Program-made: the position numbers and the translations under genes
Source: Escherichia phage phiD2-2
DNA length: 49,337 nt
Reading direction: 5' to 3' (one strand)
Sequence record: OR861627.1
Part shown: positions 1 through 49,337 of the stretch, piece after piece
How the letters are laid out: every line of letters begins with the position of its first letter
How positions within the stretch are numbered: position 1 is the stretch's first letter
The notes under the pieces: model-generated
What the model saw: only the letters and a program-made list of their open reading frames with translations
What the model was told of the DNA's origin: nothing
Database searches by the model: none

Positions 1-39
1 GATTCATCTATCGTCCAGAAATGACAGGATCGCACTAAT
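1..39 (+). CDS. 3' end of an upstream gene truncated by the window edge
   Basis: Open frame from window start to TAA at about 37-39, with the stop inside the first boundary palindrome as at other gene ends. Confidence 0.3.
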
Positions 40-101
40 TGATAAAAACGCCCGAAGGGATTCGGGTATAGTAACCACATCGAAAACAAAGAGGATATAT
101 C
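29..101 (+). promoter_or_regulatory. gene-boundary cassette (degenerate palindrome, GC hairpin, TATAGT, leader)
   Basis: ATCGCACTAATTGATAAAAAC, CCCGAAgggaTTCGGG, TATAGT, CATCGAAAACAAAGAGG, ATG. Confidence 0.5.
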
Positions 102-278
102 ATGAAGCGAGTTAAGTGCATCCGAAATGACTCCAAAACACTTCCATTCCGCGTAAATCAGATCTATAGTGTTGGTTATGATTTCGGTGGGGGATTATTT
201 GAGATTTACGACGGGCGAGGTTCAGCAATTCAGGCTCCTCTGAACGGTAGCTATCTGGAATTTATTGCGATAGATTAA
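102..278 (+). CDS. hypothetical small protein (58 aa)
   Basis: ATG at 102 with AAGAGGA about 8 nt upstream, TAA at 276-278; below the track cutoff, hand-translated MKRVKCIRND...EFIAID. Confidence 0.45.
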   Translation: MKRVKCIRNDSKTLPFRVNQIYSVGYDFGGGLFEIYDGRGSAIQAPLNGSYLEFIAID

Positions 279-297
279 CAATATCATTCATCACCTT

Positions 298-333
298 ACA
301 GGCTGGCATGATTTACATGCTAGCCTTTTTGCG
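298..333 (+). terminator. rho-independent terminator
   Basis: Stem GGCTGGCATG/CATGCTAGCC then TTTTT. Confidence 0.55.
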
Positions 334-396
334 TTGTATCAAGTAAATTTGAAGGTTAAAATCGACTCACTTGTTCAAAAAATATATGGTGAGATT

Positions 397-612
397 ATGA
401 AAGAATTTTTAACAGCAGCTACGTCAAGCACGGGCGGTGCTTCATTAGTCGGGGCCGCTACCGGGCAACTTTATATTGCTGGCGCTACATTCATTTGCTT
501 TCTGCTTTTTGGTGCCTGGGGTGCATACTGGAAGTATCGTGATAGTAAGGCAATTCAGGAAGCGTTAAACGATGGCGATCTAAATAAGGCGCTTAAGATC
601 AGGGGGAGATAA
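397..612 (+). CDS. putative holin (71 aa, one TM helix)
   Basis: Sits directly upstream of the lysozyme with stop overlapping its start; hydrophobic core [21 protein letters not shown] and charged C-terminus. Track start 334 is an upstream in-frame alternative; ATG at 397 has GGTGAG upstream. Confidence 0.55.
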
Positions 613-1100
613 TGAGCTTAAAAAATAACGTTATAGGCGCATCGATCGGGGCTGCTTTGACGTTGACACCCACCCTACTGGAACGAATCGAAGGTATAGA
701 ATACGAGGTGTATTACGATATAGCCGGAGTCCCTACCGTATGCAGCGGAATAACCGGGCCGGACGTCATACCTGGTAAGAAATACACTAAGCGAGAATGC
801 GATGCATTGCTGATAAAACATATCGGCGTCGCTCAGCGATACGTTGACAAAAAGGTGAATGTTGATATTCCGGTAACGATGCGCGCGTCACTGTACAGCT
901 TCACTTTCAACGTTGGAACTGGCGCGTTCGGATCTTCTACAATGCTTAAGCTAATAAATCAGAGTAAGCACAAGGAAGCGTGCAATCAGTTATGGCGATG
1001 GGTATACTACTACAACCCAAAAACCAAAAAGCGAGAAGTGTCTAGAGGACTCAAGAACCGACGCGCTGAAGAATACGCGTATTGCGTTAAGGAATTATGA
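612..1100 (+). CDS. endolysin, T4-lysozyme-like (GH24) with N-terminal SAR signal-anchor
   Basis: N-terminal weakly hydrophobic segment [16 protein letters not shown] followed by E-x8-D-x5-T catalytic spacing ([26 protein letters not shown]); 162 aa. Confidence 0.8.
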
Positions 1101-1501
1101 TGAAACTGAAGAAAACGTGCATTGCGATTACAGTGGCTGTTGGTGTTATTTCTCTATCCGGTTGCTCTACGGCATCTGCCCTGAGCGGTTTAATCGGATC
1201 TAAACCGGAAGTTACAGCACAAATCGGAGAGGAGAACACAAAGCAATTAGCAGGAGTAACCGCAAAATCCGAAGATAAGCGAGATGTTAAAGTTGAGAAG
1301 TCCAATGTAGGAAAGATTGACTCTTCCTTGAAGAAGTCAATTGAAGTGTCAACCATTAAGGCTAACACGGTTAACGCTGAAAGCATCACAATAACAAAGC
1401 CAGAAAACTGGTACGATGCAATTGTAGGATGGACTCTCGTTTTCATTGGCCTATTGCTGGTTTATTTTTCAATTCGTAAGGACGAAAAAAAAGGAGGCTA
1501 A
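1097..1501 (+). CDS. unimolecular spanin (T1 gp11-like lipoprotein with C-terminal TM anchor)
   Basis: Signal peptide plus lipobox (VISLSGCS) and a single C-terminal TM helix ([15 protein letters not shown]); overlaps endolysin stop (ATGA). Confidence 0.7.
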
Positions 1502-1516
1502 GCCTCCTTTTCTTTT
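1486..1516. terminator. bidirectional rho-independent terminator between spanin and leftward operon
   Basis: A-run, stem AGGAGGCT/AGCCTCCT, T-run; both convergent genes end here. Confidence 0.7.
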
Positions 1517-1856
1517 ATGCATCTGCCCACATGTAACTCTCGTTAGTGAGTTTTGCATATTCTCGAACTTCAAACTCGCAAGTGTCACCGTACATCTCAG
1601 CAACCTTCTTCTCGTTAGCTACCGCTGATTCTTCGGTCCACCCATCAGCTTTACTGTAAAGAGTAGGAATCTCACTGCTAGTACCGTTTGAGTGATTGTA
1701 AACGCGAACTACTAAAAATTTGTTAGCCGTGATGTTTTCCTTCAGGTCGTTTCGTTTCGATGAAACAAATATACCCGATGCGAGATCGGGTGTTTTAACA
1801 AAAAGTGCTATTTGTACCTTTTTACGTGAAGGAGTAACTCCCCCTCCTTGTCGCAA
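1515..1856 (-). CDS. hypothetical protein; true start unclear
   Basis: Track ORF starts at a TTG; a boundary cassette lies inside the ORF at 1792-1810 and the codon at the expected start position after its AAGGAA RBS reads ATC, not ATG. Confidence 0.3.
   Translation of the reverse strand: MRQGGGVTPSRKKVQIALFVKTPDLASGIFVSSKRNDLKENITANKFLVVRVYNHSNGTSSEIPTLYSKADGWTEESAVANEKKVAEMYGDTCEFEVREYAKLTNESYMWADA
1714..1810 (-). promoter_or_regulatory. gene-boundary cassette lacking a canonical start codon
   Basis: TAGCACTTTTTGTTAAAAC, hairpin, TATATT, ATCGAAACGA, AAGGAA, then ATC where ATG is expected. Confidence 0.45.
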
Positions 1857-1919
1857 AGATTATGCTCGCTTTCGTTACTGGCCCTCATTGAAGTGAGTAA
1901 CAGACTCAACAACCCTTGC

Positions 1920-2327
1920 TCAAATTCTTCTTTCGTAAGCTGGAGCCTTGCGCACAATTCGACGTTCCGATCTATCAATGTTTCTACGTTCGCCAAACAA
2001 ATCTTCATCACTCATCTCTCCAATGTGCATCATTTCCCACGTATACCGATTGTTGTAGCCATCAATACACATCAGCTTCATCATTACCGGGCGCTTAATC
2101 TTTCCCTTGCACCAGTAAACTCCATCCTTGCGATCTAAGTAACCCTCAGTCACGCAACGAGCGCAAAACTCCTTAGATAGCGCGCTTGTAAATTCACGGC
2201 GAGTCATTCCAGCAGCCTTAGCAAATCGCTCACTTTCCTTGTGGGCGTATATAAATTTCGCTATGTGCTGTCGAGTGTATTTGTCGTAACCTTCGCAGAA
2301 TATGAACAGATCTAGAAGAAGCAGCAT
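1920..2327 (-). CDS. hypothetical protein (135 aa)
   Basis: Track ORF; start 4 nt after the stop of the upstream gene, suggesting translational coupling. Confidence 0.45.
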   Translation of the reverse strand: MLLLLDLFIFCEGYDKYTRQHIAKFIYAHKESERFAKAAGMTRREFTSALSKEFCARCVTEGYLDRKDGVYWCKGKIKRPVMMKLMCIDGYNNRYTWEMMHIGEMSDEDLFGERRNIDRSERRIVRKAPAYERRI

Positions 2328-2331
2328 ATCA

Positions 2332-3900
2332 TTAACCCATCAGCCGAGGATTAATGAAAACAATATCATCAATCCGGCAAGTGTAGTTCATCTCTTCGAG
2401 CGTGATAAGAAGACTATCGATTCGCTCAGATACTTTCTGTTGACCGTTGAAAGGCGTAACGTTCCGGCACTTTGCAACGATGCTATGAATAGGTGCGCGG
2501 CCTTTGTTTTTCTTCGCGATCTCAGTGATAACATCAATCAGCTTACGAGATTCAGCCTCATCACCAGCATACCCGGCAGCGCTGGCAGACGACAGATAAG
2601 TCCTGGAAAGCTCATTGAAGATCATGATTGCTTCCTGCATTGTTTCAAGGTCAATCTCACGGTTGGAACGGTTCGGTGATTCACCCTCCCAATTCTTGAT
2701 CGTGTGGAGAACTGAAGCAATACGCAAGGCGTGCTTATCGAACTTGCCGAGATGACCGCGTAGCATTGAGTGAGAGTATTTCCCACCTGCGGCGAAATCC
2801 GGTTCCATCGCCTGACGCGCAAGGTTTAATTCACGCATAGCATTACGGCTTACAGAGAGAACAACGTTTTCCTCCTTCATGATGTTGTGAACGAGTCTGT
2901 AATATTTGCTAACCAGTCCTCGATCGACTTCTTTATACAATGCATCACCATTTTCATCACAAAGAATACGAGTACCTAAAAGCGGTTCCTCGCGAACTAA
3001 CAGGAAGCGCTCAGATACACCGATACCTCGTTGGCCTGCGTCCATGATACCTTTGATTGTTTCATCCTGCGCAATTACGCAGATCGAGCCAACCGGGCAA
3101 AGAGACAAGTTGTTGTCCTGATTGGAGCGAGCGACCTCCATATGGTTTTTATCCCACGCCTTAAGAATAAGCTCACTGTTAGATTTCTTATCTGAACCTC
3201 CATACGTAAGACCGAGCAATGTATTGATTGCCGTTGCCTCATCAGAAATTACGGAAAAGTGGCCCTGAACAGCGGCTACTTTCGCAAGACCTTCAGGTGT
3301 AGGATCTGATACAGCAAAAACAATATCAGCCATCTTTTTGATCTTCTCTTCCAGTTTTTCTTTGTCCTCGTATAGTGCCGCAGTCGTGTTTCCTTTAGGA
3401 TCATTCTTGATTTCCTTCTCAACCTGGCGTAGCTGACTGGTTAAACGAATACGTTCCTTTTTGCGCTCTTCATTCAGTCGCTGAATCTCCGCACGCATAG
3501 GTGTAATCGCCGCTGAGTTAATCGCGGACTTACCTGTTGATGGTGGCTGGCTGATTACCATGTAAAGCGCGGTCGGCTGTTCCTCTCCGTGATATTGCAC
3601 CCAAAACTTCCCGAGCATCGCGGCTGAGATGCAACCTATAAAATGAGCATACGCGGATGAAACCGGGAACTGGACTGATTCAGCTTTTGCTTTTGCATAT
3701 TCGAATACCAGGTTATCGCCACCTAACGAAATCAGAGGGAACTTATCGTTGCCGCTATTGATATCGATCGGATCTTGCCAAAATGAAACTGAGTCACCAT
3801 AGCTGTTTTCACGAATTGCGATCGCCACCGGATTAACTCCAGTGCTATTGGCGATCTCAATAATCTGTTGGTAATTCAGTTTTGGCTTAATATTAAACAT
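2332..3900 (-). CDS. P-loop NTPase, DUF3987-like putative replication/helicase-associated protein
   Basis: Walker-A-like PPSTGKS, long coiled-coil insert, acidic VISDEAT Walker-B-like stretch; ATG (MFNIKPK) preceded by AAGGAG. Family assignment is from memory of the architecture. Confidence 0.45.
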   Translation of the reverse strand: MFNIKPKLNYQQIIEIANSTGVNPVAIAIRENSYGDSVSFWQDPIDINSGNDKFPLISLGGDNLVFEYAKAKAESVQFPVSSAYAHFIGCISAAMLGKFWVQYHGEEQPTALYMVISQPPSTGKSAINSAAITPMRAEIQRLNEERKKERIRLTSQLRQVEKEIKNDPKGNTTAALYEDKEKLEEKIKKMADIVFAVSDPTPEGLAKVAAVQGHFSVISDEATAINTLLGLTYGGSDKKSNSELILKAWDKNHMEVARSNQDNNLSLCPVGSICVIAQDETIKGIMDAGQRGIGVSERFLLVREEPLLGTRILCDENGDALYKEVDRGLVSKYYRLVHNIMKEENVVLSVSRNAMRELNLARQAMEPDFAAGGKYSHSMLRGHLGKFDKHALRIASVLHTIKNWEGESPNRSNREIDLETMQEAIMIFNELSRTYLSSASAAGYAGDEAESRKLIDVITEIAKKNKGRAPIHSIVAKCRNVTPFNGQQKVSERIDSLLITLEEMNYTCRIDDIVFINPRLMG

Positions 3901-3972
3901 CACAATAAACTCCTTGGTTGACGGTGTAAATGATACACCGCCAATGGTACACGCGTTTTGCAAAAAGTGCTA
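3901..3972 (-). promoter_or_regulatory. gene-boundary cassette upstream of the DUF3987-like gene
   Basis: TAGCACTTTTTGCAAAAC, hairpin CGGTGTA/TACACCG around TATCAT, CCAAGGAG leader. Confidence 0.5.
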
Positions 3973-3976
3973 TTGG

Positions 3977-4393
3977 TTATAAGTATTTGGCCTCAAAGGT
4001 TGTGCCGTCAGCTATGCTAAAACCGATCTCTTCGCGAAACAATGTCCAACGGCAACCATCCTCATCAAAAATATAACCAGCTACGCCGCCGAGAGCGCGA
4101 CCGCTTTCCACCTGGTAACGCTTGCCAAGTTTGAATGATTTTTTCATCGGATTACGATGGTCAAGCCCGGTGCACTTGAGCGTCTTTGTTTTCAACTCAG
4201 CGAACTTCGCGAAGAAGATTTCATCAGATCCGTGAATCTGTAATTCATCATGCTTTTCAAGTTTTAAATACTTTCCGCATTTTAATTTTACTTCGCGAGT
4301 GCCATCATAGCGCTCACGACCTTTGTACAGGTTGTTTACTTCAAATCCTGTGATTTTATCTGCGGAAGTACATTTAAGTTTGATGGATTTCAT
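3977..4393 (-). CDS. hypothetical protein (138 aa)
   Basis: Track ORF preceded by conserved leader CCAATCAGGAG and a boundary cassette. Confidence 0.6.
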   Translation of the reverse strand: MKSIKLKCTSADKITGFEVNNLYKGRERYDGTREVKLKCGKYLKLEKHDELQIHGSDEIFFAKFAELKTKTLKCTGLDHRNPMKKSFKLGKRYQVESGRALGGVAGYIFDEDGCRWTLFREEIGFSIADGTTFEAKYL

Positions 4394-4472
4394 TGCGTTA
4401 GCTCCTGATTGGTTATCTTGAATAAGGTCACTTTATCAAATGACCTTACGGCAATATTAACAAATCGTGCTA
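4394..4472 (-). promoter_or_regulatory. gene-boundary cassette
   Basis: TAGCACGATTTGTTAA, hairpin AAGGTCA/TGACCTT enclosing TGaTAAAGT, CCAATCAGGAG leader. Confidence 0.5.
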
Positions 4473-4473
4473 T

Positions 4474-4686
4474 TTACCAGGGAATATAATCGTCGTCGTC
4501 ATTATCACCAGTATCATCGCCTGGCATATCGAAGTCGGGATTATATTCACTTTCTGCGTCCATATCCATATTCCCTAGCGCGTCGTCAAGCGTAATTTCT
4601 TTATATGCAACCTTGATACACCATTCCGCACCAAGCCCGGCATCGAGCGCTGCAAAATAACGAGTCCAGAAATTATCCTGTTCCAT
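4474..4686 (-). CDS. small highly acidic protein (70 aa)
   Basis: GGAG 8 nt upstream of ATG; C-terminal half is strongly acidic (DMDAESEYNPDFDMPGDDTGDNDDDDYIPW). Confidence 0.55.
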   Translation of the reverse strand: MEQDNFWTRYFAALDAGLGAEWCIKVAYKEITLDDALGNMDMDAESEYNPDFDMPGDDTGDNDDDDYIPW

Positions 4687-4689
4687 TAA

Positions 4690-4914
4690 TTAGCTCCATG
4701 AATTAATGTAAATCGAGTTATCCTCAAGCGTTGCGCGAACATCCGCATCTGTTGCATTTATCAGTCGAGATCCCGGTACACTTCCGATAACGCTATTTCC
4801 GTTACGCGTCTTAGTTACCGTCATTGAAATAAAACCGGAAGACTTATCCATCTTGATAACTACACGGCCTTTTGCGTTAAGATGCTTGATGATATTCTCA
4901 ACTTTAATGCTCAT
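4690..4914 (-). CDS. hypothetical protein (74 aa)
   Basis: Track ORF with AGGAA RBS and its own boundary cassette upstream. Confidence 0.55.
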   Translation of the reverse strand: MSIKVENIIKHLNAKGRVVIKMDKSSGFISMTVTKTRNGNSVIGSVPGSRLINATDADVRATLEDNSIYINSWS

Positions 4915-4993
4915 TTTTAATTCCTTTGTTTTGTTTGGTGTGTGAGTAATATACCTTACTCACTATTTATTGTCTTTAGCAATTAGTGCTATC
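4915..4993 (-). promoter_or_regulatory. gene-boundary cassette
   Basis: TAGCACTAATTGCTAAA, hairpin GTGAGTAA/TTACTCAC enclosing TATATT, AGGAA RBS. Confidence 0.5.
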
Positions 4994-5131
4994 AGTACTC
5001 GGAAATTACTTGGCACTCCTTGATTGTTCCACCTAGAACTACTTTCTGCATCATTGCTTTTTGGTGACTATCGTAAACGCGAACATTTTTTACGCTGTTA
5101 AATTTGCCAGTATAGAAAGTGTGAATATAAA

Positions 5132-5452
5132 TCATTTTTTACCGTCCCAGGTTTGATACGCCGTCACAAGGTTAATGCTATGGTCAAACTCGTCAATGCT
5201 AAGCGAACCTATTCGAACCAGTTCTTTATCATGCTTAATATCAATCATCCGGCTATATGGATGACCTGGCACGTATTTGAACAGTCGCTTGCTGTCAGCA
5301 ATGTCGGCGTTGATTCCATAGAATCGGCCTACTGCCGCCTTCACGCGCTCCATGATGTTTTTTTCGTGGATTGCTGCCGCGTTATTAAGCGCCGCAACCG
5401 TGCTTCCGTTAATCTTCGGTGACTTCGTTGTGATTTTATAAGTGTGGTTCAT
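5132..5452 (-). CDS. hypothetical protein (about 107 aa)
   Basis: Track ORF trimmed to internal ATG (MNHTYK) with GGGGGA RBS, which removes the overlap with the upstream gene. Confidence 0.5.
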   Translation of the reverse strand: MNHTYKITTKSPKINGSTVAALNNAAAIHEKNIMERVKAAVGRFYGINADIADSKRLFKYVPGHPYSRMIDIKHDKELVRIGSLSIDEFDHSINLVTAYQTWDGKK

Positions 5453-5468
5453 TATTCCCCCTAACCAG

Positions 5469-5669
5469 TCAGGATAGCTTTCTCGCTTCATCAATGATAA
5501 CAGGTTCAAGACGCTCAAGTCTAACGCGGAACGTGTTCATAAATCCTTCGTTATTCTTCAGTAGCTCGAATGCGTCTGTTGCCTCAATTGCGCTATTTCC
5601 CATGTAGGCAACTACGCTCTTTTGCGTCCTGCGTGAGATCGCAACCACGCGGTAAATATTATCACTCAT
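5469..5669 (-). CDS. hypothetical protein (about 66 aa)
   Basis: Track ORF trimmed to ATG (MSDNIYRV) with GGAGG 6 nt upstream; ATGAGTGA overlap with upstream stop. Confidence 0.5.
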   Translation of the reverse strand: MSDNIYRVVAISRRTQKSVVAYMGNSAIEATDAFELLKNNEGFMNTFRVRLERLEPVIIDEARKLS

Positions 5670-6033
5670 ATAATGCCTCCTTGACGCGACCCGCAATGCA
5701 GGAGTTGACGGTGATTGAGTAGTTAGCCACACCCCACAATGCAATATTGCCAAGTTCAGTGCGCATTGATGGATTGTTAAGCTGGATTATCATCTCTCCA
5801 GTATCGTTATCTACGAAACGAGACGCGCCAGAATGGTCCGCCACGCGCGTTACTCGGTTCACGCACTCCATTGCATCACTTACACCGTAATAAGCGCTTA
5901 GAGCGGCTCTCACTGCCTTCTCTTGCTTGTTGTAAATCTTGCGCGCAATGTTCTCGATCGCTACGTTCTCTTTCTCGTCAGTCTGGATTGCTGTGCTTGC
6001 TGAGAAGTCCAGGTCTACGAATTGTTTAAGCAT
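5662..6033 (-). CDS. hypothetical protein (123 aa)
   Basis: Track ORF preceded by a full boundary cassette. Confidence 0.6.
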   Translation of the reverse strand: MLKQFVDLDFSASTAIQTDEKENVAIENIARKIYNKQEKAVRAALSAYYGVSDAMECVNRVTRVADHSGASRFVDNDTGEMIIQLNNPSMRTELGNIALWGVANYSITVNSCIAGRVKEALYE

Positions 6034-6108
6034 GGTGATTGCCTCGTTTTCTGTTGATGGGAGAACTATAGCAGCCCTCCCGCATTTTCGTTTAGCAAAA
6101 AGTGCTAT
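6034..6108 (-). promoter_or_regulatory. gene-boundary cassette
   Basis: TAGCACTTTTTGCTAAA, hairpin GGGAG/CTCCC enclosing TGcTATAGT, ATCAACAGAAAACGAGG leader. Confidence 0.55.
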
Positions 6109-6294
6109 TTAGAATTTTACATCTTCAACAAGCTCAACCATTTTGTAACCAAGTCGATAGGAGTCCCCGAACAATAACAGACCCATAAATTCATCGTTGG
6201 TTATTGACTCCTTGCCAACAGTTTTAAGCTCTCCGTTGTGAATCACGGTATCGCCGATCTTGATTTCTGATTTATGAACTAATTTTGTTTTCAT
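6109..6294 (-). CDS. hypothetical protein (61 aa)
   Basis: Track ORF immediately downstream of 6310-6495 in the same operon. Confidence 0.45.
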   Translation of the reverse strand: MKTKLVHKSEIKIGDTVIHNGELKTVGKESITNDEFMGLLLFGDSYRLGYKMVELVEDVKF

Positions 6295-6309
6295 TTACTG
6301 GCCTGTTAA

Positions 6310-6495
6310 TTAGAAGAAAGATACGTAATTTGCAATACCTTTAGCGTCGTCGTTAGGCATTGCCTTGATAGCCAGGTCATAACCAGCCTCGACCTTTTGC
6401 CTTGCTGATTCTTCGCTGTATCCCCATATAACCAGAATTTTAACTACGTTTTCTTTGTTCAGGACTTTAAGGTCTTTAGTGATGCGACGTGACAT
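6310..6495 (-). CDS. hypothetical protein (about 61 aa)
   Basis: Track ORF 6310..6543 starts at GTG; internal ATG (MSRRITKD) has GAGGAA 8 nt upstream and fits the cassette leader. Confidence 0.5.
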   Translation of the reverse strand: MSRRITKDLKVLNKENVVKILVIWGYSEESARQKVEAGYDLAIKAMPNDDAKGIANYVSFF

Positions 6496-6573
6496 TTTGT
6501 TTTTCCTCAATCTCGTTTCGATGAGGTAATTATGCCAAATCACACCGATCGAGTTTTAACAAAAAATGCTATC
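6496..6573 (-). promoter_or_regulatory. gene-boundary cassette
   Basis: ATAGCATTTTTTGTTAAAA, TATAAT, TACCTCATCGAAACGAG, GAGGAA. Confidence 0.5.
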
Positions 6574-6712
6574 AGCAATCGCTTTGAAAAATCCACGAGG
6601 ATATAAGGAACGTATCAGCTTCGTTTTGGCAGACTTGCCGCCCAGCTTGTTTTGCTGTGCAGAGTACCCGTCAGGCAGGCTTACAGGTTTTCTCTCGGGC
6701 ATGACAAAATCG

Positions 6713-7261
6713 TCAGAGGTCCCAAAGACAAGTTTTCTTCGGGTAAGCATCTCGCGGCGCAATATACATCGGGAACCAGGGGTGTGAGTCATTCTCAGGA
6801 AGATAGCCGCCATACTCCCAGGGATTGAAGGAGTGATTTGGTTTTCTCCACGCAGACGACAGGGCGCTCACCGGATTCTCAATGATGTAAGTCACGCCCA
6901 GGCTATCTCCAATGTTCGCAGCAATCCGGGCACTAGCGACAGCCTTCTCCTGGAATAACGGATCGCGTTCACGCTTGCTGGCAAAGTGTCGCGCACCACT
7001 AACAGCCAGGTCAGTGCACGGCGGGAAAGCCATAATGAAATCCGGCTTGCCATACACGCCAGCGATAGCATCACGTTCGAACGTTTCATCAATGAACACG
7101 TTCACATACTCAATGTTCGGATGCTCCACTCTGGCATTGTACTTTTCGTAATCTCCGTGATCGGCTCCGTCAAAGTTGAAGCACATCACCTTATGACCTT
7201 GCTTAGCCAGTTCATGACCTGCAAGACCGGAACCGTCAAATAGCGACCAGATTAATTTCAT
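6713..7261 (-). CDS. DNA cytosine-C5 methyltransferase-like protein, unusually short (182 aa), possibly frameshifted
   Basis: Motif I-like LFDGSGL, motif IV-like FPPCTDLAVSG (PC dipeptide, Q replaced by T), motif VI-like IIENPV; AAGAGG RBS. Overlapping frame 6556..6813 carries an RRKLVFG stretch that resembles motif VIII. Confidence 0.5.
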   Translation of the reverse strand: MKLIWSLFDGSGLAGHELAKQGHKVMCFNFDGADHGDYEKYNARVEHPNIEYVNVFIDETFERDAIAGVYGKPDFIMAFPPCTDLAVSGARHFASKRERDPLFQEKAVASARIAANIGDSLGVTYIIENPVSALSSAWRKPNHSFNPWEYGGYLPENDSHPWFPMYIAPRDAYPKKTCLWDL

Positions 7262-7470
7262 TTCGTTACCTCTTTGAATACCGTCTGCCCGTTATTGGTC
7301 AGGAAGCGATCCCATCCATTCATTGAGCGGAAAACGCCGATCTGATTTTGCTGATTGTCAGTAGCGAAGTACCCACCATCAATAAGGTAGATCTCATACA
7401 CTGATTGATTCGTGAAGCTGTCGGTGCTAACGCTAATGCATTGCACGGCACATTCAAATTTTGGTTCCAT
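7258..7470 (-). CDS. hypothetical protein (70 aa), first gene of the leftward early operon
   Basis: Track ORF preceded by CCAATCAGAGGAAT leader and cassette; stop overlaps the methyltransferase-like gene start. Confidence 0.55.
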   Translation of the reverse strand: MEPKFECAVQCISVSTDSFTNQSVYEIYLIDGGYFATDNQQNQIGVFRSMNGWDRFLTNNGQTVFKEVTK

Positions 7471-7546
7471 TGCGTGATTCCTCTGATTGGTTGATGAGGT
7501 GAATCATACCCGATCGGCAGGACTGATGTGTGGCAAAAAATGCTAT
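7471..7546 (-). promoter_or_regulatory. gene-boundary cassette heading the leftward early operon
   Basis: ATAGCATTTTTTGCC, TATGAT, CATCAACCAATCAGAGGAAT leader. Confidence 0.5.
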
Positions 7547-7615
7547 TCCAATAGTTGCTCATTATTCCACCAGCAATGGAATATCTGGAATAATTGCGAT
7601 CCCGATTGATCTAGA

Positions 7616-7690
7616 ATGATGAAATGTGATTGTTGCATGATGTGCAACTGTTGATGTGATTGTTGCTTGGAATGCAATGATTGTGAGAGG
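7616..7690. repeat. tandem operator-like units (GTGATTGTTGC with TTGCA-N5-TGCAA inverted repeat)
   Basis: Two about 30-bp units; first contains perfect TTGCATGATGTGCAA. Confidence 0.5.
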
Positions 7691-7733
7691 GAGGATCTAG
7701 TGTTACCCGGTTCGTCTGGTAGTCATCTCCATT

Positions 7734-7753
7734 TTTAGCAAAAAGTGCTATCG
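7734..7753. repeat. boundary palindrome copy at the edge of the AT-rich hub
   Basis: TTTTAGCAAAAAGTGCTATC. Confidence 0.5.
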
Positions 7754-8154
7754 ATTACACTTTACCTTGTCACGGATGTAATATTTGTCTAGAATCGCAC
7801 TTGTGACAAAATTACACACTGTGACGCCTCTAAATATACATATAGATATATGTATCTATATAATATATATAGTGTTTTTTTTATTTATATATATAGATAA
7901 TTATATTGTAATAGTTGTGTATAGTTGTCTTACATTGTCTAGCGTACTGTTGGCATATTTCTATCTGCATGTTTATATATACAGTACTTTTTTGAGAGCT
8001 ATATATTTCTATAGTGACTCTAGACAGCTAGACAAATGTTACACGGCTTAAAATTGGCTCGCAGGCATTGACAGCTCTACATCGCAATGTCACAATGGCA
8101 ATTGTTGGCACATTATGACACCATTTACACACGAATAGACAAAGAGGGTATATT
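7754..8154. promoter_or_regulatory. AT-rich divergent control hub 1 with GTGTAA/TGTCTA-type repeats
   Basis: Alternating TA tract (7840-7910), TTGTCAC/GTGACA repeats, GTGTAACATTTGTCTAG in reverse orientation near 8027-8046, TTGACA near 8069. Confidence 0.5.
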
Positions 8155-8670
8155 ATGAGCAACACCAATCAGGAATTAAAAATCACCGATATGATTCGAC
8201 TAACCTGCGATGCAATGTATCGCGACAAAGGCATGAATGAGTTCTCTTTCGTGGCTGATGATATGGCCCTCGAGGCCGCGCGATTCTACTTCCGTGACCA
8301 GGAGGTAAGTGATAGCGATCTTGAATCTGCCGCTGCCGGATGGGTGGACCAGAACCAGGGTGAGGTGGAGAAGCGATTCAAGTCTGCTTTCATTACGCCA
8401 ATCATTACCCGGCACTTTTGCAAGTATGGCAAGGTGGCAAAGGTGAAGGTAGGCCGGAATGACGCTGCAATCACAATGATAACGGTTATCGTTACCGACG
8501 AAGAGATTCCCGTGAAGAAGCGCCGCAGCCGGAAAAAAGTTAGCCTGGCCGACTGCCTGGATTCGTTTGATGTTGATGTTGGCAAGCTATCGGATAGCGA
8601 GTTAATGGTTCGCGACGTGAATGAGATCGTACGCCAGATGAAAGCACATATCGAAAAGTGCGGGCTGTAA
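8155..8670 (+). CDS. hypothetical protein (171 aa), first rightward early gene
   Basis: Track ORF with AAGAGGG RBS; acidic patches. Confidence 0.6.
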   Translation: MSNTNQELKITDMIRLTCDAMYRDKGMNEFSFVADDMALEAARFYFRDQEVSDSDLESAAAGWVDQNQGEVEKRFKSAFITPIITRHFCKYGKVAKVKVGRNDAAITMITVIVTDEEIPVKKRRSRKKVSLADCLDSFDVDVGKLSDSELMVRDVNEIVRQMKAHIEKCGL

Positions 8671-8684
8671 CGCTGATAGGTGAA

Positions 8685-8760
8685 ATAGCACTTTTTGTTA
8701 AAGCCCGGTCGAGCGGATCGGGTATTATCTTCTCATTGACACGATACAGAGGAATCGAAG
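8685..8760 (+). promoter_or_regulatory. gene-boundary cassette
   Basis: ATAGCACTTTTTGTTAAAG, hairpin CCCGG..CGGG, TATTAT, CAGAGGAAT. Confidence 0.5.
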
Positions 8761-8955
8761 ATGGAAACGCAAATTGACGTAGTGGTTGTTCAGCGAGACT
8801 CAACTCATGAAAAGGGTCTGTTCAAGAAAGGAACCGAAATCACGATCGACCTTGAGGATATGGTTGCGTATCACTCTGGCCTCACTTGGAACGTGGTGCG
8901 CGTAGGCAGCGACTACAAACTCAAAGGCTTTAACACTTACTTTGCGGAGGTTTAA
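8761..8955 (+). CDS. hypothetical protein (64 aa)
   Basis: Track ORF with cassette and GAGGAA RBS upstream. Confidence 0.55.
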   Translation: METQIDVVVVQRDSTHEKGLFKKGTEITIDLEDMVAYHSGLTWNVVRVGSDYKLKGFNTYFAEV

Positions 8956-8957
8956 TT

Positions 8958-9428
8958 ATGGCGACAATTACCGTATTTCTTGCTAAAGATGAGCTTGATG
9001 GCGAAATGTCATTCTTCGCGTTTGAGCATAAAACCGGCTCGCACTGGCACACTTACAGCCATTACACGGTTATCTCAATTGAAGCGTACGACGGCGAACT
9101 GCTCACTGATAAACTGAGTAATTTCATTGAAGCCGTTAAAGCTAGCGGCGGCTGCGAGTGGAAGGAAGATCACGAAGTTATGCGAATGTTTGAGATGGTC
9201 AATCCGGTTCGCCTTGAGTCGTTCGAGCTTGATGCTAATGTGACTATCAAGGTGAGAAAGTCGGGTGAGTTATTGCCAGGGATGCGTGTACTGACTGGTT
9301 ACTCTGGCCGTAAGGTGTGGCGCACTGTATCCAAGATTCGCCAGCGCTCGGCAACATGCTATAGCGTATTCTTTGATGATGGTTGGAATATGATGTCCGG
9401 TAGTGAGGTAAAGTATCTCACCAAATAG
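8958..9428 (+). CDS. hypothetical protein (156 aa)
   Basis: Track ORF with GGAGG RBS; TAG stop lies inside the downstream palindrome. Confidence 0.6.
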   Translation: MATITVFLAKDELDGEMSFFAFEHKTGSHWHTYSHYTVISIEAYDGELLTDKLSNFIEAVKASGGCEWKEDHEVMRMFEMVNPVRLESFELDANVTIKVRKSGELLPGMRVLTGYSGRKVWRTVSKIRQRSATCYSVFFDDGWNMMSGSEVKYLTK

Positions 9429-9506
9429 CACGAATTGTTAAAACCTGATCGGGGTATCTTGCTATAGTTACCCCATCGAAACGAGATACCAATCAGAGGA
9501 ATAACC
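9425..9506 (+). promoter_or_regulatory. gene-boundary cassette (upstream stop TAG inside palindrome)
   Basis: ATAGCACGAATTGTTAAAAC, hairpin GGGGTA/TACCCC enclosing TGcTATAGT, CATCGAAACGAG, CCAATCAGAGGAAT. Confidence 0.6.
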
Positions 9507-9737
9507 ATGTCAATCGTCAAGAACCAGCAAGCCATCGATTCAACCAACAACAACCGCTTTGCTATTTTCATCACTCGCGACAACAAGCGTTTTGCGGTCA
9601 AGGTAGTACCGGGTGGATACAATACATACATGGAAGGTAACGGAAAATGGGTTCGGTGTGACAACCTCTCAAACTTCCTGGTCTGGAATGCAGAACTCCA
9701 GGGATTTGATGATATCAGCACTTTAATTGAGGAGTAA
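9507..9737 (+). CDS. hypothetical protein (76 aa)
   Basis: Track ORF preceded by cassette and CCAATCAGAGGAAT leader. Confidence 0.55.
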   Translation: MSIVKNQQAIDSTNNNRFAIFITRDNKRFAVKVVPGGYNTYMEGNGKWVRCDNLSNFLVWNAELQGFDDISTLIEE

Positions 9738-9742
9738 TAATC

Positions 9743-9970
9743 ATGCCACGTTACAGCAACCTAACTCAACTAACCCGCGTCAACGGGCACATGATCCCGG
9801 CTAAATCTACTCACTGCGCGAAAGGCGCAAAGCACGGATTATATTTCAAGTGGCGCGGCCAATGGAACTTCACAGCTGTGAATAATTTCTACATGCGAGT
9901 TCCAGGTGATGACCCGCAATCAGTAGTAGAAAACTCAATCGGTGACAACAAGATCGAGGTACTAAAATGA
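9743..9970 (+). CDS. hypothetical protein (75 aa)
   Basis: Track ORF with GAGGAG RBS. Confidence 0.55.
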   Translation: MPRYSNLTQLTRVNGHMIPAKSTHCAKGAKHGLYFKWRGQWNFTAVNNFYMRVPGDDPQSVVENSIGDNKIEVLK

Positions 9971-10077
9971 ACTTTAATACAGTAGCGCTATGGTCTGCCG
10001 TCTGGTTCTTCTGCATGGGTCACGTCATGGTCGGCATCGTGGTAATGCTTCTCCTGTGTGCGGGGGCGTTCGAATGA
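9967..10077 (+). CDS. small hydrophobic membrane peptide (about 36 aa)
   Basis: Hand-translated (MNFNTVALWSAVWFFCMGHVMVGIVVMLLLCAGAFE); ATGA start/stop overlaps on both sides; below track cutoff. Confidence 0.35.
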   Translation: MNFNTVALWSAVWFFCMGHVMVGIVVMLLLCAGAFE

Positions 10078-10247
10078 TGCGTATATTGATTTGCATGATG
10101 GCTGCTGTCGCCCTGACTATCCTGGTAGTGTCCGGCTGCGGCGAGGTCAAAGAGCGATGCCATGAAACCGGGAGCCAGGTTACTACTTTCGTGATGGTTG
10201 GCAACGTATTGCTACCAATCACATCAAATGAAATCACTTGCGAATAG
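10074..10247 (+). CDS. small putative lipoprotein (about 57 aa)
   Basis: Track ORF 9990..10247 trimmed to MMRILICMMAAVALTILVVSGC, a signal peptide with lipobox-like VVSGC. Confidence 0.4.
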   Translation: MMRILICMMAAVALTILVVSGCGEVKERCHETGSQVTTFVMVGNVLLPITSNEITCE

Positions 10248-10281
10248 GATGTTAAAATGGCTGATTTTATGCACCAAATGA

Positions 10282-10449
10282 TTGGCAGTATTCAAATGTA
10301 GTGATGACCAGGAAGTTAAAGAGTGCTTTACCGTTGACAAGCCTTATAACGCATCGCTAACCAGCTTCGGGAACATCTCATTGCTTGATGATAATGGCGA
10401 CCCCTGGATATTCGACGAAGACACCGATTGCTTCGAAATTAAAGAATAG
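10282..10449 (+). CDS. possible small acidic protein (about 55 aa), TTG start
   Basis: Hand-translated open frame ending at the TAG inside the 10447 palindrome; no convincing RBS. Confidence 0.25.
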   Translation: MAVFKCSDDQEVKECFTVDKPYNASLTSFGNISLLDDNGDPWIFDEDTDCFEIKE

Positions 10450-10520
10450 CACTTTTTGTTAAAAATAAATTCCGGGGTTGCGATATAGTAACCCCATCGA
10501 CAACGAACGAGGACGATAGC
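10447..10520 (+). promoter_or_regulatory. gene-boundary cassette
   Basis: TAGCACTTTTTGTTAAAAA, hairpin GGGGTT/AACCCC enclosing TATAGT, CATCGACAACGAACGAGG. Confidence 0.55.
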
Positions 10521-11009
10521 ATGAAAATCAAATTAATTTGCACTGGCGGTTACAAGGGATTTACCCGAGATCTGGAAGCGGACCCTATCGTGGTTGATGC
10601 GGTGAAGTGTGATTCCAGTACTGGAGGCTACCGTGTTAAGGTTGACGATCTGGTAAAAGCTGGCGTGTACGATCTTGATTATGGGCTTTCGGTTAGCCCG
10701 GTATTTGGTCCGGCCGACTTCAACGAGAAAGACGGAACGATGTTCTTTTTTGAGTGGGAAGTGCAAGCGAACGTCAAGCCTCGTAAGGTTCGACTTCTCA
10801 ACAATGGCGGCTACCCGATGAGACCAGGTTATGAGAATCGCACGTTCCCAGTTATTGTGGACTTCACCGAAATCACTAACAAACTGGTCTACGTCAGCAA
10901 TGAGCATTTCCAGGCTGTAGGATTCACTGGCGGTATGCATAAAGAAGCGCTGTGCTTCGTTCGAGAAGAAATGCACGGTTACTATTCTGAGTGCGAGTTA
11001 GTTTACTAA
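10521..11009 (+). CDS. hypothetical protein (162 aa)
   Basis: Track ORF with cassette and GAGGA RBS. Confidence 0.6.
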   Translation: MKIKLICTGGYKGFTRDLEADPIVVDAVKCDSSTGGYRVKVDDLVKAGVYDLDYGLSVSPVFGPADFNEKDGTMFFFEWEVQANVKPRKVRLLNNGGYPMRPGYENRTFPVIVDFTEITNKLVYVSNEHFQAVGFTGGMHKEALCFVREEMHGYYSECELVY

Positions 11010-11080
11010 GAACGAATTGTTAAAAGGGGATTTGGCCTGACTGGTATAATCCCCGCATAAACCACTAAGAGGAAAGCATC
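11008..11080 (+). promoter_or_regulatory. gene-boundary cassette (degenerate palindrome)
   Basis: TAAGAACGAATTGTTAAAAG, hairpin GGGGATT/AATCCCC enclosing TGgTATAAT, AAGAGGAAA. Confidence 0.5.
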
Positions 11081-11587
11081 ATGTTAAAATTAGAAGACGT
11101 AAAATTCCCGATTAAATTTATCAGCCTGGGTTGCGGTGAAATTACATTCACCAGTGAAGATAAAGGCAAGTTGGCCACTGGTGAGGTGTCTCAGCTTAAG
11201 TTGGATTGGTTTATCAATCGGCACAATGAAGTAAATCCTGAAAACTCAGCCAAGAAGGATTACCATTACATTATTAGTTGTAGTTATGATGCGTACGGAA
11301 AGTATGATGGTTGGAAAACTGATCGATCCATCTTCCACCCCTCAAAGCCAGAAGTCGAGCCATCGCTACAATGCACTCAGATCGAGAACATGCCATTGAG
11401 CGCTACGCTAAAGGGCGTCCAACTTGATAGCGAATCCTGGGCCGAGATTACAGCCACACCTAAAACTATTGAGGTACATGATGATGTGGTGATTCTCCTG
11501 TTGCATTACGGCAGCTTTAAGCACAAAACGGTATCAGGTGAAATCAGCATTAAGCGCGGAACGCTTGTACGATATGAGGTGAAATAA
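11081..11587 (+). CDS. hypothetical protein (168 aa)
   Basis: Track ORF with AAGAGGAAA RBS. Confidence 0.6.
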   Translation: MLKLEDVKFPIKFISLGCGEITFTSEDKGKLATGEVSQLKLDWFINRHNEVNPENSAKKDYHYIISCSYDAYGKYDGWKTDRSIFHPSKPEVEPSLQCTQIENMPLSATLKGVQLDSESWAEITATPKTIEVHDDVVILLLHYGSFKHKTVSGEISIKRGTLVRYEVK

Positions 11588-11736
11588 TGGCTGCGTGGGT
11601 CTTGATTATCTTGATGAGTACCGGTCCGGATCACGTATACATGGAAAGTCAGCAATCATGCAACAAGGCTCGGGAGGTGATTTCAGAGAACAAGCCGTTC
11701 GGATACGAAGTAAAAACGATGTGCGTTAAACGATAG
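11587..11736 (+). CDS. small membrane protein (about 49 aa)
   Basis: Hand-translated; ATG overlaps upstream TAA; hydrophobic N-terminus (AAWVLIILMSTG); TAG stop inside the 11733 palindrome. Confidence 0.35.
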   Translation: MAAWVLIILMSTGPDHVYMESQQSCNKAREVISENKPFGYEVKTMCVKR

Positions 11737-11816
11737 CACGAATTGCTAAACCTTCCGCAAGGCCATTTGATATAGTGGCCTTATTGAAGCAGAGCGACCA
11801 ATCAGAGGAATCGGCT
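11733..11816 (+). promoter_or_regulatory. gene-boundary cassette
   Basis: ATAGCACGAATTGCTAAAC, hairpin AAGGCCA/TGGCCTT enclosing TGaTATAGT, CCAATCAGAGGAAT. Confidence 0.6.
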
Positions 11817-12116
11817 ATGAAAATCAGATTAACCAGTAGCTACTTTAACCGTGAATCTTTCAATCAGTACATAATCACAGACGGAATGAATACAGGCATC
11901 GTCCTTGATGTATCCCACAACATTGGCGACGTTATGTTTGTATCAGCAACTGAGCTTGCAAAGTACGCAAAGCCAGAACATCGCCACCTGGCAGAGCCGC
12001 ACTTGAGCGATGGAAAGGTTACAGATTACGCATTCACCAAAGGTGAGTATGAAATCGTGAGATCTGGACCTTTCAGATTCTGGAACAAACTTAAATCAGG
12101 GGAGTTATTCAAATGA
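11817..12116 (+). CDS. hypothetical protein (about 99 aa)
   Basis: Track ORF 11775..12116 trimmed to ATG (MKIRLTSSYF) after CCAATCAGAGGAAT leader. Confidence 0.55.
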   Translation: MKIRLTSSYFNRESFNQYIITDGMNTGIVLDVSHNIGDVMFVSATELAKYAKPEHRHLAEPHLSDGKVTDYAFTKGEYEIVRSGPFRFWNKLKSGELFK

Positions 12117-12400
12117 GCAAAACTCATAAGTTAAAAATCGCCCCTGTACATTTCATTGGTGTAATGAACGGAACCAAAACGGCAGAGTTCCGCATCAATG
12201 ACCGAAACTTCCAATCTGGCGATATCCTGGAGCTATGCGAGTTCGATCGAGATGAGTTTACCGGGTGGGAAGTTCACGCCAGGGTATCCGATGTTACCGA
12301 TGTGACGCCATACATCAATCGCGGGTATGACGAGCAAGAATGCGACTTCACGCAATACGTGATGTTATCAATCAAGCCTTACAGGAAGGTTAGACCATGA
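12113..12400 (+). CDS. ASCH/PUA-like domain protein (95 aa)
   Basis: G-x-K-x-x-E-x-R followed by GD (NGTKTAEFRINDRNFQSGDILEL) matches the ASCH signature as I recall it. Confidence 0.5.
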   Translation: MSKTHKLKIAPVHFIGVMNGTKTAEFRINDRNFQSGDILELCEFDRDEFTGWEVHARVSDVTDVTPYINRGYDEQECDFTQYVMLSIKPYRKVRP

Positions 12401-13035
12401 AATTTGAATGTGTGCTTAGTAACGGATCTGGATTTAAGTACGGCAAAATCTACGAAGGCGCTCGCGTCAATTGCAACAGCTTCGTTATCACGGATGAGCG
12501 CGGTAGAAATGTTAACGTTGTCCGGCGTCACGAATACCAGGAAATTTTCCTGCCGTACGGCAATAGTTCAAAATACATCTTCCATCGAATCGTTGATGGT
12601 GTTAAATTTAAAGACGTAATCGAAGCAATCAACCAACTTCATAATAAAGAGGTAAAATTTATGAAATTCGAATGTATCAGCGATAACACCAAAAAATTTA
12701 CTGTTGGCAAAATTTACGATGTTCCCTCTGAGCACGCTAAGCACACGGCTGTAATTACCGACGACACGGGCCGCCACCGCATTGCAACCGTAACGCACAA
12801 CGGTGAAGGTCTTCGCTGGAATAGCGGCGGCACTAAGTTCGCAACGTTCGGCAAGAAGCGCAAGCGCACTTTCTGCGTCAAGGGCAATGTTGCGGCGAAC
12901 AAGACCCACAACGACAAGGCGTCACAAGTTGACCGCAAGCCAGCATTGAAGTTTGAAGAGAAAGCGGATTTATCCGGCCTGGCTGTTGCGCTTGTTCTCC
13001 TGGTAGCTTCGATTTCGCTGATGTTCATCATGTAA
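12397..13035 (+). CDS. membrane-anchored protein with tandem duplicated domain (212 aa)
   Basis: Two copies of an MKFEC...GKIY...ITD..GR module starting at residues 1 and 89; C-terminal TM helix LAVALVLLVASISLMFIM; internal ATG at about 12661 has its own AAAGAGG RBS. Confidence 0.6.
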   Translation: MKFECVLSNGSGFKYGKIYEGARVNCNSFVITDERGRNVNVVRRHEYQEIFLPYGNSSKYIFHRIVDGVKFKDVIEAINQLHNKEVKFMKFECISDNTKKFTVGKIYDVPSEHAKHTAVITDDTGRHRIATVTHNGEGLRWNSGGTKFATFGKKRKRTFCVKGNVAANKTHNDKASQVDRKPALKFEEKADLSGLAVALVLLVASISLMFIM

Positions 13036-13040
13036 TTTTA

Positions 13041-13076
13041 ACGGGGAATCGGATCTGAACGGTTCCCCTTTCTTTT
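13041..13076 (+). terminator. rho-independent terminator
   Basis: Stem GGGGAA/TTCCCC then TTTCTTTT. Confidence 0.6.
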
Positions 13077-13088
13077 GGAGAAAACACT

Positions 13089-13199
13089 ATGCCAGACTTT
13101 TCTAACTGGAATAACGAGCCGCCATCATTTCAGGAGTTGCTATTTTGCCTCCTGGTCCTGACATTATCTCTTAAGGGTGTTTTATGGCTACTATCATAA
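13089..13199 (+). CDS. possible small hydrophobic peptide (about 36 aa)
   Basis: Hand-translated ORF after a terminator, GGAG RBS; overlaps start of next ORF. Confidence 0.25.
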   Translation: MPDFSNWNNEPPSFQELLFCLLVLTLSLKGVLWLLS

Positions 13200-13402
13200 C
13201 CGCAGAAGATGCGGCGCGTGACGCAGTGGAAGGAATGCGCCCAAATACCTCCAGAATCGCCCACTACTACAAGTTTGAGGTGTCGGCAGTGCAATTGGTC
13301 CACGAAATTTTAAGGCTCCCACAAGTCGATTCAGCGCGAGTAGTGACGTGCTTAAAAAATTATTTTTGCATCACTATTAAAACGAATAGCACGAATTGCT
13401 AA
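13184..13402 (+). CDS. hypothetical protein (72 aa)
   Basis: Track ORF; stop is the TAA inside the 13386 palindrome. Confidence 0.45.
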   Translation: MATIITAEDAARDAVEGMRPNTSRIAHYYKFEVSAVQLVHEILRLPQVDSARVVTCLKNYFCITIKTNSTNC

Positions 13403-13469
13403 AACTTGCTCAAGGGTATTTGATAGAATGCCCTTCGTTGAGTTAAGCAACCAATCAGAGGAATAAATC
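13386..13469 (+). promoter_or_regulatory. gene-boundary cassette
   Basis: ATAGCACGAATTGCTAAAAC, hairpin AGGGTA/TGCCCT enclosing TGaTAGAAT, CCAATCAGAGGAAT. Confidence 0.6.
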
Positions 13470-14081
13470 ATGGATAAAATTACCATTTGGGGCCAGACTG
13501 TCAACCTGTTTCTAGGTACTCGCCGTGTGGCAATCTTTGACTTCGACGGAACGCTGAGTGACGGCTCAAAACGTCTTCACCTGCTACCGACAAAAGATTT
13601 GCACTTGACTGAAAGCTGGTCTGAGTTTAACCGCGCGGCAATATTTGATAACCCAATCCAAAGCACGATCGACGTAATGAACTCCATGTATGCCGCTGGT
13701 TATCATGTGATAATTTTAACCGGGAGAAGCGATGAGGTGCGTTACGCATCTGAGTTATGGCTTAAGCATCACGGCGCAAGATATGATTACTTAGTCATGA
13801 GGCCGCATACCGACAACCGCAAAGACACGGTAATGAAAGAAGAGGCGGTGCGCGCGATCGGCGTTGATAACATTCTGGCAGCTTGGGATGACTCACCGCA
13901 AATTATTCCATTATTCCGATCGCTTGGAATAACCACGTATGCCGTAGTTGACTATGGCGATAACGTTCACGATCATTTAAAATCTCACGGGGTGGATGAG
14001 GTTTGCAATCATGAACCATCTGAGCCGCTACCGCCATTTGGCGATAAAATATGCATTAAGTGCAAGGAGTTATTGAAGTGA
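13470..14081 (+). CDS. HAD-superfamily phosphatase, resembles the 3'-phosphatase domain of T4 polynucleotide kinase/phosphatase
   Basis: Motif I FDFDGTL, motif II-like ILTGRS, downstream NRKDTVMKEE and AWDDSPQII...VVDYGD; resemblance to T4 Pnkp C-domain is from memory. Confidence 0.6.
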   Translation: MDKITIWGQTVNLFLGTRRVAIFDFDGTLSDGSKRLHLLPTKDLHLTESWSEFNRAAIFDNPIQSTIDVMNSMYAAGYHVIILTGRSDEVRYASELWLKHHGARYDYLVMRPHTDNRKDTVMKEEAVRAIGVDNILAAWDDSPQIIPLFRSLGITTYAVVDYGDNVHDHLKSHGVDEVCNHEPSEPLPPFGDKICIKCKELLK

Positions 14082-14191
14082 ACCTGTACGAATTTATTGC
14101 AGCACATCCTGTATTGACGGTTATCATCCTGTTAATCATCAATCACACTATCATCAATGTGGCAAAATTATTTTTAGGGAGATACTAACAT
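14078..14191 (+). CDS. possible small membrane peptide (about 37 aa)
   Basis: Hand-translated GTG-start ORF between phosphatase and kinase (VNLYEFIAAHPVLTVIILLIINHTIINVAKLFLGRY). Confidence 0.25.
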
Positions 14192-14762
14192 GAAAACAGC
14201 TATCATTTTAAACGGCGCACCTGGAGCGGGAAAAGACACTATCGGATGCATCCTTGCTGACACTTACGATCACGTAGCCTTGCGCAGCTTCAAAGCGCCA
14301 ATGTTTGAGATTGCCAGGGCAATCCTGGGTGAAGCTAACTACGAGTATTTCATGTTCTTGTATGAGGACCGTCGATATAAAGAAGAGCCAGCATCAATCC
14401 TGAACGGTAAAAGCCCGCGCCAGTTTATGATCTGGATTAGCGAGGAAGTCATCAAGCCGCAGTTCGGAAATCGCTTCTTCGGTATGCGAGCGGAAAGCAA
14501 GGTGAAAGAGTCGCACTCCCTTTCGGTATTTACTGATGGTGGATTCAAAGACGAAATCTTGCAGATGATTGAAGGTGATATCCAGGTCAAGCTATGTCGA
14601 ATACATCGCAACGGTTGCAGCTTTGATAACGACAGCCGCGACTATATCTATCTTGACGACATGATCGGGGTTAACGGTTATCAGGAATGTGACTTCTTTT
14701 CTGTCGAAGGTCATCCAGAAATTACCGCTCAGCACATAGCCGCCACGTTCATCAATAAATAG
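14190..14762 (+). CDS. deoxynucleoside monophosphate kinase-like P-loop kinase (T4 gp1-like)
   Basis: P-loop GAPGAGKDT, FKAPMFEIARAILG and LNGKSP motifs resemble T4 gene 1 dNMP kinase from memory; GGGAGA RBS. Confidence 0.55.
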   Translation: MKTAIILNGAPGAGKDTIGCILADTYDHVALRSFKAPMFEIARAILGEANYEYFMFLYEDRRYKEEPASILNGKSPRQFMIWISEEVIKPQFGNRFFGMRAESKVKESHSLSVFTDGGFKDEILQMIEGDIQVKLCRIHRNGCSFDNDSRDYIYLDDMIGVNGYQECDFFSVEGHPEITAQHIAATFINK

Positions 14763-14834
14763 CACGAATTGCTAAAACGTCGATGGGGTGATTTGATATA
14801 GTTACCTCATCGACAACGAAGAGAGAAAATCTAA
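14760..14834 (+). promoter_or_regulatory. gene-boundary cassette
   Basis: TAGCACGAATTGCTAAAAC, hairpin enclosing TGaTATAGT, CATCGACAACGAAGAGAG. Confidence 0.6.
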
Positions 14835-15044
14835 ATGACGGTATCAACTGATAAGTTTTTCACTTGCACTAAAACTTCTGAAGTATTCGAACTGGTTCAT
14901 ACTGATAATGGTGATTTCATGCATGACGGTTGCGACGTTTTCATTGAAGTGAAAGAAAGCGACTATGACGACGGAGTTTATTACAGCCCGGCAGTTAACA
15001 CGCAGTTTTTTACCCCGATCGAGGAAGATGGAGAAGAGGCATGA
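14835..15044 (+). CDS. hypothetical protein (69 aa)
   Basis: Track ORF with cassette upstream. Confidence 0.5.
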   Translation: MTVSTDKFFTCTKTSEVFELVHTDNGDFMHDGCDVFIEVKESDYDDGVYYSPAVNTQFFTPIEEDGEEA

Positions 15045-15400
15045 TTACGATTAACCTGTCAGAGAAGCAAGCTCGTGAAATCCTGGACACGATCGGCGAC
15101 CAGTTACACATCAAGGGCGCTACCGCCGAACTTCTTAACCAGATCGAAAGGCAGCTTACCCCAGCATCAACGAATCAAGCTGAGTTCGCAGCATGGAAGA
15201 GTGAACGCATCTTGCCAAATATCATCAAGGCATGGAAGCGCAAGCATAAAAAAGAAATCAACGTTGAGGATTTGTTTACCGACGAATTAAGCCCTTCAAA
15301 GGTTGCTCAATATCAGTTGCGATACATGGAATCAGTTTGCAATCAGGTTTTAGGTGTTAATTTTCATTTTGGAGAGGTAAATAATGTTCGGATTAAGTGA
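15041..15400 (+). CDS. hypothetical protein (119 aa)
   Basis: Track ORF, start overlaps upstream stop. Confidence 0.55.
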   Translation: MITINLSEKQAREILDTIGDQLHIKGATAELLNQIERQLTPASTNQAEFAAWKSERILPNIIKAWKRKHKKEINVEDLFTDELSPSKVAQYQLRYMESVCNQVLGVNFHFGEVNNVRIK

Positions 15401-15614
15401 AGCGGAATGGAACGTGGTAAAGCGCGCGGCGAAGGAATTAAATAAATTCGTCAGTGGCATGAAGAAAGAAGATCGGAAAAACGACAAGATCATGATTGAC
15501 GTTATTTCTACTCACCACAAAAAGGTCGAATTACTCATCGATCGCTACAAATTTGTCTGGACTGCCGGGTATATTGCCGGGCGCGTAGGTAACAAAGAAG
15601 GGGATTACGAATAA
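15384..15614 (+). CDS. hypothetical protein (76 aa)
   Basis: Track ORF with GGAGAGG RBS. Confidence 0.5.
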   Translation: MFGLSEAEWNVVKRAAKELNKFVSGMKKEDRKNDKIMIDVISTHHKKVELLIDRYKFVWTAGYIAGRVGNKEGDYE

Positions 15615-15817
15615 TGGCTAATTTACCGAAGAAAGGAGATCAGGTTCGATGCATCACTTCACGTAATGGCGATGCTTTCTCAGCTGGGTGCTTGTATGAC
15701 GTTGAAAAAGTCAGTAAAGCAAAGAGGCTCGTATATGTGTACGGCGACGATGGAAACCTGCATGAGATTAATTACCCGCAGGATATGACTAAGGGTCAAT
15801 TTGAAATTAATGATTGA
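15614..15817 (+). CDS. hypothetical protein (67 aa)
   Basis: Track ORF with ATAATGG start overlap. Confidence 0.5.
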   Translation: MANLPKKGDQVRCITSRNGDAFSAGCLYDVEKVSKAKRLVYVYGDDGNLHEINYPQDMTKGQFEIND

Positions 15818-15843
15818 CCTACGTCCCTGAGCGGTGATAGTAT
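15814..15843 (+). promoter_or_regulatory. sigma70-type promoter with extended -10
   Basis: TTGACC, 18-bp spacer, TGaTAGTAT; drives a roughly 130-nt structured leader. Confidence 0.5.
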
Positions 15844-15978
15844 TAATCCCGTAGACAAACTAGGCGCAATGAAGCGCAACGCGTGAGACGATTCTCACAC
15901 TTCCAGCTAACAAGCTCGGTTGCATAGTGGTTAAGCAACGCCGCAGACCCGTAAGCGGCAACAATTCAAGAGGATTGC

Positions 15979-16143
15979 ATGATGCAAAACACCAAAGACG
16001 AATCAGTAAAAATTGAAATTAAAGTAACTCGCAACGGTGAAACCACTCGTTATAAAAAACGATTAAATCCGGGAGAGGCTGTTATTGGTCGAATTGCTGG
16101 CGTTATGATTAAGGCGCAGGAAGATGAAGCGATTCAAGGTTAA
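15979..16143 (+). CDS. hypothetical small protein (54 aa)
   Basis: Hand-translated; AAGAGGA 6 nt upstream of ATG; follows a structured leader. Confidence 0.4.
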   Translation: MMQNTKDESVKIEIKVTRNGETTRYKKRLNPGEAVIGRIAGVMIKAQEDEAIQG

Positions 16144-16309
16144 ATTAATTATTCGAAAGATGGGGATGTTTTGCCAGTCGTGCAAACAATCTTTCGAAAC
16201 AGAATTATCTGCAACCAGTCAGGCAGAAGCCATCACGAAAGCAAAAAAACTTTCCGGCGCTAACCTTGACACTCACAAAATAAATATTGAATTAATCAAG
16301 GAGATTTAA
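16124..16309 (+). CDS. hypothetical small Cys-containing protein (CQSCKQ); start uncertain
   Basis: Track ORF overlapping the previous gene; poor RBS at listed start, internal starts possible. Confidence 0.3.
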   Translation: MKRFKVKLIIRKMGMFCQSCKQSFETELSATSQAEAITKAKKLSGANLDTHKINIELIKEI

Positions 16310-16310
16310 C

Positions 16311-16538
16311 ATGACAATTTTTTTATTGATTATCGCTGGTGTCATTATTTTTGGTGCTGGTTTGTTTGCTGGCTTCGCACTTGTGGCGGCAGCAATTGCG
16401 ATGGACGCGAAGGATAAAACTGGTGTATGGCTGACCTACTCACCTAAGAAGGACCAATGGGAGATGACTGGCGACCTTGCTCACTGCTACTCTAAAGCTC
16501 AGACCCACCCTAAAGGAATTAAGCGACTATTGTCGTGA
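16311..16538 (+). CDS. small membrane protein (75 aa)
   Basis: AAGGAG RBS; N-terminal TM helix IFLLIIAGVIIFGAGLFAGFALVAAAIAM; followed by a terminator. Confidence 0.5.
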   Translation: MTIFLLIIAGVIIFGAGLFAGFALVAAAIAMDAKDKTGVWLTYSPKKDQWEMTGDLAHCYSKAQTHPKGIKRLLS

Positions 16539-16546
16539 TAAACACT

Positions 16547-16571
16547 AACCCGCTTCGGCGGGTTTTTTTAT
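16547..16571 (+). terminator. rho-independent terminator ahead of the packaging genes
   Basis: Stem CCCGC/GCGGG with TTCG loop then T7. Confidence 0.7.
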
Positions 16572-16622
16572 GCCTGCAATATGGTAAAATAGCACTAAAT
16601 GTTAAACAAAGAGGATGGATTT
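16572..16622 (+). promoter_or_regulatory. extended -10 (TGgTAAAAT) plus palindrome in the TerS leader
   Basis: After terminator: TGGTAAAAT then TAGCACTAAATGTTAAAC then AAGAGGA RBS. Confidence 0.45.
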
Positions 16623-17147
16623 ATGAGTGAACATAAAAACGCTCCCGTTGTTCAGGGAGGTAATTTCAAAGAGCTATACAAGAAAAAGTTCGGCACTGTT
16701 CTTGCTAAGAATCGGGCAATGACGCCTGAGCAACTATTCGATCTGTCAGTTAAGTATTTCGAATGGGCTGAAGACAATGCGATCAAGGCTTCTGAGTCTG
16801 CCAGCTTTCAGGGTGGCGTTTATGAATCGCTAGTTCATAAGCCGCGCGTCTTCACCTGGACCGGATACCGACTATTCATCGGTGCAAGCGAGGCCGCAAT
16901 CATTAAGTGGAAGCGAGAGGAAGAATACAGTGAGGTTATGGAGTTTGTGGAATCGGTAATCAACGAGCAAAAATTCCAGCTTGCCGCCAACGGTGTTATT
17001 AACGCCTCATTTATCGGTAAGGATCTCGGAATCGACAAGCCAGCCTCAATCAATATCGAAAACTCGTCAGCTTCCGCATCGACCGCTGTCGCCACTACTG
17101 AGGACGCAATGAAAGAGGCTGTAAACAGTATTCTTGACATGCTTTAA
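16623..17147 (+). CDS. terminase small subunit (putative)
   Basis: About 174 aa gene directly upstream of the large terminase; internal ATG with AAGAGGA RBS preferred over track start 16599. Call by position and size only. Confidence 0.5.
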   Translation: MSEHKNAPVVQGGNFKELYKKKFGTVLAKNRAMTPEQLFDLSVKYFEWAEDNAIKASESASFQGGVYESLVHKPRVFTWTGYRLFIGASEAAIIKWKREEEYSEVMEFVESVINEQKFQLAANGVINASFIGKDLGIDKPASINIENSSASASTAVATTEDAMKEAVNSILDML

Positions 17148-17185
17148 CGTTACGGGCGCGCAAGCGCCCATACAGGAGAATTGAT

Positions 17186-18754
17186 ATGATTCAATGGGAA
17201 GAACTCGACGCAACTCAGAAGTTGGCGATCAAAAAAATGAGCGAGGCCAATTTCGAAAAAATGATTCGGATCTGGTTTCAGCTTATGCAGGCTCAGCAGT
17301 TCCAGCCTAACTGGCATCACCTTTACCTATGTCACGAAGTGGAGGAAATTATTGCAGGCCGACGCGGTAACACTATCTTTAACGTCACGCCAGGCTCCGG
17401 TAAAACTGAGGTGTTCTCAATTCACCTTCCGGTGTACGCAATGCTCAAGTGTAAAAAGGTGAGAAACCTTAACGTGTCGTTTGCCGACAGCTTAGTTAAG
17501 CGTAACAGTAAGCGTGTCCGTGAGATTATCAGCAGCAACGAATTTCAAGAGCTATGGCCTTGCAAGTTCGGTACATCGAAAGACGAGGAGATGCAGGTTC
17601 TTAATGAAGACGGAAAGGTTTGGTTTGAGCTAATCTCCGCAGCGGCTGGTGGTCGTATTACTGGTTCGCGTGGTGGGTACATGATGCCAGGATTCTCAGG
17701 TATGGTAATGCTCGACGATATCGACAAGCCTGATGATATGTTCTCAAAGGTTAAGCGTGAGCGTACGCACATGCTATTGAAAAACACCATTCGATCCCGT
17801 CGTATGCATAACGAAACGCCAATTATCGCAATTCAGCAGCGACTACATGCTCAGGATTCAACCTGGTTCATGATGAATGGCGGGATGGGTATTGAGTTTG
17901 ACCAAATCTCAATCCCGGCGCTGGTGACGGAAGAATACGGAAAGACACTTCCTGATTGGTTGCAGCCTTACTTTGAGCGTGATGTTTTATCGTCTGAGTA
18001 TGTAGAATTGGATGGCGTTAAGCATTACTCTTTTTGGCCCAGCAAGGAAAGCGTTCACGACCTGTTAGCCTTGCGAGAAGCTGATCAGTACACCTTTGAC
18101 TCTCAGTATCAGCAGAAGCCGATCGCGCTTGGTGGCTCCGTGTTTAACTCGGAGTGGTGGACCTATTACGGCAGCAGCCTTGACGCTGACGAGCCAGATC
18201 CTGGTAAATATGATTACCGTTTTATCACAGCAGATACCGCTCAGAAGACGGGTGAGCTAAACGACTACACGGTCTTTTGTTTATGGGGTAAGAAAAACGA
18301 TAAGGTTTACTTTATCGACGGCATTCGCGGCAAGTGGGAAGCGACTGATATGGAGAAACAATTTACCGCCTTTGTGAATCAGGCATGGAGGCACAATAAA
18401 TCAATGGGCGTGCTTCGCAAAATCTACGTGGAAGATAAAGCGAGCGGAACGGGCTTGATTCAGAACTTAAGGAAAAAGACCCCGATCTCAATTACACCAT
18501 TGCAACGTAACAAAGATAAAGTTACCCGAGCGATGGATGCGCAGCCAGTTATTAAGGCCGGGCGTGTAGTTCTTCCAGAAGAGCACCCTATGCTTGCGGA
18601 AATCATCGCAGAGCATAGCGCTTTCACATATGATGACACACATCCGCATGATGACATTGTCGATAACTTCATGGATGCGGCGAACATTGAATTGCTGACT
18701 ATTGACGATCCTATTGAGCGAATGAAGCGACTTGCCGGGATGGTTAAGCGGTAA
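17186..18754 (+). CDS. terminase large subunit
   Basis: 522 aa; Walker A NVTPGSGKTEV near N-terminus, acidic nuclease-type C-terminal half; GGAG RBS. Confidence 0.85.
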   Translation: MIQWEELDATQKLAIKKMSEANFEKMIRIWFQLMQAQQFQPNWHHLYLCHEVEEIIAGRRGNTIFNVTPGSGKTEVFSIHLPVYAMLKCKKVRNLNVSFADSLVKRNSKRVREIISSNEFQELWPCKFGTSKDEEMQVLNEDGKVWFELISAAAGGRITGSRGGYMMPGFSGMVMLDDIDKPDDMFSKVKRERTHMLLKNTIRSRRMHNETPIIAIQQRLHAQDSTWFMMNGGMGIEFDQISIPALVTEEYGKTLPDWLQPYFERDVLSSEYVELDGVKHYSFWPSKESVHDLLALREADQYTFDSQYQQKPIALGGSVFNSEWWTYYGSSLDADEPDPGKYDYRFITADTAQKTGELNDYTVFCLWGKKNDKVYFIDGIRGKWEATDMEKQFTAFVNQAWRHNKSMGVLRKIYVEDKASGTGLIQNLRKKTPISITPLQRNKDKVTRAMDAQPVIKAGRVVLPEEHPMLAEIIAEHSAFTYDDTHPHDDIVDNFMDAANIELLTIDDPIERMKRLAGMVKR

Positions 18755-18772
18755 TAAATGAGATATAATCAA

Positions 18773-18797
18773 GGCTGTCAATTGACGGCCTTTTTTA
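18773..18797 (+). terminator. rho-independent terminator between TerL and portal
   Basis: Stem GGCTGTCAA/TTGACGGCC then T6. Confidence 0.55.
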
Positions 18798-18808
18798 TTG
18801 GAGGAAAC

Positions 18809-20092
18809 ATGAAAATTGTTAAACATGATGGATATAACGATATCTTTAACGGCGGCGCGGACGGTTCACCAAAGCCATTTTTTATGTCAGACGCATCATA
18901 TCACGTAGGATCTTTCTATAACGATAACGCAACAGCGAAGCGAATTGTAGATGTGATCCCGGAAGAAATGGTGACGGCTGGATTTAAAATTTCAGGCGTT
19001 AAGGATGAAAAAGAGTTCAAATCTCTGTGGGATAGTTACAAAATTGATCCTAGCTTGGTTGATGCTCTTTGCTGGGCGCGCTTATACGGTGGGGCGGCTA
19101 TTGTAGCAATCATTAATGACAACAGAATGCTAACCAGTCCAGTTAAGCCTGGGGCTAAACTTGAAGGTGTGCGTGTTTACGATAGGTTCGCAATTACAAT
19201 CGAAAAAAGAGTAACCAATGCGCGATCGCCTCGCTATGGTGAGCCTGAGATCTATAAGGTGTCACCTGGTGACAATATTCAACCTTACTTAATCCACCAC
19301 ACAAGAATTTTCATTGCTGATGGTGAGAGAGTTACCCCTCAGATGAGGAAGCAGAATCAGGGGTGGGGTGCTTCAGTTTTGAATAAGTCACTGATTGATG
19401 CAATCTGCGACTACGACTATTGCGAATCACTTGCGACTCAGATCCTTCGGCGTAAGCAACAGGCGGTATGGAAGGTCAAAGGTCTTGCCGAAATGTGCGA
19501 TGATGACGATGCTCAGTATGCGGCGCGTCTGCGACTTGCTCAGGTTGATGATAACTCCGGCGTAGGCCGCGCGATCGGTATCGATGCTGAGACGGAAGAA
19601 TACGATGTTCTAAACTCTGATATCAGCGGAGTACCTGAGTTCTTATCAAGCAAGATGGATCGTATTGTTTCCCTTTCCGGGATTCATGAGATTATCATCA
19701 AAAATAAGAACGTAGGCGGCGTATCAGCGAGCCAAAACACGGCGCTTGAGACTTTCTATAAGTTGGTAGATCGTAAGCGTGAGGAAGATTACAGGCCGCT
19801 TCTTGAGTTCTTGCTGCCGTTCATTGTTGACGAGCAAGAGTGGTCGATCGAGTTCGAGCCTTTATCTGTTCCGAGCAAGAAAGAGGAATCAGAGATCACG
19901 AAGAATAACGTTGAGTCGGTTACGAAAGCTATCACTGAGCAAATCATCGATCTGGAAGAGGCTCGCGATACGTTGCGCTCTATCGCCCCTGAGTTTAAGC
20001 TAAAGGACGGTAATAACATCAACATTCGCGAACCGGAAGAGCCAACCGAACCGGAGCCGGGATTAGGGGAGAAGTTAGAAGATGAAAATTAA
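18809..20092 (+). CDS. portal protein
   Basis: About 427 aa gene after TerL, acidic C-terminus; track ORF trimmed to ATG (MKIVKHDG) with GGAGGAAA RBS. Confidence 0.7.
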   Translation: MKIVKHDGYNDIFNGGADGSPKPFFMSDASYHVGSFYNDNATAKRIVDVIPEEMVTAGFKISGVKDEKEFKSLWDSYKIDPSLVDALCWARLYGGAAIVAIINDNRMLTSPVKPGAKLEGVRVYDRFAITIEKRVTNARSPRYGEPEIYKVSPGDNIQPYLIHHTRIFIADGERVTPQMRKQNQGWGASVLNKSLIDAICDYDYCESLATQILRRKQQAVWKVKGLAEMCDDDDAQYAARLRLAQVDDNSGVGRAIGIDAETEEYDVLNSDISGVPEFLSSKMDRIVSLSGIHEIIIKNKNVGGVSASQNTALETFYKLVDRKREEDYRPLLEFLLPFIVDEQEWSIEFEPLSVPSKKEESEITKNNVESVTKAITEQIIDLEEARDTLRSIAPEFKLKDGNNINIREPEEPTEPEPGLGEKLEDEN

Positions 20093-20843
20093 TGGCGTTG
20101 CTACTCAGTGGCGCTATCCTGAAATGAGCGAGCGCGCAATGTCGCGCTCCCTACAGGATGTAGCAGCCAAACTAACTGAAAAAATGCGTGACGAATTAAA
20201 GCCTATGAAATTTGATGCTACCGACGAAGAGATAGATCAGGCAGAAAGGTCATTGCTTGATTACGTTGAATCGCTCATCTCGCCGATTATAGGTTCTCTA
20301 TCATCCGTTGCGCTCACGATCTATAAATTCAACTCTAAGCAGTGGCTGCGCATCGCTCGCAATGCTGGAGGTAAGAAGAATCAAGCCGTGATGCTACTTG
20401 CCCTGATTGGTCCTACCGCTGACGAAAGCTGGTACTCAGGACAATATAATCTGTGGCGATCGCAGGTTACTACTTCTATCAGGAAATTTGCCGCCAACAT
20501 GGTTACTGATTTCACTGATAAACTTCGTGCGGCATCCGGTCAGGGTAAAAGCAAGGATTTTGTTGTTGAACTTGCTAAGGAACGATTTGGTATTTACCGG
20601 AACTGGGCCAAAAATAGAGCGTCGGGAATTGTCGGAACATGGAACAGTAGACTGATGCGGCAGCGTGTAAAAGACGCTGGTGTATCTTACTATTTCTGGC
20701 GCGGGGTGATGGATTTACGCGAACGTGAAAAACATGTAAGATGGGAAGGTAAGCGCATAGCGGTAGATTCCGATCACGTATTCCCGGGTGAAGAATACAA
20801 CTGCCGTTGTTGGGCTGTTCCAGACTTTTCCACAGGAGATTAA
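20082..20843 (+). CDS. head morphogenesis protein (Mu F-like minor head protein)
   Basis: 253 aa, downstream of portal; C-terminal FPGEEYNCRCWAVP motif typical of the F-like family. Confidence 0.65.
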   Translation: MKINGVATQWRYPEMSERAMSRSLQDVAAKLTEKMRDELKPMKFDATDEEIDQAERSLLDYVESLISPIIGSLSSVALTIYKFNSKQWLRIARNAGGKKNQAVMLLALIGPTADESWYSGQYNLWRSQVTTSIRKFAANMVTDFTDKLRAASGQGKSKDFVVELAKERFGIYRNWAKNRASGIVGTWNSRLMRQRVKDAGVSYYFWRGVMDLREREKHVRWEGKRIAVDSDHVFPGEEYNCRCWAVPDFSTGD

Positions 20844-20845
20844 AA

Positions 20846-21958
20846 ATGAAGGCAAAGCAAAGATTCGATTCGGTAAAAATCAAGGCACACTTTGATGATA
20901 ATGGTTTTTTGGTTGATCGCCCCATCGTGGCGAGAATTGGTGCTCAGGTTTACAAGACTCCACACGGCGATCGCGTTGAGTTCCGTCCGGCGTCCGAAGT
21001 TTTCAAGCAAGATTCATTGCAAAGTTTTGCAGGCAAGCCGATTACAGTAGGTCACGTAACGGTAACTCCCCAAAATGCTAAGGATGTTGTTGTCGGATCG
21101 TGTGCTGGCGCTGGTATTGCTTCAGGGGTTGGCGTTGAAGTTCCTTTGAGTATTTACAGCGACTACGCGATCAGCAAAGCTAAAGCGAAGGAGGCCGGGG
21201 AATTATCTGTAGGGTATACGTCGGTAGATATTGATAAGCCCGGCTGGGGTTCAAATGAGACTGGAGAATATATCTTCGAAGAGGATATGAAACAGGACGA
21301 AGCGCCGCCTGAAGGTTGGGTGAAATTCGACGCGGTACAGACTAATATCAAGGTCAACCATATTGCCCTAGTTTTTAAAGGTCGTGCGGGAATTGCTAAA
21401 TTAAATCTTGATGCCGAACAGGAGTTCCCGTATGATAATAACGTTCAATTAACTAACGAGGACAAGCAAATGAAAAAAATTAAGATCGACTCAGTTGATG
21501 TGGAAGTAACCGAAGACGTTGCGAACCATATCGAAAAATTAACCGCTCAGATTGCCACCATTCAGGGGAAAGCTGATGGCTTCGAAGCTGAGCGCGATGC
21601 GCTGAAGGTTAAGGTTGACTCTCTGCCGGAACTTGTGAAGGCCGAGGTAGAGAAGCAAAAAGCCGATGCCGCCGCACGCGCAGAAGTTACCGCAGTAGCA
21701 GAAACCGCAGGCGTCAAACATGATGGTCTTGATATCAAAGACGTCAAGATTGCCGTAGTTAAAGCCATGCTTGATAAAGATGTTAGTGAAAAATCTGATG
21801 CATATATCGACGCTATGTTTGATGTTGCTAAAGATTCTGATATCATGGCTATTCAGCGTAAAGCAGTAAAAGGCGACTCTATCGAAGGCGGTAAGCCGGA
21901 AGAGAAAAACGACGCCGCGCCTGTTACGCCAAATTCACGTTTAAGCAAAGTAATGTAA
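20846..21958 (+). CDS. putative scaffolding (or protease-scaffold) protein
   Basis: Track ORF trimmed to MKAKQRF with GGAG RBS; C-terminal half is alanine/lysine/glutamate-rich predicted coiled coil. Confidence 0.4.
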   Translation: MKAKQRFDSVKIKAHFDDNGFLVDRPIVARIGAQVYKTPHGDRVEFRPASEVFKQDSLQSFAGKPITVGHVTVTPQNAKDVVVGSCAGAGIASGVGVEVPLSIYSDYAISKAKAKEAGELSVGYTSVDIDKPGWGSNETGEYIFEEDMKQDEAPPEGWVKFDAVQTNIKVNHIALVFKGRAGIAKLNLDAEQEFPYDNNVQLTNEDKQMKKIKIDSVDVEVTEDVANHIEKLTAQIATIQGKADGFEAERDALKVKVDSLPELVKAEVEKQKADAAARAEVTAVAETAGVKHDGLDIKDVKIAVVKAMLDKDVSEKSDAYIDAMFDVAKDSDIMAIQRKAVKGDSIEGGKPEEKNDAAPVTPNSRLSKVM

Positions 21959-21969
21959 GGGGAAATATC

Positions 21970-22446
21970 ATGGCACAAATTAATGCATCTTATCAGCGAG
22001 ATATGGCGATTGCGCTTCCGGGTATGGTTGCGGATACTTCAAAGTACAATATTGACGGCGCTTGTGTCGTTAATGAAGGTGATGTTCTTGTTGGCGCTGC
22101 CGTACAAGTTGTTCAAGCTCAGGCGGTTGATGGTCATAAGTTGGTTAAGGCTCTTACTACCGGAACCACTCCTTACGGCGTGGCAATCCGATCTCACTGG
22201 CAGACTGTTAACGCTCAAAATCAGATGATTTACGAAGATGGCGGCGCTATCAACGTGATGACTTCAGGCCGAGTATGGATGCTTTCCAAATCCACCGAAG
22301 CACCAACTTTCGGCTCTGCCGTTAAACTTGATGTTGATGGTCAGGAAAAATCTGATGGCACGATCGAAACAACCTGGACCTACGCTGGCGGTTGGACTAA
22401 ATACAAAGATATTCAGCTTGTTGAGGTTCAGTTGCATCAACTGTAA
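21970..22446 (+). CDS. capsid-associated protein, paralog 1 (possible decoration protein)
   Basis: Shares N-terminal block (TSKYNIDGACV...AVQVV...TPYGVAIRS...GRVWML) with the next gene; terminator follows. Confidence 0.4.
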   Translation: MAQINASYQRDMAIALPGMVADTSKYNIDGACVVNEGDVLVGAAVQVVQAQAVDGHKLVKALTTGTTPYGVAIRSHWQTVNAQNQMIYEDGGAINVMTSGRVWMLSKSTEAPTFGSAVKLDVDGQEKSDGTIETTWTYAGGWTKYKDIQLVEVQLHQL

Positions 22447-22462
22447 TTAGCGTTTAATATGG

Positions 22463-22495
22463 GGACTATCTTTTTTTTGGATAGTCCTTTTTTTA
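22463..22495 (+). terminator. rho-independent terminator
   Basis: Stem GGACTATC/GGATAGTCC then T7. Confidence 0.65.
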
Positions 22496-22508
22496 TGGAG
22501 AAATCATT

Positions 22509-23276
22509 ATGGCTTACGAAAATTTGTTCTTGCGCCCCGCGTGTCCGGGAAATATTTCTGATACTTCAACCTACAATATTGATGGAGCTTGTGTGGCTCA
22601 AGGTGACATTGGGTTCGGCTCAGCGGTTCAGGTTGTAGGCATCGTTGACGGTGTAAAAGTTGTGGCGGCGCTTCCTGATGGTGGAACTCCTTACGGTATC
22701 GCTTTCCGTTCCCAATATGAACACCTGAGCGGTAAAATCCTTGACGGTGAAGTGTGCAACGTCGTTTCTCACGGTCGCGTATGGACTCTTACTTCTCTTG
22801 GTGAGGCTCCCAGCTTGTTCTCAAAGTTACAGTTTGGGTCTGGTGGAGTTGTTACTGGTGGATCTGGTTCCGCAGGTTGGACATTTGCGGGTGGCTTTGT
22901 TAAGCATGAAGATGGCTACATCATTGAGGTTCAGGTGAAACAAAATGCTTTCATCGCTCCACCGCCACCGCCCCCTGTCGTTCTTGTTGAATCTGCTACA
23001 ATCGCCACTGACAAGGAAAGCCCTCAACCAAACAATGTTACGATCCAGTGTGTAGCTAATGCTCTTCCGGATAATGCAACCGATAAGACTGGTAAATGGT
23101 CAATCGACGCTACCAATATCGCCACTGTCGATCCGGACTCAGGTCTTGTAACTCCTGTTGGTGGAGAGGTAGTCGGTGATTTCAATATTACCTGGACGGC
23201 TAACGATGCCAGCAAGACGACGGCAACTATTGCTTATCGCGTAGAAGCAGTGCCAACGCCAGAGGTTGATGCATAA
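22509..23276 (+). CDS. capsid-associated protein, paralog 2, with poly-Pro linker and C-terminal Ig-like domain
   Basis: N-terminal block paralogous to 21970-22446; APPPPPPVV linker; C-terminal beta-rich segment resembling a bacterial Ig-like (Big_2) fold. Confidence 0.45.
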   Translation: MAYENLFLRPACPGNISDTSTYNIDGACVAQGDIGFGSAVQVVGIVDGVKVVAALPDGGTPYGIAFRSQYEHLSGKILDGEVCNVVSHGRVWTLTSLGEAPSLFSKLQFGSGGVVTGGSGSAGWTFAGGFVKHEDGYIIEVQVKQNAFIAPPPPPPVVLVESATIATDKESPQPNNVTIQCVANALPDNATDKTGKWSIDATNIATVDPDSGLVTPVGGEVVGDFNITWTANDASKTTATIAYRVEAVPTPEVDA

Positions 23277-23296
23277 CATAAAAACACTTTGACGCT

Positions 23297-23313
23297 TTAA
23301 CAAAAAGTGCTAT
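23297..23313. repeat. boundary palindrome copy adjacent to a terminator
   Basis: TTTAACAAAAAGTGCTAT. Confidence 0.5.
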
Positions 23314-23318
23314 TATTG

Positions 23319-23348
23319 AAGCCGTGAACATAATCACGGCTTTTTTAT
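23319..23348 (+). terminator. rho-independent terminator ahead of the major capsid gene
   Basis: Stem AGCCGTGA/TCACGGCT then T6; a palindrome copy lies just upstream. Confidence 0.65.
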
Positions 23349-23367
23349 TAACTACGGAGAAGTAATA

Positions 23368-24327
23368 ATGACTACTAAAAAATTTGATGAAGCAGATAAA
23401 AGCAATGTTGAAATGTATCTGATCCAGGCTGGCGTAAAACAGGATGCAGCCGCAACGATGGGTATCTGGACCGCTCAGGAACTACACCGCATCAAGAGTC
23501 AGTCCTATGAAGAAGACTACCCGGTCGGCTCCGCTCTACGAGTATTCCCGGTTACAACCGAACTCTCTCCGACCGACAAGACGTTTGAGTACATGACCTT
23601 TGATAAGGTTGGTACTGCTCAGATTATCGCTGACTATACCGATGACCTGCCTCTGGTTGATGCACTTGGTACTTCTGAATTTGGTAAGGTGTTCCGTTTG
23701 GGTAACGCGTATCTGATCTCAATCGACGAAATCAAAGCAGGTCAGGCAACTGGTCGCCCACTGTCAACCCGTAAGGCGAGCGCGTGCCAGTTGGCGCATG
23801 ATCAGCTTGTTAACCGCCTGGTGTTCAAAGGTTCCGCACCGCACAAGATTGTGTCCGTGTTTAACCATCCGAACATCACTAAAATTACCTCCGGTAAGTG
23901 GATTGATGCATCTACTATGAAGCCGGAAACTGCGGAAGCTGAGCTAACTCAAGCGATCGAAACCATCGAGACGATTACTCGGGGTCAGCACCGCGCAACC
24001 AACATCCTGATCCCGCCTTCCATGCGTAAGGTTTTGGCGATTCGTATGCCTGAGACAACCATGTCTTATCTGGACTATTTTAAGTCTCAGAACTCCGGTA
24101 TCGAAATCGACTCTATCGCAGAGCTTGAGGATATTGACGGCGCAGGCACCAAAGGCGTACTGGTGTACGAAAAGAATCCGATGAACATGTCCATCGAGAT
24201 CCCGGAAGCATTTAATATGCTGCCAGCACAACCGAAAGACTTGCACTTTAAAGTGCCTTGCACTTCTAAGTGTACTGGTCTTACAATTTATCGCCCGATG
24301 ACTATTGTCTTAATCACTGGCGTGTAA
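23368..24327 (+). CDS. major capsid protein (putative)
   Basis: 319 aa gene with strong RBS, flanked by terminators, in the expected position after scaffold; no motif-level proof. Confidence 0.6.
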   Translation: MTTKKFDEADKSNVEMYLIQAGVKQDAAATMGIWTAQELHRIKSQSYEEDYPVGSALRVFPVTTELSPTDKTFEYMTFDKVGTAQIIADYTDDLPLVDALGTSEFGKVFRLGNAYLISIDEIKAGQATGRPLSTRKASACQLAHDQLVNRLVFKGSAPHKIVSVFNHPNITKITSGKWIDASTMKPETAEAELTQAIETIETITRGQHRATNILIPPSMRKVLAIRMPETTMSYLDYFKSQNSGIEIDSIAELEDIDGAGTKGVLVYEKNPMNMSIEIPEAFNMLPAQPKDLHFKVPCTSKCTGLTIYRPMTIVLITGV

Positions 24328-24334
24328 TATTATA

Positions 24335-24362
24335 GGGGCTAACTTAGTTAGTCCCTTTTTTA
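24335..24362 (+). terminator. rho-independent terminator after the major capsid gene
   Basis: Stem GGGCTAAC/GTTAGTCC then T6. Confidence 0.65.
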
Positions 24363-24376
24363 TTGGAGAAATCAAA

Positions 24377-24664
24377 ATGGCTAAAGAAAAAACTGTTGTT
24401 ATCGTAAACGTTGGTGTAGCTCTTCAGATGTTCCGTCTTGAAGATGGTTCCTTTGCTAAAGTTCTTCCAGATGAAGAGGTCACGCTTCCGGCGTCCGTTC
24501 TTGATTTGCCTGGCCTGCGTTGCTTAATTGCTCGCGAAGAAATCGAAGTTAAAGACGACAGTGCAACCAACCGCAAAATCCGCGCTGAAATGGCAAAGAT
24601 CACTAAGCCAGATCCGTGGGATAGCAAAAGCGTTAAAGAGCTTGAGGACGGCGGCGAATATTAA
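24377..24664 (+). CDS. hypothetical head-region protein (95 aa)
   Basis: Track ORF with GGAGAAA RBS between two terminators. Confidence 0.5.
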   Translation: MAKEKTVVIVNVGVALQMFRLEDGSFAKVLPDEEVTLPASVLDLPGLRCLIAREEIEVKDDSATNRKIRAEMAKITKPDPWDSKSVKELEDGGEY

Positions 24665-24670
24665 TCATCA

Positions 24671-24696
24671 AGGCGCTCATGTAGCGCCTTTTTTTA
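24671..24696 (+). terminator. rho-independent terminator
   Basis: Stem GGCGCT/AGCGCC then T7. Confidence 0.65.
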
Positions 24697-24707
24697 TGGG
24701 GGTAATT

Positions 24708-25118
24708 ATGAATCAAGAAACTTTAATTGCAGCTGTTGAGCAAATGCGAAAGCTGGTTCCGGCACTTCGTAAGGTTCCAGACGAAACGCTTTATGCGTGG
24801 GTAGAAATGGCTGAGCTTTTTGTATGCCAGAAGACCTTTAAAGACGCATACGTCAAAGCGATCGCTCTTTATGCATTACACCTTGCTTTCCTTGATGGGG
24901 CGCTAAAAGGTGAAGATGAGGATCTGGAATCGTACTCACGCCGCGTTACGTCATTCTCACTGAGCGGTGAATTTAGCCAGACTTTCGGAGAGGTTACGAA
25001 GAACCAGTCAGGGAACATGATGCTTTCTACGCCGTGGGGTAAGATGTTCGAACAGCTTAAAGCGAGACGCCGTGGTAGATTCGCATTAATGACAGGACTC
25101 CGTGGAGGATGCCACTAA
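24708..25118 (+). CDS. head-tail connector/adaptor protein (putative)
   Basis: Track ORF 24528..25118 trimmed to ATG (MNQETLIAAV) after terminator; call by size and position. Confidence 0.45.
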   Translation: MNQETLIAAVEQMRKLVPALRKVPDETLYAWVEMAELFVCQKTFKDAYVKAIALYALHLAFLDGALKGEDEDLESYSRRVTSFSLSGEFSQTFGEVTKNQSGNMMLSTPWGKMFEQLKARRRGRFALMTGLRGGCH

Positions 25119-25489
25119 TGAACTACTCACAGATTGAAAGAATGGCTCGCAAAGGCGTGGCTTTCTTCACCGATCCGTCAAGACCTATGAACCTGATAAA
25201 ACAAGGTGAATACGGATATGATGAAAACGGATTCGAGATCCCACCGATGGAACAGGTTATTCCAATATCCGGCGCGACGAGAAGACCGAACGCGCGTGAG
25301 ATTGACGGGGAAACTATCCGCGCCTCAGATATTTTGGGGATCTTCAATAATGATCATGAAATAAACGAAGGTGACTATATAGAGATTGATGGCATTCGTC
25401 ATGTTGTCGTTGATGCTCGCCCGGTTCAGGCGTCACTGGAACCAGTTGCCTATCGTCCAGTGTTGCGGAGGGTATCAGTCGGTGGCTAA
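25118..25489 (+). CDS. head-tail joining / head closure protein (putative)
   Basis: Track ORF; second ATG preferred because GGAGGA abuts the first; call by position. Confidence 0.4.
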   Translation: MNYSQIERMARKGVAFFTDPSRPMNLIKQGEYGYDENGFEIPPMEQVIPISGATRRPNAREIDGETIRASDILGIFNNDHEINEGDYIEIDGIRHVVVDARPVQASLEPVAYRPVLRRVSVGG

Positions 25490-25925
25490 TTATCAGATTC
25501 GTAGATTTCAAGGCGAGATTGATGCGTGGATTAAGGCAGCTGAAAGCACGTTAGAACATGCCATTGAGATATTCGTAAGGGATGTTCACGACGCTCTTGT
25601 TAGCCGCTCCCCTGTTGATACAGGTCGATTCAAGGGTAACTGGCAGATAACTTTTAACGAAATCCCTAACCACGCATTAAACCGATACGATAAAACTGGC
25701 AGTGTCGTAAGAGGTGAGGAGCAGGCCAAAACTTATGGCATGTTCAGCCGTGGCGGCGCGATAACATCAGTTCACTTTTCAAACATGTTGATTTATGCAA
25801 ACGCTCTTGAGTACGGTCATTCACAGCAAGCACCGAGCGGAGTTGTCGGTCTTGTGGCATTAAGGCTGAGATCATATATGGCTGACGCAATCAAGCAGGC
25901 AAGGAGACAGCAAAATGCACTATGA
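25482..25925 (+). CDS. neck/tail completion protein (putative); start uncertain
   Basis: Track frame 25386..25925 overlaps previous gene; GTG at about 25482 with GGAGGG upstream is the best start. Confidence 0.35.
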   Translation: MANYQIRRFQGEIDAWIKAAESTLEHAIEIFVRDVHDALVSRSPVDTGRFKGNWQITFNEIPNHALNRYDKTGSVVRGEEQAKTYGMFSRGGAITSVHFSNMLIYANALEYGHSQQAPSGVVGLVALRLRSYMADAIKQARRQQNAL

Positions 25926-26313
25926 GTTATCAGCGGCGGCGCGAGCCGCTTTTCTATCAAAGTACAGAGACTTTCCTCACTACATGGAAAACAGAAATTT
26001 CACACCTCCTAAGGATGGCGGCATGTGGCTGAGGTTCAACTACATTGAGGGGGATACGCTTTATCTATCCATTGACAGAAAGTGTAAATCTTACATCGCA
26101 ATCGTTCAGATCGGCGTAGTGTTCCCTCCAGGCTCCGGCGTTGACGAAGCAAGATTGAAGGCAAAAGAGATTGCTGATTTTTTCAAAGATGGTAAAATGC
26201 TTAACGTTGGTTATATTTTCGAGGGTGCAATCGTGCATCAAATTGTTAAACATGAAAGCGGGTGGATGATTCCGGTTCGCTTTACAGTACGAGTAGACAC
26301 AAAGGAGACTTAA
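25915..26313 (+). CDS. tail terminator-like protein (putative)
   Basis: 132 aa, AAGGAG RBS, immediately upstream of the major tail gene. Confidence 0.4.
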   Translation: MHYELSAAARAAFLSKYRDFPHYMENRNFTPPKDGGMWLRFNYIEGDTLYLSIDRKCKSYIAIVQIGVVFPPGSGVDEARLKAKEIADFFKDGKMLNVGYIFEGAIVHQIVKHESGWMIPVRFTVRVDTKET

Positions 26314-26314
26314 T

Positions 26315-26983
26315 ATGCACTTACCAAATGGCGCGCAAATTTTCGTGGAAACCTCTCGCGGAGAAGAGATAGAGGCGACCGCTGTCACTAACGAAAAAAA
26401 TCCTGTTGCTACAGTTGCATCTAAGGGCGACTTAGCAAAAGGCGATTACGTTATTGTAACTCAGTCAACCTGGGCCAAGATGGTCAGTCGAGTGCTAATT
26501 GTTACTGACGCTCAGGAAACAAGCATCACTCTTGCTGGGATTGACACCTCTGATACTCTTGTTTTCCCGGCTGGCGGTACGATGAGCTTTGCAAAAATTA
26601 CTGGCTGGACTGAGATTCCTTGCGTACAGGAGATTGGTCAGGACGGCGGCGAGCAGCAGTATTATACTTATCAGTGCTTGTCAGACGATAAAGAACAGCA
26701 GATCCCAACGTTTAAATCTGCGATCTCGCTAACGTACACTTTCGCGCACGAATTTGATAACCCGATCTACCAGATTCTGCGCAAGCTGGATTCGTCTGGT
26801 CAGGTAACAGCGGTTCGAATGTACGTTCCGAAAGCGAGCGAAATGCGTATGTGGGCTGGCATCTTGTCGTTTAACGATATCCCATCCACGCAGGTTAACG
26901 AAATGGAAACGGTGGAACTCGCCGTATCCCTGAAAGGTGACTTTACTTTCATTTCATCCACTCTGGCATCGCCTGGTGCTTAA
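26315..26983 (+). CDS. major tail protein (putative)
   Basis: 222 aa gene directly upstream of the G/GT chaperone pair, followed by a terminator. Confidence 0.55.
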   Translation: MHLPNGAQIFVETSRGEEIEATAVTNEKNPVATVASKGDLAKGDYVIVTQSTWAKMVSRVLIVTDAQETSITLAGIDTSDTLVFPAGGTMSFAKITGWTEIPCVQEIGQDGGEQQYYTYQCLSDDKEQQIPTFKSAISLTYTFAHEFDNPIYQILRKLDSSGQVTAVRMYVPKASEMRMWAGILSFNDIPSTQVNEMETVELAVSLKGDFTFISSTLASPGA

Positions 26984-26994
26984 ATCCTATCCAT

Positions 26995-27020
26995 AGGGGG
27001 CTTGCGCCCCCTTGTTCATT
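26995..27020 (+). terminator. rho-independent terminator after the major tail gene
   Basis: Stem GGGGGC/GCCCCC then T-rich run. Confidence 0.6.
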
Positions 27021-27056
27021 TCTGTAAAATCATCCTATCAACTTTATTCGATTAAC

Positions 27057-27096
27057 TTTTAACAAAAAGTGCTATCAACCAATCAGGAGAAACATC
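27057..27096 (+). promoter_or_regulatory. palindrome plus conserved leader upstream of the G chaperone
   Basis: TTTTAACAAAAAGTGCTAT then CAACCAATCAGGAGAAACATC then ATG. Confidence 0.45.
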
Positions 27097-27414
27097 ATGG
27101 CTAAATTCAATTTCGTGTTGGGCCAACTTCCAGACTTCAAACTTCCGGTGACATTCACCATGCCAAACGGCGAGGATGCGACTATTATTTTTACAGTACG
27201 CCACCTTTCCAGTAAAGAAGTGCAAGATATGTATGCGAAGCAGGGCGAAATGAATGATAGCGATTTCATCACTAAGATCGCGTCAGGCTGGAATCTGGAA
27301 GAAGAATTTAACGAAGAGAATGCGCGTAAACTGGTACAGTATTATCCTTCCGCAGCATACAATCTGACGGCAACTTACATCAAGGCGCTCGCCGGACACC
27401 GCGCAAAAAACTAA
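27097..27414 (+). CDS. tail assembly chaperone (lambda gpG-like)
   Basis: 105 aa gene immediately upstream of the tape measure gene; ends just after a slippery heptamer. Confidence 0.7.
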   Translation: MAKFNFVLGQLPDFKLPVTFTMPNGEDATIIFTVRHLSSKEVQDMYAKQGEMNDSDFITKIASGWNLEEEFNEENARKLVQYYPSAAYNLTATYIKALAGHRAKN

Positions 27415-27731
27415 AAAGGGCGGTTTATCTGTTATATCAGAAACCGCCGACAGAAGAGCAATTGCGATCGGTTGGTCTTAGTCTTTCTGACTATGAAGGC
27501 GAGGAACCGGAAACGATAATCGGCGATGCTGAAATGGTGAAGGCGTGGAATGTTTTTACGTCAATGCTCACTCAGTGGAGAAGTTCAGGCGCTGGAGCTT
27601 ATGGTCTTGACTATAATGTTTTGCCTATGTTGTTCAAAATCTATAAAATAGAAGATGAAGAACTGGCATTGCAGGACGTTAGGATCATGGAAGCGAAAGC
27701 GCTTGAAATGATTGCTAAGCAAAACAACTAA
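27097..27731 (+). CDS. tail assembly chaperone frameshift fusion (gpGT-like), by -1 slip near 27405-27411
   Basis: -1 frame is open from the slip site to the stop at 27729-27731 (about 211 aa total). Confidence 0.55.
27405..27448 (+). other. programmed -1 ribosomal frameshift signal (slippery A AAA AAC plus downstream hairpin)
   Basis: Heptamer at 27405-27411 sits 1 codon before the G stop; 7-nt spacer; perfect 8-bp stem GGCGGTTT/AAACCGCC at 27419-27448. Confidence 0.65.
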
Positions 27732-27753
27732 GCCGCCGTTTGGCGGTTTTTTC
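27731..27753 (+). terminator. terminator-like hairpin between GT stop and tape measure start
   Basis: Stem GCCGCC/GGCGG then T6. Confidence 0.5.
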
Positions 27754-27769
27754 GTATATAGGGGGTTAT

Positions 27770-30643
27770 ATGGTTGATAAGGTAGCAGGTCTGTCGCTTG
27801 ACGTTGATGTGTCAACAGTGCAGCGCGCCGTCAAGTCACTGAAAGAGTTTTCAAAGGCCAACGACCAGGCCGCTGATTCTATGGGTTCTTTAATCAATGA
27901 GTCAGAGGTTGCAAAACAGAAGGCCAAAGAACACGCTGAACAACTCAGGCGTCAGAGAAAAGAGTATGAGGCCGTGGAGAAGGCAATCGATCCTACAGTA
28001 TCAAAAATGGAAAGGTTGAAGATTGCATCTCAGCAGCTTGATAAACTCTGGCAGCAGGGAGTCGTTCCAGATGAGACATTTTTCCGTTTGGGTGAAATGC
28101 TGGATCTGCAAAACGCAAAACTTGCTCTCAGCCGGGCTATGCTTACGGAAGAAGGTCAGGCGGCATTGCAGGAAGCGAAAGCAAAAGAGCAGGCGGCAGC
28201 ACGAAGCAAGGCGTTCATGGATGCCCTGAATGGTCAAGTTAACGCGATCGGCAAGACTCATGCTGAATTGATGGAACTGAAAGCGGCTGAGCTTGGTTTA
28301 TCGAAAGAAGCAGCACCACTAATCGCAAAACTTAAAGATCAAGGCCGGGCTATGAATGCAGCAGGTATTAGCGCCGGGGAATACAGGCAGGCAATGCGAA
28401 TGCTTCCTGCACAGATTACCGACGTCGTTACATCTCTTGCATCCGGCATGCCAGTTTGGATGGTTGCCATCCAGCAAGGCGGTCAAATCAAGGACTCGTT
28501 CGGCGGGATCAGTAATACGTTTAAAGTGTTGCTGAGTTATATTAATCCAGTCACAGCAGGGGTTGGCGTTCTCGTTGGCTCGTTAGGTCTTCTGGCGAAA
28601 GCTGGTTATGACTCTTACAAGTCAATAACTGATATTCAGAATGCGCTTATTGAGACTGGCGGTTATGCAGGTGTTACGGCTGAAGAGCTTGATTCAGTGT
28701 CTAAAAAGATCGCACAGACAAGCAACTCAACCATTGGGAGTATTCGCGATATTGTAACGGAGTTGGCGAGTTCTGGTAAGTACACCCGCGAGCAGATCCA
28801 GAACATCACTAAGGCTACCGCAGAGTGGTCAGCGTCAACAGGAAAATCAGCAAGCCAAATTATTTCTGAGTTCGACAAAATCGCAAGCGATCCGGTAAAA
28901 GGCCTGAAGAAGTTAAACGAGCAATATAATTTCCTTGAAAAAGGGCAACTTACCTATATCGATACATTAAGCCGGACGAAAGGAGAAACTGAGGCAGTAT
29001 CAGAGGCTACCAAACTATTCGCAGACGTAATGGAAAAGCGAATGAAGTCGATCGCGGATAACGCTACTCCTCTGGAAAAGATGTGGAGCGATATTAAACA
29101 ATGGGCTTCGGACGCGTGGGGATGGGTTGGTGATCATACACTCGGGGCGCTAAACCTGATTGTCGACGTTGTTCAGGGTACAGTGATTCAGGTTAAAATG
29201 ATTCTTGCGAAGGGTGATGAGTACATCTCAAACTTTATCGCCTCAGCCATAAAGGCAACTCAGTCACTACCTGGAATGAGTGATTTCGGCGCTGATGTGC
29301 TGAAGGAGCAGGAGAACATCGTAAAAAGTTCTCGCGACAACTACGACCAGTTGGCTTCAGAGCTTGATGCTATTAACGCTCGCGTAGAAAAAGGCGAGAT
29401 GGGATACGTTGAAGCGATGAAGCAGCGTCGAACTCTTGAAAAGCAGTACAGTGAGGAAACTAGGGAGGCAATAAGGAAAGAAGCAGAAGAGATCGAGAAG
29501 CGAAACCGAGAAAGAAATAAGCAGTCGAAAATTGTACGCTCACCGACAGAGCAATTCGACAAGGAGTTAATTTCACTCAAGGCTCAACTTAAGGTATTGC
29601 AGGAGCATAAGGAGATCGGTCAAAAACTTTCCGCGCAGAGAAAGGCGCTGTTTACTACCGAGGCTACGATTGCTGTTCTTCGTGAAGCCAGCTCTAAGCG
29701 TCAGTTGTCTGCGGAAGAAAAAGCGTTGCTGGCAAGTCAGGAGAGAGTTATTGAGCTTGCGAAACAGAAGGCCGAGATTGGCGATCAGATTGTTAAGCAA
29801 CAACAGTTGAATGATCTTACCGATAAATCTCTGAAGTTTGTCAATGAGATGACGGCAGCTACAGAACAGCTAAACGCGTCTCGAGGGATGAGCACCCGAG
29901 AAATGGAAAGGCAAGCTGAGTTGGCTAAGATCACTACTGATTATATTAATGCAGGTGGCAGCGAAGGAGATGAAAAACTCCAGAACATGATCAAGGCACA
30001 AAATGATTACTATGCTGCGGAAGATGCCAAGCGTTCTGACTGGTTAGCAGGTGCTGAAAGTGCATTTGCAGATTACGGCGATTCTGCAATGGATATGTAC
30101 GGCAATGTGTATGATATCGCGTCAAGTTCACTTAACGGAATGAGTGACATGATGACCCAATTCCTGACTACAGGTAAGGCAAATTTTGAGGACTTTGCGA
30201 AAAACATCATTAGCATGATTATTAAGATGATTGCTCAAATGGTAATCTTCAATACGATCTCAGGCATGATGGGCGGTAAGACGTGGAGCTTTGCTGGAGG
30301 GGTGTCGCCTGGTGCTTCTGCGGTATCACAGGCAACTCCTACGCCTGCCGTCTCTGGTTTTAGGTCTTTATCTTCAGGCGTCGCTGTTACCTCGCTTGCT
30401 GCCGCTGCGGGTAGTGTTGCAACATCTGGATTTAACGCATCTAAATCCGCACCGAAGGCAGTGAACCAATCAGCAGGCGGGACGGTCGTTGATGTTAGGG
30501 GTATGGAGGTTAAAGTTGACAACGGTTCAGATCCGAGAGGAATTTCTCAGGGCGTAGAAATGATGTTCAAAAAAATGATTCGAGAGTCTTGTTCACAGGG
30601 CGGAGAGGTTTACAATTACATTCAGGAAAAAACAGGAGGCTAA
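27770..30643 (+). CDS. tail tape measure protein
   Basis: About 957 aa, coiled-coil-rich N-terminal two thirds, glycine/hydrophobic segment near C-terminus; track ORF trimmed to ATG (MVDKVAG) with AGGGGG RBS. Confidence 0.85.
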
Positions 30644-30645
30644 TA

Positions 30646-30999
30646 ATGGCGACACTTGACACTTTCAGTTGGTGTACGCAGGTTCAAGGGGGCGGCGGCT
30701 CCCTTACCACTACCAACAATGACAGATCCATACAGTTTGGAAACGGCCACATGCAGCTTGCATCTTCTGGATTTAACACCACGCGACGCGAGTATTCAGT
30801 TGTCTATGCTGGGGAAGATTTCATGGCTGTTTACGACTTCTGTGATTCTCACCGCATTAAACCTTTCGCATGGACGCCGCCGGACGGGAAGATCGGAATA
30901 TGGGTTGTTAAGCCTAACAGCCTGGGCGCGAAGCCAGTATCACGCGACGTGATGGAAATTAATGTCACGTTTATGGAGCAGTTTACATCTATGGAATAG
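30646..30999 (+). CDS. minor tail protein (lambda gpM-like)
   Basis: About 117 aa gene right after TMP; track ORF trimmed to MATLDTF with AGGAGG RBS. Confidence 0.55.
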   Translation: MATLDTFSWCTQVQGGGGSLTTTNNDRSIQFGNGHMQLASSGFNTTRREYSVVYAGEDFMAVYDFCDSHRIKPFAWTPPDGKIGIWVVKPNSLGAKPVSRDVMEINVTFMEQFTSME

Positions 31000-31010
31000 C
31001 ACTTCATGAC

Positions 31011-31037
31011 AAAAGCCCGCCTTGCGCGGGTTTTTTT
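31011..31037 (+). terminator. rho-independent terminator (repeated cassette, copy 1)
   Basis: CCCGC-CTTGC-GCGGG then T7; same stem as 33196-33224. Confidence 0.7.
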
Positions 31038-31040
31038 GTA

Positions 31041-31050
31041 GCTGTAGAAT
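31041..31050 (+). promoter_or_regulatory. extended -10 promoter element (TGTAGAAT) after repeated terminator
   Basis: TG-n-TAGAAT about 30 nt upstream of the gpL-like start. Confidence 0.4.
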
Positions 31051-31078
31051 GGTTGCAACTAAACAAGAGGAAAAGACA

Positions 31079-31861
31079 ATGAGCGAAAACAAAAAACTTT
31101 ATGATGAAGAAAGCGGGAAGAGCCTGTTTCACAACTGCCTTCAATCACTATACCCTGGAGAGATAATCACTCTGATTGAAGTTGATGGCAGCAAGTTCGG
31201 CGCTCAGGTGTACCGTTTCCACGGGGAAAATATCCAGTACACTCCAGAAGAAATCATGCAGGCACAGCAAACCGGAACGCTACCGCCGAAAGAAATCACC
31301 TTCCGTGGCGAGCAATACGGCGCGCGACCTTTCGGTATATCCGGGATCTCGTTCGACAGTTCCGGCAAGGCCACAAAGCCACAATTAACGGTGGCAAACA
31401 TCGATAGTCGCGTATCTGCGATGATTCGTGCATATAACGGACTAATGCAAGCTAAGGTGACTATCTGGATCACTCAAAAGGACTTAATTCAACATAACGG
31501 CTCAATCGCTGACGGAGCTTACCGAAAACTGGTATACTATATCGAACGCCCGAGCTATGTCGATAAGAGTGTCGCCAGGTTCGATCTAACGTCTCCTTAT
31601 GATATGGATGGAATCATGATACCGTCACGACTAACTCAAAGCGTTTGCTATTGGGCGCAGAGGGGATGGTATAAAACCGGGAAGGGGTGCGGATACAACG
31701 GGCAAAATGGTTACTTCGATAAAGACAATAATCCGGTAGACGATCCTTCGCTGGATTTTTGCCCGGGAACGGTAACGGCCTGCCGCCTGAGATTCGGCGC
31801 AAACAATGAATTGGATTTTGGCGGTTGCGCAGTCGCTTCACTACAGAGGAAAAATCAATGA
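31079..31861 (+). CDS. minor tail protein (lambda gpL-like)
   Basis: About 260 aa with C-terminal cysteine cluster (CPGTVTACRLRFG...GGCAV); track ORF trimmed to MSENKK. Confidence 0.6.
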   Translation: MSENKKLYDEESGKSLFHNCLQSLYPGEIITLIEVDGSKFGAQVYRFHGENIQYTPEEIMQAQQTGTLPPKEITFRGEQYGARPFGISGISFDSSGKATKPQLTVANIDSRVSAMIRAYNGLMQAKVTIWITQKDLIQHNGSIADGAYRKLVYYIERPSYVDKSVARFDLTSPYDMDGIMIPSRLTQSVCYWAQRGWYKTGKGCGYNGQNGYFDKDNNPVDDPSLDFCPGTVTACRLRFGANNELDFGGCAVASLQRKNQ

Positions 31862-32592
31862 TTAGTGCAAAAATTAAACTTGAAATTATGACTCACGCTC
31901 AAGAAGAATATCCTCGCGAATGCTGTGGGGTAGTCACCCAAAAGGGCCGCGTACAAAAATACCATCGCGTTGATAATGTACACCGCGATCCCGAGAATCA
32001 TTTCATGATGGATGCTGTACAATACGCTTGCATTGAGGACGATGCGGAATCAACAACAATAGCAATTGTTCACAGCCACACAGGAGACGGGGCTACAACT
32101 CTACCAAGCGCTCACGATACGTGCATGTGCAACGAGATGGAAGTTACCTGGATTATTGTTAGCGTGCCGGAAGGGGATATGCGATTTGTGAAGCCGGAGA
32201 AATTGCCTCTGATTGGTCGTCCGTGGTCATTAGGATCATTCGACTGTTACGGTCTTGTTATGGCGTGGCACAAAGAGCACGGCGTAGAATTGCGCGATCG
32301 CCGATTGAATTTTGAATGGTGGAAACCTGAGTACGGAATTAATCTCTATCAGGATTATTACAAGCAGGATGGCTTCGTTGAGATTCCAGATCAGAATAAT
32401 CCGTCATTCGGTGATATGGTAATCATGCAGATAGGGCAAAACGTTCCGGTATGGAACCATGCAGGGATTTACCTGGGAGATAATCAGATCTTGCATCATG
32501 CCTTCGGCAAGCTATCTCGTCGTGATATTTATTCCGGATGGTATCAGGATCATACTGTTTTAATCGTTCGCCATAAGGATCTTAAATTATGA
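31858..32592 (+). CDS. tail tip assembly protein (lambda gpK-like, JAB/MPN + NlpC/P60)
   Basis: HAQEEYPRECCGVV then HSH...SAHD (JAMM-type), followed by a Cys-His segment (FDCYGLV...H); track ORF trimmed to MISAKI. Confidence 0.7.
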   Translation: MISAKIKLEIMTHAQEEYPRECCGVVTQKGRVQKYHRVDNVHRDPENHFMMDAVQYACIEDDAESTTIAIVHSHTGDGATTLPSAHDTCMCNEMEVTWIIVSVPEGDMRFVKPEKLPLIGRPWSLGSFDCYGLVMAWHKEHGVELRDRRLNFEWWKPEYGINLYQDYYKQDGFVEIPDQNNPSFGDMVIMQIGQNVPVWNHAGIYLGDNQILHHAFGKLSRRDIYSGWYQDHTVLIVRHKDLKL

Positions 32593-33188
32593 ATGATGTA
32601 AAAGTAATTAAATTGTCAGGTTCACTTGGGAGACGCTTCGGCGTCTTTCACCGTTACGCTGTTGACTCTTACCCGGAAGCCATACGGGCGCTATCCAGTC
32701 AGGTGGACGGATTTAAAGAATACATGCAAAGCGAGGTAGGATCTCGTAGCAAGTTTTCAATATTTGTGGATGGCGTTAACGTGGGACACCATGAAGAGGA
32801 AAAATTCAAGTGCGCGAAAGAGATAAGAATCGTACCGATCCCTACTGGCTCTAAGACAGGAGGTCTATTTCAGGTTGTATTGGGCGCGGCAATAATGGTT
32901 GCAGCATTCTATACTGGCGGCGCGTCTCTGGCTTTAATGGGCACAATGTCCTCTTCTCTGTTTATGATGGGCGGCGCTATGGTGTTGGGTGGAGTGATGC
33001 AGATGATTTCACCGCAGCCGGGAGGCGCAAACTTTGAAGTTCAATCAAGCAAGAATAAACCTTCTTACGCGTTCGGCGGTGCTGTCAATACGACGGCGGC
33101 TGGATACCCTCTCCCGGTCCCGTATGGATATCGCGCCGGAGGTGGCGCAACTTTCTCAGCAGGTTCTTATGCCGAGGATATGAGTTAA
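32589..33188 (+). CDS. tail assembly protein (lambda gpI-like)
   Basis: 199 aa with Gly/Ala-rich hydrophobic C-terminal half; between the K-like and J-like genes. Confidence 0.55.
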   Translation: MNDVKVIKLSGSLGRRFGVFHRYAVDSYPEAIRALSSQVDGFKEYMQSEVGSRSKFSIFVDGVNVGHHEEEKFKCAKEIRIVPIPTGSKTGGLFQVVLGAAIMVAAFYTGGASLALMGTMSSSLFMMGGAMVLGGVMQMISPQPGGANFEVQSSKNKPSYAFGGAVNTTAAGYPLPVPYGYRAGGGATFSAGSYAEDMS

Positions 33189-33195
33189 AATTAAC

Positions 33196-33224
33196 CCGCC
33201 TTGCGCGGGTTTTTTTTCGCCTGT
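33196..33224 (+). terminator. rho-independent terminator (repeated cassette, copy 2)
   Basis: CCCGC-CTTGC-GCGGG then T8. Confidence 0.7.
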
Positions 33225-33230
33225 ATAATG
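33221..33230 (+). promoter_or_regulatory. extended -10 promoter element (TGTATAAT) after repeated terminator
   Basis: TG-n-TATAAT about 35 nt upstream of the gpJ-like start. Confidence 0.45.
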
Positions 33231-33243
33231 AGTCCACCGATAA

Positions 33244-33262
33244 ATAGCACAAAAAGGTAAAC
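33244..33262 (+). repeat. palindrome half-copy in the gpJ-like leader
   Basis: ATAGCACAAAAAGGTAAAC between the extended -10 and the ATG. Confidence 0.4.
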
Positions 33263-33265
33263 ATC

Positions 33266-36200
33266 ATGATTCAAAAAGTGATAAGTGGATCTAAAGGCGG
33301 CTCGCCTAAGCCTCATAATCCAGTTGAGATGGAAGACAATCTAATCTCAATCAACAAAATCAAGATCCTGTTAGCTGTATCTGATGGTGAAATTGACGAA
33401 ACATTCAGCCTGAAGCAGTTGATGTTTAACTCAGTCCCGGTGCAAAACGAGGATGGATCGTTCAACTTCGAAGGGGTAAAGGCTGAGTTCAGGCCGGGAA
33501 CTCAGACGCAGGAATACATCAAGGGCATGGAGGATAGTTCCAGCGAGGTAACTGTAAATCGTGAGGTTACTACCGATAACCCATACACGATCTCAGTGAC
33601 CAATAAAACACTATCGGCAATACGCATCAAAATGTTCATGCCTCGCGGCGTACGAATTGAAAGTAACGGTGATAAAAATGGCGTAAGAGTTGAGTATGAG
33701 GTGCAACAAGCTGTTGATGGCGGTTCGTTTGAGACTGTTCTTACTGACGTAATTGAAGGCAAAACAATGTCAGGTTACGACAGAAGTCGACGTGTAAACC
33801 TGCCTAGCTTTAACAACCAGGTAATATTCAGAGTTGTTCGAAAGACTCCAGACTCTAACGACTCTAACGTTGTTGATGCGATCCAGGTAAAGAGCTATGC
33901 CGAGGTGATTGATGCCAAATTCCGTTACCCTCTGACAGGTCTTCTTTTCGTCGAGTTCGACTCGAAGATGTTCCCAAACCAGTTACCTACGATCTCAATT
34001 CGTAAGCGCTGGAAGATTGTAAGCGTTCCGTCGAACTACGACCCAGAATCGCGAACATACAACGGCAATTGGGATGGCACTTTCAAAAAAGCATGGACGA
34101 ACAATCCGGCGTGGGTTCTTTATGACCTGATGATTAATCAGCGTTACGGCTTGGATCAGAAAGAGCTTGGTATCGCTGTCGATAAATGGGCGCTCTACGA
34201 GGCTGCGCAATATTGCGATCAGATGGTTCCTGATGGGAAGGGCGGGACGGAACCTCGATACCTTTGCGACGTGATAATCCAGTCTCAGACTGACGCTTAC
34301 AAGGTTATTCGAGATATTTGCTCAATCTTTCGAGGTATGAGCTTTTGGAATGGCGAAAGCATTTCGGTAATCATCGATAGGCCGCGTGAGCCTGCGTACA
34401 TCTTCACTAACGACAACGTGGTTAATGGTGACTTCTCCTACACGTTTGCAAGCGAAAAGAGCATGTACACGACGTGTAATGTGATGTTTGACGACGAGCA
34501 AAACATGTATCAGCAGGACGTTGAGCCAGTATTCGATCGTGAGGCTACTCTACGGTTCGGGAACAACGTAACGAGCATTACAGCGATCGGCTGCACACGT
34601 CGAAGCGAGGCCAACCGACGCGGGAGATGGATTCTGAAAACTAACCTCCGCAGCACTACGGTAAACTTCGCTACCGGACTTGAGGGTATGATTCCGACAA
34701 TCGGAGATGTTGTGGCAATAGCTGATAACTTCTGGTCAAGTAACTTGACGATGAACCTATCAGGGCGCTTGCTCGAAGTATCCGGTAGTCAGATTTTCTT
34801 GCCGCTCCGGGTGGATGCACGCGCGGGTGACTTTATTATCGTAAATAAGCCAGATGGCAAGCCCGTGAAGCGCACAATATCAAGTGTTAGTGCGGATGGT
34901 AAGACTATAGAGGTTAACATTGGCTTTGGCTTTCCTGTGAAGCCTAACACGGTATTCGCTATCGACCGCACCGACATTGCGTTACAGCAGTACGTCGTGA
35001 CAAAAATCGATAAGGGCGATGATGATGAGGAATTTACCTACAAAATAACGGCGGTGGAGTACGATCCTAACAAGTACGATGAGATTGATTACGGAGTTAA
35101 TATCGACGACCGACCGACGAGCATCGTTGAACCAGATCAGATCCCTAGACCGGAAAACGTGCAAGTGTCCTCAGAGTCACGAATCGTCCAGGGGATGAGC
35201 GTAGAAACGATGATTGTTAGCTGGGATAAAGTGCCGTACGCAGTTTTCTATGACGTCCAGTGGCGAAAGGATAACGGCAACTGGCAAAATGTACCGCAGA
35301 CAGCAAACAAAGAGGTATACGTTGAAGGTATTTACGCTGGCAACTATCAGGTTCGCGTTCGCTCCGTAGCTGGTTCCGGTACGACTTCAGGATGGTCAAA
35401 TGTCGTAGCTGCGACGCTGACGGGCAAACAAGGTGAGCCGGGTGGACCGATTAACCTTACAGCTACGGATGATGTTGTTTTTGGTATCCGTACAAAATGG
35501 GGGTTCTCTGATGGTTCTGGAGATACGGCCTATACAGAGTTGCAACAGTCACCAGATGGAACAGTGGATAACGCAAGTTTGCTTTCTTTGATTCCGTACC
35601 CGCAGCATGAGTATTATCACTCACCGATGCCTGGAGGGAATATTGTTTGGTATCGTGTAAGGACGGTTGATAGGATCGGTAACGTGTCTCAGTGGACTGA
35701 TTTTGTCAGAGGTATGGCATCAACAAACGTTGACGATATCATTGGGGAGATTTCTGTCGATATCGAAAACTCGCCGGGTTACGAGTGGCTTGTTGATAAC
35801 GCAACCGACAACGCGGCGCAGAACGCAGCTAACGCAGAGGCAGCAATAGAAAACGCGCTCGCCAATGACAAAGACGCGATCTACATGAAGAAGGAGAACG
35901 GAAAACGAAAAGCTGAGTACACGAAATCACTGAAACTTATTGCTGATGAGACGCAGGCGCGAGTGACGGCGATCGAGCAATTGAAGGCAAGTTTTGGCGA
36001 TCAGATTAGCGCTAGCAACAGCGAATTGCGTGAAGTTATCGCAACTGAGACTGGAGCGCTATCGCGTGAAATTGACCAACTCAGGGCAGAGATTGGTGAT
36101 GATATCCAGGCAAGTTTGACCGATATCAGAGAGGCTATAGCAAACGAGACTGAGGCGAGAACGCAAGCTGACTTGTCGTTAAGCGCGAGGCTTGGGAATA

Positions 36201-36685
36201 ATGAGGCAGCACTTTCTCAAAAACTTGATTCGTGGAGCAATGCAGATTCGACTGGTGCAATGTACGGCGTCAAGCTCGGTCTGAAGTATAACGGCCAAGA
36301 ATACAGTGCAGGCATGGCTATGTCTCTGATTGGTTCCGGAGCTGCGGTTAAGGCGCAGATTTTGTTTGAGGCATCACGATTTGCCATCATGAATGGAATG
36401 AATGGTCAGACTCAGTACCCATTCGTTGTTGAGAATGGCCAGGTTATTTTAAGTAGCGCGATTATCAAGAACGGATTCATCACGAATGCGATGATTGGTA
36501 ATGTTATTCAATCGAATAACTATGTCGTTAACAAGGCTGGCTGGATACTTGACAAGGGTGGAACATTAGAAAACTACGGAAGTGACGCTGAGGGTGCAAT
36601 GAAGCAAACTAATACCACAATATCTGTTAGGGATGCGAGTGGTCGCCTGAGGGTTCAGATTGGCAGGTTGACTGGTTCATGGTAA
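33266..36685 (+). CDS. central tail fibre / tip attachment protein (lambda gpJ-like)
   Basis: 1139 aa after the M-L-K-I series; coiled-coil segment near residue 850-950. Confidence 0.8.
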   Translation: MIQKVISGSKGGSPKPHNPVEMEDNLISINKIKILLAVSDGEIDETFSLKQLMFNSVPVQNEDGSFNFEGVKAEFRPGTQTQEYIKGMEDSSSEVTVNREVTTDNPYTISVTNKTLSAIRIKMFMPRGVRIESNGDKNGVRVEYEVQQAVDGGSFETVLTDVIEGKTMSGYDRSRRVNLPSFNNQVIFRVVRKTPDSNDSNVVDAIQVKSYAEVIDAKFRYPLTGLLFVEFDSKMFPNQLPTISIRKRWKIVSVPSNYDPESRTYNGNWDGTFKKAWTNNPAWVLYDLMINQRYGLDQKELGIAVDKWALYEAAQYCDQMVPDGKGGTEPRYLCDVIIQSQTDAYKVIRDICSIFRGMSFWNGESISVIIDRPREPAYIFTNDNVVNGDFSYTFASEKSMYTTCNVMFDDEQNMYQQDVEPVFDREATLRFGNNVTSITAIGCTRRSEANRRGRWILKTNLRSTTVNFATGLEGMIPTIGDVVAIADNFWSSNLTMNLSGRLLEVSGSQIFLPLRVDARAGDFIIVNKPDGKPVKRTISSVSADGKTIEVNIGFGFPVKPNTVFAIDRTDIALQQYVVTKIDKGDDDEEFTYKITAVEYDPNKYDEIDYGVNIDDRPTSIVEPDQIPRPENVQVSSESRIVQGMSVETMIVSWDKVPYAVFYDVQWRKDNGNWQNVPQTANKEVYVEGIYAGNYQVRVRSVAGSGTTSGWSNVVAATLTGKQGEPGGPINLTATDDVVFGIRTKWGFSDGSGDTAYTELQQSPDGTVDNASLLSLIPYPQHEYYHSPMPGGNIVWYRVRTVDRIGNVSQWTDFVRGMASTNVDDIIGEISVDIENSPGYEWLVDNATDNAAQNAANAEAAIENALANDKDAIYMKKENGKRKAEYTKSLKLIADETQARVTAIEQLKASFGDQISASNSELREVIATETGALSREIDQLRAEIGDDIQASLTDIREAIANETEARTQADLSLSARLGNNEAALSQKLDSWSNADSTGAMYGVKLGLKYNGQEYSAGMAMSLIGSGAAVKAQILFEASRFAIMNGMNGQTQYPFVVENGQVILSSAIIKNGFITNAMIGNVIQSNNYVVNKAGWILDKGGTLENYGSDAEGAMKQTNTTISVRDASGRLRVQIGRLTGSW

Positions 36686-36690
36686 TATCA

Positions 36691-36718
36691 AGGGCATCGA
36701 GAGATGCTCTTTTCTTTT
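36691..36718 (+). terminator. rho-independent terminator after the J-like gene
   Basis: Stem GGGCATC/GATGCTC then TTTTCTTTT. Confidence 0.6.
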
Positions 36719-36730
36719 GGAGGATTTATT

Positions 36731-37036
36731 ATGGCGTACGGTATATCAACTTGGGACGCAAATGGCGTTTATAATAACTATGGAATTAAGCCTGTTACGG
36801 TTGTTGGTTGGAACTTTTTGTCAGCAGGACAGAATTCAGCATCGTTCAGCTATCAAGTTCCTCCTGGTATGCATGTGAACTACGTTATAAGCCTTGACAA
36901 TGGCGCCATTAGTGGGCCTGGCAGGAAAATTATTGCTAGCGGTAATACGATAACAGTAACGCCAACAAACTCACCCGGGCCAAACGTGTACCCATCATCA
37001 AACTGTTACTTAATAGCATATCTGGAGAATGATTAA
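36731..37036 (+). CDS. small tail-fibre-region protein (about 101 aa)
   Basis: Track ORF trimmed to MAYGISTW with GGAGGA RBS; N-terminus resembles the next gene (MSYGAF). Confidence 0.5.
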   Translation: MAYGISTWDANGVYNNYGIKPVTVVGWNFLSAGQNSASFSYQVPPGMHVNYVISLDNGAISGPGRKIIASGNTITVTPTNSPGPNVYPSSNCYLIAYLEND

Positions 37037-37725
37037 TGTCATACGGTGCTTTTATAGATGTAAACGGAAACCCATTCATAACCCCGTTATCCACGCCATT
37101 CGCCTTATATGAGAGAGGGGAAATTCAATCAGTAAATGTTAGTGGTTCACAGGTTGCGGAGAGATATGTTCGGATACCTACAGGTGTTCCGGTTATAGCT
37201 TTTTGCAAAACAACAAACACGCAGCAGGGGACCGCGCTTTCAGCCTTTACTTTCAGAAGCGGACCCAATGTTGGAACTGTTTATATAAGGGGGACAAATC
37301 CAGCAAACCAATCATACACGCTAACATACTACATATTTGCCATATTTGAGCAGTCACTACCGAGCTGGGGTATGGCAATATGGGATTCGTCAGGAAAGCT
37401 AGTGCTGACAAATGAGACAAAAGTCCTTAGTGATTTGGTTACAATCGGCACTCCTGGATACGCTGGAGGTGGATTAAACATAGACGCAACACTCAGCGGA
37501 AGCTACGCAGTTGTTCCAACTATACTTGGCAACTATCAAATTGTTATTGGCAGGCTGCCAACTGGGCAACCCATAATAGGAAACTCAACAGCAGGCAGCT
37601 CATGCAGATACAACGGGAGCACAACGAGAATAAATGCAGCAGCAACCACTGCGGCAGGTCGGATATTGAACACCACGAATAATGGAAATATTATAACAGC
37701 AATAAAAACGGCAGCATACGACTAA
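37036..37725 (+). CDS. tail-fibre-region protein, possible receptor-binding accessory (229 aa)
   Basis: Track ORF with ATGA overlap to the previous gene; Gly/Thr/Asn-rich. Confidence 0.5.
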   Translation: MSYGAFIDVNGNPFITPLSTPFALYERGEIQSVNVSGSQVAERYVRIPTGVPVIAFCKTTNTQQGTALSAFTFRSGPNVGTVYIRGTNPANQSYTLTYYIFAIFEQSLPSWGMAIWDSSGKLVLTNETKVLSDLVTIGTPGYAGGGLNIDATLSGSYAVVPTILGNYQIVIGRLPTGQPIIGNSTAGSSCRYNGSTTRINAAATTAAGRILNTTNNGNIITAIKTAAYD

Positions 37726-37750
37726 GCCCCTTTCGGGGCTTTTCTTTTAC
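37724..37750. terminator. bidirectional terminator between fibre-region gene and lipoprotein gene
   Basis: Stem AAGCCCC/GGGGCTT with TTTC loop then T-run. Confidence 0.65.
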
Positions 37751-37980
37751 ATCGAGCAATCGTGAGACTTGAAGTTATTCTCTGATACGTAATGGAATGA
37801 GAATGGATACCCAGCACGTAACAGCATCTCATCACCGCGCATCTTTGATCCAAAAACGGAAACCGAGTACTCTGCGTCACCTGATTCATAAATCGCAGTA
37901 CAAGTGCGCTCAGGCATCGATGAGCAACCAGTCAGGATGAATGCCGCAGCAATAATGGTGATTAATTTTTTCATTTGCAT
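37747..37980 (-). CDS. outer-membrane lipoprotein, Cor/Llp-like superinfection-exclusion candidate
   Basis: Convergent to the fibre genes; signal peptide with lipobox (MKKLITIIAAAFILTGCSS); short Cys-containing mature part; GAGGA RBS. Track start 38040 trimmed. Confidence 0.5.
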   Translation of the reverse strand: MQMKKLITIIAAAFILTGCSSMPERTCTAIYESGDAEYSVSVFGSKMRGDEMLLRAGYPFSFHYVSENNFKSHDCSM

Positions 37981-38040
37981 GTCCTCGTCGTTAGTGTGAT
38001 TGCATTGTATGTCGCATTTACTTTTATTGCAATAGCGCAA

Positions 38041-38502
38041 TTACAATTTTTTTTCGTGTAACGGGTGTCTATTTTTGTAACTGGAGATGGTGTTACAAAA
38101 TCTACCCAATCCGAACGCAGGTAGATATGATAAAAACTCTATATAATATATATAGATAGATAATATTTAATTTTAGCTTTATATATATAATTATTGTTGT
38201 GTAACAGTTGTCTATCGTGTAACTGGTGATTTGATTGATTCGTCAAATTTCTATCATATATGTTCAAAATTTAATCAATATGGATTCTACTTGTAGCTAT
38301 CCCTGTATTTCTAAGAAAAAGCGGTTACAAGTATTACACAGTAGACATCACATAAAAATAGACTTAAGCCATTGATTCCGTTAATGCTGGTTGTAACTTG
38401 AGCGATATAGACACGCTATTACACACCAATTACATGTATCCGATTGACTAAACGCTGTTAATGGCTATAATGGATTCATCGTAAACGAGGGAGATAAACG
38501 CA
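38041..38502. promoter_or_regulatory. AT-rich divergent control hub 2 with GTGTAAC-N-GTCTAT-N-GTAACTGG iterons
   Basis: Direct copies at 38055-38084 and 38197-38226, inverted copies near 38320-38350 and 38388-38426, TA-rich tract 38130-38200, consensus promoter at 38444-38471. Confidence 0.55.
38444..38471 (+). promoter_or_regulatory. sigma70-type promoter for the recombination operon
   Basis: TTGACT, 16-bp spacer, TATAAT; about 30 nt upstream of the exonuclease ATG. Confidence 0.65.
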
Positions 38503-39567
38503 ATGTTCCAGGTGTTCACATCAAGTCAGCTTTCTAATGACGAGTATCATAGCAACGAAGGTTGGGCGGCAGAGTATGTAAGCGGTTCTAGCCTTGCAGA
38601 AATTTATCAGACTTGCCCGGCCAACTGGAGATTCAAGAAGAATGAGACAACGAAGGCGCTGGAGTTTGGTACTCAGTCGCATACCAACTTTGAGAGCCGA
38701 GATCTGTTTACTGCAACGTATGCACGTTGTCCGGCTCCGTCAGAGTTCAAGGATCTGATTACGTCACAAGCCGCACTGGCTGCAAAATTAAAATCTTTCG
38801 GCCTGAAAGGTACATCCGGTAAGCAGTACCCGGACCTCATCAAGATGATGGTTGATTGCGGTGAAGAGCTAAACGTCCAATATCTGATCGAGTTGATTGC
38901 GGAAGCAGAGGCGCGCTCTGAAGGAAAGAAATTGGTTGACGCTGACAAATACGACGCTTGCATGAAGATGAGAGCAATCCTTGAACAAAATCCTGATCAC
39001 GAAGCGTGCATCAACAGTGAAACGGCGCAGCGTGAGATTTCAATCTTCGGTGAGATATCCGGCGTCAAGGTTAAGGTTCGACTTGACCATCTGGACTACA
39101 AAGAGAATGTTCCAGGTCGTGTCCTGACTGGTTATGATGAGAATGGAGATCCGGTATTCGAAGATGTTATTTTCCCTGAAGCACTGATTATCACTGACTT
39201 CAAAACAACAATGAGCGCCAACCCGTTAGAGTTCCCGAGACTGGCATACAATCACGGGTATTATCTGAAAATGGCCTTGCAGCATGATCTGCTACGACGC
39301 GCAATCCAGGCTGGCGCTTTTGAAGGCAACTTCCCGGAAGATATCCCGATCGTAGTTCGATTGCTGGCTCAGGAGAAAAAAGAGCCTTACATCGCACTTG
39401 CTTACCGTATGACTATGGAGCAAATCAGGATCGGTCGTAGCCAGTATGTTAGCGTAGTCCACACTTACAAGGCTTGCTCTGAAATGGATGTTTGGCCTGG
39501 GTACGCTGGCGACGCAAGCGAGATTGAACTTGAAACGCCATCATGGGTGCGTTACCAAAATAAGTAA
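38503..39567 (+). CDS. PD-(D/E)XK-type recombination exonuclease (RecE/YqaJ-like)
   Basis: 354 aa upstream of Erf and SSB; RLDHLD, ITDFKTT (D-x-K) and YYLKMALQ segments fit the nuclease core. Confidence 0.6.
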   Translation: MFQVFTSSQLSNDEYHSNEGWAAEYVSGSSLAEIYQTCPANWRFKKNETTKALEFGTQSHTNFESRDLFTATYARCPAPSEFKDLITSQAALAAKLKSFGLKGTSGKQYPDLIKMMVDCGEELNVQYLIELIAEAEARSEGKKLVDADKYDACMKMRAILEQNPDHEACINSETAQREISIFGEISGVKVKVRLDHLDYKENVPGRVLTGYDENGDPVFEDVIFPEALIITDFKTTMSANPLEFPRLAYNHGYYLKMALQHDLLRRAIQAGAFEGNFPEDIPIVVRLLAQEKKEPYIALAYRMTMEQIRIGRSQYVSVVHTYKACSEMDVWPGYAGDASEIELETPSWVRYQNK

Positions 39568-39641
39568 ACGGCACAAATAGCTAAACAAATAATTAATGAG
39601 GTGTTATAATGCACCTCATACACCAATCAGGAGAAGTTAAG

Positions 39642-40289
39642 ATGCAATTATCACCAGAAACAAACGAAATTCTTCCCGCACTGTTCAATGCTCGCAACAA
39701 ATTTGCTAAAGCAAAGAAGGACGCAAAAAACAATCACCTGAAAAATTCATACGCAACCCTTGATGCAATGATGGCGGCCGTTAGCCCGGCGCTCACCGAT
39801 AACGATATTATGATCCTGCAATCAATGCTGGACACCAGCACGGAAACAACCTTCCATCTTGAAACGATGCTGATTCACAAATCCGGGCAATGGGCCAAGT
39901 TCTTCATGATGATGCCTATTGCAAAGCGCGATCCTCAAGGTGTAGGCTCAGCGATGACGTATGCGCGGCGTTACTCATTAGCCGCAGCGCTGGGGATTAG
40001 CCAGAGTGATGACGATGCTCAGCTTGCAGTGAAATCTGTCAAGGACTGGAAAAAAGAACTTGATGCGTGTGAAGATATCGAATCACTGAAAGAGGTATGG
40101 GCTAACGCTTACCGCCAGACGGACACGGCAAGCAAGTCAATCATTCAGGATCACTACAACGCACTTAAGGCTAAGTTTGAGATCGGTAAAGCTCGTGGTA
40201 TTCGCCCGGCGCAACCGGAGCAGAAAAAACAGGTTGAAGCAACGAGCGCGAAGCCTGTACAATCTCAATCAATCACCAACTTCGAATAA
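39642..40289 (+). CDS. erf: ERF-family single-strand annealing protein
   Basis: GVGSAMTYARRYSLAAALGI resembles the Erf core motif; sits between exonuclease and SSB; track ORF trimmed to MQLSPE. Confidence 0.6.
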   Translation: MQLSPETNEILPALFNARNKFAKAKKDAKNNHLKNSYATLDAMMAAVSPALTDNDIMILQSMLDTSTETTFHLETMLIHKSGQWAKFFMMMPIAKRDPQGVGSAMTYARRYSLAAALGISQSDDDAQLAVKSVKDWKKELDACEDIESLKEVWANAYRQTDTASKSIIQDHYNALKAKFEIGKARGIRPAQPEQKKQVEATSAKPVQSQSITNFE

Positions 40290-40335
40290 TCATCAGGACG
40301 GCTTCGGTCGCCCATAAATTTTAGGAGAGAAAATC

Positions 40336-40749
40336 ATGCATATTATCACTGGAGAGATCCGAAAAGAACCTAAGATTCTTGAACGTAACGGCGGGAATAC
40401 TTATATAATCGAACTGGCAGAGAGCTACAAGCCTCGAGATGGAGATCGAGAATACACCAACTACACATTCTTTTTTAGCGACGGTGGAAAGCCTGGCCTT
40501 GCTGACTGGTATCGTGAAGCATTCCAGGTTGGTCGCGTCGTATCAGTATCATGCGAGACGTTGAAGATCTCATCCCGTGAACACAATGGAACGGTTTACA
40601 ATTCATTGCAGGCCGCTGACTTCCCGAAGTTGGTATTTAGTCAACGAGGACAAAGCAATCAACAACGAGCACCGCAGCAACAACAGCGAACGCAATCACA
40701 GCCACAGCCAAATCCTCAATCAACTTTCGATGATGATATCCCGTTCTAA
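40336..40749 (+). CDS. ssb: single-stranded DNA-binding protein
   Basis: Gln/Pro-rich linker ending in the acidic tip DDDIPF, as in bacterial SSB; 137 aa. Confidence 0.7.
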   Translation: MHIITGEIRKEPKILERNGGNTYIIELAESYKPRDGDREYTNYTFFFSDGGKPGLADWYREAFQVGRVVSVSCETLKISSREHNGTVYNSLQAADFPKLVFSQRGQSNQQRAPQQQQRTQSQPQPNPQSTFDDDIPF

Positions 40750-40750
40750 C

Positions 40751-40782
40751 AAAAATCCCCGCAATGCGGGGATTTTATCATT
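40751..40782. terminator. bidirectional terminator between SSB and side tail fibre
   Basis: A5, stem AATCCCCGC/GCGGGGATT, T-run. Confidence 0.7.
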
Positions 40783-42283
40783 TGGACTTCAACATTTTTA
40801 TCTCTTCTTGTAACTCTTCAACTTTCTTTATTGTATCCTGTAAAGCTCTCATAGTGTCAAGCAATAAAGGAGTTGTATCAAGCTCAAGCCTTTCAACTTT
40901 TGGCCCGTTTAGCTCGTGGCTCTCATACACCCTTCTCTTAACATATAGATTGTCGATCTCTTCTATCTCCTGAGCTATAACACCTCTCCTTACCCTTTCT
41001 TGCTCATCATCGTTAAATATAAAGTTCCTAAATCTCATTGATTTTATGTTGTTGTATGCAATGCTTGATTCATCATCCTTTATGCCGTGCTTTATATTTC
41101 TGTCAGATGCCGGAACCTGTTGGAAACTTCCAGCCCCTTGCGGTCCAGCGTAAGATATTTGCCCTGAAGCCATAAACCTGAAATGCATTTGCAGACCAAT
41201 ATTGCCTGCTCCATCCCTATCTTGAGTGCCTACTGATATTTGTGCCCTGGGCCATTCAGGATTACCCGTAGTCATCATGCCAAATGCTACGCCGCCAACG
41301 TATCCCTGACCTCTGGTGTCACACGATCCAGCAATAAGTGATTGATAGTTTTCAGCACCACTATCAGCGGTGTAAGCATTACCCTGGAAGCATGAAGCAG
41401 ACCACATCTGGTTGTAACCCATAGATGTTTTCTGGCATAAAAACTGATTAGCTCTGAATCTATTGTTAGTCTCGAAGTAGTTTGCCCCCTCATAAAATAA
41501 TAAAGCCCCAGCATAACCATTATCGCTACGTTCTTTTCTGACGTAAATACCTGGCGTAGATATTCCATCAGGTGACATAATCATCAATGATGACAATATG
41601 GACTGACTACCCCAGCTAGAACCGTCCCATGAATTCCTTCCTGCACCTATAGCGCCAGTGGTGTTAATAGCAAGAAAGTTAACAGCATCATTTTCACCTA
41701 ACCCAATATTTTTTCTTGACTCTTTTTTATCCTCAAGACCAGCTAAATTGCCATCCTTAGTTAAAAGATTTTCAGCATTGATGCTGTTAGCTGCGTCTTT
41801 TGCTTCTTGAGCACTTACCGCAGCCGCATCTTTTGAGCTTACCGCATCGTCACGCGCTAATTCAGCCTGATTTTGCGCAGCTTGAGAATCAGATTTCGCC
41901 TGATTCACATCAGCAACTATTTGCTCAAGTTTATTCATATCAAGCTGATTTATCAGGTCTATAGCTGCCGCAATCTCAGTCTCTTTGCTTTGATAGTATC
42001 GAAGAGTCTCGGCGACGTTTTGAGCTAATCCGTTAACGGTTAGAGAGTCATTAAGTAGGATCACATACTTACCGTCATCGGCAGTCTGACCATCAGTAGA
42101 GATAGCCTTTAATTCTGTATCACTAACGATATCGCTAATCACAGCTAGCTTAATTGGTTGCTCAAGGAACACGATAGTTGCACCTACGCGAATAAGAGCA
42201 AGCTGGTCTTTCCATTTTGTATCGGTTCCGTGAACCGTTCCGTCTGCATCCATTGATGCAGTACCGCGTCGATATAAAGCCAT
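40778..42283 (-). CDS. side tail fibre with C-terminal intramolecular chaperone (peptidase S74-like) domain
   Basis: 501 aa; coiled-coil N-terminal region, Gly-rich beta region, C-terminal PASDRNIKHGIKDD followed by helical segment. Confidence 0.7.
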   Translation of the reverse strand: MALYRRGTASMDADGTVHGTDTKWKDQLALIRVGATIVFLEQPIKLAVISDIVSDTELKAISTDGQTADDGKYVILLNDSLTVNGLAQNVAETLRYYQSKETEIAAAIDLINQLDMNKLEQIVADVNQAKSDSQAAQNQAELARDDAVSSKDAAAVSAQEAKDAANSINAENLLTKDGNLAGLEDKKESRKNIGLGENDAVNFLAINTTGAIGAGRNSWDGSSWGSQSILSSLMIMSPDGISTPGIYVRKERSDNGYAGALLFYEGANYFETNNRFRANQFLCQKTSMGYNQMWSASCFQGNAYTADSGAENYQSLIAGSCDTRGQGYVGGVAFGMMTTGNPEWPRAQISVGTQDRDGAGNIGLQMHFRFMASGQISYAGPQGAGSFQQVPASDRNIKHGIKDDESSIAYNNIKSMRFRNFIFNDDEQERVRRGVIAQEIEEIDNLYVKRRVYESHELNGPKVERLELDTTPLLLDTMRALQDTIKKVEELQEEIKMLKSK

Positions 42284-42322
42284 AATATAAACTCCTTAAG
42301 TAAATAGCACGAATTGCTAAAC
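42284..42322 (-). promoter_or_regulatory. palindrome in operator-like position in the tail-fibre leader
   Basis: TTTAGCAATTCGTGCTATTT lies between the predicted promoter and the AAGGAG RBS. Confidence 0.45.
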
Positions 42323-42326
42323 ACAG

Positions 42327-42355
42327 ATTTTATCATCGCGCCACGAGTCTTGCAA
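42327..42355 (-). promoter_or_regulatory. candidate sigma70 promoter for the side tail fibre gene
   Basis: Leftward reading TTGCAA, 17 bp, TAAAAT; predicted start falls on the palindrome at 42304-42322. Confidence 0.45.
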
Positions 42356-42372
42356 CGGGCAATAAAAAACCG
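42340..42372 (-). terminator. rho-independent terminator after primase
   Basis: Leftward reading: AACCGCC-TTCG-GGCGGTT then T6. Confidence 0.7.
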
Positions 42373-42383
42373 CCCGAAGGCGG

Positions 42384-43319
42384 TTATAGTAGATCACTTG
42401 CTGAGAATAACTTAGCTTGCATTCCTGAGCGGTATCCTCCCTGATTCGGGATGATTATTTTTAATTGTCTGTCGTCTGCCATGTATAAAGTTTCTTTATC
42501 AGATGGTTCGCACGCCACCCTTACCTCCCGATCTCCCTTGTATCTGTACGCAACCATTTCTAGATTTTCAGGAGTGAAGCAGGCCCATACCTCTTGCTTT
42601 GTGTGAAATGCAATATGCTGAGCATCAATCCAATTAAGGCATAAGTAGATCGCTTTTTCAGTTTTACCAGTCACGGCAACCGAGCAACTTGTGTATTTCT
42701 TTGCATAAAATGACTCCCTACCCTCCTCATCAATAATCAAAATATTGCAAAACTCTTCATCAAGACCGTCCTCGTGTACAAGTTGACATGGTATGGTGTG
42801 AAATACACTCTCGCCGCCATCCTCTCGACGTTTTACGCCAACGTCGAATGATTCAGTAGGTAGCGACTCAAACATGCTTAGAGGTGTGTTTATGCGCTTC
42901 TCTGTGCGCTCCATAACTTTCATCACTGCCTCGTGTTCTGCCATCATAACATTGACGCCAGCTACCGGAGTTCTTCGCGCTTTTTTGTTGGCCTTGACAA
43001 TGTATTCCTGCGGAACCTTGCCGAGAAATCTTCCCAGGATATTTATACATTCGCTGTACGGCATACCAGTTAATTTAATCAACCAACCGACTCCAGAGTC
43101 GTTACCGCATGAGTTGCAGATCGCACCGCCGTCGCCCGGAGTGTTAAGGTTATCAGTCCAGCGAAAGCGGTCCTTACCCCCGCAGTTAGGGCAAGGTTGG
43201 TGTTTCTTATTAAAAACATCATTCGGCAATCCGCAGATTGATTGGAAAGCCTCGCGCCATAACCCCTTCATGTACGGCAAAACGTCCTCTTTCTGAAACA
43301 TCATAAATTCTTCGTTCAC
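42384..43319 (-). CDS. DNA primase (zinc-ribbon + TOPRIM-like)
   Basis: N-terminal CPNCGGKDRFRW...CNSCG zinc ribbon, acidic C-terminal half; followed by a leftward terminator. Confidence 0.6.
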   Translation of the reverse strand: MNEEFMMFQKEDVLPYMKGLWREAFQSICGLPNDVFNKKHQPCPNCGGKDRFRWTDNLNTPGDGGAICNSCGNDSGVGWLIKLTGMPYSECINILGRFLGKVPQEYIVKANKKARRTPVAGVNVMMAEHEAVMKVMERTEKRINTPLSMFESLPTESFDVGVKRREDGGESVFHTIPCQLVHEDGLDEEFCNILIIDEEGRESFYAKKYTSCSVAVTGKTEKAIYLCLNWIDAQHIAFHTKQEVWACFTPENLEMVAYRYKGDREVRVACEPSDKETLYMADDRQLKIIIPNQGGYRSGMQAKLFSASDLL

Positions 43320-43328
43320 TTCCAGATC

Positions 43329-43370
43329 TCCAAAATAAAAAACGCGTAGAAGGATGTTAACCCGCTACGC
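43329..43370 (-). terminator. rho-independent terminator after the HTH gene
   Basis: Leftward reading: stem ACGCGTAG/CTACGCGT then T7. Confidence 0.6.
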
Positions 43371-43376
43371 GTCGTT

Positions 43377-43397
43377 TGTTTTAACTAAAAATGCTAT
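43377..43397 (-). repeat. boundary palindrome copy containing the HTH gene stop
   Basis: Leftward reading ATAGCATTTTTAGTTAAAA with TAA stop inside; terminator follows. Confidence 0.5.
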
Positions 43398-43833
43398 TGG
43401 TCGTCCCGATATCTTCCTTCTTCACGACGCGCATAAATTTCTTGTTCTTGCATCGCTTCTCAAGGCACTTGCCGTTACCGTCAAACTTCAGGTCGAATCG
43501 CAACCATGCGGCACGAAATCCTTTACACCCCTGTCGTCGGTAAGCACGATGCGCAGCTTCAGCACCTTGCCACGAAATCATGTTGCGTTCTTTCCAGCCT
43601 TGCACCGTCTGATTGCTAACCTTTAGAGCTTTTGCGCAGGCCGCAGGGCCACCATAATATTCGATAAGCGCATCAAGTCGCGCTCGCAATCCGGCGCGTG
43701 TTTCTTCTTTATGAATATAGAAGCCGCAGCGCTGTCGAGGCTTTTTATCTTTACCGCGTCGTGTTCCGTTGTTACCATTGATGTGACGTTTATCGATTTC
43801 ACCAGTTGACTCTGCGATACGTTGAATACTCAT
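43381..43833 (-). CDS. putative DNA-binding regulator (Cro/YdaS-like HTH plus Cys-rich C-terminus)
   Basis: AACAKALKVSNQTVQGWKERNMIS looks like a Cro/CI-type HTH; C-terminal cysteines suggest zinc binding; AGGAG RBS abuts a palindrome copy. Confidence 0.4.
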   Translation of the reverse strand: MSIQRIAESTGEIDKRHINGNNGTRRGKDKKPRQRCGFYIHKEETRAGLRARLDALIEYYGGPAACAKALKVSNQTVQGWKERNMISWQGAEAAHRAYRRQGCKGFRAAWLRFDLKFDGNGKCLEKRCKNKKFMRVVKKEDIGTTNSIFS

Positions 43834-43845
43834 CTTAATTCTCCT

Positions 43846-43932
43846 ATAGCACTTTTTGCTAAAAACGTTTACTGTATGCCGTGTATTATAGCGTAAACGT
43901 TACAACGATTCAAAGGATTAATAGACGTGACA
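43846..43932 (+). promoter_or_regulatory. divergent palindrome/cassette between HTH gene and helicase
   Basis: ATAGCACTTTTTGCTAAAAAC, hairpin AACGTTTAC/GTAAACGTT enclosing TATAGC, AAAGGA. Confidence 0.5.
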
Positions 43933-45945
43933 ATGAACATTAAAAAGCAGATTGCATTACTTGGCGAGGACTATATAAAGCGAACTCAGGAGCGATTCAC
44001 TGTCGGTGAGGTTGTTCCTTATCCGTACCAGGTTGTTGCTTATGCTGAGATCGCGAAACGCCTATCAAATTACGAGCATCCATTCTTTGTTAAAGCGTCA
44101 GTATCTGCTGGTAAGACCATCATTTTTGCTATGGTTGCAAAGCAGTGTCAGAAAATGGGCTTAAAAATGCTCGTTCTGGCTCGCCAGGGTGAGATTGTCG
44201 ATCAGGATAGCGAGGAGATTGACAACTTTGGGGTAACTAACTCCATATTCTCAGCCTCATTAGGTATTAAGTCCTGCTATTTTCCTATCGTGGTAGGCTC
44301 AGAGGGTACTGTTGCAAATGGCCTCGACAATGAGCTTGCTGATTTCGTCCCGCATGTAATTGGGATCGACGAATGTCACCAGGTGGATTGGGAAGACCTT
44401 GCGCAAGCCATTGAGGGCAAGGAAACAATGGAACAAATGAGGGGCGAGAAGGGAAAAATCATCATGGATGGAGATATTCCCCTGATTGGTAATGATGGAA
44501 AACCTTTGCTTGGGACTAAGCGCAGTCAGTACACAATCGTAATCATGGAAATGATGCGGCGCTGTAAAAAGGTTCACGGTCACGATCTCAGAATATTTGG
44601 TATGACTGGATCTGAATTTCGTGGCGTAGTTCCTATTCTGGTAGAGAATCCGAAAGCATTGGGATTCTGGCGTGAGCGAGTAACTGATATCGACACAAAC
44701 TATCTGATTGAGTTCGGTTCTGTTGTGCCGACAATATTCGGTTCAACAGACGGAGTTCATTACGATCTGGATAAGTTCAAGGCGTCGAGCGAGGACGGAG
44801 TGCAGGACTTTACAGAGAAAGACATGAAGGCTATGGAAGATGAGATCCTTCATGATAAATCTCTTACTCAGCGAATCATGCAAATGGTTGCCAAAAAGGC
44901 TGAAGAGCGTAACGCGGTACTGATTACATGTGCTGGTGTGCGCCACTGCAAAGAGGCAGCGGCAGCACTTCCTCCGGGAAGCACCTATGCAATTATTACT
45001 GGCGACACAGACAACAAAACGCGCAAGAAGATTCTGGACGATGTAAGGGCCGGAAAAATTAAATACACCTTTCAGGTAATGGCGCTCACTACTGGTGTTA
45101 ACGTTCCAAATTGGGATTTCAGTGTCATACTCCGCAAAATAGGGTCGCTCACACTGTTGATTCAACTTTTGGGTAGGGGTATGCGTCTGCTTAAATCCTG
45201 GCAGGTTGCTGAGGGAATGGTTAAGCAGGACCATCTGGTATGGGATTTCGCAGGTACGATGGATGAGTTGGGCCAGCTTTATTTCGATCCGATACTTGAG
45301 CAGGCGCAATTCCAAAAGCGTTTTGAAAACGGCAAAGATCCGAAAACATGTCCGAAATGCGGTTGCGTAAATAGCTTCTATGCTCGACGATGCGTTAATG
45401 TCATTGATGGTGAACGTTGTGATCATTTCTGGACTTCTCAGGTTTGTGAGGACCAGGTTGACGAGCGCACCGGAAAAATCCTTGTTAAAGGATGCGGCGC
45501 AGAGAATGACGTTGTGGCCAGAGTCTGTCGTTGCTGTGATGTTTCGCTTGTCGATCCTAACCTGAAGTTATCCGGTAAGGCGTACACTAAGAATGACTGG
45601 TATGAAGTAAAGAATTTTGAGGTTACGCTAACCAAAAACCAGAAAGGCATAATATACAAATACACTCTTATTAACGATGATGGTGATGAGTTCAAGGCGT
45701 ATGAAAAATTCTTCCCCGAGTCTGACTCTAAGATTTGCGGTACGCTATGGAAAACTAAAGGTGTATTGCCACACGTATCGGATCCTAAAATGCGCCGATA
45801 CTTTATCGGAATGAAGAACGCCATCAAGATTTTGCAATACTCACATCATATTGCTCACCCGGTGCGCGTAACTCATCGTCGCAACCAGAAGAAAGAAGAT
45901 ATTATCTCACGAAAAGACTTTGGTATGGAGGATATCCCGGAATGA
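43933..45945 (+). CDS. ATP-dependent helicase (SF2, DExH-type)
   Basis: Walker A SVSAGKTIIF, DECH box, C-terminal Cys cluster; track start 43927 is an upstream GTG. Confidence 0.8.
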   Translation: MNIKKQIALLGEDYIKRTQERFTVGEVVPYPYQVVAYAEIAKRLSNYEHPFFVKASVSAGKTIIFAMVAKQCQKMGLKMLVLARQGEIVDQDSEEIDNFGVTNSIFSASLGIKSCYFPIVVGSEGTVANGLDNELADFVPHVIGIDECHQVDWEDLAQAIEGKETMEQMRGEKGKIIMDGDIPLIGNDGKPLLGTKRSQYTIVIMEMMRRCKKVHGHDLRIFGMTGSEFRGVVPILVENPKALGFWRERVTDIDTNYLIEFGSVVPTIFGSTDGVHYDLDKFKASSEDGVQDFTEKDMKAMEDEILHDKSLTQRIMQMVAKKAEERNAVLITCAGVRHCKEAAAALPPGSTYAIITGDTDNKTRKKILDDVRAGKIKYTFQVMALTTGVNVPNWDFSVILRKIGSLTLLIQLLGRGMRLLKSWQVAEGMVKQDHLVWDFAGTMDELGQLYFDPILEQAQFQKRFENGKDPKTCPKCGCVNSFYARRCVNVIDGERCDHFWTSQVCEDQVDERTGKILVKGCGAENDVVARVCRCCDVSLVDPNLKLSGKAYTKNDWYEVKNFEVTLTKNQKGIIYKYTLINDDGDEFKAYEKFFPESDSKICGTLWKTKGVLPHVSDPKMRRYFIGMKNAIKILQYSHHIAHPVRVTHRRNQKKEDIISRKDFGMEDIPE

Positions 45946-46358
45946 TTACAGACAAAGGTGATTATTTAGAATTTTACGAGAGAGATCCAAGCGACACTCG
46001 AAAGGAGGACGCTCATCAGGTGGATTGTGTATCCTGGCTGAAATACAATTTTCCTCACCTTCTATTTTGGCACACTGTCAATGAAGGTGAAAAAACAATC
46101 ACATCGGCGCTCAGGGATGAGCAGGCCGGATTACTTAAAGGCGTGTCAGACTTCGTTATCCTGATTGGTGTTAACTCACGATACCCGTTTGCAGCAATCG
46201 AACTTAAGCGGGTTAATAAGTCAGGCAAAGGAAAGGCGTCACCAGTCAGCGACAAGCAAAGGGAATTTCTCCAAAAGGTCCGGGAGCGTGGCGGCTTCTC
46301 TGCCGTCGCATACGGATTCGGGCAATTCAAGATCGCAATTTACGAAATGATGAAATAG
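45942..46358 (+). CDS. VRR-NUC domain nuclease
   Basis: GVSDFVIL...AAIELKR...SDKQREFL spacing fits the VRR-NUC core; overlaps helicase stop. Confidence 0.6.
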   Translation: MITDKGDYLEFYERDPSDTRKEDAHQVDCVSWLKYNFPHLLFWHTVNEGEKTITSALRDEQAGLLKGVSDFVILIGVNSRYPFAAIELKRVNKSGKGKASPVSDKQREFLQKVRERGGFSAVAYGFGQFKIAIYEMMK

Positions 46359-46425
46359 CACTTTTTGTTAAAACTGCCGGGATGGAATCTGGCATTATTA
46401 TCTCACCAAAACGAGAGGAATAAAA
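46355..46425 (+). promoter_or_regulatory. gene-boundary cassette upstream of Dam
   Basis: ATAGCACTTTTTGTTAAAAC with the VRR-NUC TAG inside, hairpin, ATTATT, CACCAAAACGAGAGGAAT. Confidence 0.55.
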
Positions 46426-47139
46426 ATGAAAGACTTTAATGATATCGAAACTATCGACTTTGCAGAAACTGGTTGCTCATTCACTCGCGAAGCAATAGCA
46501 TCAGGCGGTTATTATCAGGCATTGAAAACGCCAACCTGCAAAGAGATTTCAGGGCGTCGATACAAGGGGACAAATACCCCTGACGCTGTTCGTGATTTAT
46601 GGTCAACCCCGCGCGAGGTTATCGCATACCTTGAGGGTCGTTACGGAAAATATGATCTAGACGCTGCGGCAAGCGAAGAAAATAAAGTTTGCGAGAAGTT
46701 TTATTCCCAGGAAACAAACTGCTTAAAACGTTGGTGGGGTAAAAATAAGCACGTATGGTTAAATCCTCCTTATAGTCGACCTGATATATTCGTCAAGAAG
46801 GCGATCGAGCAAATGGAGCACAACAATCAGATTGATATTCTGTTGCCTGCCGATAATTCCACAGCGTGGTTTACTGAGGCGAGACAGAACGCGGCTGAGA
46901 TTATCTGGATTGAAGCTGACTTGACTGAAGATATCGACGGTAACGAGTACGCCAGATCTGGTCGCCTGGCTTTCATATCCGGTGAAACTGGAAAGGCGGT
47001 TGACGGCAATAACAAGGGTTCGGTAATTTTCATAATGCGCGAACTTAAAGAGGGTGAGACACAGCAAACTCACTATATCCCAATCACAAGCATTTGCCCT
47101 TCGGTGAAAAACAAGCGCGCAAAAGTGAGGAAAGTATGA
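46426..47139 (+). CDS. dam: DNA N6-adenine methyltransferase (phage Dam family)
   Basis: WSTP, DLDAAAS and NPPYS motifs; own boundary cassette upstream. Confidence 0.75.
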   Translation: MKDFNDIETIDFAETGCSFTREAIASGGYYQALKTPTCKEISGRRYKGTNTPDAVRDLWSTPREVIAYLEGRYGKYDLDAAASEENKVCEKFYSQETNCLKRWWGKNKHVWLNPPYSRPDIFVKKAIEQMEHNNQIDILLPADNSTAWFTEARQNAAEIIWIEADLTEDIDGNEYARSGRLAFISGETGKAVDGNNKGSVIFIMRELKEGETQQTHYIPITSICPSVKNKRAKVRKV

Positions 47140-47387
47140 TGAACGAGAAAATGATTCCGGTTAAGTTAACTGATCAAGGTTTATGGCTGCTTTATCGAGC
47201 TACCTGCTGCGAAATCATGGAACAAAACGGATTGACGCAGGATGTTATTGGTTGCGATCTGTGGGAGTTCACTAGCTCTCTTGATATGTCTTTCGATGAG
47301 ATAAAAAATGAATACATAGAGAATTGGCCTTCAATCATACAGAGAGACGTAGAGGAACTTAAAGCTGATATGATCGTTCAGCACTAA
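47136..47387 (+). CDS. hypothetical protein (about 83 aa)
   Basis: Track ORF 47094..47387 trimmed to MMNEKM with GAGGAAA RBS. Confidence 0.5.
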   Translation: MMNEKMIPVKLTDQGLWLLYRATCCEIMEQNGLTQDVIGCDLWEFTSSLDMSFDEIKNEYIENWPSIIQRDVEELKADMIVQH

Positions 47388-47453
47388 TTGCTAAAACTAC
47401 CCGGCGAAAGTCGGGTATAGTTATTTCATCGAGACGAAATGAGGAATCAAAAG
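47379..47453 (+). promoter_or_regulatory. gene-boundary cassette
   Basis: CAGCACTAATTGCTAAAAC with TAA stop inside, hairpin CCCGGCgaaaGTCGGG, TATAGT, CATCGAGACGAAATGAGGAAT. Confidence 0.55.
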
Positions 47454-47663
47454 ATGGCACGCATTAACGCAAACTTTTTCAATATCGCTCAACAGTCCGC
47501 AAAAATGGCTGTTCATATCACTGACAAGAAAGGCGGCAACTTTGATTGGGATATTGCTATGAACTTCCTTAAAATGGCTTATTACCTCTGCTCAGTCAAA
47601 GATGTTGAGTGTTTTATTGAAAGCGTGGAGAAACCAACCAATGCTGATAAAAAAACAAGGTAA
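47454..47663 (+). CDS. hypothetical protein (about 69 aa)
   Basis: Track ORF 47439..47663 trimmed to MARINAN with GAGGAA RBS. Confidence 0.5.
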   Translation: MARINANFFNIAQQSAKMAVHITDKKGGNFDWDIAMNFLKMAYYLCSVKDVECFIESVEKPTNADKKTR

Positions 47664-47913
47664 ACGAGAGGTTTGGGATCACGCGAAGGAGTGCGGAATC
47701 TCAGACGATATAGCACTAATAGCAAAATATTTCGATATAAAGGATGTTAGCATCATCTCAAACGGAAAGATTTCATTTATGGAAGATATGCCGAGAAAAA
47801 TGCATAGAGTGCCAGCCACCCCATCACTTGAATTTTATCGTGAAGAAGGAAAGAGAATTGAGCGAGAACGAAAAACAGCAAAGAACAACAAGTCTTCCAG
47901 GCTTAAACATTAA
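47641..47913 (+). CDS. hypothetical protein (about 90 aa); start uncertain
   Basis: Track ORF 47602..47913 trimmed to the ATG after GGAG; overlaps previous gene. Confidence 0.35.
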   Translation: MLIKKQGKREVWDHAKECGISDDIALIAKYFDIKDVSIISNGKISFMEDMPRKMHRVPATPSLEFYREEGKRIERERKTAKNNKSSRLKH

Positions 47914-48145
47914 CGCAGAAGATTATCAGACTATCTGGATCGGAAAAAAGCAGGTTAAGAAAATCCCTTTCTCTGATTGGTTGCCTCCTGACTTCGTTAA
48001 TGTGCTTTGCACCATCGGTATGGAACAGGAGTTGCATATAGGTTATTACTCACCAGGTAGAAACAGCATAATGCTTGAGGTTGATGGGAAACTTGTTGAG
48101 TTTAAATCTTCAGATCTCGGATTCTGGTTAAAGGCTGTGGCATGA
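47744..48145 (+). CDS. hypothetical protein in the +1 frame, overlapping 47641-47913; start unresolved
   Basis: Track ORF; protein-like downstream half (DYQTIWIGKK...GFWLKAVA) but no good RBS at the listed ATG. Confidence 0.3.
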   Translation: MLASSQTERFHLWKICREKCIECQPPHHLNFIVKKERELSENEKQQRTTSLPGLNINAEDYQTIWIGKKQVKKIPFSDWLPPDFVNVLCTIGMEQELHIGYYSPGRNSIMLEVDGKLVEFKSSDLGFWLKAVA

Positions 48146-48223
48146 ATCTTTATTTTGCTGTAGTATTAACACCGCTAATTTCATTTTTAGTAATGTATTT
48201 CATTATCATGTAAGGATTAAAAT

Positions 48224-49337
48224 ATGTCACAAGCTAAAATCACTACCGAACAACTTGTCGAAGAGCGCATGAACGGCCTAACACTTCGCGAGATCGCGGA
48301 AAAGTACGGTATGCACATTCGAACTGTTGAAGCTCGCCACGCAAAGTTGGCAAAAGAAGGTCACTTCCACGGTAACGAGCATGTTGCTAAGAACGTACCG
48401 GAAGGATTCATGGTAAAAGGCACATCAACGATGATTCGCGGCGATGGGACCGAGGTGGTGCGCTGGGTTAAGACCGATCAGGACCGTGAGAAGATTGCAG
48501 CAATGATGGAAGCGGCGCGTATTGCATTCTGTGAAGATCTGCCGCGAGCAAAGCCAACTGAGCTACTAACCTCACAAGGGCTTACTACAGCGATGGGTAA
48601 GCTGGCACTCTATCCGGTATTCGATCTTCATATTGGCGCGCTTGCTCATAAGCATGAATGCGGAGAGAACTATTCTACCGATGTAGCGGAAAAAGTGCTG
48701 AGTGACTTCTTTAATTACGCGATCGATATTGCTCCGAACGCAGAGAAGGCTGTTCTGTTAATCGGCGGTGACTTCCTGCACTCTGACGGACTTGATGCAG
48801 TTACTCCGGCAAGCGGTCACGTTCTTGATCAGGATTCACGATATGCTAAATTGGTGCATGTAGCGATTCGATCGGTGCGACGAGCTATAGACAAAATGCT
48901 GACGAAACACAAAGAGGTCGAAGTTCAGGTTATCGAAGGAAACCACGACCAGGCCGGGATGATTTGGTTACGCGCAGCAATGGCAGCATACTATGAAGAC
49001 GAGCCGCGAGTATTCGTTGACGTCAGTCCTATGATTCTGCATAAGACTCGTTGGGGAAATACCTTGTTGGGATACACTCACGGGCACACTATGAAAAAGG
49101 CAGACACGCGACTTGCAGCGATGGCAGCAGATTTCCGATCGGATTTCGGCGAGAGCAAGTATGTGTATACTCATAGCGGGCACTGGCATCACCAGACAAT
49201 CACTGAGCACTCGCTAGGTATTGATGAAGTACACGGTCAGTTAGGCGCGAAAGATGCATACGCAGCACGCGGAGGGTGGCGCTCATATCGCCAGGCGGCG
49301 GTAATTGTTTACGATAAGCAGTTTGGTGAAATCGGTC
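48224..49337 (+). CDS. HTH-containing calcineurin-like metallophosphoesterase (SbcD/Mre11-like?), 3'-truncated by window edge
   Basis: AAGGA RBS; N-terminal HTH-like LTLREIAEKYGMHIRTVEARHAKL; phosphoesterase motifs FDLHIG, GGDFLH, GNHD, YTHGH, SGHWHH; frame open to window end. Confidence 0.6.
   Translation, partial: MSQAKITTEQLVEERMNGLTLREIAEKYGMHIRTVEARHAKLAKEGHFHGNEHVAKNVPEGFMVKGTSTMIRGDGTEVVRWVKTDQDREKIAAMMEAARIAFCEDLPRAKPTELLTSQGLTTAMGKLALYPVFDLHIGALAHKHECGENYSTDVAEKVLSDFFNYAIDIAPNAEKAVLLIGGDFLHSDGLDAVTPASGHVLDQDSRYAKLVHVAIRSVRRAIDKMLTKHKEVEVQVIEGNHDQAGMIWLRAAMAAYYEDEPRVFVDVSPMILHKTRWGNTLLGYTHGHTMKKADTRLAAMAADFRSDFGESKYVYTHSGHWHHQTITEHSLGIDEVHGQLGAKDAYAARGGWRSYRQAAVIVYDKQFGEIG

Follow-up and report, generated by a model that had tools for sequence, protein, structure and literature searches.

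A predicted -1 ribosomal frameshift of the G/GT type precedes the tape measure gene in a T1-like phage genome

Phage lambda reportedly makes gpG and gpGT with the slippery heptamer G GGA AAG, a system said to have been described by Levin et al. in 1993 and by Xu, Hendrix & Duda in 2004, 2013 and 2014. We know of no downstream structure that the lambda frameshift requires. The lambda G:GT ratio is about 30:1. A G/GT-type architecture has been described for dsDNA phage tails, according to the citation of Xu, Hendrix & Duda 2004 in PMC7660901 and PMC5009743. Phage Stevie is said to have ‘a conserved translational frameshift’, and the Rogue1 paper discusses a possible G-T-type fusion for that relative. 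The frameshift cassette analyzed here is already known from phage T1. The curated GenBank entry for T1 (AY216660.1) has a CDS in two pieces at the equivalent coordinates, ‘tape measure chaperone, frameshift product’, and a short chaperone, which share one ribosome binding site (CPTT1_038/CPTT1_039; AAP49960.1, AAP50000.2). We found no experimental demonstration of the frameshift for T1 or T1-like phages in the literature searched.

We analyzed the cassette in a stretch of 49,337 bases, which is referred to in its full length as the window. The 801 nt around the site are 100% identical to those in the Escherichia phages JMPW2, vB_EcoS_SH2, FCWL1 and vB_Henu5_2, and 97.4% identical to those in T1. 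These identities indicate that the window is in all likelihood a complete Tunavirus genome (T1-like, Drexlerviridae). Its tail module has the order major capsid protein (PF09950), tail terminator (PF13554), tail tube protein (PF08813), G, T, tape measure protein (TMP) and homologues of lambda M, L, K and I. Features around the slip site are listed in Table 1. The original prediction had assigned the site to a tail module, and both the Pfam domains and synteny agree with this (PF08813, PF08748, PF08809, PF06791/PF09718). It had also placed the fusion directly before TMP, which is right in gene order. The TMP start codon, ATG 27770, was taken from the FCWL1 and T1 annotation. It is located 38 nt past the T stop codon, with a terminator-like hairpin in between. 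In T1, the equivalent of this hairpin is annotated as ‘terminator, rho-independent’, and the equivalent of the Shine-Dalgarno sequence upstream of G is annotated in AY216660.1 as the ribosome binding site for both CDSs.

Table 1. Features of the cassette and its neighbors, in window coordinates
Feature	Position	Strand	Basis or remark
Tail tube (major tail) protein gene, upstream neighbor of the cassette	26315..26983	+	PF08813 Phage_tail_3, E 2.1e-70; phrog_584 major tail protein
Shine-Dalgarno AGGAG for the chaperone ORF, and hence for the predicted fusion	27085..27089	+	Sequence
G, tail assembly (tape measure) chaperone ORF, 105 aa, frame 0, stop included	27097..27414	+	PF08748 Phage_TAC_4, full length, E 2.6e-37
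Slippery heptamer A AAA AAC	27405..27411	+	P-site AAA Lys104, A-site AAC Asn105; sequence
Frame-0 stop TAA, abutting the heptamer	27412..27414	+	Its TA sit in the first -1 codon, CTA (27411-27413)
Downstream hairpin GGCGGUU/AACCGCC, UA bulge, UCUG/CAGA, 6-nt loop	27419..27448	+	7 nt past the heptamer; -16.1 kcal/mol
T segment, 106 codons of the -1 frame and stop 27729-27731	27411..27731	+	PF08809 DUF1799, E 5.6e-12
Terminator-like hairpin (AAGCCGCC GTTT GGCGGTTT) and T-run, from the T stop to the tape measure gene	27730..27755	+	Consensus scan
Tape measure protein gene, downstream neighbor	27770..30643	+	PF06791 TMP_2, E 1e-73; PF09718

The G reading frame ends with CGC GCA AAA AAC TAA. All features named in the original prediction were found at the positions it gave. 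The heptamer is in the X XXY YYZ phase, and the stop codon said to come one codon after it is located immediately 3’ of it. The -1 frame is open from 27330 through the T stop codon. The length of the fusion, previously given as roughly 211 residues, is exactly 105 + 106 = 211 residues. A AAA AAC is the only in-frame X XXY YYZ heptamer in the overlap between G and the -1 frame. ORFs of at least 100 amino acids in the window contain 41 such in-frame heptamers in 14,769 codons, and only downstream of the one at 27405-27411 does the -1 frame stay open for long (106 codons; the runner-up has 28). The combination of the heptamer and the long -1 extension is therefore more than chance.

The T1 cassette has the same heptamer, stop codon and hairpin, a 105-residue G and a 211-residue fusion. 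An exact-sequence look-up found that AAP50000.2 (211 aa) is identical to our reconstruction with a lysine at residue 105. The T1 annotators therefore placed the slip on this heptamer. The junction residue 105 is a lysine in the T1 entry, whereas a tandem slip predicts an asparagine. Among the T1-like homologues in the Drexlerviridae and T1 itself, nothing was found that differs in kind from the cassette in the window.

The matches of G to PF08748 and of T to PF08809 are both above the curated cut-offs. The family phrog_17368 (213 positions) aligns with G at positions 1-107 and with the -1 extension at 109-212 as one protein, which indicates that fused forms have been deposited as single proteins. 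The exact G protein is present in public databases as ‘Tape measure chaperone’. In the distant relatives L094, L107, L109 and L120, PF08748 is encoded in frame 0 and PF08809 in frame -1, and the distant members include a Pseudomonas aestiva prophage. A word-indexed protein search with the 211-residue fusion returned two T-domain matches only; the diversity of homologues was taken from scans of loci and not from this search. A sequence search of the PDB with the fusion returned noise only (E about 0.14 to proteasome subunits), with no solved relative detectable by sequence.

About 200 homologous loci were gathered from viral contigs and genomes. From these, a first set comprises the unique nucleotide sequences of 74 G-T cassettes, with protein identity as low as about 32%, and a second set of 56 unique junctions comes from diverse viral contigs. 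Variation in 55 unique junction contexts revealed a switch of the coding frame. Upstream of the heptamer, position 3 of frame 0 varies most, with a mean entropy of 1.51 compared to 0.64 and 0.42 at the other two positions. Immediately downstream of the stop codon, position 3 of frame -1 varies most (1.22 compared to 0.36 and 0.50). The first 14 codons of the -1 frame encode LKRAVYLxYQKPPT in nearly all Drexlerviridae, and synonymous changes in them are abundant (AGG/CGG/CGC, GCG/GCC/GCT/GCA, GTT/GTC/GTA, TAT/TAC, CAG/CAA, AAA/AAG and CCG/CCA/CCT/CCC).

These data bear on the possibility that T is an independent gene of 89 residues, translated without a frameshift from a start codon of its own, TTG 27462. 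An ORF of this kind exists, and FCWL1, SH2, JMPW2 and many other records list a separate protein. In five relatives, a GAGG is located a few bases upstream of the TTG. However, the TTG in the window is preceded only by a weak AAGAG, and the frame -1 periodicity already starts at the heptamer. The 17 codons of the -1 frame from the stop codon to the TTG, which is the first possible start, encode a peptide that is strongly conserved, and most of the variation in these codons is synonymous. Across the 74 cassettes, the first in-frame start of T is found anywhere from codon 7 to codon 50, mostly without a Shine-Dalgarno sequence, and no start codon is conserved. In 22 of them it is at codon 41, inside the DUF1799 domain. 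The conserved peptide upstream of the TTG and the lack of a conserved start indicate that T is translated as a continuation of G, and we consider an independent T gene very improbable.

The slip signal is highly conserved among the relatives. A heptamer is found directly before the stop codon in 68 of the 74 unique cassettes, as A AAA AAC in 57 and as G GGA AAC in 11. Five cassettes from the Rogunavirus group (JK06, Sf12, C119, e4/1c) have GCA AAG GTC TAA instead, and one (L102) has GCA AAA GCC TAA. These six keep only an A_AAG or A_AAA tetramer, and the full heptamer is therefore not indispensable. In the second set, essentially all 56 junctions have A AAA AAC or G GGA AAC. The heptamer abuts a stop codon (TGA, TAA or TAG) in about 50 of them, and in three it is separated from the stop codon by one sense codon (CTG GGA AAC TCC TAA). 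Direct pattern checks also found the heptamer and the stop codon in L160, L136 and L195. Heptamers in the PF08748/PF08809 family have the form R RRA AAC, with none ending in G or T, and nearly always abut the stop codon.

That two different heptamers interchange at one codon, with freely diverging surroundings, indicates selection for slipperiness. The stop codon appears to be selected as well. The first codon of the -1 frame is CTA in 71 of the 74 cassettes and CTG(A) in three, although CTA accounts for only 3.9% of the leucine codons elsewhere in the same genes. The predominance of this rare codon after the heptamer indicates selection to keep the adjoining frame-0 stop codon. The abutting stop codon could define the length or the C-terminus of G, or could stimulate the shift by its location beside a slippery run. 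An upstream Shine-Dalgarno-like stimulator similar to that in dnaX is not conserved; the only G-rich element there is a glycine codon, GGN, 8 nt upstream, with a variable third base. At the sequence level, the heptamer together with the stop codon is the constant element of the family.

A transcriptional origin of the fusion was also considered. RNA polymerase could add an A in the run of six A at 27405-27410, so that some mRNAs encode GT in one frame, and slippage of this kind is known to fuse ORFs in IS elements and in some phage and bacterial genes (PMC5009743). However, six A is a short run, and homologues with G GGA AAC keep the -1 arrangement with a run of only three. What has been conserved is therefore a slippery site spanning two codons rather than a homopolymer, and transcriptional slippage is incompatible with these homologues as a mechanism for the family in general. 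Bacterial RNA polymerase generally slips productively only on runs of about 8-9 or more identical bases. In addition, a hairpin at a 7-nt spacing fits ribosomal and not transcriptional stimulation. Transcriptional slippage is thus an extremely unlikely source of GT.

The frame break could in principle be an assembly or sequencing error, or the mark of a pseudogene of a single 211-codon gene. Four related database sequences (L040, L071, L092 and L099) have A5 in place of A6, or other indels close by, which indicates that homopolymer errors do occur there. However, the stop codon and the -1 continuation are found in all 74 unique cassettes, which come from independent isolates and metagenomes, and in the 56 unique junctions, and among the relatives none was seen in which G and T form one uninterrupted ORF. 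An error or a pseudogene is hardly credible as the cause. We also considered A5 in the four sequences as a real +1 variant and rejected it. Since the same sequences carry further frame errors nearby, sequencing error is the likelier cause.

Comparison with lambda revealed both similarities and differences. In both phages, the cassette is located between the tail tube gene (V in lambda) and the tape measure gene (H), its second ORF lacks a start of its own and is read in the -1 frame, and the heptamer is at the 3’ end of G. The remaining tail module is also similar, with homologues of U, V, H, M, L, K and I. As expected for the G/GT class, two ORFs are found between the tail tube and TMP genes, the second in the -1 frame without a conserved start. 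An in-phase heptamer is located in their overlap, and the arrangement is kept among diverged relatives. The G/GT-type reading put forward in the original prediction is supported by the gene order, the conserved slip site, the frame switch and the T1 annotation.

The proteins themselves are different, with PF06894/PF06223 in lambda and PF08748/PF08809 here. A Pfam search of the window’s proteins produced no match to PF06894 or PF06223, both of which are matched by lambda’s own proteins. Alignment of the T1-type profile with hhalign gave a probability of 0.06% for similarity to lambda gpG. The cassette therefore belongs to the G/GT class by architecture and to PF08748/PF08809 by sequence. As judged from these profile comparisons, its relation to lambda G/GT is an analogy in architecture, with undetectable sequence similarity. 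The signals are different as well. In lambda, the efficient heptamer G GGA AAG is followed by the G stop codon six codons downstream. Here, the weak heptamer A AAA AAC abuts the stop codon and is followed by a hairpin.

The original prediction described a perfect 8-bp stem 7 nt downstream of the heptamer. The two strands, GGCGGTTT (27419-27426) and AAACCGCC (27441-27448), are indeed fully complementary, and the spacer is 7 nt long (27412-27418). However, RNAfold pairs only seven of the eight, and its fold adds a bulge of 2 nt and an inner UCUG/CAGA stem of 4 bp. The folded hairpin has an energy of -16.1 kcal/mol (z = -4.9), a stability that was not reached by any of 200 dinucleotide shuffles. 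The 15 downstream codons of the -1 frame were also changed synonymously in 300 recodings that followed the phage’s own codon usage. None of them reached the stability of the native sequence (-6.2 ± 2.7 compared to -16.1 kcal/mol). This suggests that the hairpin is kept beyond coding needs in this lineage. It likewise exceeds all synonymous recodings in most Tunavirus-like lineages. In L028/L085-88, L089, L091, L093-L106 and L119, which retain the heptamer, it is no better than the recodings. We rate the hairpin a putative lineage-specific modulator, and not a core or family-wide element.

The base of the hairpin is 7 nt after the heptamer, or 6 nt where relatives have one more G-C pair. A spacing of 7 nt is the usual position of a 3’ stimulator, and we lean towards the hairpin acting as a frameshift stimulator. 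Covariation among the relatives was considered as support for the hairpin and rejected. Paired cells amount to 76.9% compared to 75.5% in shuffles, with compensatory changes not above the controls, and coding constraints leave little room for compensatory change. The sequence was also inspected by eye for a pseudoknot; the loop differs among the relatives and has no obvious downstream complement.

The analysis points to a -1 ribosomal frameshift at A AAA AAC that yields GT, to which we assign a probability of about 0.9. In this mechanism, two tail assembly chaperones would be produced from one ribosome binding site. Most ribosomes would translate G (27097-27411) and stop at TAA 27412, producing the 105-residue chaperone. 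A small fraction would slip one base back on the heptamer. The likeliest event would be a tandem slip, in which the P-site tRNA-Lys re-pairs from AAA to AAA and the A-site tRNA-Asn from AAC to AAA. The slipped ribosomes would read C27411 twice, resume at CTA 27411 and translate 106 more codons to 27731, producing the 211-residue GT. The T segment would be translated only as the C-terminal half of this fusion. During decoding of the heptamer, the hairpin (27419-27448) would be located at the mRNA entry channel, where it probably raises or tunes the frequency of the slip in this lineage. The abutting stop codon may contribute. By analogy with lambda gpG and gpGT, G and the G part of GT may coat the tape measure protein and the T part may recruit the tail tube protein, and both G and GT would be absent from virions.

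The original prediction called the signal canonical. This is appropriate for the form of the heptamer, but the motif is weak in E. coli reporters (PMC4066793). Sharma et al. 2014 measured -1 shifts with lacZ reporters in E. coli (supplementary table, PMC4066793). With no stimulator, AAAAAAC shifted at 0.16%; the value was 0.19% when the IS911 stimulators were present and 0.74% when the IS3 pseudoknot was. GGGAAAC was similar (0.16%, 0.22% and 0.89%, respectively). The corresponding values were 0.29%, 4.3% and 39% for AAAAAAG, and 0.28%, 3.8% and 43% for GGGAAAG (PMC4066793). The authors concluded that AAC-to-AAA re-pairing in the A site is poorly tolerated by bacterial ribosomes (PMC4066793). 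A low yield of GT is therefore expected unless the local context helps. Either a GT:G ratio below about 1% is sufficient here, or the local context boosts the slip.

Two further systems in bacteria are similar in part. IS1 InsAB’ uses the same heptamer in the same host, E. coli, for a proven low-level -1 frameshift (cluster A_AAA_AAC_1, PMC4066793). It has no established stimulator (PMC4066793), in contrast to the hairpin and adjacent stop codon here, and its transposase proteins and biology are unrelated. The dnaX and IS911 cassettes have A AAA AAG and a 3’ stem-loop, with or without a 5’ Shine-Dalgarno-like element. The cassette in the window shares with them a poly-A-type heptamer followed by a short spacer and a G+C-rich stem-loop. 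It differs in having no conserved upstream Shine-Dalgarno-like element and in the last base of the heptamer, which is C instead of G. In reporters, this difference lowers shifting by one to two orders of magnitude (PMC4066793).

The weakness of the heptamer raises the possibility that the frameshift is ribosomal but not tandem. The tRNA-Lys could slip alone on A_AAA before AAC is decoded, giving the junction ...AKK-LKR... as in the T1 GenBank protein. Alternatively, the peptidyl-tRNA-Asn could slip at a ‘shifty stop’ while TAA waits in the A site, giving ...AKN-LKR.... AAC-to-AAA re-pairing is poor and heptamers ending in AAC are weak in E. coli. A_AA.A and A_AA.G belong to the few tetramers that are prone to shifting. 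In the lineages that lack a heptamer, what is retained at the lysine codon is precisely GCA AAG or GCA AAA. A slip at this codon would explain the tetramers in the Rogunavirus group and L102, and would make the lysine junction in T1 literally correct. The abutment of the stop codon in nearly all members, through the otherwise rare CTA, is consistent with a stop-coupled slip, and ‘shifty stops’ are known to stimulate shifting (Weiss et al. 1987, as listed in PMC5009743). However, most members outside the enterobacterial phages have G GGA AAC, in which the first codon offers only the poor G_GGA. This suggests that it is the two-tRNA site that is conserved. In addition, the heptamer and the stop codon are separated by a sense codon at three junctions, and in the Rogunavirus group the stop codon is not adjacent to the lysine codon. 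We therefore somewhat favor the tandem slip as the precise event and regard a single-tRNA or stop-coupled slip as rather unlikely. It is similarly doubtful that the PF08748/PF08809 family as a whole uses such a context-dependent slip, or needs a GT:G ratio well below 1%. If the slip is context-dependent, its efficiency would not be predicted by the standard heptamer rules.

Translation of GT by a -1 frameshift would affect how this locus should be annotated. The closest records, JMPW2, SH2 and FCWL1, are 100% identical to the window here and annotate G and T as two proteins. In many records, a separate 89-residue ORF begins at a TTG, or G and T are each called ‘tail length tape measure protein’. 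The correct gene model would be one 105-residue chaperone and one 211-residue frameshift fusion, not two small proteins, and most GenBank/RefSeq records of the closest phages would be wrong in this respect. The finding fixes the tail-module assignment, and its value is mainly the correct annotation of this genome. It provides another instance of the conserved G/GT strategy, with a modest addition: the heptamer is weak in E. coli, the stop codon abuts it and the hairpin appears to be lineage-specific. T1 would be a convenient and genetically tractable system for studying how low the GT:G ratio can go and what sets it.

The slippery heptamer is widely but not universally retained in this chaperone family. 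Its distant members (L108-L118, L120 and L122-L201), which come from viral contigs of environmental origin and from a prophage of Pseudomonas aestiva, carry either G GGA AAC or A AAA AAC, and a TGA, TAG or TAA stop codon nearly always follows directly. L173, L183 and L188 have a single sense codon, TCC, between heptamer and stop. No heptamer ending in G or T was found among all sequences examined. A Drexlerviridae-type chaperone cassette with 58% identity and the junction A AAA AAC TAA is also present in L119 (NZ_VSMK01000220.1), a phage-genome-sized contig of 46,669 bp in an assembly labelled Nitratidesulfovibrio liaohensis. This contig is probably an enterobacterial-type phage that was co-assembled or is a contaminant, and not a prophage of the named organism.

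The heptamer is lost in the Rogunavirus-type relatives (L094-L098; Shigella phage Sf12, JK06, C119, e4/1c and AKS96). The chaperone ORF (G) in these ends in GCA AAG GTC TAA, and the shift-prone tetramer A_AAG is the sole remnant (junction near 1806-1815 in L094-L098). The downstream hairpin is absent 3' of the G junction as well. The -1 frame DUF1799 extension (T) is whole, at 106 codons. A AAA AAC is retained in L093, a close relative. In one viral contig, L102, G ends in GCA AAA GCC TAA (junction near 1429-1440), leaving only an A_AAA tetramer followed by a 105-codon -1 extension.

In some public sequences, the A6 run of the slip site is shortened to A5, or G or T contains a different single-base indel (L040, a 45,806-bp contig; L071; L092; L099/L038; L036/L055). 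Errors in homopolymers or in assembly probably account for these variants, which would defeat any automatic frameshift call. Comparison with GenBank and RefSeq records showed that the cassette is annotated inconsistently. The closest records enter T as a separate protein from an 89-aa TTG-start ORF, the SH6 record gives it as a separate 65-aa ORF, and RefSeq applies one name, 'tail length tape measure protein', to both G and T. The junction residue of the T1 frameshift product is Lys, whereas tandem slippage of tRNA-Lys and tRNA-Asn predicts Asn.

Apart from the slip site, only a single in-frame heptamer in the window lies near the end of an ORF. As its -1 extension is just 14 codons, it most likely arose by chance.

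Features in the window
Feature	Coordinates	Location
Heptamer A AAA AAA	1486-1492	Two codons before stop of ORF 1097-1501
Terminator-like hairpin, T-rich tail	26995-27012	3' of tail tube gene
G/T cassette	27097-27731	
Terminator-like hairpin, T-rich tail	27730-27755	Between T stop and tape measure start

The cistron encoding G and the GT fusion is flanked on both sides by terminator-like hairpins. The 3' arm of the second, GGCGGTTT, has the same sequence as the frameshift hairpin's 5' arm. The T1 counterpart of this second terminator-like hairpin is annotated as a rho-independent terminator. Attenuation of the tail genes beyond this point is suggested by the presence of a terminator immediately 5' of the long tape measure gene.

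Follow-up and report, generated by a model that had tools for sequence, protein, structure and literature searches.

Terminators with putative built-in sigma-70 promoters between the tail-tip genes of a T1-like coliphage

The two blocks and their gene setting

We analysed the 49,337-nucleotide sequence of Escherichia phage phiD2-2 (OR861627.1), hereafter the window, whose sequence marks it as a Tunavirus, a T1-like coliphage. Between 30500 and 33700 it matches Escherichia phage FCWL1 at 100% identity and coliphage T1 (Tunavirus, Drexlerviridae) at ~94%, and the window is collinear with T1, with the same gene order and one strand throughout. The two blocks described here sit in a tail-tip module of the lambda/N15 type (M-L-K-I-J homologues), one in the gap between M and L and the other in the gap between I and J (hereafter M/L and I/J). 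Phage lambda has homologous M, L, K, I and J genes in the same order, but lambda M and L abut, whereas the window has a gap between them. The stop codon of M lies at 30997-30999, and the ribosome-binding site of L (AAGAGGA) and its true ATG (31079) occupy 31065-31081 on the plus strand. The T1 record begins L at the equivalent ATG; the FCWL1 record begins it elsewhere, at an ATG at 31049 inside the putative -10 hexamer described below. The stop codon of I lies at 33186-33188, and J begins with the ATG at 33266.

Block 1 (31011-31050, at M/L) and block 2 (33193-33229, at I/J), both on the plus strand, have a 22-nt core in common, CCCGCCTTGCGCGGGTTTTTTT, without a single difference, and over 36 nt their identity is 86%. 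An earlier note on this DNA had called them almost identical blocks of ~40 bp. Both blocks are indeed present with the same core, but the description is too generous, because 5 of the 14 bases past the core differ; its reading of block 1 as AACCCGCC also has to be replaced by the actual letters, AAAAGCCCGCC. A repeat search of the window returned one family comprising 31016-31051, 33195-33230 (86% identity) and 16548-16583 (69%), and the last member bears out the claim of a related block ahead of TerS. With a pattern derived from the blocks, the only matches were blocks 1 and 2 (0 expected from 100 shuffles). The idea that the I/J block is a borrowed host terminator was ruled out, because the 50-nt block had no match among 5,426 complete E. 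coli genomes. Searching Rfam with the whole window gave nothing at gathering thresholds, and around the blocks only chance-level matches were found.

Conserved terminators and putative promoters at M/L and I/J

Judged by fold and conservation, the hairpins of both blocks are conserved intrinsic terminators. The M/L terminator (31011-31037, plus strand), assigned from its fold, its T1 orthologue and covariation, consists of the stem AAAAGCCCGC/GCGGGTTTTT, the loop CTTGC (31021-31025) and a T-run at 31031-31037. Its hairpin (31011-31035) has a folding energy of -13.7 kcal/mol (z -2.9) and is followed directly by 7 T. The I/J terminator (33193-33217, plus strand), assigned from its fold and from the T1 and TLS annotations, has the stem AACCCGC/GCGGGTT, the same loop CTTGC and a T-run at 33210-33217; its hairpin (33193-33211) folds with -12.8 kcal/mol (z -3.4), and then come 8 T. 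Both stems contain five GC pairs and an A-U extension. The T1 records (NC_005833 / AY216660) annotate rho-independent terminators at 22793-22816, the M/L orthologue, and at 24972-24994, the I/J orthologue, and both the RefSeq and the GenBank record treat the TerS hairpin and every other late-region hairpin in the same way. A 2024 re-annotation of TLS lists the orthologous terminators T28, T42, T46 and T49, with T46 and T49 corresponding to the two hairpins studied here (PMC11447400). The terminators were thus already known, having been annotated in T1 in 2004, and are ordinary phage gene punctuation.

For 80 loci around L homologues, whose protein identity ranged from 65% to 100%, we retrieved both the M/L and the I/J junction. 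The hairpin and T-run were kept at nearly all of these junctions (~80 Drexlerviridae loci), and the T-run itself was conserved. The stems occurred in variants with compensatory changes (CCCGC/GCGGG, GCCGC/GCGGC, GCCCC/GGGGC, GCGCCC/GGGTGC and GGTCGCC/GGTGGCC). Among 25 lineage representatives, 89.7% of the cells in the alignment could pair and 6 of 7 pairs had changed on both sides; none of 500 shuffles scored as high, and slid controls reached 27-57%. The covariation of the stems among relatives indicates that the hairpin structure is under selection. In the T1-like genome L014, the I/J hairpin is gone and the TATAAT hexamer is kept.

Each terminator also seems to contain a sigma-70 promoter whose -35 lies in the loop and whose spacer includes the T-run, an arrangement that is plausible and conserved. 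At M/L (31022-31050, plus strand), pattern matching and conserved geometry point to a putative -35 TTGCGC (31022-31027), a 17-nt spacer and a -10 TAGAAT (31045-31050), with a predicted transcription start near 31057. At I/J (33201-33229, plus strand), pattern matching and conservation point to TTGCGC (33201-33206), again a 17-nt spacer, and TATAAT (33224-33229), with a predicted start near 33236. The -10 hexamers match TATAAT at 5 of 6 positions (M/L) and at all 6 (I/J); the -35 hexamer, 17 nt away, matches TTGACA at 3 of 6, namely the TTG, the other three bases being under constraint from the stem. The geometry at M/L is kept in 22 lineage representatives and absent in two (L048 and L053), and at I/J the hexamer TAtAAT is near-invariant in 20 representatives with varying flanking bases. 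Across lineages, the loop TTG (in TTGCGC, TTGTGC or TTTACG) has its first base at +1 or +2 of the loop, a 17-nt spacer is kept in nearly all, and the -10 hexamer matches TATAAT at 5 or 6 positions, while stems, spacers and leaders diverge. The pattern TTG-N20-TANAAT was found at 9 sites in the window, versus 2.7 expected, and three of these are hairpin-embedded cassettes, the third being the tube/chaperone cassette described below. The constant distance of 17 nt could partly follow from the arm length plus the T-run length.

T1 has the orthologous hairpins at the same junctions, and neither its records nor the TLS re-annotation annotates a promoter at M/L or I/J. A literature search for transcript maps of T1-like phages, including RNA-seq and Term-seq, found none. 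The earlier note had described the promoters as extended -10 promoters. However, TG abuts the hexamer in TGTATAAT and TGTAGAAT (cTGTATAAT and cTGTAGAAT) instead of standing in the TGnTATAAT register, and its T is not conserved, because many lineages carry CCGTATAAT; we therefore rejected this reading for both blocks. The re-initiation inside the late operon that the same note had proposed is plausible, because the hairpins are conserved and a -10-like hexamer stands at a fixed place after each of them family-wide, but it would not proceed via an extended -10.

Origin of the cassettes and other late-region junctions

Much of the similarity between the cassettes stems from their shared design of GC stem, loop TTG, T-run and -10. 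The near-identity of blocks 1 and 2 could in addition reflect a recent duplication or gene conversion in the T1 lineage, the "copy-and-paste" of the earlier note, which we regard as possible and somewhat doubtful. The hairpin is the same in both blocks, and the 22-nt core identical, only within the T1 group; TLS-like and other lineages have GCCGCC(a)TTGtGCGGC at M/L versus CCCGCC(g)TTGCGCGGG at I/J. Furthermore, the M/L block of the window matched I/J-type blocks of several lineages at 31-35 of 40 positions in ungapped comparison, versus 18-29 for other M/L blocks, and its best five matches in gapped comparison were all of the I/J type. These data are suggestive of conversion between the two blocks. 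However, the gapped margins were small (24-27 versus 19-22), the elements are only ~40 nt long and built on a single common template, and an inserted C with one compensating change would convert an M/L stem of the L047 type into the T1 stem. The five differences past the core, within one and the same genome, likewise do not favour a recent copy. What holds of the copy-and-paste proposal is that the M/L block lies slightly nearer to I/J-type cassettes.

The late region holds, by sequence pattern, at least four such cassettes, namely those at TerS, tube/chaperone, M/L and I/J. The TerS cassette (16547-16606, plus strand), recognized from its fold and conservation, comprises a hairpin (16547-16564), a T-run (16563-16569), the conserved TGGTAAAAT (16582-16590) and an ATAGCAC repeat (16589-16606), and the T1 terminator annotated at 8322-8344 is its counterpart. 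Its TGnTAAAAT (16582-16590) is invariant among relatives, and proper TGn spacing was found only in this copy. We set aside TGCAATAT, which the earlier note had offered as a promoter element ahead of TerS, as the -10 of this cassette: it varies among relatives (CAATAT, TAATAT, GAGTAT and AAATAT), while the TGnTAAAAT 7 nt downstream does not. The -10 of the TerS cassette differs from that of the other cassettes and is ambiguous. The hairpin of TLS terminator T28, cccgcccttgcgcggg, is of the I/J sequence type (PMC11447400); from its rank in the terminator list, we take T28 to lie ahead of the terminase genes.

The fourth cassette, absent from the earlier note, lies in the tube/chaperone gap (26995-27030, plus strand) and consists of a hairpin GGGGGC/GCCCCC (26995-27012), a putative -35 TTGCGC (27002-27007), 17 nt and a -10 TAAAAT (27025-27030); the pattern TTGCGC-17-TAnAAT is kept in divergent lineages. 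Downstream of it lies a reverse ATAGCAC repeat (27058-27075, minus strand), followed 20 nt later by TGnTAGGAT on the minus strand. The major capsid gene has a putative promoter that is conserved across the family (23289-23343, plus strand). There, TTGACG-16-TATTAT (23289-23316) is directly followed by a hairpin (23318-23343) and a T-run, a reverse ATAGCAC repeat forms the spacer and -10, and transcription is predicted to begin within the 5' arm of the hairpin.

Other late junctions have a terminator and a ribosome-binding site without any such -10 hexamer. Between the decoration and Ig-decoration genes (22461-22511, plus strand), a terminator is fused directly to the ribosome-binding site, and the same layout was found at 13043-13090, 18771-18811, 24334-24379, 24670-24710 and 36690-36733. 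The earlier note had claimed a shared fusion of T-run and ribosome-binding site at these six junctions. The layout is real at all of them, but the exact 15-mer TTTTTTATGGAGAAA occurs once, at 22489; 13069 and 24357 differ from it at no more than 2 bases (three matches versus 0.23 expected), and 18789, 24688 and 36708 are looser variants with the order hairpin, T-run, GGAG, ATG. The junction between MCP and gp31 is conserved in this promoter-free form with covarying stems. At M/L itself, the terminator of lineages L048 and L053 joins the ribosome-binding site directly, so the M/L promoter is dispensable there. Since promoter-free junctions exist, including those of the two lineages at M/L, the terminators must be leaky or overridden. 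The "strong terminator" of the earlier note is indeed a conserved intrinsic terminator, but its strength is doubtful, because the six late junctions without room for a promoter and the two M/L lineages imply substantial read-through. The coexistence of cassettes with promoter-free junctions suggests that the terminators are attenuators and not full stops, and the embedded promoters would therefore supplement read-through and not replace it.

Proposed mechanism and its relation to known systems

We consider it probable that both blocks are rho-independent terminators that contain a host sigma-70 promoter, and we infer termination, initiation and their relative strengths from sequence. Polymerase arriving from the upstream late genes would transcribe the GC hairpin and the U-run, and a fraction would stop behind M (31031-31037) or behind I (33210-33217). 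The same duplex DNA would be read as a promoter, with the loop TTG as the -35, the 3' arm and T-run as the 17-nt spacer and TAnAAT as the -10. New transcripts would begin ~20-25 nt beyond the termination point, near 31057 and 33236, and would therefore lack the hairpin, their brief leader bearing the L or J ribosome-binding site. L-K-I and J would owe their expression to read-through plus a promoter set locally, which the terminator would shield from incoming polymerases.

It is unlikely, in our view, that the hairpins are terminators or attenuators only, with expression by read-through, perhaps aided by antitermination, and with TAnAAT as an AT-rich leader kept for mRNA stability or translation. 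Such a reading would fit the six window junctions that lack room for a promoter, whose downstream genes must still be expressed, and the promoter-free M/L of L048 and L053. It would also fit the curated T1 and TLS annotations, which give no promoter here, and the I/J gap of lambda, which has a terminator-like hairpin, a T-rich stretch and a ribosome-binding site as in the window but no -10-like hexamer. However, the hexamer is near-invariant 17 nt from the loop TTG at three junctions, although stems, spacers and leaders have diverged. In addition, the hexamer-free junctions put the ribosome-binding site on the T-run, and the extra 30-45 nt of the others seem to house the hexamer and the leader. 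A main role of the hairpins in RNA processing or 3'-end stabilisation, or as DNA module boundaries for recombination, is very unlikely: the junctions are insertion hot spots (an extra ORF in M/L of L051; 569 nt in I/J of L041 and L042), I/J lies just ahead of the host-range gene J, and early promoters of the same phage bear hairpins without U-runs, but the 7-8 T directly after the hairpins are a hallmark of intrinsic terminators that neither stabilisation nor recombination needs, the T-run is conserved, and no Rfam family matched.

A terminator with a built-in promoter, the reading we prefer, can be compared with two well-known phage systems. The late genes of lambda are transcribed from the single promoter pR' by a Q-modified, terminator-resistant polymerase, and we know of no Q-like system for T1. 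In the class III region of T7, a leaky terminator (T-phi) stands after gene 10, behind abundantly made structural genes, and internal promoters such as phi13 and phi17 top up the distal tail and tail-fibre genes. T7 transcribes them with a polymerase of its own from its own promoter sequences, and there the terminator is distinct from the promoters, whereas the putative host sigma-70 signals in the window overlap the terminator. For T1 itself, the late region has been described as "transcriptons", modules flanked by terminators with RpoD promoters inside (Roberts et al. 2004, as cited in PMC11447400). In the TLS re-annotation of 2024, sigma-70 promoters numbered only three, and the transcriptons could not be confirmed (PMC11447400). 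Neither the T1 records nor PMC11447400 describe the overlap in which the -35 falls within the loop.

The ATAGCAC repeat is an element distinct from the terminator-promoter block. TLS, T1, Rtp and Rogue1 carry it as a 21-nt direct repeat, ATAGCAC-N3-TTGnTAAAA (the TLS "DR"; PMC11447400), and the window has ~26 good copies of ATAGCAC-N3-TTGnTAAA. A copy in the J leader (33244-33261, plus strand; ~+9 to +26), which corresponds to TLS DR8 (PMC11447400), overlaps the J ribosome-binding site. It has 2 mismatches to aaATAGCACnnnTTGnTAAAA and is conserved in T1, TLS and several lineages but lost in the L054-L083 group. The copy in the TerS leader has 1 mismatch to aaATAGCACnnnTTGnTAAAA and runs in the direction of the downstream gene. 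A copy at 30996-31013 was rejected as part of block 1, as it has 2 mismatches and is not conserved, T1 having TAACGCCATATAACAAAAG there. At early promoters such as that at 14759-14802, the repeat forms an imperfect palindrome, TAGCA-N5-TGyTA, and in 17 of 21 cases its end is exactly 20 nt ahead of a TATAGT-like -10, which puts the palindrome centre at about -42; in 18 of 20, a hairpin in the 40 nt after the repeat abuts the -10 or encloses it in its loop (mean z -3.8). The putative late promoters have the repeat over or behind their core: it covers the -10 and start at TerS, the J leader and, at the capsid gene, the spacer and -10, and it lies downstream of the tube/chaperone cassette.

The window encodes an ST23 homolog (43381-43833, minus strand), assigned to PHROG 2856 and described as a transcriptional regulator by PHROGs; searches of Pfam and of PDB sequences gave only a sub-threshold match to a Cro-like helix-turn-helix. 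This Cro-like protein is a candidate binder of the ATAGCAC palindrome, and we treat it, like the placement of repeat and hairpin at early and late promoters, as a lead. We also considered the host factors IHF and Lrp, by their consensus sequences, as conceivable binders, and nothing here is built on them. In a wider and distinctly improbable scheme, every T1-like promoter would be fused to a hairpin that is present in upstream-derived transcripts, while the promoter's own transcripts would begin inside or beyond it. With one palindromic operator at a rigid -42 in early promoters and over or after the core of late ones, a single regulator, perhaps the ST23 homolog, could then activate the early promoters and repress the late ones, and the tight overlap of terminator and promoter could let terminated polymerase re-initiate without leaving the DNA. 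Re-initiation of this kind has been described in single-molecule work (PMC6978380, PMC10372574).

The general significance of the cassettes is modest, because they are assembled from ordinary bacterial signals and their terminators have been annotated since 2004. The conserved geometry of -35 in the loop, 17 nt and -10 nevertheless gives exact predicted positions, with the "transcripton" idea left open by the TLS work. If the embedded promoters do work, T1-like phages would have, in place of one long late operon, a series of attenuators each followed by the chance of a local restart. The restart points would then set the dose of each tail-tip protein, which would bear on phage engineering and on the annotation of relatives.

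The ATAGCAC repeat at early promoters

The direct repeat ATAGCAC-N3-TTGnTAAA occurs in about 26 copies across the window, for example at 9425-9473, 11733-11780, 13386-13433, 14759-14802 and 47378-47421, and in every case it is oriented toward the downstream gene. A TATAGT-like -10 element starts exactly 20 nt past the end of the repeat in 17 of 21 cases, and thus the distance from the TTGnTA of the repeat to the -10 is 22 nt rather than 17 nt. The repeat forms an imperfect palindrome, TAGCA-N5-TGyTA, with its centre near -42, the region classically occupied by class II activators. A candidate binder of this palindrome is the homolog of T1 ST23 (43381-43833, minus strand), annotated as a "transcriptional regulator" (PHROG 2856) with a weak Cro/YdaS helix-turn-helix, which is preceded by a near-consensus sigma-70 promoter on the same strand (43913-43885, TTGAAT-17-TATAAT). 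The repeat itself has already been described by the TLS authors (PMC11447400); its rigid spacing to the -10 and the palindrome are additions of the present analysis.

A strong inverted repeat was found within the 40 nt after the ATAGCAC repeat in 18 of 20 early promoters, with a mean z of -3.8 (e.g., 47-68, 9450-9473, 11757-11780, 14778-14813 and 39596-39619). It took two forms, one ending directly at the -10 (CCCGnn..nnCGGG followed immediately by TATAGT) and the other carrying the -10 hexamer within its loop (AAGGCCatttgaTATAGTGGCCTT). The inverted repeats of these 18 promoters lacked a U-run.

Repeat copies in the late region

In the major capsid gene region at 23289-23343, the promoter comprises an A-tract, TTGACG, a 16-nt spacer and TGcTATTAT, and is kept family-wide. 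Its spacer and -10 together are an exact copy, in reverse orientation, of the ATAGCAC repeat. A terminator hairpin begins 2 nt past the -10, so that transcripts from this promoter would have their 5' ends within the 5' arm and thereby avoid being terminated.

A reverse repeat is also present on the minus strand in the gap between the tube and chaperone genes (27032-27075), with TGnTAGGAT located 20 nt downstream of it. Relatives carry TGGTAGAGT in place of TGnTAGGAT at equal spacing from the reverse repeat. This arrangement suggests a conserved antisense promoter opposing the sense -10 at 27025-27030.

The gap after the late region and the FCWL1 record

Beyond the late region lies a very AT-rich, non-coding gap of 777 nt (37726-38502). 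Motifs of the form GTGTAAC..GTTGTCTAT are among its numerous short repeats, and a near-consensus promoter (38444-38471, TTGACT-16-TATAAT) closes the gap ahead of the recombination genes. The gap could serve as an origin of replication or a regulatory region. A small minus-strand ORF is also found here and may be the counterpart of cor, at the end of the T1 late region.

GenBank PP558327 (FCWL1) matched the whole window only piecewise, unlike T1, which is collinear with it. Each minus-strand gene in the deposit is inverted in place, giving 78 CDS that all read "+", and the record looks corrupted. It places the start of L at an ATG within the -10 (31049) and that of TerS at 16599 rather than 16623.

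Tail-gene junctions in relatives and lambda

Insertions in relatives fall precisely at the two tail-gene junctions. Between M and L, locus L051 carries an additional ORF past the M terminator, and a deletion in L016 has removed the T-run and the L start; between I and J, 569 nt are inserted in both L041 and L042. Indels or mobile genes thus seem to accumulate preferentially at the cassettes of these two junctions. In phage lambda, the gap between I and J holds a terminator-like hairpin (AAACCGCC TGCG GGCGGTTTT; 5962-5992 of locus L202, lambda 15461-15491) with a ribosome-binding site after it. A hairpin at this junction is therefore older than the divergence of lambda-like from T1-like tail modules.

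Follow-up and report, generated by a model that had tools for sequence, protein, structure and literature searches.

The window, that is, the whole stretch of 49,337 nucleotides of Escherichia phage phiD2-2 that we analysed, is a complete Tunavirus (T1-like) genome, and its minus-strand gene at 37747..37974 is the Tunavirus cor gene. The ORF itself, PHROG and NCBIfam matches, and the pN/pS ratio identify the product, 75 aa plus a stop codon, as the predicted precursor of a Cor superinfection-exclusion lipoprotein. The most likely mechanism, which by analogy with Llp of phage T5 we consider highly probable, is that Cor jams the outer-membrane protein FhuA from the periplasmic side. In phiD2-2, cor is an already known gene: it is annotated in sister phages, and its interpretation has been published. 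Ever since the T1 genome paper, the T1 record has labelled the gene "lysogenic conversion protein Cor, similar to N15 Cor", and RefSeq gives the name Cor to the identical JMPW2 protein (YP_009594179.1).

The cor gene and its lipoprotein product

The minus-strand ORF was confirmed, with its TAA stop at 37749-37747. Two in-frame ATG codons could start it: an upstream ATG at 37980, which would give a 77-aa product beginning MQMKK, and the next ATG at 37974..37972, which gives a 75-aa product beginning MKK. A Shine-Dalgarno sequence read from the DNA (GAGGA, 37982-37986, minus strand) is conserved in eight phages and coincides with an RBS annotated in the T1 record. Its spacing is 7 nt to the MKK start and 1 nt to the upstream ATG. 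The extra in-frame ATG, two codons upstream, is present in phiD2-2, FCWL1, JMPW2, and IME18 and absent from four other relatives; in the alignment, T1, JMPW1, Sfin-3, and LeonhardEuler have ATA instead. A cor CDS of 228 nt is annotated in five aligned relatives (T1, JMPW2, JMPW1, Sfin-3, and IME18), and the LeonhardEuler record has the same 228-nt CDS, labelled hypothetical. Based on the GAGGA spacing, the ATA in four relatives, and the 228-nt CDS in the relatives' records, we place the start of cor at 37974. The original prediction, a lipoprotein of about 77 aa on 37747-37980, thus had the right ORF and strand and needs a shorter product of 75 aa, with the upstream ATG not conserved. The full precursor reads MKKLITIIAAAFILTGCSSMPERTCTAIYESGDAEYSVSVFGSKMRGDEMLLRAGYPFSFHYVSENNFKSHDCSM.

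Relative to five diverged relatives, cor has 10-18 synonymous and 4-9 non-synonymous differences, which corresponds to a pN/pS of 0.11-0.14 (about 0.13). cor is a real gene under purifying selection. Two plus-strand ORFs that overlap it (37797-37940 and 37904-37999) were set aside because the conservation pattern fits the minus-strand frame. The FCWL1 record leaves cor unannotated (PP558327, 1148-1375 of the compared stretch) though it encodes an identical protein, which is an annotation gap.

The precursor begins with a predicted lipoprotein signal peptide, residues 1-16 (MKKLITIIAAAFILTG; 37927..37974, minus strand), recognized from the sequence, Pfam LPAM_1, and the family alignment, with predicted cleavage before Cys17. 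It reads MKKLITIIAAAFI, then LTGC, then SS, and has the layout of a basic n-region, a hydrophobic core, and a lipobox; the order of n-region, h-region, and lipobox is kept across the family alignment. LPAM_1 matches residues 1-18 with 20.1 bits against a cut-off of 20. The lipobox L-T-G-C, read from the sequence, spans 37924..37935 (minus strand), and its Cys17, nearly invariant in the 15-sequence family alignment, is the predicted lipidated N-terminus of the mature protein. Lipoproteins are sorted by the established Lol +2 rule. The residue at +2 after Cys17 is Ser, not Asp, leaving no inner-membrane retention signal, so Cor is predicted to reside in the outer membrane. Like other Cor proteins, the phiD2-2 precursor therefore has a putative signal peptidase II signal with a lipobox and without Asp at +2.

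The mature domain (37750..37926, minus strand) comprises 59 aa and appears as a small beta-barrel with a Cys25-Cys73 pair and an AGYPF motif. This agrees with the Cor-family pattern of a mature domain of about 58 aa, two cysteines near its ends, and a (K/R)AGYPF motif. Cys25 and Cys73, the two further cysteines of the mature domain, are invariant across the family. Among the 15 aligned sequences, which go down to 34% identity, C25, V38, G55, F58, F68, and C73 are invariant, while Cys17, G32, and Y56 are nearly so. The signal, LTGC lipobox, and short Cys-containing mature domain that had been proposed at the outset are borne out by the LPAM_1 match and by the conservation of Cys17, Cys25, and Cys73.

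Kinship with Cor and Llp

Residues 1-74 match the NCBIfam equivalog NF047972 "phage exclusion lipoprotein Cor" with 57.5 bits (curated cut-off, 31) and PHROG 1119 "Cor superinfection exclusion protein" with an E-value of 1.9e-30. Based on the curated NCBIfam profile and the PHROG match, we assign the phiD2-2 gene product to the Cor family. Pfam has no Cor model; there, the only matches are LPAM_1, a generic lipid-attachment motif, and, in the signal-peptide region, PF24052 "Phage lipoprotein family" below threshold.

A tblastn search with Cor matched 197 phage records. Protein identity is 100% in FCWL1, ECO104 4-5-2, and JMPW2 and 90.7% in T1. Other Drexlerviridae and Dhillonvirus phages reach about 45-59%, and the classical Cor proteins (N15, HK140, HK225, mEp043, and mEp213) 33-36%. 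N15 Cor aligns over 76 columns at 36% identity (pairwise BLASTP E 2e-18; tblastn against the phage collection E 3e-6). The seven substitutions between phiD2-2 Cor and T1 Cor are D33G, S39Y, D48K, L51V, H61N, N66K, and M75I. The orthologous genes of T1 (CPTT1_048, orf30), JMPW2, IME18, and Sfin-3 share the position, orientation, and 228-nt length of phiD2-2 cor.

A word-indexed protein search with Cor returned close relatives only, and an exhaustive phmmer search of representatives gave 14 matches. We rejected three long proteins (P0023, P0028, and P0031; 665-1318 aa, TPR-like or beta-repeat), whose E-values of 1e-5 to 1e-13 are summed over stretches, as repeat-driven false positives and not Cor fusions. 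Separately, the unannotated records MG065688, MG065679, and MG065637 ("Campylobacter phage A110b / A13a / A15b"), whose host is given as C. jejuni, contain Cor at 56-85% identity. Their Cor sequences suggest that they are T1-like enterobacterial phages, either mislabelled or contaminant carry-over.

The experimentally studied FhuA-exclusion lipoproteins are the Cor proteins of the temperate phages N15, phi80, HK022, and mEp167. They belong to the same family (NF047972/PHROG 1119), are of the same size, and have the lipobox, Cys pair, and AGYPF motif in common with phiD2-2 Cor, as well as the same cassette after the J gene, with gp22/gp23 homologues. However, the temperate-phage proteins are only 33-36% identical to phiD2-2 Cor.

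Llp of phage T5 is more distant. In a single-sequence phmmer search against PDB sequences, it was the only match, at a non-significant E-value of 0.56. With the Cor profile, Llp was the best match among PDB sequences (E 0.0019), and hhalign aligned the Cor profile with Llp over 72 columns at a probability of 95.5% (E 1.3e-8), pairing Cor C25 and C73 with the cysteines of the Llp Cys11-Cys58 disulfide. Llp itself matches PHROG 1119, the same PHROG as Cor, with an E-value of 1.1e-19. Identity between T5 Llp (PDB 8A60 chain B, 7QJF) and Cor is about 20-26%, with the signal peptide and first strands contributing much of the sequence signal.

An AF2 model computed from the alignment has a pLDDT of 93-96 over residues 21-70 and forms a small four-stranded barrel. 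Foldseek against the PDB gave no significant E-value, with Llp mixed among Tudor, chromo, and SH3-like barrels; in that search, Llp had the lowest rmsd and shared the top target-normalised TM-score (0.62). The top BFVD fold matches were to a superinfection-exclusion protein from a Dhillonvirus and to lipoproteins from T5-like phages. On the strength of the model, we count the phiD2-2 protein as probably having the Llp fold with its Cys11-Cys58 disulfide. Altogether, the comparisons support placing Cor and T5 Llp in one superfamily, with a distant relationship that is not orthology. A recent preprint likewise treats Cor and Llp as one family with a shared fold, from predicted structures (bioRxiv 10.64898/2026.03.26.714494).

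The original prediction had likened the protein to both Cor and Llp. The likeness to Cor stands firmly (57.5 bits against 31 for NF047972, E 1.9e-30 for PHROG 1119, 36% identity to N15 Cor). The likeness to Llp comes from hhalign and the fold, with single-sequence phmmer weak.

A further small phage lipoprotein, Rtp45 of the Drexlerviridae phage Rtp (PDB 9RPS), is likewise encoded downstream of gpJ and blocks the phage's own outer-membrane receptor. Its target, however, is LptD (LptDE-directed), not a TonB-dependent transporter. Against the Cor profile, Rtp45 scores E 0.51 over the signal peptide only, which is no meaningful similarity.

Cassette, candidate promoter, and hairpin

cor is a lone minus-strand gene between two plus-strand blocks, one of structural and tail genes (about 16.6-37.7 kb) and one of recombination genes (38.5-40.7 kb; RecE-like, Erf-like, and SSB). 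The 1.9-kb locus at 36600-38500 is 99.9% identical to Escherichia phage FCWL1, 95.2% to T1, and 94.6% to IME18. Upstream in the tail block, on the plus strand, lies the gene for a J-like central tail-fibre/tail-tip protein of 1139 aa (33266..36685; Pfam Phage_Tail_Tip, FNIII-A_GpJ, and Phage-tail_3; PHROG 31). It is followed on the same strand by a 101-aa gene (36731..37036; PHROG 557, E 3.4e-31), homologous to T1 orf32 and N15 gp22, and by a 229-aa gene (37036..37725; PHROG 425, E 4.6e-67), homologous to T1 orf31 and N15 gp23 and encoding a putative receptor-recognition or membrane protein. A gap of 21 nt separates the stop of the 229-aa gene from the convergent cor gene.

The J-like protein is 1139 aa long (3420-nt CDS) in phiD2-2, FCWL1, JMPW2, JMPW1, SH2, Sfin-3, LeonhardEuler, and IME18, and 1172 aa (3519-nt CDS) in T1. 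The tail-tip proteins of T1 and phiD2-2 thus differ in length by 33 aa despite about 95% DNA identity at the 3' end.

Both intermediate proteins are homologous to their N15 counterparts (58% identity of the 101-aa protein to gp22 and 52% of the 229-aa protein to gp23) and occupy the same place before cor. For this reason, the J-gp22-gp23-cor cassette as a whole is judged from sequence to be conserved relative to N15. The gene order after the J-like gene is the same, and the orientation of cor is inverted. As an observation in its own right, the two partners are better conserved (58% and 52%) than Cor itself (36%).

Neither the 101-aa nor the 229-aa protein has a Pfam or NCBIfam match. The two have been read as receptor-binding proteins (PMC8594841) and as membrane proteins linked to exclusion (PMC13164509). 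A published structural attempt on them gave no fold matches (PMC13164509), and the T1 cryo-EM paper did not resolve the distal tip and the two small proteins.

These results bear on the original prediction, which had cor on the opposite strand just downstream of the J-like and small fibre genes and argued from this placement for a receptor-blocking lipoprotein. The placement is as described, and the argument from it is strengthened by the N15 gp22 and gp23 homologues, which in N15 sit between the tail-tip gene and cor. The label "small fibre" is unproven for two proteins that have no Pfam or NCBIfam match.

The arrangement differs from that of T5, where llp is divergent from the pb5 gene (oad), whereas phiD2-2 cor is convergent with unrelated small genes. 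The neighbours of phiD2-2 cor belong to PHROG 557 and PHROG 425; no pb5 homologue lies beside it, and the T5-type divergent arrangement is not found here.

A candidate sigma-70 promoter of cor, TTGCAA-17 nt-TACAAT (38032..38004, minus strand), was found by consensus scan with 9/12 matches. The eight aligned Tunavirus genomes agree at every position of both hexamers, while the flanking intergenic DNA varies at 10-15% of columns. A promoter had been anticipated in this intergenic hub, and the predicted element, with its hexamers conserved in 8/8 genomes, fits that expectation.

On the other side of cor, a terminator scan of the 21-nt gap between the convergent genes found a GC-rich hairpin, AAGCCCC-TTTC-GGGGCTT (stem 37724-37741, element 37724..37751, both strands). 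It folds at -13.0 kcal/mol on the plus strand (z -2.8) and -14.7 kcal/mol on the minus strand (z -2.4). On the plus strand the hairpin leads into a T-run; the cor transcript forms the same stem without one. The T1 record has a terminator annotated at this site. The hairpin is accordingly annotated here as the predicted rho-independent terminator of the plus-strand tail genes. T1 and the Tunavirus relatives have the same Shine-Dalgarno sequence, promoter hexamers, and shared hairpin as phiD2-2.

Several other elements occupy the hub between cor and the recE-like gene. A GTGTAAC-N-GGTG motif is clustered at 38056-38435, where five of its 18 matches in the window (≤2 mismatches) fall within 380 bp. 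They are laid out as two pairs (18-19 nt within a pair, 143 nt between the pairs) and a single inverted copy, and could be operator sites for a regulator of divergent promoters; the cluster is only partly conserved in T1. Mid-hub, the DNA at 38143-38191 is palindromic, (TA)n-like, and very rich in A and T, with several inverted repeats that overlap one another; it may be bent or melt easily. Of the promoter-like sites in the hub, the strongest is a near-consensus sigma-70 promoter on the plus strand (TTGACT-16-TATAAT, 38444-38471, 11/12), 32 nt ahead of the RecE-like exonuclease gene (38503-39567). The hub also contains a 46-aa TTG-initiated plus-strand ORF at 38235-38375, which by alignment offset corresponds to the T1 hypothetical protein CPTT1_049.

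N15 cor is read in the direction of the tail genes; in phiD2-2 it is inverted and convergent and has its own candidate promoter. The Tunavirus gene thus lies the other way round relative to the N15 cassette and, with a strictly conserved candidate promoter, faces the tail operon across the shared hairpin. We suggest tentatively, with slightly less than even confidence, that this rearrangement may uncouple Cor from late tail transcription and allow early expression, and that convergent transcription could add antisense or interference control against the putative receptor-recognition genes. The identity of the protein is the same under this reading.

Predicted receptor block in a virulent phage

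FhuA is the ferrichrome transporter and the terminal receptor of T1-type phages. In the mechanism that we favour, host RNA polymerase would transcribe cor leftward from its own sigma-70-type promoter, independently of the rightward tail operon. The 75-aa precursor would be exported, lipidated on Cys17, and cut there by signal peptidase II. The resulting 59-aa, disulfide-clamped beta-barrel would bind FhuA on its periplasmic side and lock its plug and extracellular loops, as has been shown structurally for T5 Llp, such that the phage receptor-binding proteins could not engage. Neither that phage nor others that depend on FhuA would then continue to adsorb to the infected cell or its debris. For phiD2-2 Cor, we infer that it targets FhuA, how it binds, when it is expressed, and that it causes exclusion.

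FhuA binding, predicted for Cor, has been solved for T5 Llp. Llp is periplasmic and binds a non-native state of the FhuA plug; by reverse allostery, EL7 and EL8 fold inward and block pb5 (PMC9586334). The authors of that structure consider that Cor of T1 and phi80 likely acts alike (PMC9586334). The KanT1 paper presents an AF3 model (ipTM 0.84) in which a T1-like Cor is docked against FhuA on its periplasmic side (PMC13164509). In our search of the accessible literature, we found no direct experiment on T1-type Cor; the exclusion data concern the Cor proteins of phi80, N15, and mEp167, which are about 33-36% identical. Cor goes unmentioned in the J Virol 2023 paper on FhuA and in that on the T1 outbreak. 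For mEp167 Cor, the 2018 report by Arguijo-Hernandez reportedly points to a need for other outer-membrane proteins. Such a need is not predicted by a simple one-to-one Llp-like mechanism.

The receptor itself is best predicted from the cassette. T1 and IME18 use FhuA (PMC8594841), and the ten BASEL phages from Drexlerviridae and Dhillonvirus with FhuA as receptor carry Cor plus both upstream genes; across the BASEL phages, the cassette tracks FhuA use (PMC13164509). Lipoproteins of the Cor/Llp family are also found in BtuB-dependent phages (PMC13164509), and membership of the family alone therefore does not fix the receptor. Our prediction of FhuA for phiD2-2 follows instead from the whole cassette, whose DNA is roughly 95% identical to that of T1 and IME18. 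The suggestion that Cor predicts the receptor used by the adjacent fibre proteins holds in this form, by way of cassette identity, and not by way of the family assignment.

The benefit to the phage may lie elsewhere than in the exclusion of competitors. FhuA would be inactivated in the same way, and the gain would be that the phage's own progeny are spared abortive adsorption to FhuA on lysed debris and vesicles. T1-like phages are virulent and kill the cell fast, cor is under purifying selection in these virulent genomes, and the KanT1 paper lists the prevention of adsorption to lysed-cell remnants as a role (PMC13164509). However, this benefit is compatible with exclusion, the sequence does not distinguish the two roles, and the stand-alone candidate sigma-70 promoter fits early expression, which would serve exclusion too. 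We regard progeny protection as the main benefit as possible, while leaning against it.

That the lipoprotein blocks another TonB-dependent transporter, such as BtuB, in place of FhuA is very unlikely. Cor-like proteins have been reported in the BtuB-dependent Markadamsvirinae and Tempevirinae (PMC13164509), and the fold matches in BFVD include lipoproteins of other T5-like phages such as DT571/2. Yet the protein is 90.7% identical to T1 Cor, the locus from J to cor is about 95% identical to the FhuA users T1 and IME18, and the accompanying two-gene cassette is of the FhuA-linked type.

A decaying or non-expressed remnant is still harder to credit. The nearest GenBank relative, FCWL1, does leave cor unannotated, but a pN/pS of about 0.13, an ORF that is unbroken in eight genomes, which also conserve its Shine-Dalgarno sequence and promoter hexamers, and the retention of every family-invariant residue all speak against decay.

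That cor encodes a lysis lipoprotein, namely an Rz1-like outer-membrane spanin, or some unrelated small lipoprotein has a negligible likelihood. PHROG does give weak matches, two of them to Rz-like spanins (E 0.02-0.08) and others to numerous unknown lipoprotein families, but most of these, including both spanin ones, span only the signal peptide (residues 1-24), whereas the full-length matches are to Cor, and the locus has no partner i-spanin gene (no such minus-strand ORF). The Rz1-like o-spanin was rejected on the same grounds, with no match beyond the signal peptide and no overlapping or adjoining i-spanin partner; T1-like phages encode a unimolecular spanin elsewhere (PMC13164509).

FhuA jamming by Cor thus remains the preferred reading, in a setting that differs from that of the temperate phages. 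phiD2-2 is a virulent siphophage, and its cor cannot serve as a prophage "lysogenic conversion" gene, unlike that of temperate N15-type phages. For annotation, the gap in FCWL1 is filled, and the start of cor can be fixed at 37974. The practical value of cor is as a receptor marker: together with the roughly 95% identity of the cassette, it predicts that phiD2-2 uses FhuA, and that infected or Cor-expressing cells would resist T1, T5, and phi80.

Follow-up and report, generated by a model that had tools for sequence, protein, structure and literature searches.

Genomic Context of the Region Upstream of recE

T1 belongs to the seven classical T phages and, to our knowledge, neither its replication origin nor its initiator has ever been defined. 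Whether such an origin may be recognized in the AT-rich intergenic region located upstream of the recombination genes of Escherichia phage phiD2-2 is the question raised by this locus, in which an earlier note had indicated iteron-like repeats next to a tract that would melt easily. The window, i.e., the whole stretch of DNA that was analyzed (49,337 nt; OR861627.1), comprises the complete genome, circularly permuted, of a T1-like siphophage (Tunavirus). Over the 3.5 kb tested, it is 99.9% identical to that of Escherichia phage FCWL1 and ~94% identical to that of T1. On its left side the region is bordered by the following gene:

37747-37974, minus strand: cor, superinfection-exclusion lipoprotein gene (ATG start at 37974)

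On the right side, the recE-erf-ssb operon begins at 38503. The earlier note described a 460-bp gap between the lipoprotein gene and the recombination operon; the gap is indeed intergenic and AT-rich, but as the ATG of cor is located at 37974, its true extent is 37975-38502 (528 bp). Within it, hub B was defined as the segment of approximately 38041-38440 (upstream of recE), and a second region, 7700-8150, was designated hub A. The GC content of the hubs is low (0.30-0.32). The turning points of the GC skew in the window coincide with the switches of gene orientation, and the skew therefore does not separate replication from transcription. No GATC clustering was observed in hub B, which has zero GATC sites, the structured RNA search of the whole genome revealed no Rfam family at the gathering score, and the hub DNA gave no match in E. 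coli genomes and plasmids (searched for possible satellites).

Boxes and the Alternating TA Tract of Hub B

Two direct copies of about 30 bp had been noticed at 38055-38084 (CGTGTAACGGGTGTCTATTTTTGTAACTGG) and 38197-38226 (TTGTGTAACAGTTGTCTATCGTGTAACTGG), together with inverted partial copies and an alternating TA tract. Both direct copies were found exactly at these coordinates and the TA tract occupies positions 38126-38196, while the inverted copies are also present, with their extents refined to 38322-38364 and 38405-38436. Closer inspection revealed that the "30-bp iterons" resolve into triplets of 6-7-bp boxes, separated by 9-11 bp and ordered GTGTAAC, GTCTAT, (G)TGTAAC. The features distinguished in the gap are as follows:

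38004-38032, minus strand: cor promoter at the left edge of hub B, sigma-70-like TTGCAA-17-TACAAT (9/12 in the consensus scan)
38055-38084, plus strand: left box triplet (GTGTAAC 38056, GTCTAT 38067, TGTAAC 38076), phased by 9-10 bp
38091-38098, minus strand: inverted box TGTTACAA
38126-38196, no strand: TA tract, candidate DNA-unwinding element (low stability and conservation)
38197-38226, plus strand: right box triplet (GTGTAAC 38199, GTCTAT 38210, GTGTAAC 38217)
38227-38290, no strand: AT-rich spacer between the rightward and leftward clusters, with T>A on the top strand
38322-38364, minus strand: inverted cluster 1 (GTTACA 38324, TTACAC 38334, TAGAC 38342, ATAGAC 38358)
38365-38377, minus strand: perfect match to the IHF consensus, AATCAATGGCTTA, a putative bending site (single match)
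38390-38436: promoter-proximal boxes (TGTAAC 38392, plus strand; ATAGAC 38407, TTACAC 38419 and TTACA 38430, minus strand)
38444-38471, plus strand: recE-erf-ssb promoter, near-consensus sigma-70 TTGACT-16-TATAAT (11/12 matches)

Altogether, 10 TGTAAY/RTTACA and five GTCTA/TAGAC sites, i.e., 15 on both strands, are gathered within the 462 bp of 38041-38502. The expectation obtained from 2000 local dinucleotide-preserving shuffles was 2.2 +/- 1.4, and none of the 2000 reached 15. This segment carries seven of the 28 TGTAAC and four of the 11 GTCTAT sequences of the genome. The distance between same-strand neighbours of this box class is 9-11 bp in 22 of 27 cases, and the boxes therefore face one side of the helix. 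The rightward boxes (38056-38081 and 38199-38223) and the leftward ones (38092, 38324-38363, and 38407-38434) surround the TA tract and the AT-rich spacer 38227-38290. Moreover, the inverted box at 38091-38098 forms, together with 38072-38080, a palindrome TTTTGTAAC-N10-GTTACAAA with a variable centre. The IHF consensus has six matches in the genome, with 0.06 expected per 528 bp.

Sigma-70 hexamers with a 16-18-bp spacing are present only at the two edges of hub B. The counterpart of the cor promoter carries a promoter annotation in the relative SA32RD, and that of the recE promoter in T1 and its relatives. The last 60 bp of 38041-38502 consist of the sigma-70 promoter and the ribosome-binding site for recE.

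Duplication of the Module

The 7700-8150 region is the only other place in the genome in which these boxes cluster, and it was not noticed in the first reading of the sequence. Its features are:

7700-8150, no strand: hub A, paralogue of hub B at the junction from which the early operons diverge
7831-7930: TA tract of hub A
7905-7945: tandem rightward (plus-strand) boxes of hub A
8018-8046 and 8122-8142: inverted boxes of hub A

In the local alignment, 7768-7926 is collinear with 38057-38219. Hub A contains 10 boxes versus 2.65 expected (one of 2000 shuffles reached 10), as well as a near-consensus sigma-70 promoter at 8068-8096. As this alignment indicates, the element is a duplicated module (hubs A and B) rather than a single hub. 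It is also worth mentioning that the GenBank record of T1 is linearised ~200 bp to the left of hub A, at the junction of the early gene arms.

Nearest-neighbour energies ranked the TA tract of hub A first in the genome for low stability (z 5.8-6.0) and that of hub B second among the 60-100-bp segments (z ~5.3). The two TA tracts thus have z values of 5-6, and the next segment has a z of 3.4; the spacer 38227-38290 ranks sixth among the least stable 60-bp segments. A cruciform or hairpin was also considered for the TA tracts and rejected, as the z value of DNA folding is ~0 for both hubs in this phage and in phage TLS; values below -2.6 were obtained in two other lineages only, and the hairpin is thus not a conserved feature.

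The boxes of hub A in T1 (GTTAATC/CGTAATC) differ from those of hub A of phiD2-2 and from the boxes of hub B, while the TA tract between them is identical in both phages and the adjacent first gene is 52% identical. Given this deviation, either degeneracy of the box family (GTGT(T)AA(T)C) or partly different binders of the two hubs may be assumed, and it may be that a single protein does not serve both hubs.

Conservation of Boxes and the TA Tract in Tunavirus

The earlier note had suggested comparison with related genomes, in which a lack of conservation of the repeats would speak against an origin. In 15 Tunavirus genomes both the boxes and the TA tract are kept, and are more strictly conserved than synonymous sites. 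Variable columns constitute 4/71 (6%) of the TA tract, 12/95 (13%) of the box positions and 80/234 (34%) of the rest of the hub (boxes versus the remaining hub columns: Fisher p = 4e-5), while in recE they amount to 171/300 (57%) of the third, 6% of the first, and 2% of the second codon positions. The longest invariant run of the alignment lies in the TA tract (38140-38179), the box positions of the left triplet are mostly invariant, and the spacer 38227-38290 is near-invariant. As far as the alignment can tell, the boxes and the TA tract are under purifying selection.

An open reading frame of 46 codons at 38235-38375, which the updated T1 record annotates as a CDS, was considered as a source of this conservation. 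It stays open in the relatives, but its variable sites are distributed over the three codon positions as 8/13/12, in contrast to 18/6/171 in recE. This lack of codon-position bias therefore indicates a constraint on DNA and not on protein, and the frame was rejected as a protein-coding gene.

Within the TA tract there is a conserved -10-like sequence CTATATAAT (38139-38147). A TATAAT at the same relative place was found in 24 of 35 distinct hubs, including those of distant phages, and in 15 of the 35 hubs an opposite-facing copy mirrors the first one; in hub B, the TATAAT is accompanied by no -35 sequence. The deep conservation of this motif suggests a promoter function as much as meltability.

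Common Design of the Hubs in Drexlerviridae and Distant Phages

For the comparative analysis, 46 loci around RecE homologues and the whole genome of phage TLS were used. Every Drexlerviridae locus has an AT-rich region 5' of recE with a common order of parts, i.e., a rightward triplet, an inverted box, a TA tract usually starting with CTATATAAT, a second rightward triplet, a spacer of ~100 bp (T>A and mostly G>C), an inverted triplet at +145 to +190, and inverted boxes against the -35 of recE. In every hub examined, the equivalent of the right triplet is located 30-55 bp to the right of the TA centre, and in all hubs the inverted clusters lie 145-190 bp to the right of it. The recE promoter is kept in all Drexlerviridae loci as a conserved TTGACT-N16/17-TATAAT, and in all genera inverted boxes abut its -35.

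The layout is shared, and the box sequence is specific to the lineage. The TGTAAY/TGTCTA box occurs only in Tunavirus and Sertoctavirus, whereas the TGTTCAC/TTGTTC box is present in TLS and most other Drexlerviridae genera. TLS has two collinear hubs, which contain the two least stable segments of its genome; its hub B is not divergent and serves one promoter, yet the whole 460-bp design is kept. Furthermore, two distant phages, in which the DUF3987 helicase is only 35-37% identical, possess the same kind of hub with other boxes: GGGGAAGG and AGGGTTA in L056, in which the hub is located directly upstream of the helicase operon, and TGGGCG in L058, in which the hub heads the operon that contains the helicase.

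The box switches although T1 and TLS share the same host, E. coli, which points to a phage-encoded, co-evolving binder; a host factor recognizing the boxes is thus unlikely, as the distribution of box types implies. The earlier note also emphasized the vicinity of the exonuclease, Erf, and SSB genes. Hub B is indeed positioned directly upstream of recE-erf-ssb, but as the TLS hub is non-divergent and the hubs of the distant phages adjoin helicase operons, the proximity of recombination genes does not seem to be the key link.

Candidate Box-Binding and Replication Proteins

The following phage proteins were considered as potential binders of the boxes:

2335-3900, minus strand: gene for the DUF3987 MCM-like helicase (522 aa), candidate trans-acting initiator-helicase
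43381-43833: Cro-like regulator

The DUF3987 protein has an MCM-like fold, together with a helix-turn-helix-like element at its N-terminus and a winged helix at its C-terminus; the fold comparison alone gave this result, as a sequence search of the helicase against PDB produced no match. According to the literature, DUF3987 proteins are divergent replicative helicases of the SF6/MCM-like type that carry a C-terminal wHTH (PMC4889955); for one of them, 5'-3' helicase activity and partnership with a primase have been shown (PMC11724360). The phage also encodes a DnaG-type primase (42384-43319) and an SF2 helicase. Hub A heads the operon that includes the helicase gene and begins ~3.8 kb from this gene, while hub B is distant on the map. 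The winged helix and the N-terminal element differ in a class-specific manner between phages with TGTAAY-type and TGTTCAC-type boxes, a difference that cannot be told apart from phylogenetic divergence. In the winged helix, helix 3 has an acidic character, which is atypical for a recognition helix. We infer that the DUF3987 helicase may be the binder of the boxes. The comparison of proteins of T1-type and TLS-type phages did not discriminate between four candidate binders (all 53-59% identical), and L056, one of the distant phages, lacks conserved counterparts of the small proteins encoded beside the helicase gene.

The Cro-like regulator is an unlikely binder of the hub boxes. A 21-nt element ATAGCACnnnTTGnTAAAA with a palindromic core TAGCA-N5-TGCTA is present in 26 copies versus 2.3 expected, with one copy in the promoter region of the regulator's own gene and none in hub B. 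It is this element, described earlier for TLS (PMC11447400), rather than the hub boxes, that the regulator more probably binds.

Comparison with Known Replication Origins

The notion that iterons beside an unwinding element represent the architecture of a replication origin found support in the experimentally defined origins of SaPI/PICI and P4, the designs of which match that of the hubs, and in the presence of a gene for an MCM-like winged-helix helicase. SaPI origins contain 6-12 penta- or hexanucleotide iterons, which are divided equally between the two sides of an AT-rich centre and face opposite directions; a self-loading, MCM-related Rep helicase binds them through its C-terminal winged helix (PMC9371898). 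In the origins of E. coli PICIs, two iteron sets flank an AT-rich region (PMC6092414). The hubs resemble them in having many 5-7-bp repeats in two opposite-facing sets around an AT-rich centre, a repeat sequence that is specific to each element, and an MCM-related helicase with a winged-helix domain encoded by the same element. On the other hand, the rep gene is located immediately upstream of the SaPI origin, whereas neither hub adjoins the helicase gene; the hubs are duplicated in each genome and embedded between early promoters, their boxes form triplets of two alternating motifs with ~10-bp phasing, and the element that carries them is a virulent phage and not a satellite.

The second system worth comparing is P4, in the annotation of which ori and crr contain 8-bp type-1 iterons with a tandem spacing of 9-11 bp in both orientations. 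P4 is similar in having two separate cis regions with common short iterons (here 7700-8150 and 38041-38440), and its iteron TGTTCACC has a core TGTTCAC(C), a word shared with the TLS-type box. However, the boxes of phiD2-2 are TGTAAY/TGTCTA and not TGTTCACC, and TGTTCAC is found only in its TLS-type relatives. The P4 alpha protein is of the primase-SF3 helicase type, whereas the phage helicase is MCM-like (SF6), and homology of the two was rejected (hhalign of the DUF3987 profile against alpha gave a probability of 0.3%, limited to the Walker A motif). Moreover, P4 lacks a comparable alternating TA tract between its box sets.

By analogy, the hub design would work like the origin of SaPI/PICI or P4. 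At the level of genes and motifs, it departs from SaPI in its position relative to the helicase gene and from P4 in both the protein and the iterons.

More distant parallels may be drawn with archaeal origins, in which ORB elements lie around an unwinding element, Orc1/Cdc6 contributes a winged helix and MCM is loaded, and with the SV40 core origin. These systems share with the hubs an AT-rich region, the putative site of melting in the hubs, bordered by recognition elements in inverted orientation, and an MCM-like or self-loading helicase is loaded in them, as it would be in the hubs; in SV40, the AT tract additionally doubles as a promoter element. The hub boxes, however, are far shorter than ORBs and a homologue of Orc1/Cdc6 was not found in the phage, and the resemblance to archaeal and SV40 origins is an analogy of design only. 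The lambda ori likewise has repeats beside an AT-rich region, and a strong nearby promoter could assist the opening in both cases, but its four 18-19-bp iterons are located inside the O gene, while the hub boxes are of 6-7 bp and intergenic. None of the 10 proteins of the replication region that were scanned gave an O- or P-like Pfam match. A DnaA-dependent origin of the oriC type was rejected, as 37975-38502 contains zero TTATNCACA boxes (<=1 mismatch) versus 42 genome-wide. The authors of the TLS study stated explicitly that they had found neither lambda-like iterons nor iteron-like repeats (PMC11447400).

Possible Function of the Module

In papers on the family, it was stated that an origin or iteron-like repeats could not be found (PMC11447400, PMC7718038), and our literature search revealed no mapping of transcript starts or of replication initiation for T1-like phages. 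The origin interpretation given in the earlier note is in agreement with the conservation and architecture described above; it should be complemented by the early promoters that bound the hub and leave room for a regulatory role. In our opinion, the module most likely functions as a replication origin with flanking sigma-70 early promoters, a reading held with about as much belief as doubt. It is favoured by two sites of extreme predicted meltability combined with phased, oppositely oriented, and lineage-specific boxes, by a constraint comparable to that of first codon positions, by the link of this type of hub with an MCM-like helicase module across distant phages, and by the lack of any other origin candidate. 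Both hubs are situated exactly where early promoters are expected and have near-consensus sigma-70 promoters inside, which speaks against an origin. Nevertheless, the two roles are not exclusive, as many origins include or need promoters.

In the proposed mechanism, a phage-encoded, sequence-specific protein would assemble on the TGTAAY/TGTCTA boxes of the two paralogous cis sites, and the boxes would recruit and orient the MCM-like DUF3987 helicase, which might bind directly (through its winged helix or N-terminal element) or via a small partner protein. Once the TA tract had opened, the host polymerase would take over together with the DnaG-like primase. The promoters at the edges, i.e., the leftward P_cor and the rightward P_recE, would drive the early genes and may help the opening.

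The alternative that survives best, although we judge it rather unlikely, is that the hub serves purely to control early transcription, with strong promoters for the host RNA polymerase and no role in replication initiation. The TA tract would then be a -10/UP-rich entry site, and the boxes would act as operators or enhancer-like sites through which a phage regulator sets the timing of the early operons (recE-erf-ssb, cor, and both arms leading from hub A). Such a role is consistent with the position of both hubs at the heads of early operons, with the near-consensus promoters at 38444-38471, 8068-8096, and 38032-38004, and with the occurrence in all genera of inverted boxes against the -35 of P_recE, as well as with HTH proteins encoded by the phage. 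The TATAAT fixed in the TA tract of 24 of the 35 hubs, distant phages included, also speaks for such a role. Against it, this motif has no -35 in hub B and is mirrored by an opposite-facing copy in 15 of the 35 hubs, in better agreement with dyad symmetry than with a promoter, and the one clear regulator among the phage proteins, the Cro-like protein, has a better candidate site in the 21-nt element. It should also be stressed that the central boxes and the TA tract are located 250-400 bp 5' of the recE promoter, which is unusual for sigma-70 operators, that hub B of TLS retains the full 460-bp design for a single promoter, and that the extreme instability of the duplex is confined to hubs A and B.

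Far less probable is another kind of DNA-transaction site, i.e., a terminase (pac-like) site or a hot spot of RecE/Erf strand invasion for recombination-dependent replication. Hub B adjoins recombination genes, the T1 record is linearised ~200 bp to the left of hub A, and in some pac sites (P1 and SPP1) repeated short boxes flank a central region, which we counted for the pac-like reading. However, T1-type headful packaging uses one pac site, while there are two copies of the hub per genome. In distant phages, the hub adjoins the helicase operon, and the terminase gene is several kb away, beyond intervening genes. Nothing links the switch of box specificity to terminases, and the authors of the TLS study located pac elsewhere (PMC11447400).

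The least credible possibility is that the hub is non-specific AT-rich or curved DNA for nucleoid proteins (H-NS, IHF, and Fis) with boxes as by-products of composition, as the GC content of 0.30-0.32 and the one perfect IHF consensus (38365-38377) could suggest, since dinucleotide-preserving shuffles never reached the observed number of boxes, which are better conserved than the spacers, strictly phased by 9-11 bp, and exchanged between phages infecting one host, with no change of layout.

Significance for T1-Like Phages

An iteron/unwinding-element origin for a self-loading helicase is a known kind of element, whereas the presence of such a module in the T1 family, its duplication and the switching of its specificity appear not to have been described previously. 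The module offers two precise candidate sites per genome together with a candidate initiator-helicase, and the box variants of particular lineages form a natural specificity set for swaps, so the question of the origin can now be tested directly.

On a broader scale, and with more hesitation than conviction, we propose that Drexlerviridae and the wider group of phages with a DUF3987 helicase and primase might replicate from duplicated origins of the archaeal/eukaryotic-like kind, in which opposed, lineage-specific boxes around an unwinding element would load the MCM-like helicase. The two hubs could either cooperate, similarly to ori and crr of P4, or act independently, and the switching of boxes (TGTAAY, TGTTCAC, GGGGAAGG, and TGGGCG) might provide replicon identity among co-infecting phages. 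Within this speculative reading, it is also conceivable that the TATAAT conserved in the TA tract gives rise to a transcript, acting as a primer or forming an R-loop, that enters the G/T-rich flank.

If the origin reading is true, MCM-like self-loading helicases would use iteron/unwinding-element origins in virulent phages and satellites alike, and the strict conservation of the non-coding blocks would be accounted for. T1-like phages are notorious contaminants of laboratories and fermentations, and the module would in that case also constitute a compact, phage-dependent replicon for engineering T1-like phages.

Hub A and the adjoining early gene

The second copy of the module, hub A, is located at the divergent early-operon junction, and the least stable DNA anywhere in the genome lies within it. 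The features of phiD2-2, TLS and satellite P4 considered here are listed below.

Features of the phiD2-2 genome, followed by the regions compared in TLS and P4
2335-3900 (-): DUF3987 protein, annotated as 'putative ATPase'; structure model
7700-8150: hub A, an AT-rich paralog with the same boxes (short repeats) as the other hub and a near-identical TA-tract motif
7733-7751 (-) and 43846-43864 (+): example copies of the 21-nt element ATAGCACnnnTTGnTAAAA
38235-38375 (+): 46-codon ORF, annotated in T1 (AY216660) as CDS CPTT1_049
38365-38377 (-): candidate IHF site, AATCAATGGCTTA, a perfect match to the consensus
TLS 28707-29165 and 49708-588: hubs
P4 4291-4590 and 9086-9809: cis regions with iterons

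Comparison of window positions 7770-8670 with T1 positions 140-1114 revealed that the first rightward early gene (8155-8670) shares only 52% identity with T1 ORF77, although the genomes are about 93% alike. The hub A boxes are TGTAAY/TGTCTAG in the window and GTTAATC/CGTAATC in T1; despite this, the TA tract (the candidate unwinding element) between them does not differ. The hub A boxes and the neighbouring gene may constitute a linked specificity module.

Asymmetry of the module and features of hub B

Over 100 nt on the right side of each TA tract, G exceeds C and T exceeds A on the top strand, with a mean GC skew of +0.34 compared with -0.03 on the left. The comparison covered 38227-38330 together with the corresponding segments of 37 other hubs, and it marks the module as directionally asymmetric. 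In one Drexlerviridae lineage (L050, 2650-2730), the TA tract is clamped by a G/C-rich inverted repeat, CCCCTCCCCC...GGGGAGGGG (DNA fold z of -3.0); no such clamp was seen in T1 or TLS.

Within hub B, the candidate replication origin, the IHF match is placed between the box clusters and is in part invariant among Tunavirus; six such matches occur across the genome. The 46-codon ORF is open in relatives too, but it is probably not a gene, because its variable sites lack codon-position bias. Beside the hub, cor and the gene upstream of it (37203-37950) are mosaic in Tunavirus genomes, with almost all columns variable, and in several relatives a different lipoprotein gene occupies this position.

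The 21-nt repeat element

The element ATAGCACnnnTTGnTAAAA, described for TLS as a 'direct repeat' with no role assigned (PMC11447400), is present in 26 copies (2.3 expected), all co-directional with genes. Its core is the palindrome TAGCA-N5-TGCTA, and one copy lies in the gap that holds the promoter of the Cro-like regulator; this protein probably binds the element.

The DUF3987 helicase and the distribution of the hubs

The modeled DUF3987 protein resembles an MCM-like helicase that carries a winged helix at its C terminus and a helix-turn-helix-like element at its N terminus; it probably serves T1-like phages as their replicative helicase. In satellite P4, the type-1 iteron TGTTCACC has as its core TGTTCAC, the TLS-type hub box. 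Both systems share tandem phasing of about 10 bp and two cis regions per genome, yet their helicases are unrelated. Hubs of the same design were found in two distant phages, L056 (9390-9700, boxes GGGGAAGG/AGGGTTA) and L058 (1990-2370, boxes TGGGCG), whose DUF3987 helicases are 35-37% identical to that of phiD2-2; the hub module may therefore mark a group of phages much wider than Drexlerviridae.

Follow-up and report, generated by a model that had tools for sequence, protein, structure and literature searches.

A candidate lateral tail fibre with a C-terminal Peptidase S74 chaperone domain in a T1-like Escherichia phage

What is the product of a 501-codon gene that stands apart from the tail genes of its phage, and would the whole of it persist in the virion? 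The gene lies on the minus strand of the window, the 49,337-nt stretch of Escherichia phage phiD2-2 (OR861627.1) analysed here. ORF search and translation recover it as one intact ORF, running from an ATG at 42283-42281 to a TGA at 40780-40778 (table 1). An earlier note, written from the letters alone, had taken the product for a side tail fibre ending in a chaperone-like domain of the self-cleaving type, and had placed the likely host-range determinant upstream of that domain.

Location and identity of the fibre gene

The neighbours of the locus are an ssb-like gene and the primase gene; the tail genes, whose module occupies 27-37 kb, are encoded on the other strand. An exonuclease, an Erf-like annealing protein and the ssb-like protein are encoded on one strand, the fibre, the primase and a regulator on the other, and a helicase gene follows. 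This order is colinear with that of phages JMPW2 and pSf-2, in which the gene at the corresponding position is annotated as tail fibre. With its own RBS, a promoter-like site and terminator-like hairpins, the fibre gene appears to form a self-contained transcription unit. Upstream, a terminator-like hairpin over the primase stop codon would separate the primase and fibre transcripts, and the promoter-like site falls between this hairpin and the RBS. The assignment of this promoter is tentative, as the promoter-like sites of the region match the shuffled expectation in total number. Downstream, a second hairpin occupies the 28-nt gap between the fibre stop codon and the convergent ssb-like gene; it probably acts as a bidirectional terminator, and is plain in the sequence although the pattern scan missed it.

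Table 1. Features of the fibre gene, its product and its flanks, in window coordinates.
Feature	Coordinates	Strand	Basis
Lateral (side) tail fibre gene, complete, 501 aa + stop codon	40778..42283	-	ORF, PHROG, identity to FCWL1/Tunavirus genes
N-terminal virion-anchor domain (predicted), about aa 1-112 (up to ~130)	41948..42283	-	DpK2 match, tblastn
Ala/Gln/Asp-rich helical shaft (predicted), about aa 113-175	41759..41947	-	composition, predicted helix, allele alignment
Deletion junction, one remaining copy of 11-nt direct repeat AGCGCGTGACG, codons L142-D145	41848..41858	-	pSf-2 comparison
Distal (tip) region, aa 176-392, 217 residues	41108..41758	-	variable part + Gly-rich core
Intramolecular chaperone / Peptidase S74 domain, aa 393-501, 109 residues	40781..41107	-	PF13884, 8hqz_d, model, Foldseek
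Ser393 codon, predicted nucleophile, first residue of released chaperone	41105..41107	-	PF13884, T5 pb1 alignment
Lys398 codon, predicted general base	41090..41092	-	conservation, T5 pb1 Lys1269 alignment
RBS AAGGAG, 8 nt upstream of fibre ATG	42292..42297	-	read from sequence
Promoter-like TTGCAA-17-TAAAAT with TG extension, upstream of fibre gene	42327..42355	-	consensus match only
Terminator-like hairpin over primase stop codon	42368..42385	-	pattern scan + sequence
Hairpin CCCCGC-ATT-GCGGGG, perfect 6-bp G+C stem, A/T runs both sides	40757..40771	.	direct reading

At the DNA level the gene is 99.9% identical to that of Escherichia phage FCWL1 (Tunavirus, Drexlerviridae), and the protein is 99.8% identical to FCWL1 gp50, which is labelled "hypothetical protein". 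The tail fibre genes of pSf-2, Sfin-1, Shfl1, JMPW2, SH2 and Eco_BIFF, which are Shigella and E. coli T1-like phages, follow at 92-97% DNA identity. Judged by its sequence, the source phage is a member of Tunavirus, that is, a T1-like siphophage of the Drexlerviridae. A PHROG search returned tail-fibre families, the best being phrog_1980 (E = 1.5e-97), matched over nearly the full length. The designation of side tail fibre is thus upheld by the PHROG families, by an anchor homologous to those of Drexlerviridae (see below) and by the position, which is that of the annotated fibres of JMPW2 and pSf-2.

Two database records of this locus are peculiar. When the FCWL1 record (PP558327.1) is set against 40778-43833 of the window, the genes for the fibre, the primase and the 150-aa regulator each stand at their usual place but as the reverse complement; the spacers 42284-42383 and 43305-43380 are oriented as in the window, and all CDS of the record in this stretch lie on one strand. 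As the arrangement reported here agrees with JMPW2 and pSf-2, the gene flips of FCWL1 look like a deposition artefact. In Shigella phage vB_SsoS_008 (MK335533.1, 36382-38070) the annotation divides the fibre locus between two ORFs, and no S74 domain is precomputed for the matching protein of 285 aa; this phage may have a split or truncated gene.

The gene stands amid recombination and replication genes, at a distance from the tail module and on the other strand, and FCWL1 labels its product "hypothetical protein"; the product could accordingly be something other than a virion side fibre, with a non-structural role. Yet the same locus is annotated as tail fibre in Tunavirus genomes, and the gene appears to own a terminator, a promoter-like site and an RBS. 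Moreover, its N-terminal domain is homologous to that of Klebsiella phage RAD2 DpK2, a tailspike whose length agrees with that of the tail appendages measured on virions in published RAD2 work. By analogy, Gp55 of phage TLS, a candidate counterpart, would point the same way: a mass of 78 kDa, a structural place in the virion and kinship with the T5 L-shaped fibre have been reported for it. For close relatives (Sfin-1) no usable virion proteomics came out of a literature search, and we found no published experiment on this fibre protein or a close relative. A non-structural role seems to us hardly credible, and a lateral fibre is the reading that we pursue.

A C-terminal domain of the Peptidase S74 family

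The motif PASDRNIKHGIKDD, which the earlier note had placed in the C-terminal domain of the 501-aa minus-strand fibre, is indeed there, at residues 391-404. The profile search that it had proposed as a check gave a match of residues 393-443 to Pfam PF13884 (Peptidase_S74, "chaperone of endosialidase") at 34.1 bits (E = 3.3e-8). The curated gathering cut-off of this family is 22 bits, and the match spans profile positions 1-52 of 58, with Ser393 on position 1. The same assignment is already precomputed for an identical protein in a public collection, and all 45 aligned homologues match PF13884. An NCBIfam search of the fibre protein gave no match. Among PDB sequences the best match of the chaperone, at about aa 371-501, is chain 8hqz_d, an L-shaped tail fibre protein of 1076 aa: the C-terminal 129 residues align to it at E = 7e-11, with S-x4-K at the aligned position and the core DDEQERVR-GVIA-E in common, although that fibre is much longer and its shaft and tip differ. 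In sequence, the likeness to the S74 chaperone family is well beyond chance.

A HMMER search with residues 176-501 against 1.84 billion cluster representatives gave 341 relatives at E ≤ 1e-3, and residue conservation was counted in 161 diverse relatives aligned with MAFFT. The column of Ser393 holds Ser in 149 and Cys in 8 of the 161. Lys398 is matched by Lys in 160, and is invariant in two further alignments, including the 45-sequence one. Asp is found at position 394 in 134 sequences, and a core formed by G434-x-I-A-Q438 and Y447 is nearly invariant. Relatives with less than 50% identity keep these residues as well (Ser393 26/28, Asp394 27/28, Lys398 28/28). The domain runs to the last residue, 501, and for 120 of the 161 relatives no more than 10 aa lie between the end of the alignment and the C-terminus. 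As a separate observation, the eight relatives with Cys in place of the nucleophilic Ser retain the Lys, and may represent a thiol variant of the self-cleaving chaperone.

The counterpart for which experiments are available is pb1, the lateral fibre of siphophage T5. There the Thr1263-Ser1264 bond is cleaved, an S1264A mutant stays uncleaved, the serine departs with the chaperone, and Lys1269 has been proposed to activate the serine (PMC4690869). Using hhalign, A392, S393 and K398 of the fibre fall on T1263, S1264 and K1269 of pb1; the alignment to pb1 970-1396 covers 54 columns at the chaperone start at a probability of 5.8% with a single-sequence template, and is used for residue correspondence only. 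The two proteins share S-D-x-x-x-K (T|SDARLK in T5, A|SDRNIK here) and a C-terminal helix. In T5 and K1F an upstream Arg of the neighbouring chain and an Asp act as folding sensor and oxyanion hole (R1250 and D1239 in T5; PMC4690869). The fibre sequence offers no alignable counterpart of this pair, and the tip model is too poor for geometry. Distant relatives have Arg at aligned position 366 in 14/28 cases, and R369 is present here; with half of these relatives carrying an Arg only three alignment columns away, R369 is a candidate for the sensor Arg.

Structure prediction was informative for the chaperone. A full-length AlphaFold model based on a 9-sequence alignment was unusable (mean pLDDT 35), but a monomer model of residues 176-501 based on the 45-sequence alignment reached pLDDT 77-90 in the chaperone (395-501), against about 30-60 in the tip. 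As modelled, the chaperone displays the features of the S74 fold, namely an alpha/beta part, a beta-hairpin (aa 448-468) and a long C-terminal helix (aa 470-500). A Foldseek search of the PDB returned eleven chains at E < 0.01 (probability 0.99-1.0). They belong to three entries only, 7DC3, 4UW8 and 3GW6, each with an intramolecular chaperone domain, and the next match stands at E = 0.5. The best structural match, 7DC3 (E = 3.9e-5, target-normalised TM 0.61-0.64), is the chaperone homologue of MyRF (the ICA), which is 20% identical and comes from a eukaryotic transcription factor, an unrelated biological setting. T5 pb1 (4UW8) is likewise a top fold match. The chaperone of K1F endoNF (3GW6, probability 1.0) is the founding member of Peptidase S74 and belongs to the same Pfam family; the same Ser/Lys autoproteolysis has been proposed for it (PMC4690869), but it sits on the enzymatic tailspike of a podophage and the sequence identity is about 11-12%. 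The proposal of a self-cleaving type of chaperone therefore gains from this analysis: the Ser393/Lys398 pair is present and conserved, and the predicted fold matches three solved members.

In an alternative scenario the S74-like domain would stay attached, serving only trimerisation and folding as a lasting part of the C-terminus, and the mature fibre would keep all 501 residues. The missing match to the Arg/Asp sensor residues of T5 and K1F would fit such an arrangement, as would size: the domain has 109 residues in a protein of 501, whereas that of pb1 has 133 in a protein of 1396. Nevertheless, Ser393, Asp394 and Lys398 are intact and strongly conserved even below 50% identity, and the homologous domain of T5 is cleaved off (PMC4690869). 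A catalytic pair so well conserved would be difficult to account for if no catalysis took place, which counts against a retained chaperone. We regard retention as unlikely, and favour a chaperone that would be released.

Anchor, shaft and exchangeable tip

The N-terminal part of the fibre connects it to other appendages of T1-like phages. Residues 1-219 match 7LZJ, the DpK2 depolymerase of RAD2, and 7VYV at E about 1e-43, the identity to DpK2 being near-continuous over the first ~120 residues and slight further on. A tblastn search with the fibre protein against 50,697 phage records matched 1,174 of them, most of which have only the first 120-135 residues in common with it and differ in the remainder. 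These anchor-sharing phages infect Escherichia, Klebsiella, Salmonella and Citrobacter, and have genomes of 44-52 kb of Drexlerviridae type. The anchor is 50-68% identical to those of lateral fibres and tailspikes of many such phages, one of which, from the BASEL phage KarlJaspers, is annotated as "lateral tail fiber protein". In Drexlerviridae lateral fibres only the far N-terminus, where attachment to the virion occurs, is conserved (PMC8594841), and the sequence of the present fibre fits this pattern of a kept N-terminal anchor and a variable remainder. The anchor shared with DpK2 is consistent with the same attachment site on the T1-like tail.

This kinship raises the question of whether the protein is an enzymatic tailspike that depolymerises or deacetylates glycans, instead of a fibre that only binds. 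After all, its anchor is common to a true capsule depolymerase, and it was on endosialidase tailspikes that S74 chaperones were originally described (PMC4690869). The similarity to DpK2 nonetheless stops at about aa 120-220, ahead of the beta-helix into which DpK2 continues, and DpK2 in turn has no S74 chaperone match. Pfam, NCBIfam and PDB sequence searches disclosed no enzymatic domain in the fibre, and merely about 217 residues separate the shaft from the predicted cleavage site. An enzymatic tailspike thus appears very improbable. We rejected the depolymerase reading, no enzymatic domain having been detected, along with the non-structural one, given a fibre-annotated locus and a tailspike anchor elsewhere. 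A binding fibre continues to be the preferred reading.

Beyond the anchor, residues 116-167 are predicted as a long helix in the low-confidence AlphaFold model. Among near-identical alleles the shaft alone differs in length, giving proteins of 501, 518 (JMPW2) and 594 aa (pSf-2). Relative to the common 594-aa allele, 279 bp of shaft (93 aa) are missing here, in frame. In pSf-2 the extra 279 bp are flanked by copies of AGCGCGTGACG, and the deletion runs exactly between the copies. The intermediate 518-aa allele of JMPW2 has a 30-bp tandem duplication (DMNKLEQIVA twice) within this segment. Together, the repeat-bounded deletion and the tandem duplication indicate that shaft length is polymorphic through repeat-mediated events.

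The tip, residues 176-392, was not matched in Pfam and PDB sequence searches, and BLASTP against T5 pb1 gave no significant match, tip included; the N-terminal anchor of pb1 is also unrelated, and its "bullet" tip has no detectable sequence similarity to that of the fibre. The Foldseek alignment to 4UW8 extends over 417 columns but with an rmsd of 24, the tip part of the model being of low confidence. Two portions can be told apart. At about 318-392 a conserved Gly-rich core adjoins the predicted cleavage site, and all 28 relatives with less than 50% identity share G335 and G360, with F370, G327, Y328 and I376 also mostly kept. At about 200-317 the same relatives look more variable, which makes this portion a better candidate for specificity than the last ~75 residues before the cut.

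Tip and chaperone recur together on other N-termini. At 57-63% identity they follow a different anchor in 44-45-kb phages including Dhillonvirus jat, and more distant versions stand behind a T7-type tail-fibre N-terminus (PF03906). In one further distant version the two are found behind YadA-head repeats (PF05658). From these sequences, the tip-plus-chaperone cassette has passed between phage morphotypes, and may have been exchanged with adhesin-like proteins too. The occurrence of tip plus chaperone on different N-termini implies a module swapped horizontally as a unit, and fits a receptor-binding role.

How far this makes the tip the determinant of host range, as the earlier note had it, is a different matter. 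An exchangeable module does lie upstream of the predicted cleavage site, and to this extent the proposal holds. In the literature, on the other hand, reversible binding of T1-like lateral fibres to a primary glycan receptor is a supposition that, as the BASEL authors remark, no one has directly demonstrated, and the terminal receptor, for example FhuA, is attributed to the central tail tip (PMC8594841). A large ORF in the tail-gene block of the window, 33266-36685, is taken as the central fibre J gene. A small ORF on the minus strand, 37747-38040, carries a lipoprotein-type signal, MKKLITIIAAAFILTGCSS, and occupies the position of the Cor superinfection-exclusion protein in JMPW2, which suggests a phage that targets FhuA.

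Proposed maturation and significance of the fibre

With the domain architecture, the S74 membership in sequence and predicted fold, the conserved Ser/Lys pair and the exchange of the tip in view, we infer a virion location, a receptor, a cleavage event and its exact site. We put forward, with a probability of roughly 85%, that the protein is a lateral fibre composed of an anchor, a shaft, a glycan-binding tip and an S74 chaperone that is cut off at Ala392/Ser393. Three chains would assemble into one fibre, attached to the tail by residues of about 1-112 and extended by a short helical (coiled-coil) shaft at about 113-175. The chaperone (393-501) would trimerise first, its C-terminal helix (aa 470-500) being expected to form a coiled coil, and the intertwined tip would then fold with the chaperone as its template. 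With the tip in its correct fold, Lys398 would activate Ser393 and the Ala392|Ser393 bond would be cut in each chain, predicting a 109-aa, 13.0-kDa chaperone that leaves and a 392-aa, 41.9-kDa fibre kept by the virion. In the mature particle the tip (176-392) would contact a surface glycan and provide reversible primary adsorption; the binding of T5 pb1 to a surface glycan is reversible too.

More speculatively, the tip could bind its receptor with a fold other than that of the T5 "bullet", carried in a cassette with the chaperone that Tunavirus, Dhillonvirus and T7-type phages share. The glycan recognised might be one common to rough E. coli K-12 and B strains and to Shigella, and repeat-mediated deletions and duplications might adjust the shaft, in proteins of 501, 518 or 594 aa, to how deep the surface layer of the host is. 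Taken as a whole, this extended scenario is a doubtful one, offered tentatively.

The chaperone-bearing architecture as such is already known. It has been described, by prediction, for a fibre of Drexlerviridae and one of Dhillonvirus; the BASEL fibres JakobBernoulli Bas07 Gp36 and RuthEpting Bas85 Gp29, for example, are predicted to combine an N-terminal coiled coil, a receptor-binding tip and a C-terminal chaperone as here; Bas07 belongs to the same phage family as the phage of this fibre, though the BASEL tip alleles differ from the present one. Structures have been solved for S74, which Pfam curates as a family, and all that is missing is a name for the FCWL1 product in place of "hypothetical protein". 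The finding is thus an ordinary one that opens no new biological question, and its practical value is in annotation: the protein can with confidence be named a lateral tail fibre ending in an intramolecular chaperone, with maturation predicted at Ala392|Ser393. Such an annotation is relevant to fibre expression and to virion proteomics, where a fibre of about 42 kDa, and not 55 kDa, is predicted. Finally, since tip and chaperone travel together in nature, host-range swaps should move the tip with its chaperone.

Follow-up and report, generated by a model that had tools for sequence, protein, structure and literature searches.

A 56-nt out-of-phase overlap between two small genes of a T1-like coliphage and its probable origin from an ATGA junction

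Near the right end of the window (the whole 49,337-nt stretch of Escherichia phage phiD2-2 DNA analyzed here, record OR861627.1), two small genes on the plus strand, ORF1 and ORF2, share 56 nt that are read in different frames. We consider it likely, at a probability of roughly 0.85, that these are separate, independently initiated genes in a derived arrangement: ORF1 would be translated from ATG 47641 and ORF2 from TTG 47858, by way of an AAGGA Shine-Dalgarno (SD) site at 47846–47850 within the 3′ end of ORF1. Frame-specific selection, conservation of the TTG and its SD, and intermediate states of the junction in other lineages are all seen in the sequences compared here. The locus reflects neither a sequencing error nor, most probably, recoding; it holds two ordinary small genes that are probably translated separately.

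The original prediction described two open reading frames on the same strand, 47602–47913 and 47744–48145, offset by +1 and sharing approximately 170 nt, and the ORF list confirms this, with lengths of 103 and 133 aa. The 170-nt figure is correct for the mechanically called frames; the genes themselves share the 56 nt from 47858 to 47913.

Results

The gene pair lies in an early operon of a T1-like phage

The region 47400–48250 matched 60 T1-like phages by megablast. The best match was Escherichia phage FCWL1 (Tunavirus, Drexlerviridae) at 99.9% identity, and the rest were at approximately 94% or less. Over 45900–49337 the window and FCWL1 differ at a single position, 47945 (A in the window, G in FCWL1), where residue 30 of ORF2 is lysine in the window and most relatives and glutamate in FCWL1. 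The source genome is a T1-like coliphage (Tunavirus) nearly identical to FCWL1, with a length of 49,337 bp compared with 49,336 bp. An SbcD-like exonuclease ORF (48224–49337) leaves the right end of the window and, when the ends are joined, finishes at position 38, which makes the window a complete phage genome in circularly permuted form.

The genes on this strand are ordered helicase, VRR-NUC, Dam methylase, small ORFs, and SbcD-like exonuclease. ORF1 and ORF2 belong to this early/DNA-metabolism operon, between the Dam methylase and the SbcD-like exonuclease. A terminator-like, GC-rich hairpin (47398–47417; 8 bp with a GAAA loop) followed by a T-rich tract separates the small-gene cluster from the gene that ends at 47387 and may mark a transcript boundary or an attenuation point. 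Inside ORF1, a promoter scan detected no promoter-like site able to drive ORF2 separately.

The gene upstream of ORF1 (47454–47663, plus strand) is a small homologue of phage T1 orf18 (phrog_2180, E = 2e-23); it is present in the ORF list, is annotated in T1, IME18, and Shfl1, and has an SD duplex of −6.3 kcal/mol. It overlaps ORF1 by 23 nt (47641–47663), a segment that contains an A7 run at 47649–47655. The corresponding junction in Rogunavirus e4/1c is a 4-nt overlap, so that overlaps have lengthened at two successive junctions of the Tunavirus operon.

ORF1 and ORF2 belong to conserved Drexlerviridae families

Both products are conserved Drexlerviridae proteins of uncharacterized families. 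ORF1 (47641–47913, plus strand) encodes a small protein of 90 aa, identified by profile, tblastn, and codon-position pattern. Its start is ATG 47641, homologues begin MLI or MIV, and the start is preceded by a GGAG SD (47627–47630, plus strand) whose duplex with the 16S rRNA tail has an energy of −6.4 kcal/mol; a ribosome-binding site is annotated at the equivalent position in T1. ORF1 is a member of phrog_2817 (E = 3.5e-32), with residues 3–75 aligned to profile positions 2–75 of 84 and the C-terminal 15 residues outside the profile. By tblastn it was found in 845 phage records, with conservation over residues 1 to approximately 64. The last six to seven codons (about 47893–47913) are a lineage-specific extension that reads over the conserved N terminus of ORF2. 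In Pfam, ORF1 gave just a sub-threshold match to DUF7334. The fairly confident AlphaFold2 model of ORF1 (pLDDT 83) predicts a beta-alpha-alpha-beta-beta domain and a long, basic C-terminal helix.

ORF2 (47858–48145, plus strand) encodes a 95-aa homologue of phage T1 orf17 with a TTG start, identified by profile, conservation of the TTG and SD, and codon-position pattern. It is a member of phrog_4596 (E = 2.9e-36; residues 12–94 on profile positions 2–84 of 85), was found in 144 records by tblastn, and had no match in Pfam. The 95-aa form is called in 14 of 15 database protein clusters. ORF2 is modeled with fair confidence by AlphaFold2 as a compact, seven-stranded, all-beta domain (pLDDT 80), and its sequence contains invariant W and P residues (IPFSDWLPPD). 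Foldseek searches with the two models gave no match in the PDB at E ≤ 0.001 and only uncharacterized phage homologues in BFVD.

Selection switches from the ORF1 frame to the ORF2 frame inside the overlap

The alignment comprised the window, FCWL1, and 12 Tunavirus genomes from IMG/VR (T1 included) over 47430–48230. All 14 sequences are distinct, and they are collinear with zero gaps in any of them. Variable columns were sorted by codon position and by whether the change is silent in each frame.

From 47641 to 47857 there are 35 variable columns, 30 of which occupy the third codon position of ORF1 (binomial p = 2e-10); 28 are silent in ORF1 and one is silent in the ORF2 frame. Between 47858 and 47892, 13 of the 35 columns vary, at all codon positions, five of them silently in ORF1 and none silently in ORF2. 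All four variable columns in 47893–47913 are at ORF2 position 3, equivalent to ORF1 position 1 (p = 0.012). The same ORF2 position accounts for 40 of 59 variable columns over 47914–48145, and for 44 of 63 when the two segments are taken together (47893–48145, p = 4e-9). This pattern indicates that selection passes from ORF1 to ORF2 at about 47885–47893, upstream of the ORF1 stop; in the 14 Tunavirus sequences, purifying selection acts on each frame beyond the overlap, and the switch lies inside it.

Since ORF2 appears to start at TTG 47858, inside the end of ORF1, the true out-of-phase overlap is 56 nt long (47858–47913, plus strand, ORF2 in the +1 frame), as is also consistent with the codon patterns and with the annotation of CPTT1_062/063 in T1. 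Genuine overprinting, one of the possibilities raised by the original prediction, is thus real and conserved over these 56 nt, though not over 170 nt.

TTG 47858 is the probable start of ORF2

Four start codons occur in the ORF2 frame between the upstream stop and 47893: ATG 47744, TTG 47828, GTG 47840, and TTG 47858. Only TTG 47858 has an SD, AAGGA (GAGGG in some relatives; 47846–47850, plus strand), which ends 7 nt before the start and has a duplex energy of −5.7 kcal/mol, compared with −5.9 to −7.8 kcal/mol for neighboring genes. The duplex energies for the other three are +0.3 to +0.7 kcal/mol, and all candidates in the frame other than TTG 47858 are at −2.2 kcal/mol or above. The TTG and its SD are present in 14 of 14 Tunavirus sequences and are also kept in the more distant lineages L023 and L024; GTG 47840 is GCG in four of the 14. 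Judging from these features of the sequence, ribosomes probably initiate at TTG 47858. The RNA from 47820 to 47990 is less structured than its shuffles (z = +2.03; none of the 200 shuffles folds less stably), a property that favors initiation and speaks against a stimulator of frameshifting.

It had been noted originally that the second frame lacks an acceptable start after the first one stops. This is accurate insofar as no conserved start exists there, and it overlooked TTG 47858 inside ORF1. The downstream candidates TTG 47981, GTG at about 48000, and ATG 48020 were rejected because the ORF2 frame is under selection already from 47893 and is coding by 47893–47913; no SD precedes any of them (duplex energies are approximately 0 for TTG 47981 and ATG 48020), and ATG 48020 is ATT in Shfl1 and T1.

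Some observations temper the assignment. TTG is a weaker start codon, and the ribosome-binding site of ORF2 is crossed by ribosomes translating ORF1, which counts against independent initiation at this position; translation of ORF1 through the site may modulate ORF2 output. Conservation of the TTG and SD is partly explained by the conserved ORF1 residues REEGKRIE. T47859, the third position of an Ile codon, is the only TTG/SD base left free by ORF1, and that it does not vary among 14 close relatives is not significant by itself. The titles and abstracts listed by literature searches showed nothing specific to this gene pair and pointed to no expression data for it.

Residues 1–11 of ORF2 are a lineage-specific extension; the ancestral N terminus (M-N-LPGL) corresponds to 47888 onward. 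The extension has no conserved sequence (MSENEKQQRTT, LSENGEQLKTA, and LNSSAKSNNEA in different sequences), and residues 1–8 are predicted to be disordered (pLDDT < 50 in the AlphaFold2 model). This lack of protein-level constraint leaves room for a variant in which a non-canonical codon nearer to 47888 may serve as the ORF2 start. Initiation at TTG 47858 remains our preferred reading.

Other lineages carry ATGA and intermediate junctions

Every genus examined carries ORF1 and ORF2 as separate genes. They meet at a 4-nt ATGA junction in HazelMika (Vilniusvirus), e4/1c (Rogunavirus), ESCO41 (Nouzillyvirus), and Phc (Eclunavirus), with ...AAG AAA TGA closing ORF1 (...KK and stop) and ATG AAT CTn CCA GG... 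opening ORF2 (MNLPGL...). ACG-M12 has a 2-nt gap instead of the ATGA overlap. The relation between the two frames is −1 in the other genera and +1 in the window.

Intermediate arrangements were found in more distant relatives of the window. Two metagenomic lineages, L022 and L025, have an ORF2 that is 52%–57% identical to that of the window and an extended ORF1 (ending SRLKR) in the same +1 relation. Their ORF2 starts at a plain ATG with an SD (MQKLPGLN and MLNLPGLN), giving a 29-nt overlap, and in L025 the ORF2 frame opens just four codons before this ATG. In L023 (54%) and L024 (46% protein identity), a TTG with an SD occupies the exact position seen in the window and gives a 56-nt overlap. 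The ORF2 frame of L024 is interrupted by a TGA six codons ahead of the TTG, with no canonical start other than the TTG preceding LPGL. A downstream gene with its own start and SD inside the upstream gene is therefore conserved, as TTG in Tunavirus and L023/L024 and as ATG in L022/L025. The states in L022–L025 imply that ORF2 is initiated independently inside ORF1 and that the TTG has been kept while the surrounding sequence diverged.

The ATGA stop/start feature is absent from the window: the codons aligned to the ancestral M-N are ACA-AGT (47888–47893), so that the ancestral ATG reads ACA at 47888–47890, and the ORF1 stop lies 21 nt further on. The ORF1 tail of the window, ...YREEGKRIERERKTAKNNK, is homologous to that of e4/1c, which ends ...YREEGKKIFKKGAKK before its stop; measured to the CCAGG motif, the tail of the window has 7 nt more by manual count. 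This net gain of 7 nt puts the old TGA out of frame, and ORF1 reads on to TAA 47911–47913; the LPGLN codons of ORF2 are read as SSRLKH in the ORF1 frame.

Taken on the sequences compared, the ATGA junction is the ancestral state and the Tunavirus arrangement is derived. The proposed history would begin with a 4-nt ATGA overlap, which several other Drexlerviridae genera have kept. A change of length in the basic tail of ORF1 (net +7 nt relative to e4/1c) would have shifted the frame in the Tunavirus lineage and displaced the TGA, and ORF1 would then have extended across the LPGLN codons of ORF2 to TAA 47911–47913. The ATG of ORF2 would have been lost (now ACA at 47888), and initiation would have shifted 10 codons upstream to the TTG.

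Alternative explanations

A more ambitious interpretation takes one of two forms. Either the progression from the 4-nt ATGA overlap through the 29-nt to the 56-nt overlap with a buried TTG is a regulatory device, in which ribosomes on ORF1 block or unfold the ribosome-binding site of ORF2 and thereby fix the ORF1:ORF2 ratio, or low-level +1 shifting makes an ORF1-ORF2 fusion. On both forms the two proteins would be partners in an early phage function, ORF1 being a small DNA-binding-like protein. We regard this interpretation as unlikely.

Termination-reinitiation is quite unlikely. Ribosomes ending ORF1 at TAA 47911–47913 would restart at the non-canonical ATT 47909–47911 (within ATTAA) or move back to the TTG. 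The idea has in its favor that the ancestral junction is of the classic coupled ATGA type, that the ORF2-frame ATT overlapping the TAA is invariant in the 14 relatives, and that reinitiation by back-scanning across tens of nucleotides is established for RNA phages. However, a start at ATT 47909 would drop the S-LPGLN motif, which is invariant in Tunavirus and forms the conserved N terminus in all genera, and the region encoding it (47893–47908) evolves by silent changes in the ORF2 frame. The ATT is also not conserved in L022–L025. Backward movement to the TTG would be a version of the preferred explanation, initiation at TTG 47858, and no true rival to it.

Programmed +1 frameshifting near 47893–47902 (for example, at UCC-AGG 47896–47901, the only plausible +1 site), instead of or besides independent initiation, would fuse ORF1 and ORF2 into a protein of approximately 170 aa. 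The +1 offset of the two frames and the loss of the ancestral ORF2 ATG in the Tunavirus lineage are compatible with such an event, as is the rare Arg codon AGG at 47899–47901 in the ORF1 frame, where selection switches. The site itself is not conserved, however: AGG 47899 is CGG in three and TGG in one of the 14 sequences, and the neighboring codons vary too. No stimulatory element was seen in the RNA from 47820 to 47990, which is less stable than its shuffles, and an Rfam scan of 47300–48400 gave one chance-level match (sR28, 15 bits against a gathering score of 39). L022 and L025 share the frame relation and nevertheless use a normal ORF2 ATG, with the frame in L025 closed just upstream; other genera keep separate genes in the −1 relation, and independent starts are present in all lineages. 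No proteins of fusion length were found among 110 + 151 homologous clusters, and no natural ORF1-ORF2 fusions among 32 family representatives found in 1.84 billion representative proteins. For a 132-aa "ORF1" in Sfin-2, the loss of a single base from an A-run of that record provides the explanation. The recoding raised as one possibility by the original prediction is not supported in view of the separate TTG and SD, the plain ATG in two sister lineages, the variation of AGG in four of 14 sequences, the positive folding z score (+2.0), and the lack of fusion homologues, and we consider it very improbable.

It is just as improbable that the long form of ORF2 is real, with a start at ATG 47744, 133 aa, and true dual coding over 170 nt; this form would yield peptides from MLASSQTERFHLWK... 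It is annotated in FCWL1 (gp58) and LeonhardEuler (bas13_0037), it has an ATG start, and no stop interrupts the frame from 47744 onward in any of the 14 Tunavirus sequences, with a similarly long open frame in HazelMika. Against it, the 15 variable columns in 47744–47857 (13 at ORF1 codon position 3 and two at position 2) include none that is silent in the ORF2 frame and 11 that are silent in ORF1. There is no usable SD, as the AAGG abuts ATG 47744 (duplex +0.3 kcal/mol); stop codons interrupt the frame in L024, L025, e4/1c, ACG-M12, ESCO41, and Phc; and no homologous family covers the segment. This part of the ORF2 frame (47744–47857, plus strand) is open but non-coding, and the apparent 170-nt overlap results from mechanical ORF calling across these 114 nt. 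A stop-free run of 38 codons is not unusual here, where the genome has many nested alternative-frame ORFs of 80–130 aa. The view that both frames are protein-like fails, by evolutionary criteria, for 47744–47857.

A sequencing or assembly indel that split one gene into two frames deserves practically no weight: A-rich runs do occur at 47870–47875 and 47944–47949 and the related Sfin-2 and Sfin-6 records carry 1-nt deletions in such runs, but the comparison of orthologous regions revealed no indel, with identical frames and no gap across 14 independently sequenced genomes, those of the window, FCWL1, and T1 among them, and the +1 relation is shared with lineages 46%–57% identical at the protein level, the genes being separate in all genera examined.

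In the records of Sfin-2 (L027) and Sfin-6 (L028), one A is missing from the A-run equivalent to 47944–47949 (approximately 47947), and Sfin-2 lacks an additional base near the equivalent of 47880. With these bases missing, ORF2 is broken and "ORF1" reaches 132 aa; the probable cause is homopolymer sequencing error in the two records, and not in the window.

Discussion

The arrangement is already annotated in the GenBank record of phage T1, and the value of the analysis lies mainly in annotation quality. Public annotations of the locus disagree. The closest record, FCWL1 (PP558327), omits the widely conserved ORF1 and begins ORF2 at the upstream ATG (133 aa), unlike the T1 record; the FCWL1 start gives ORF2 a spurious N terminus of 38 residues. 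RefSeq IME18 has ORF1 and a 41-aa ORF2 stub, and Shfl1 has ORF2 from the TTG and omits ORF1. Among the FCWL1, IME18, Shfl1, and T1 records, only the re-annotated T1 has both genes with the 56-nt overlap.

The series from a 4-nt ATGA through a 29-nt ATG to a 56-nt TTG overlap illustrates how an overlap can grow by stop-codon loss and start-codon migration. The ORF1/ORF2 junction is a small illustrative example of this process and involves no new mechanism.

Comparison with known systems

The window resembles programmed frameshift sites, such as the +1 site of prfB and the −1 site of the phage tail-chaperone G/GT genes, in having overlapping frames on the same strand and a downstream frame without a start after the upstream stop. 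It differs from them in having an independent SD and start, no conserved shift site or stimulatory element, and no fusion homologues.

The ATGA-coupled pairs of e4/1c, ESCO41, Phc, and HazelMika consist of the same two families in the same order and operon as in the window, and both types of pair are probably co-translated from one mRNA. Unlike those pairs, the window has lost the ATG and the in-frame TGA, has a +1 rather than a −1 relation, and has a 56-nt overlap with a TTG start; tight stop/start coupling is therefore no longer possible.

The closest known counterpart is in phage T1 (AY216660), where CPTT1_062 and CPTT1_063 (orf17) are orthologues at approximately 87%–94% identity that differ only by point substitutions. 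As in the window, the two T1 genes overlap by 56 nt, a start at the TTG position is annotated together with a ribosome-binding site, orf18 lies upstream, and an SbcD-like exonuclease lies downstream.
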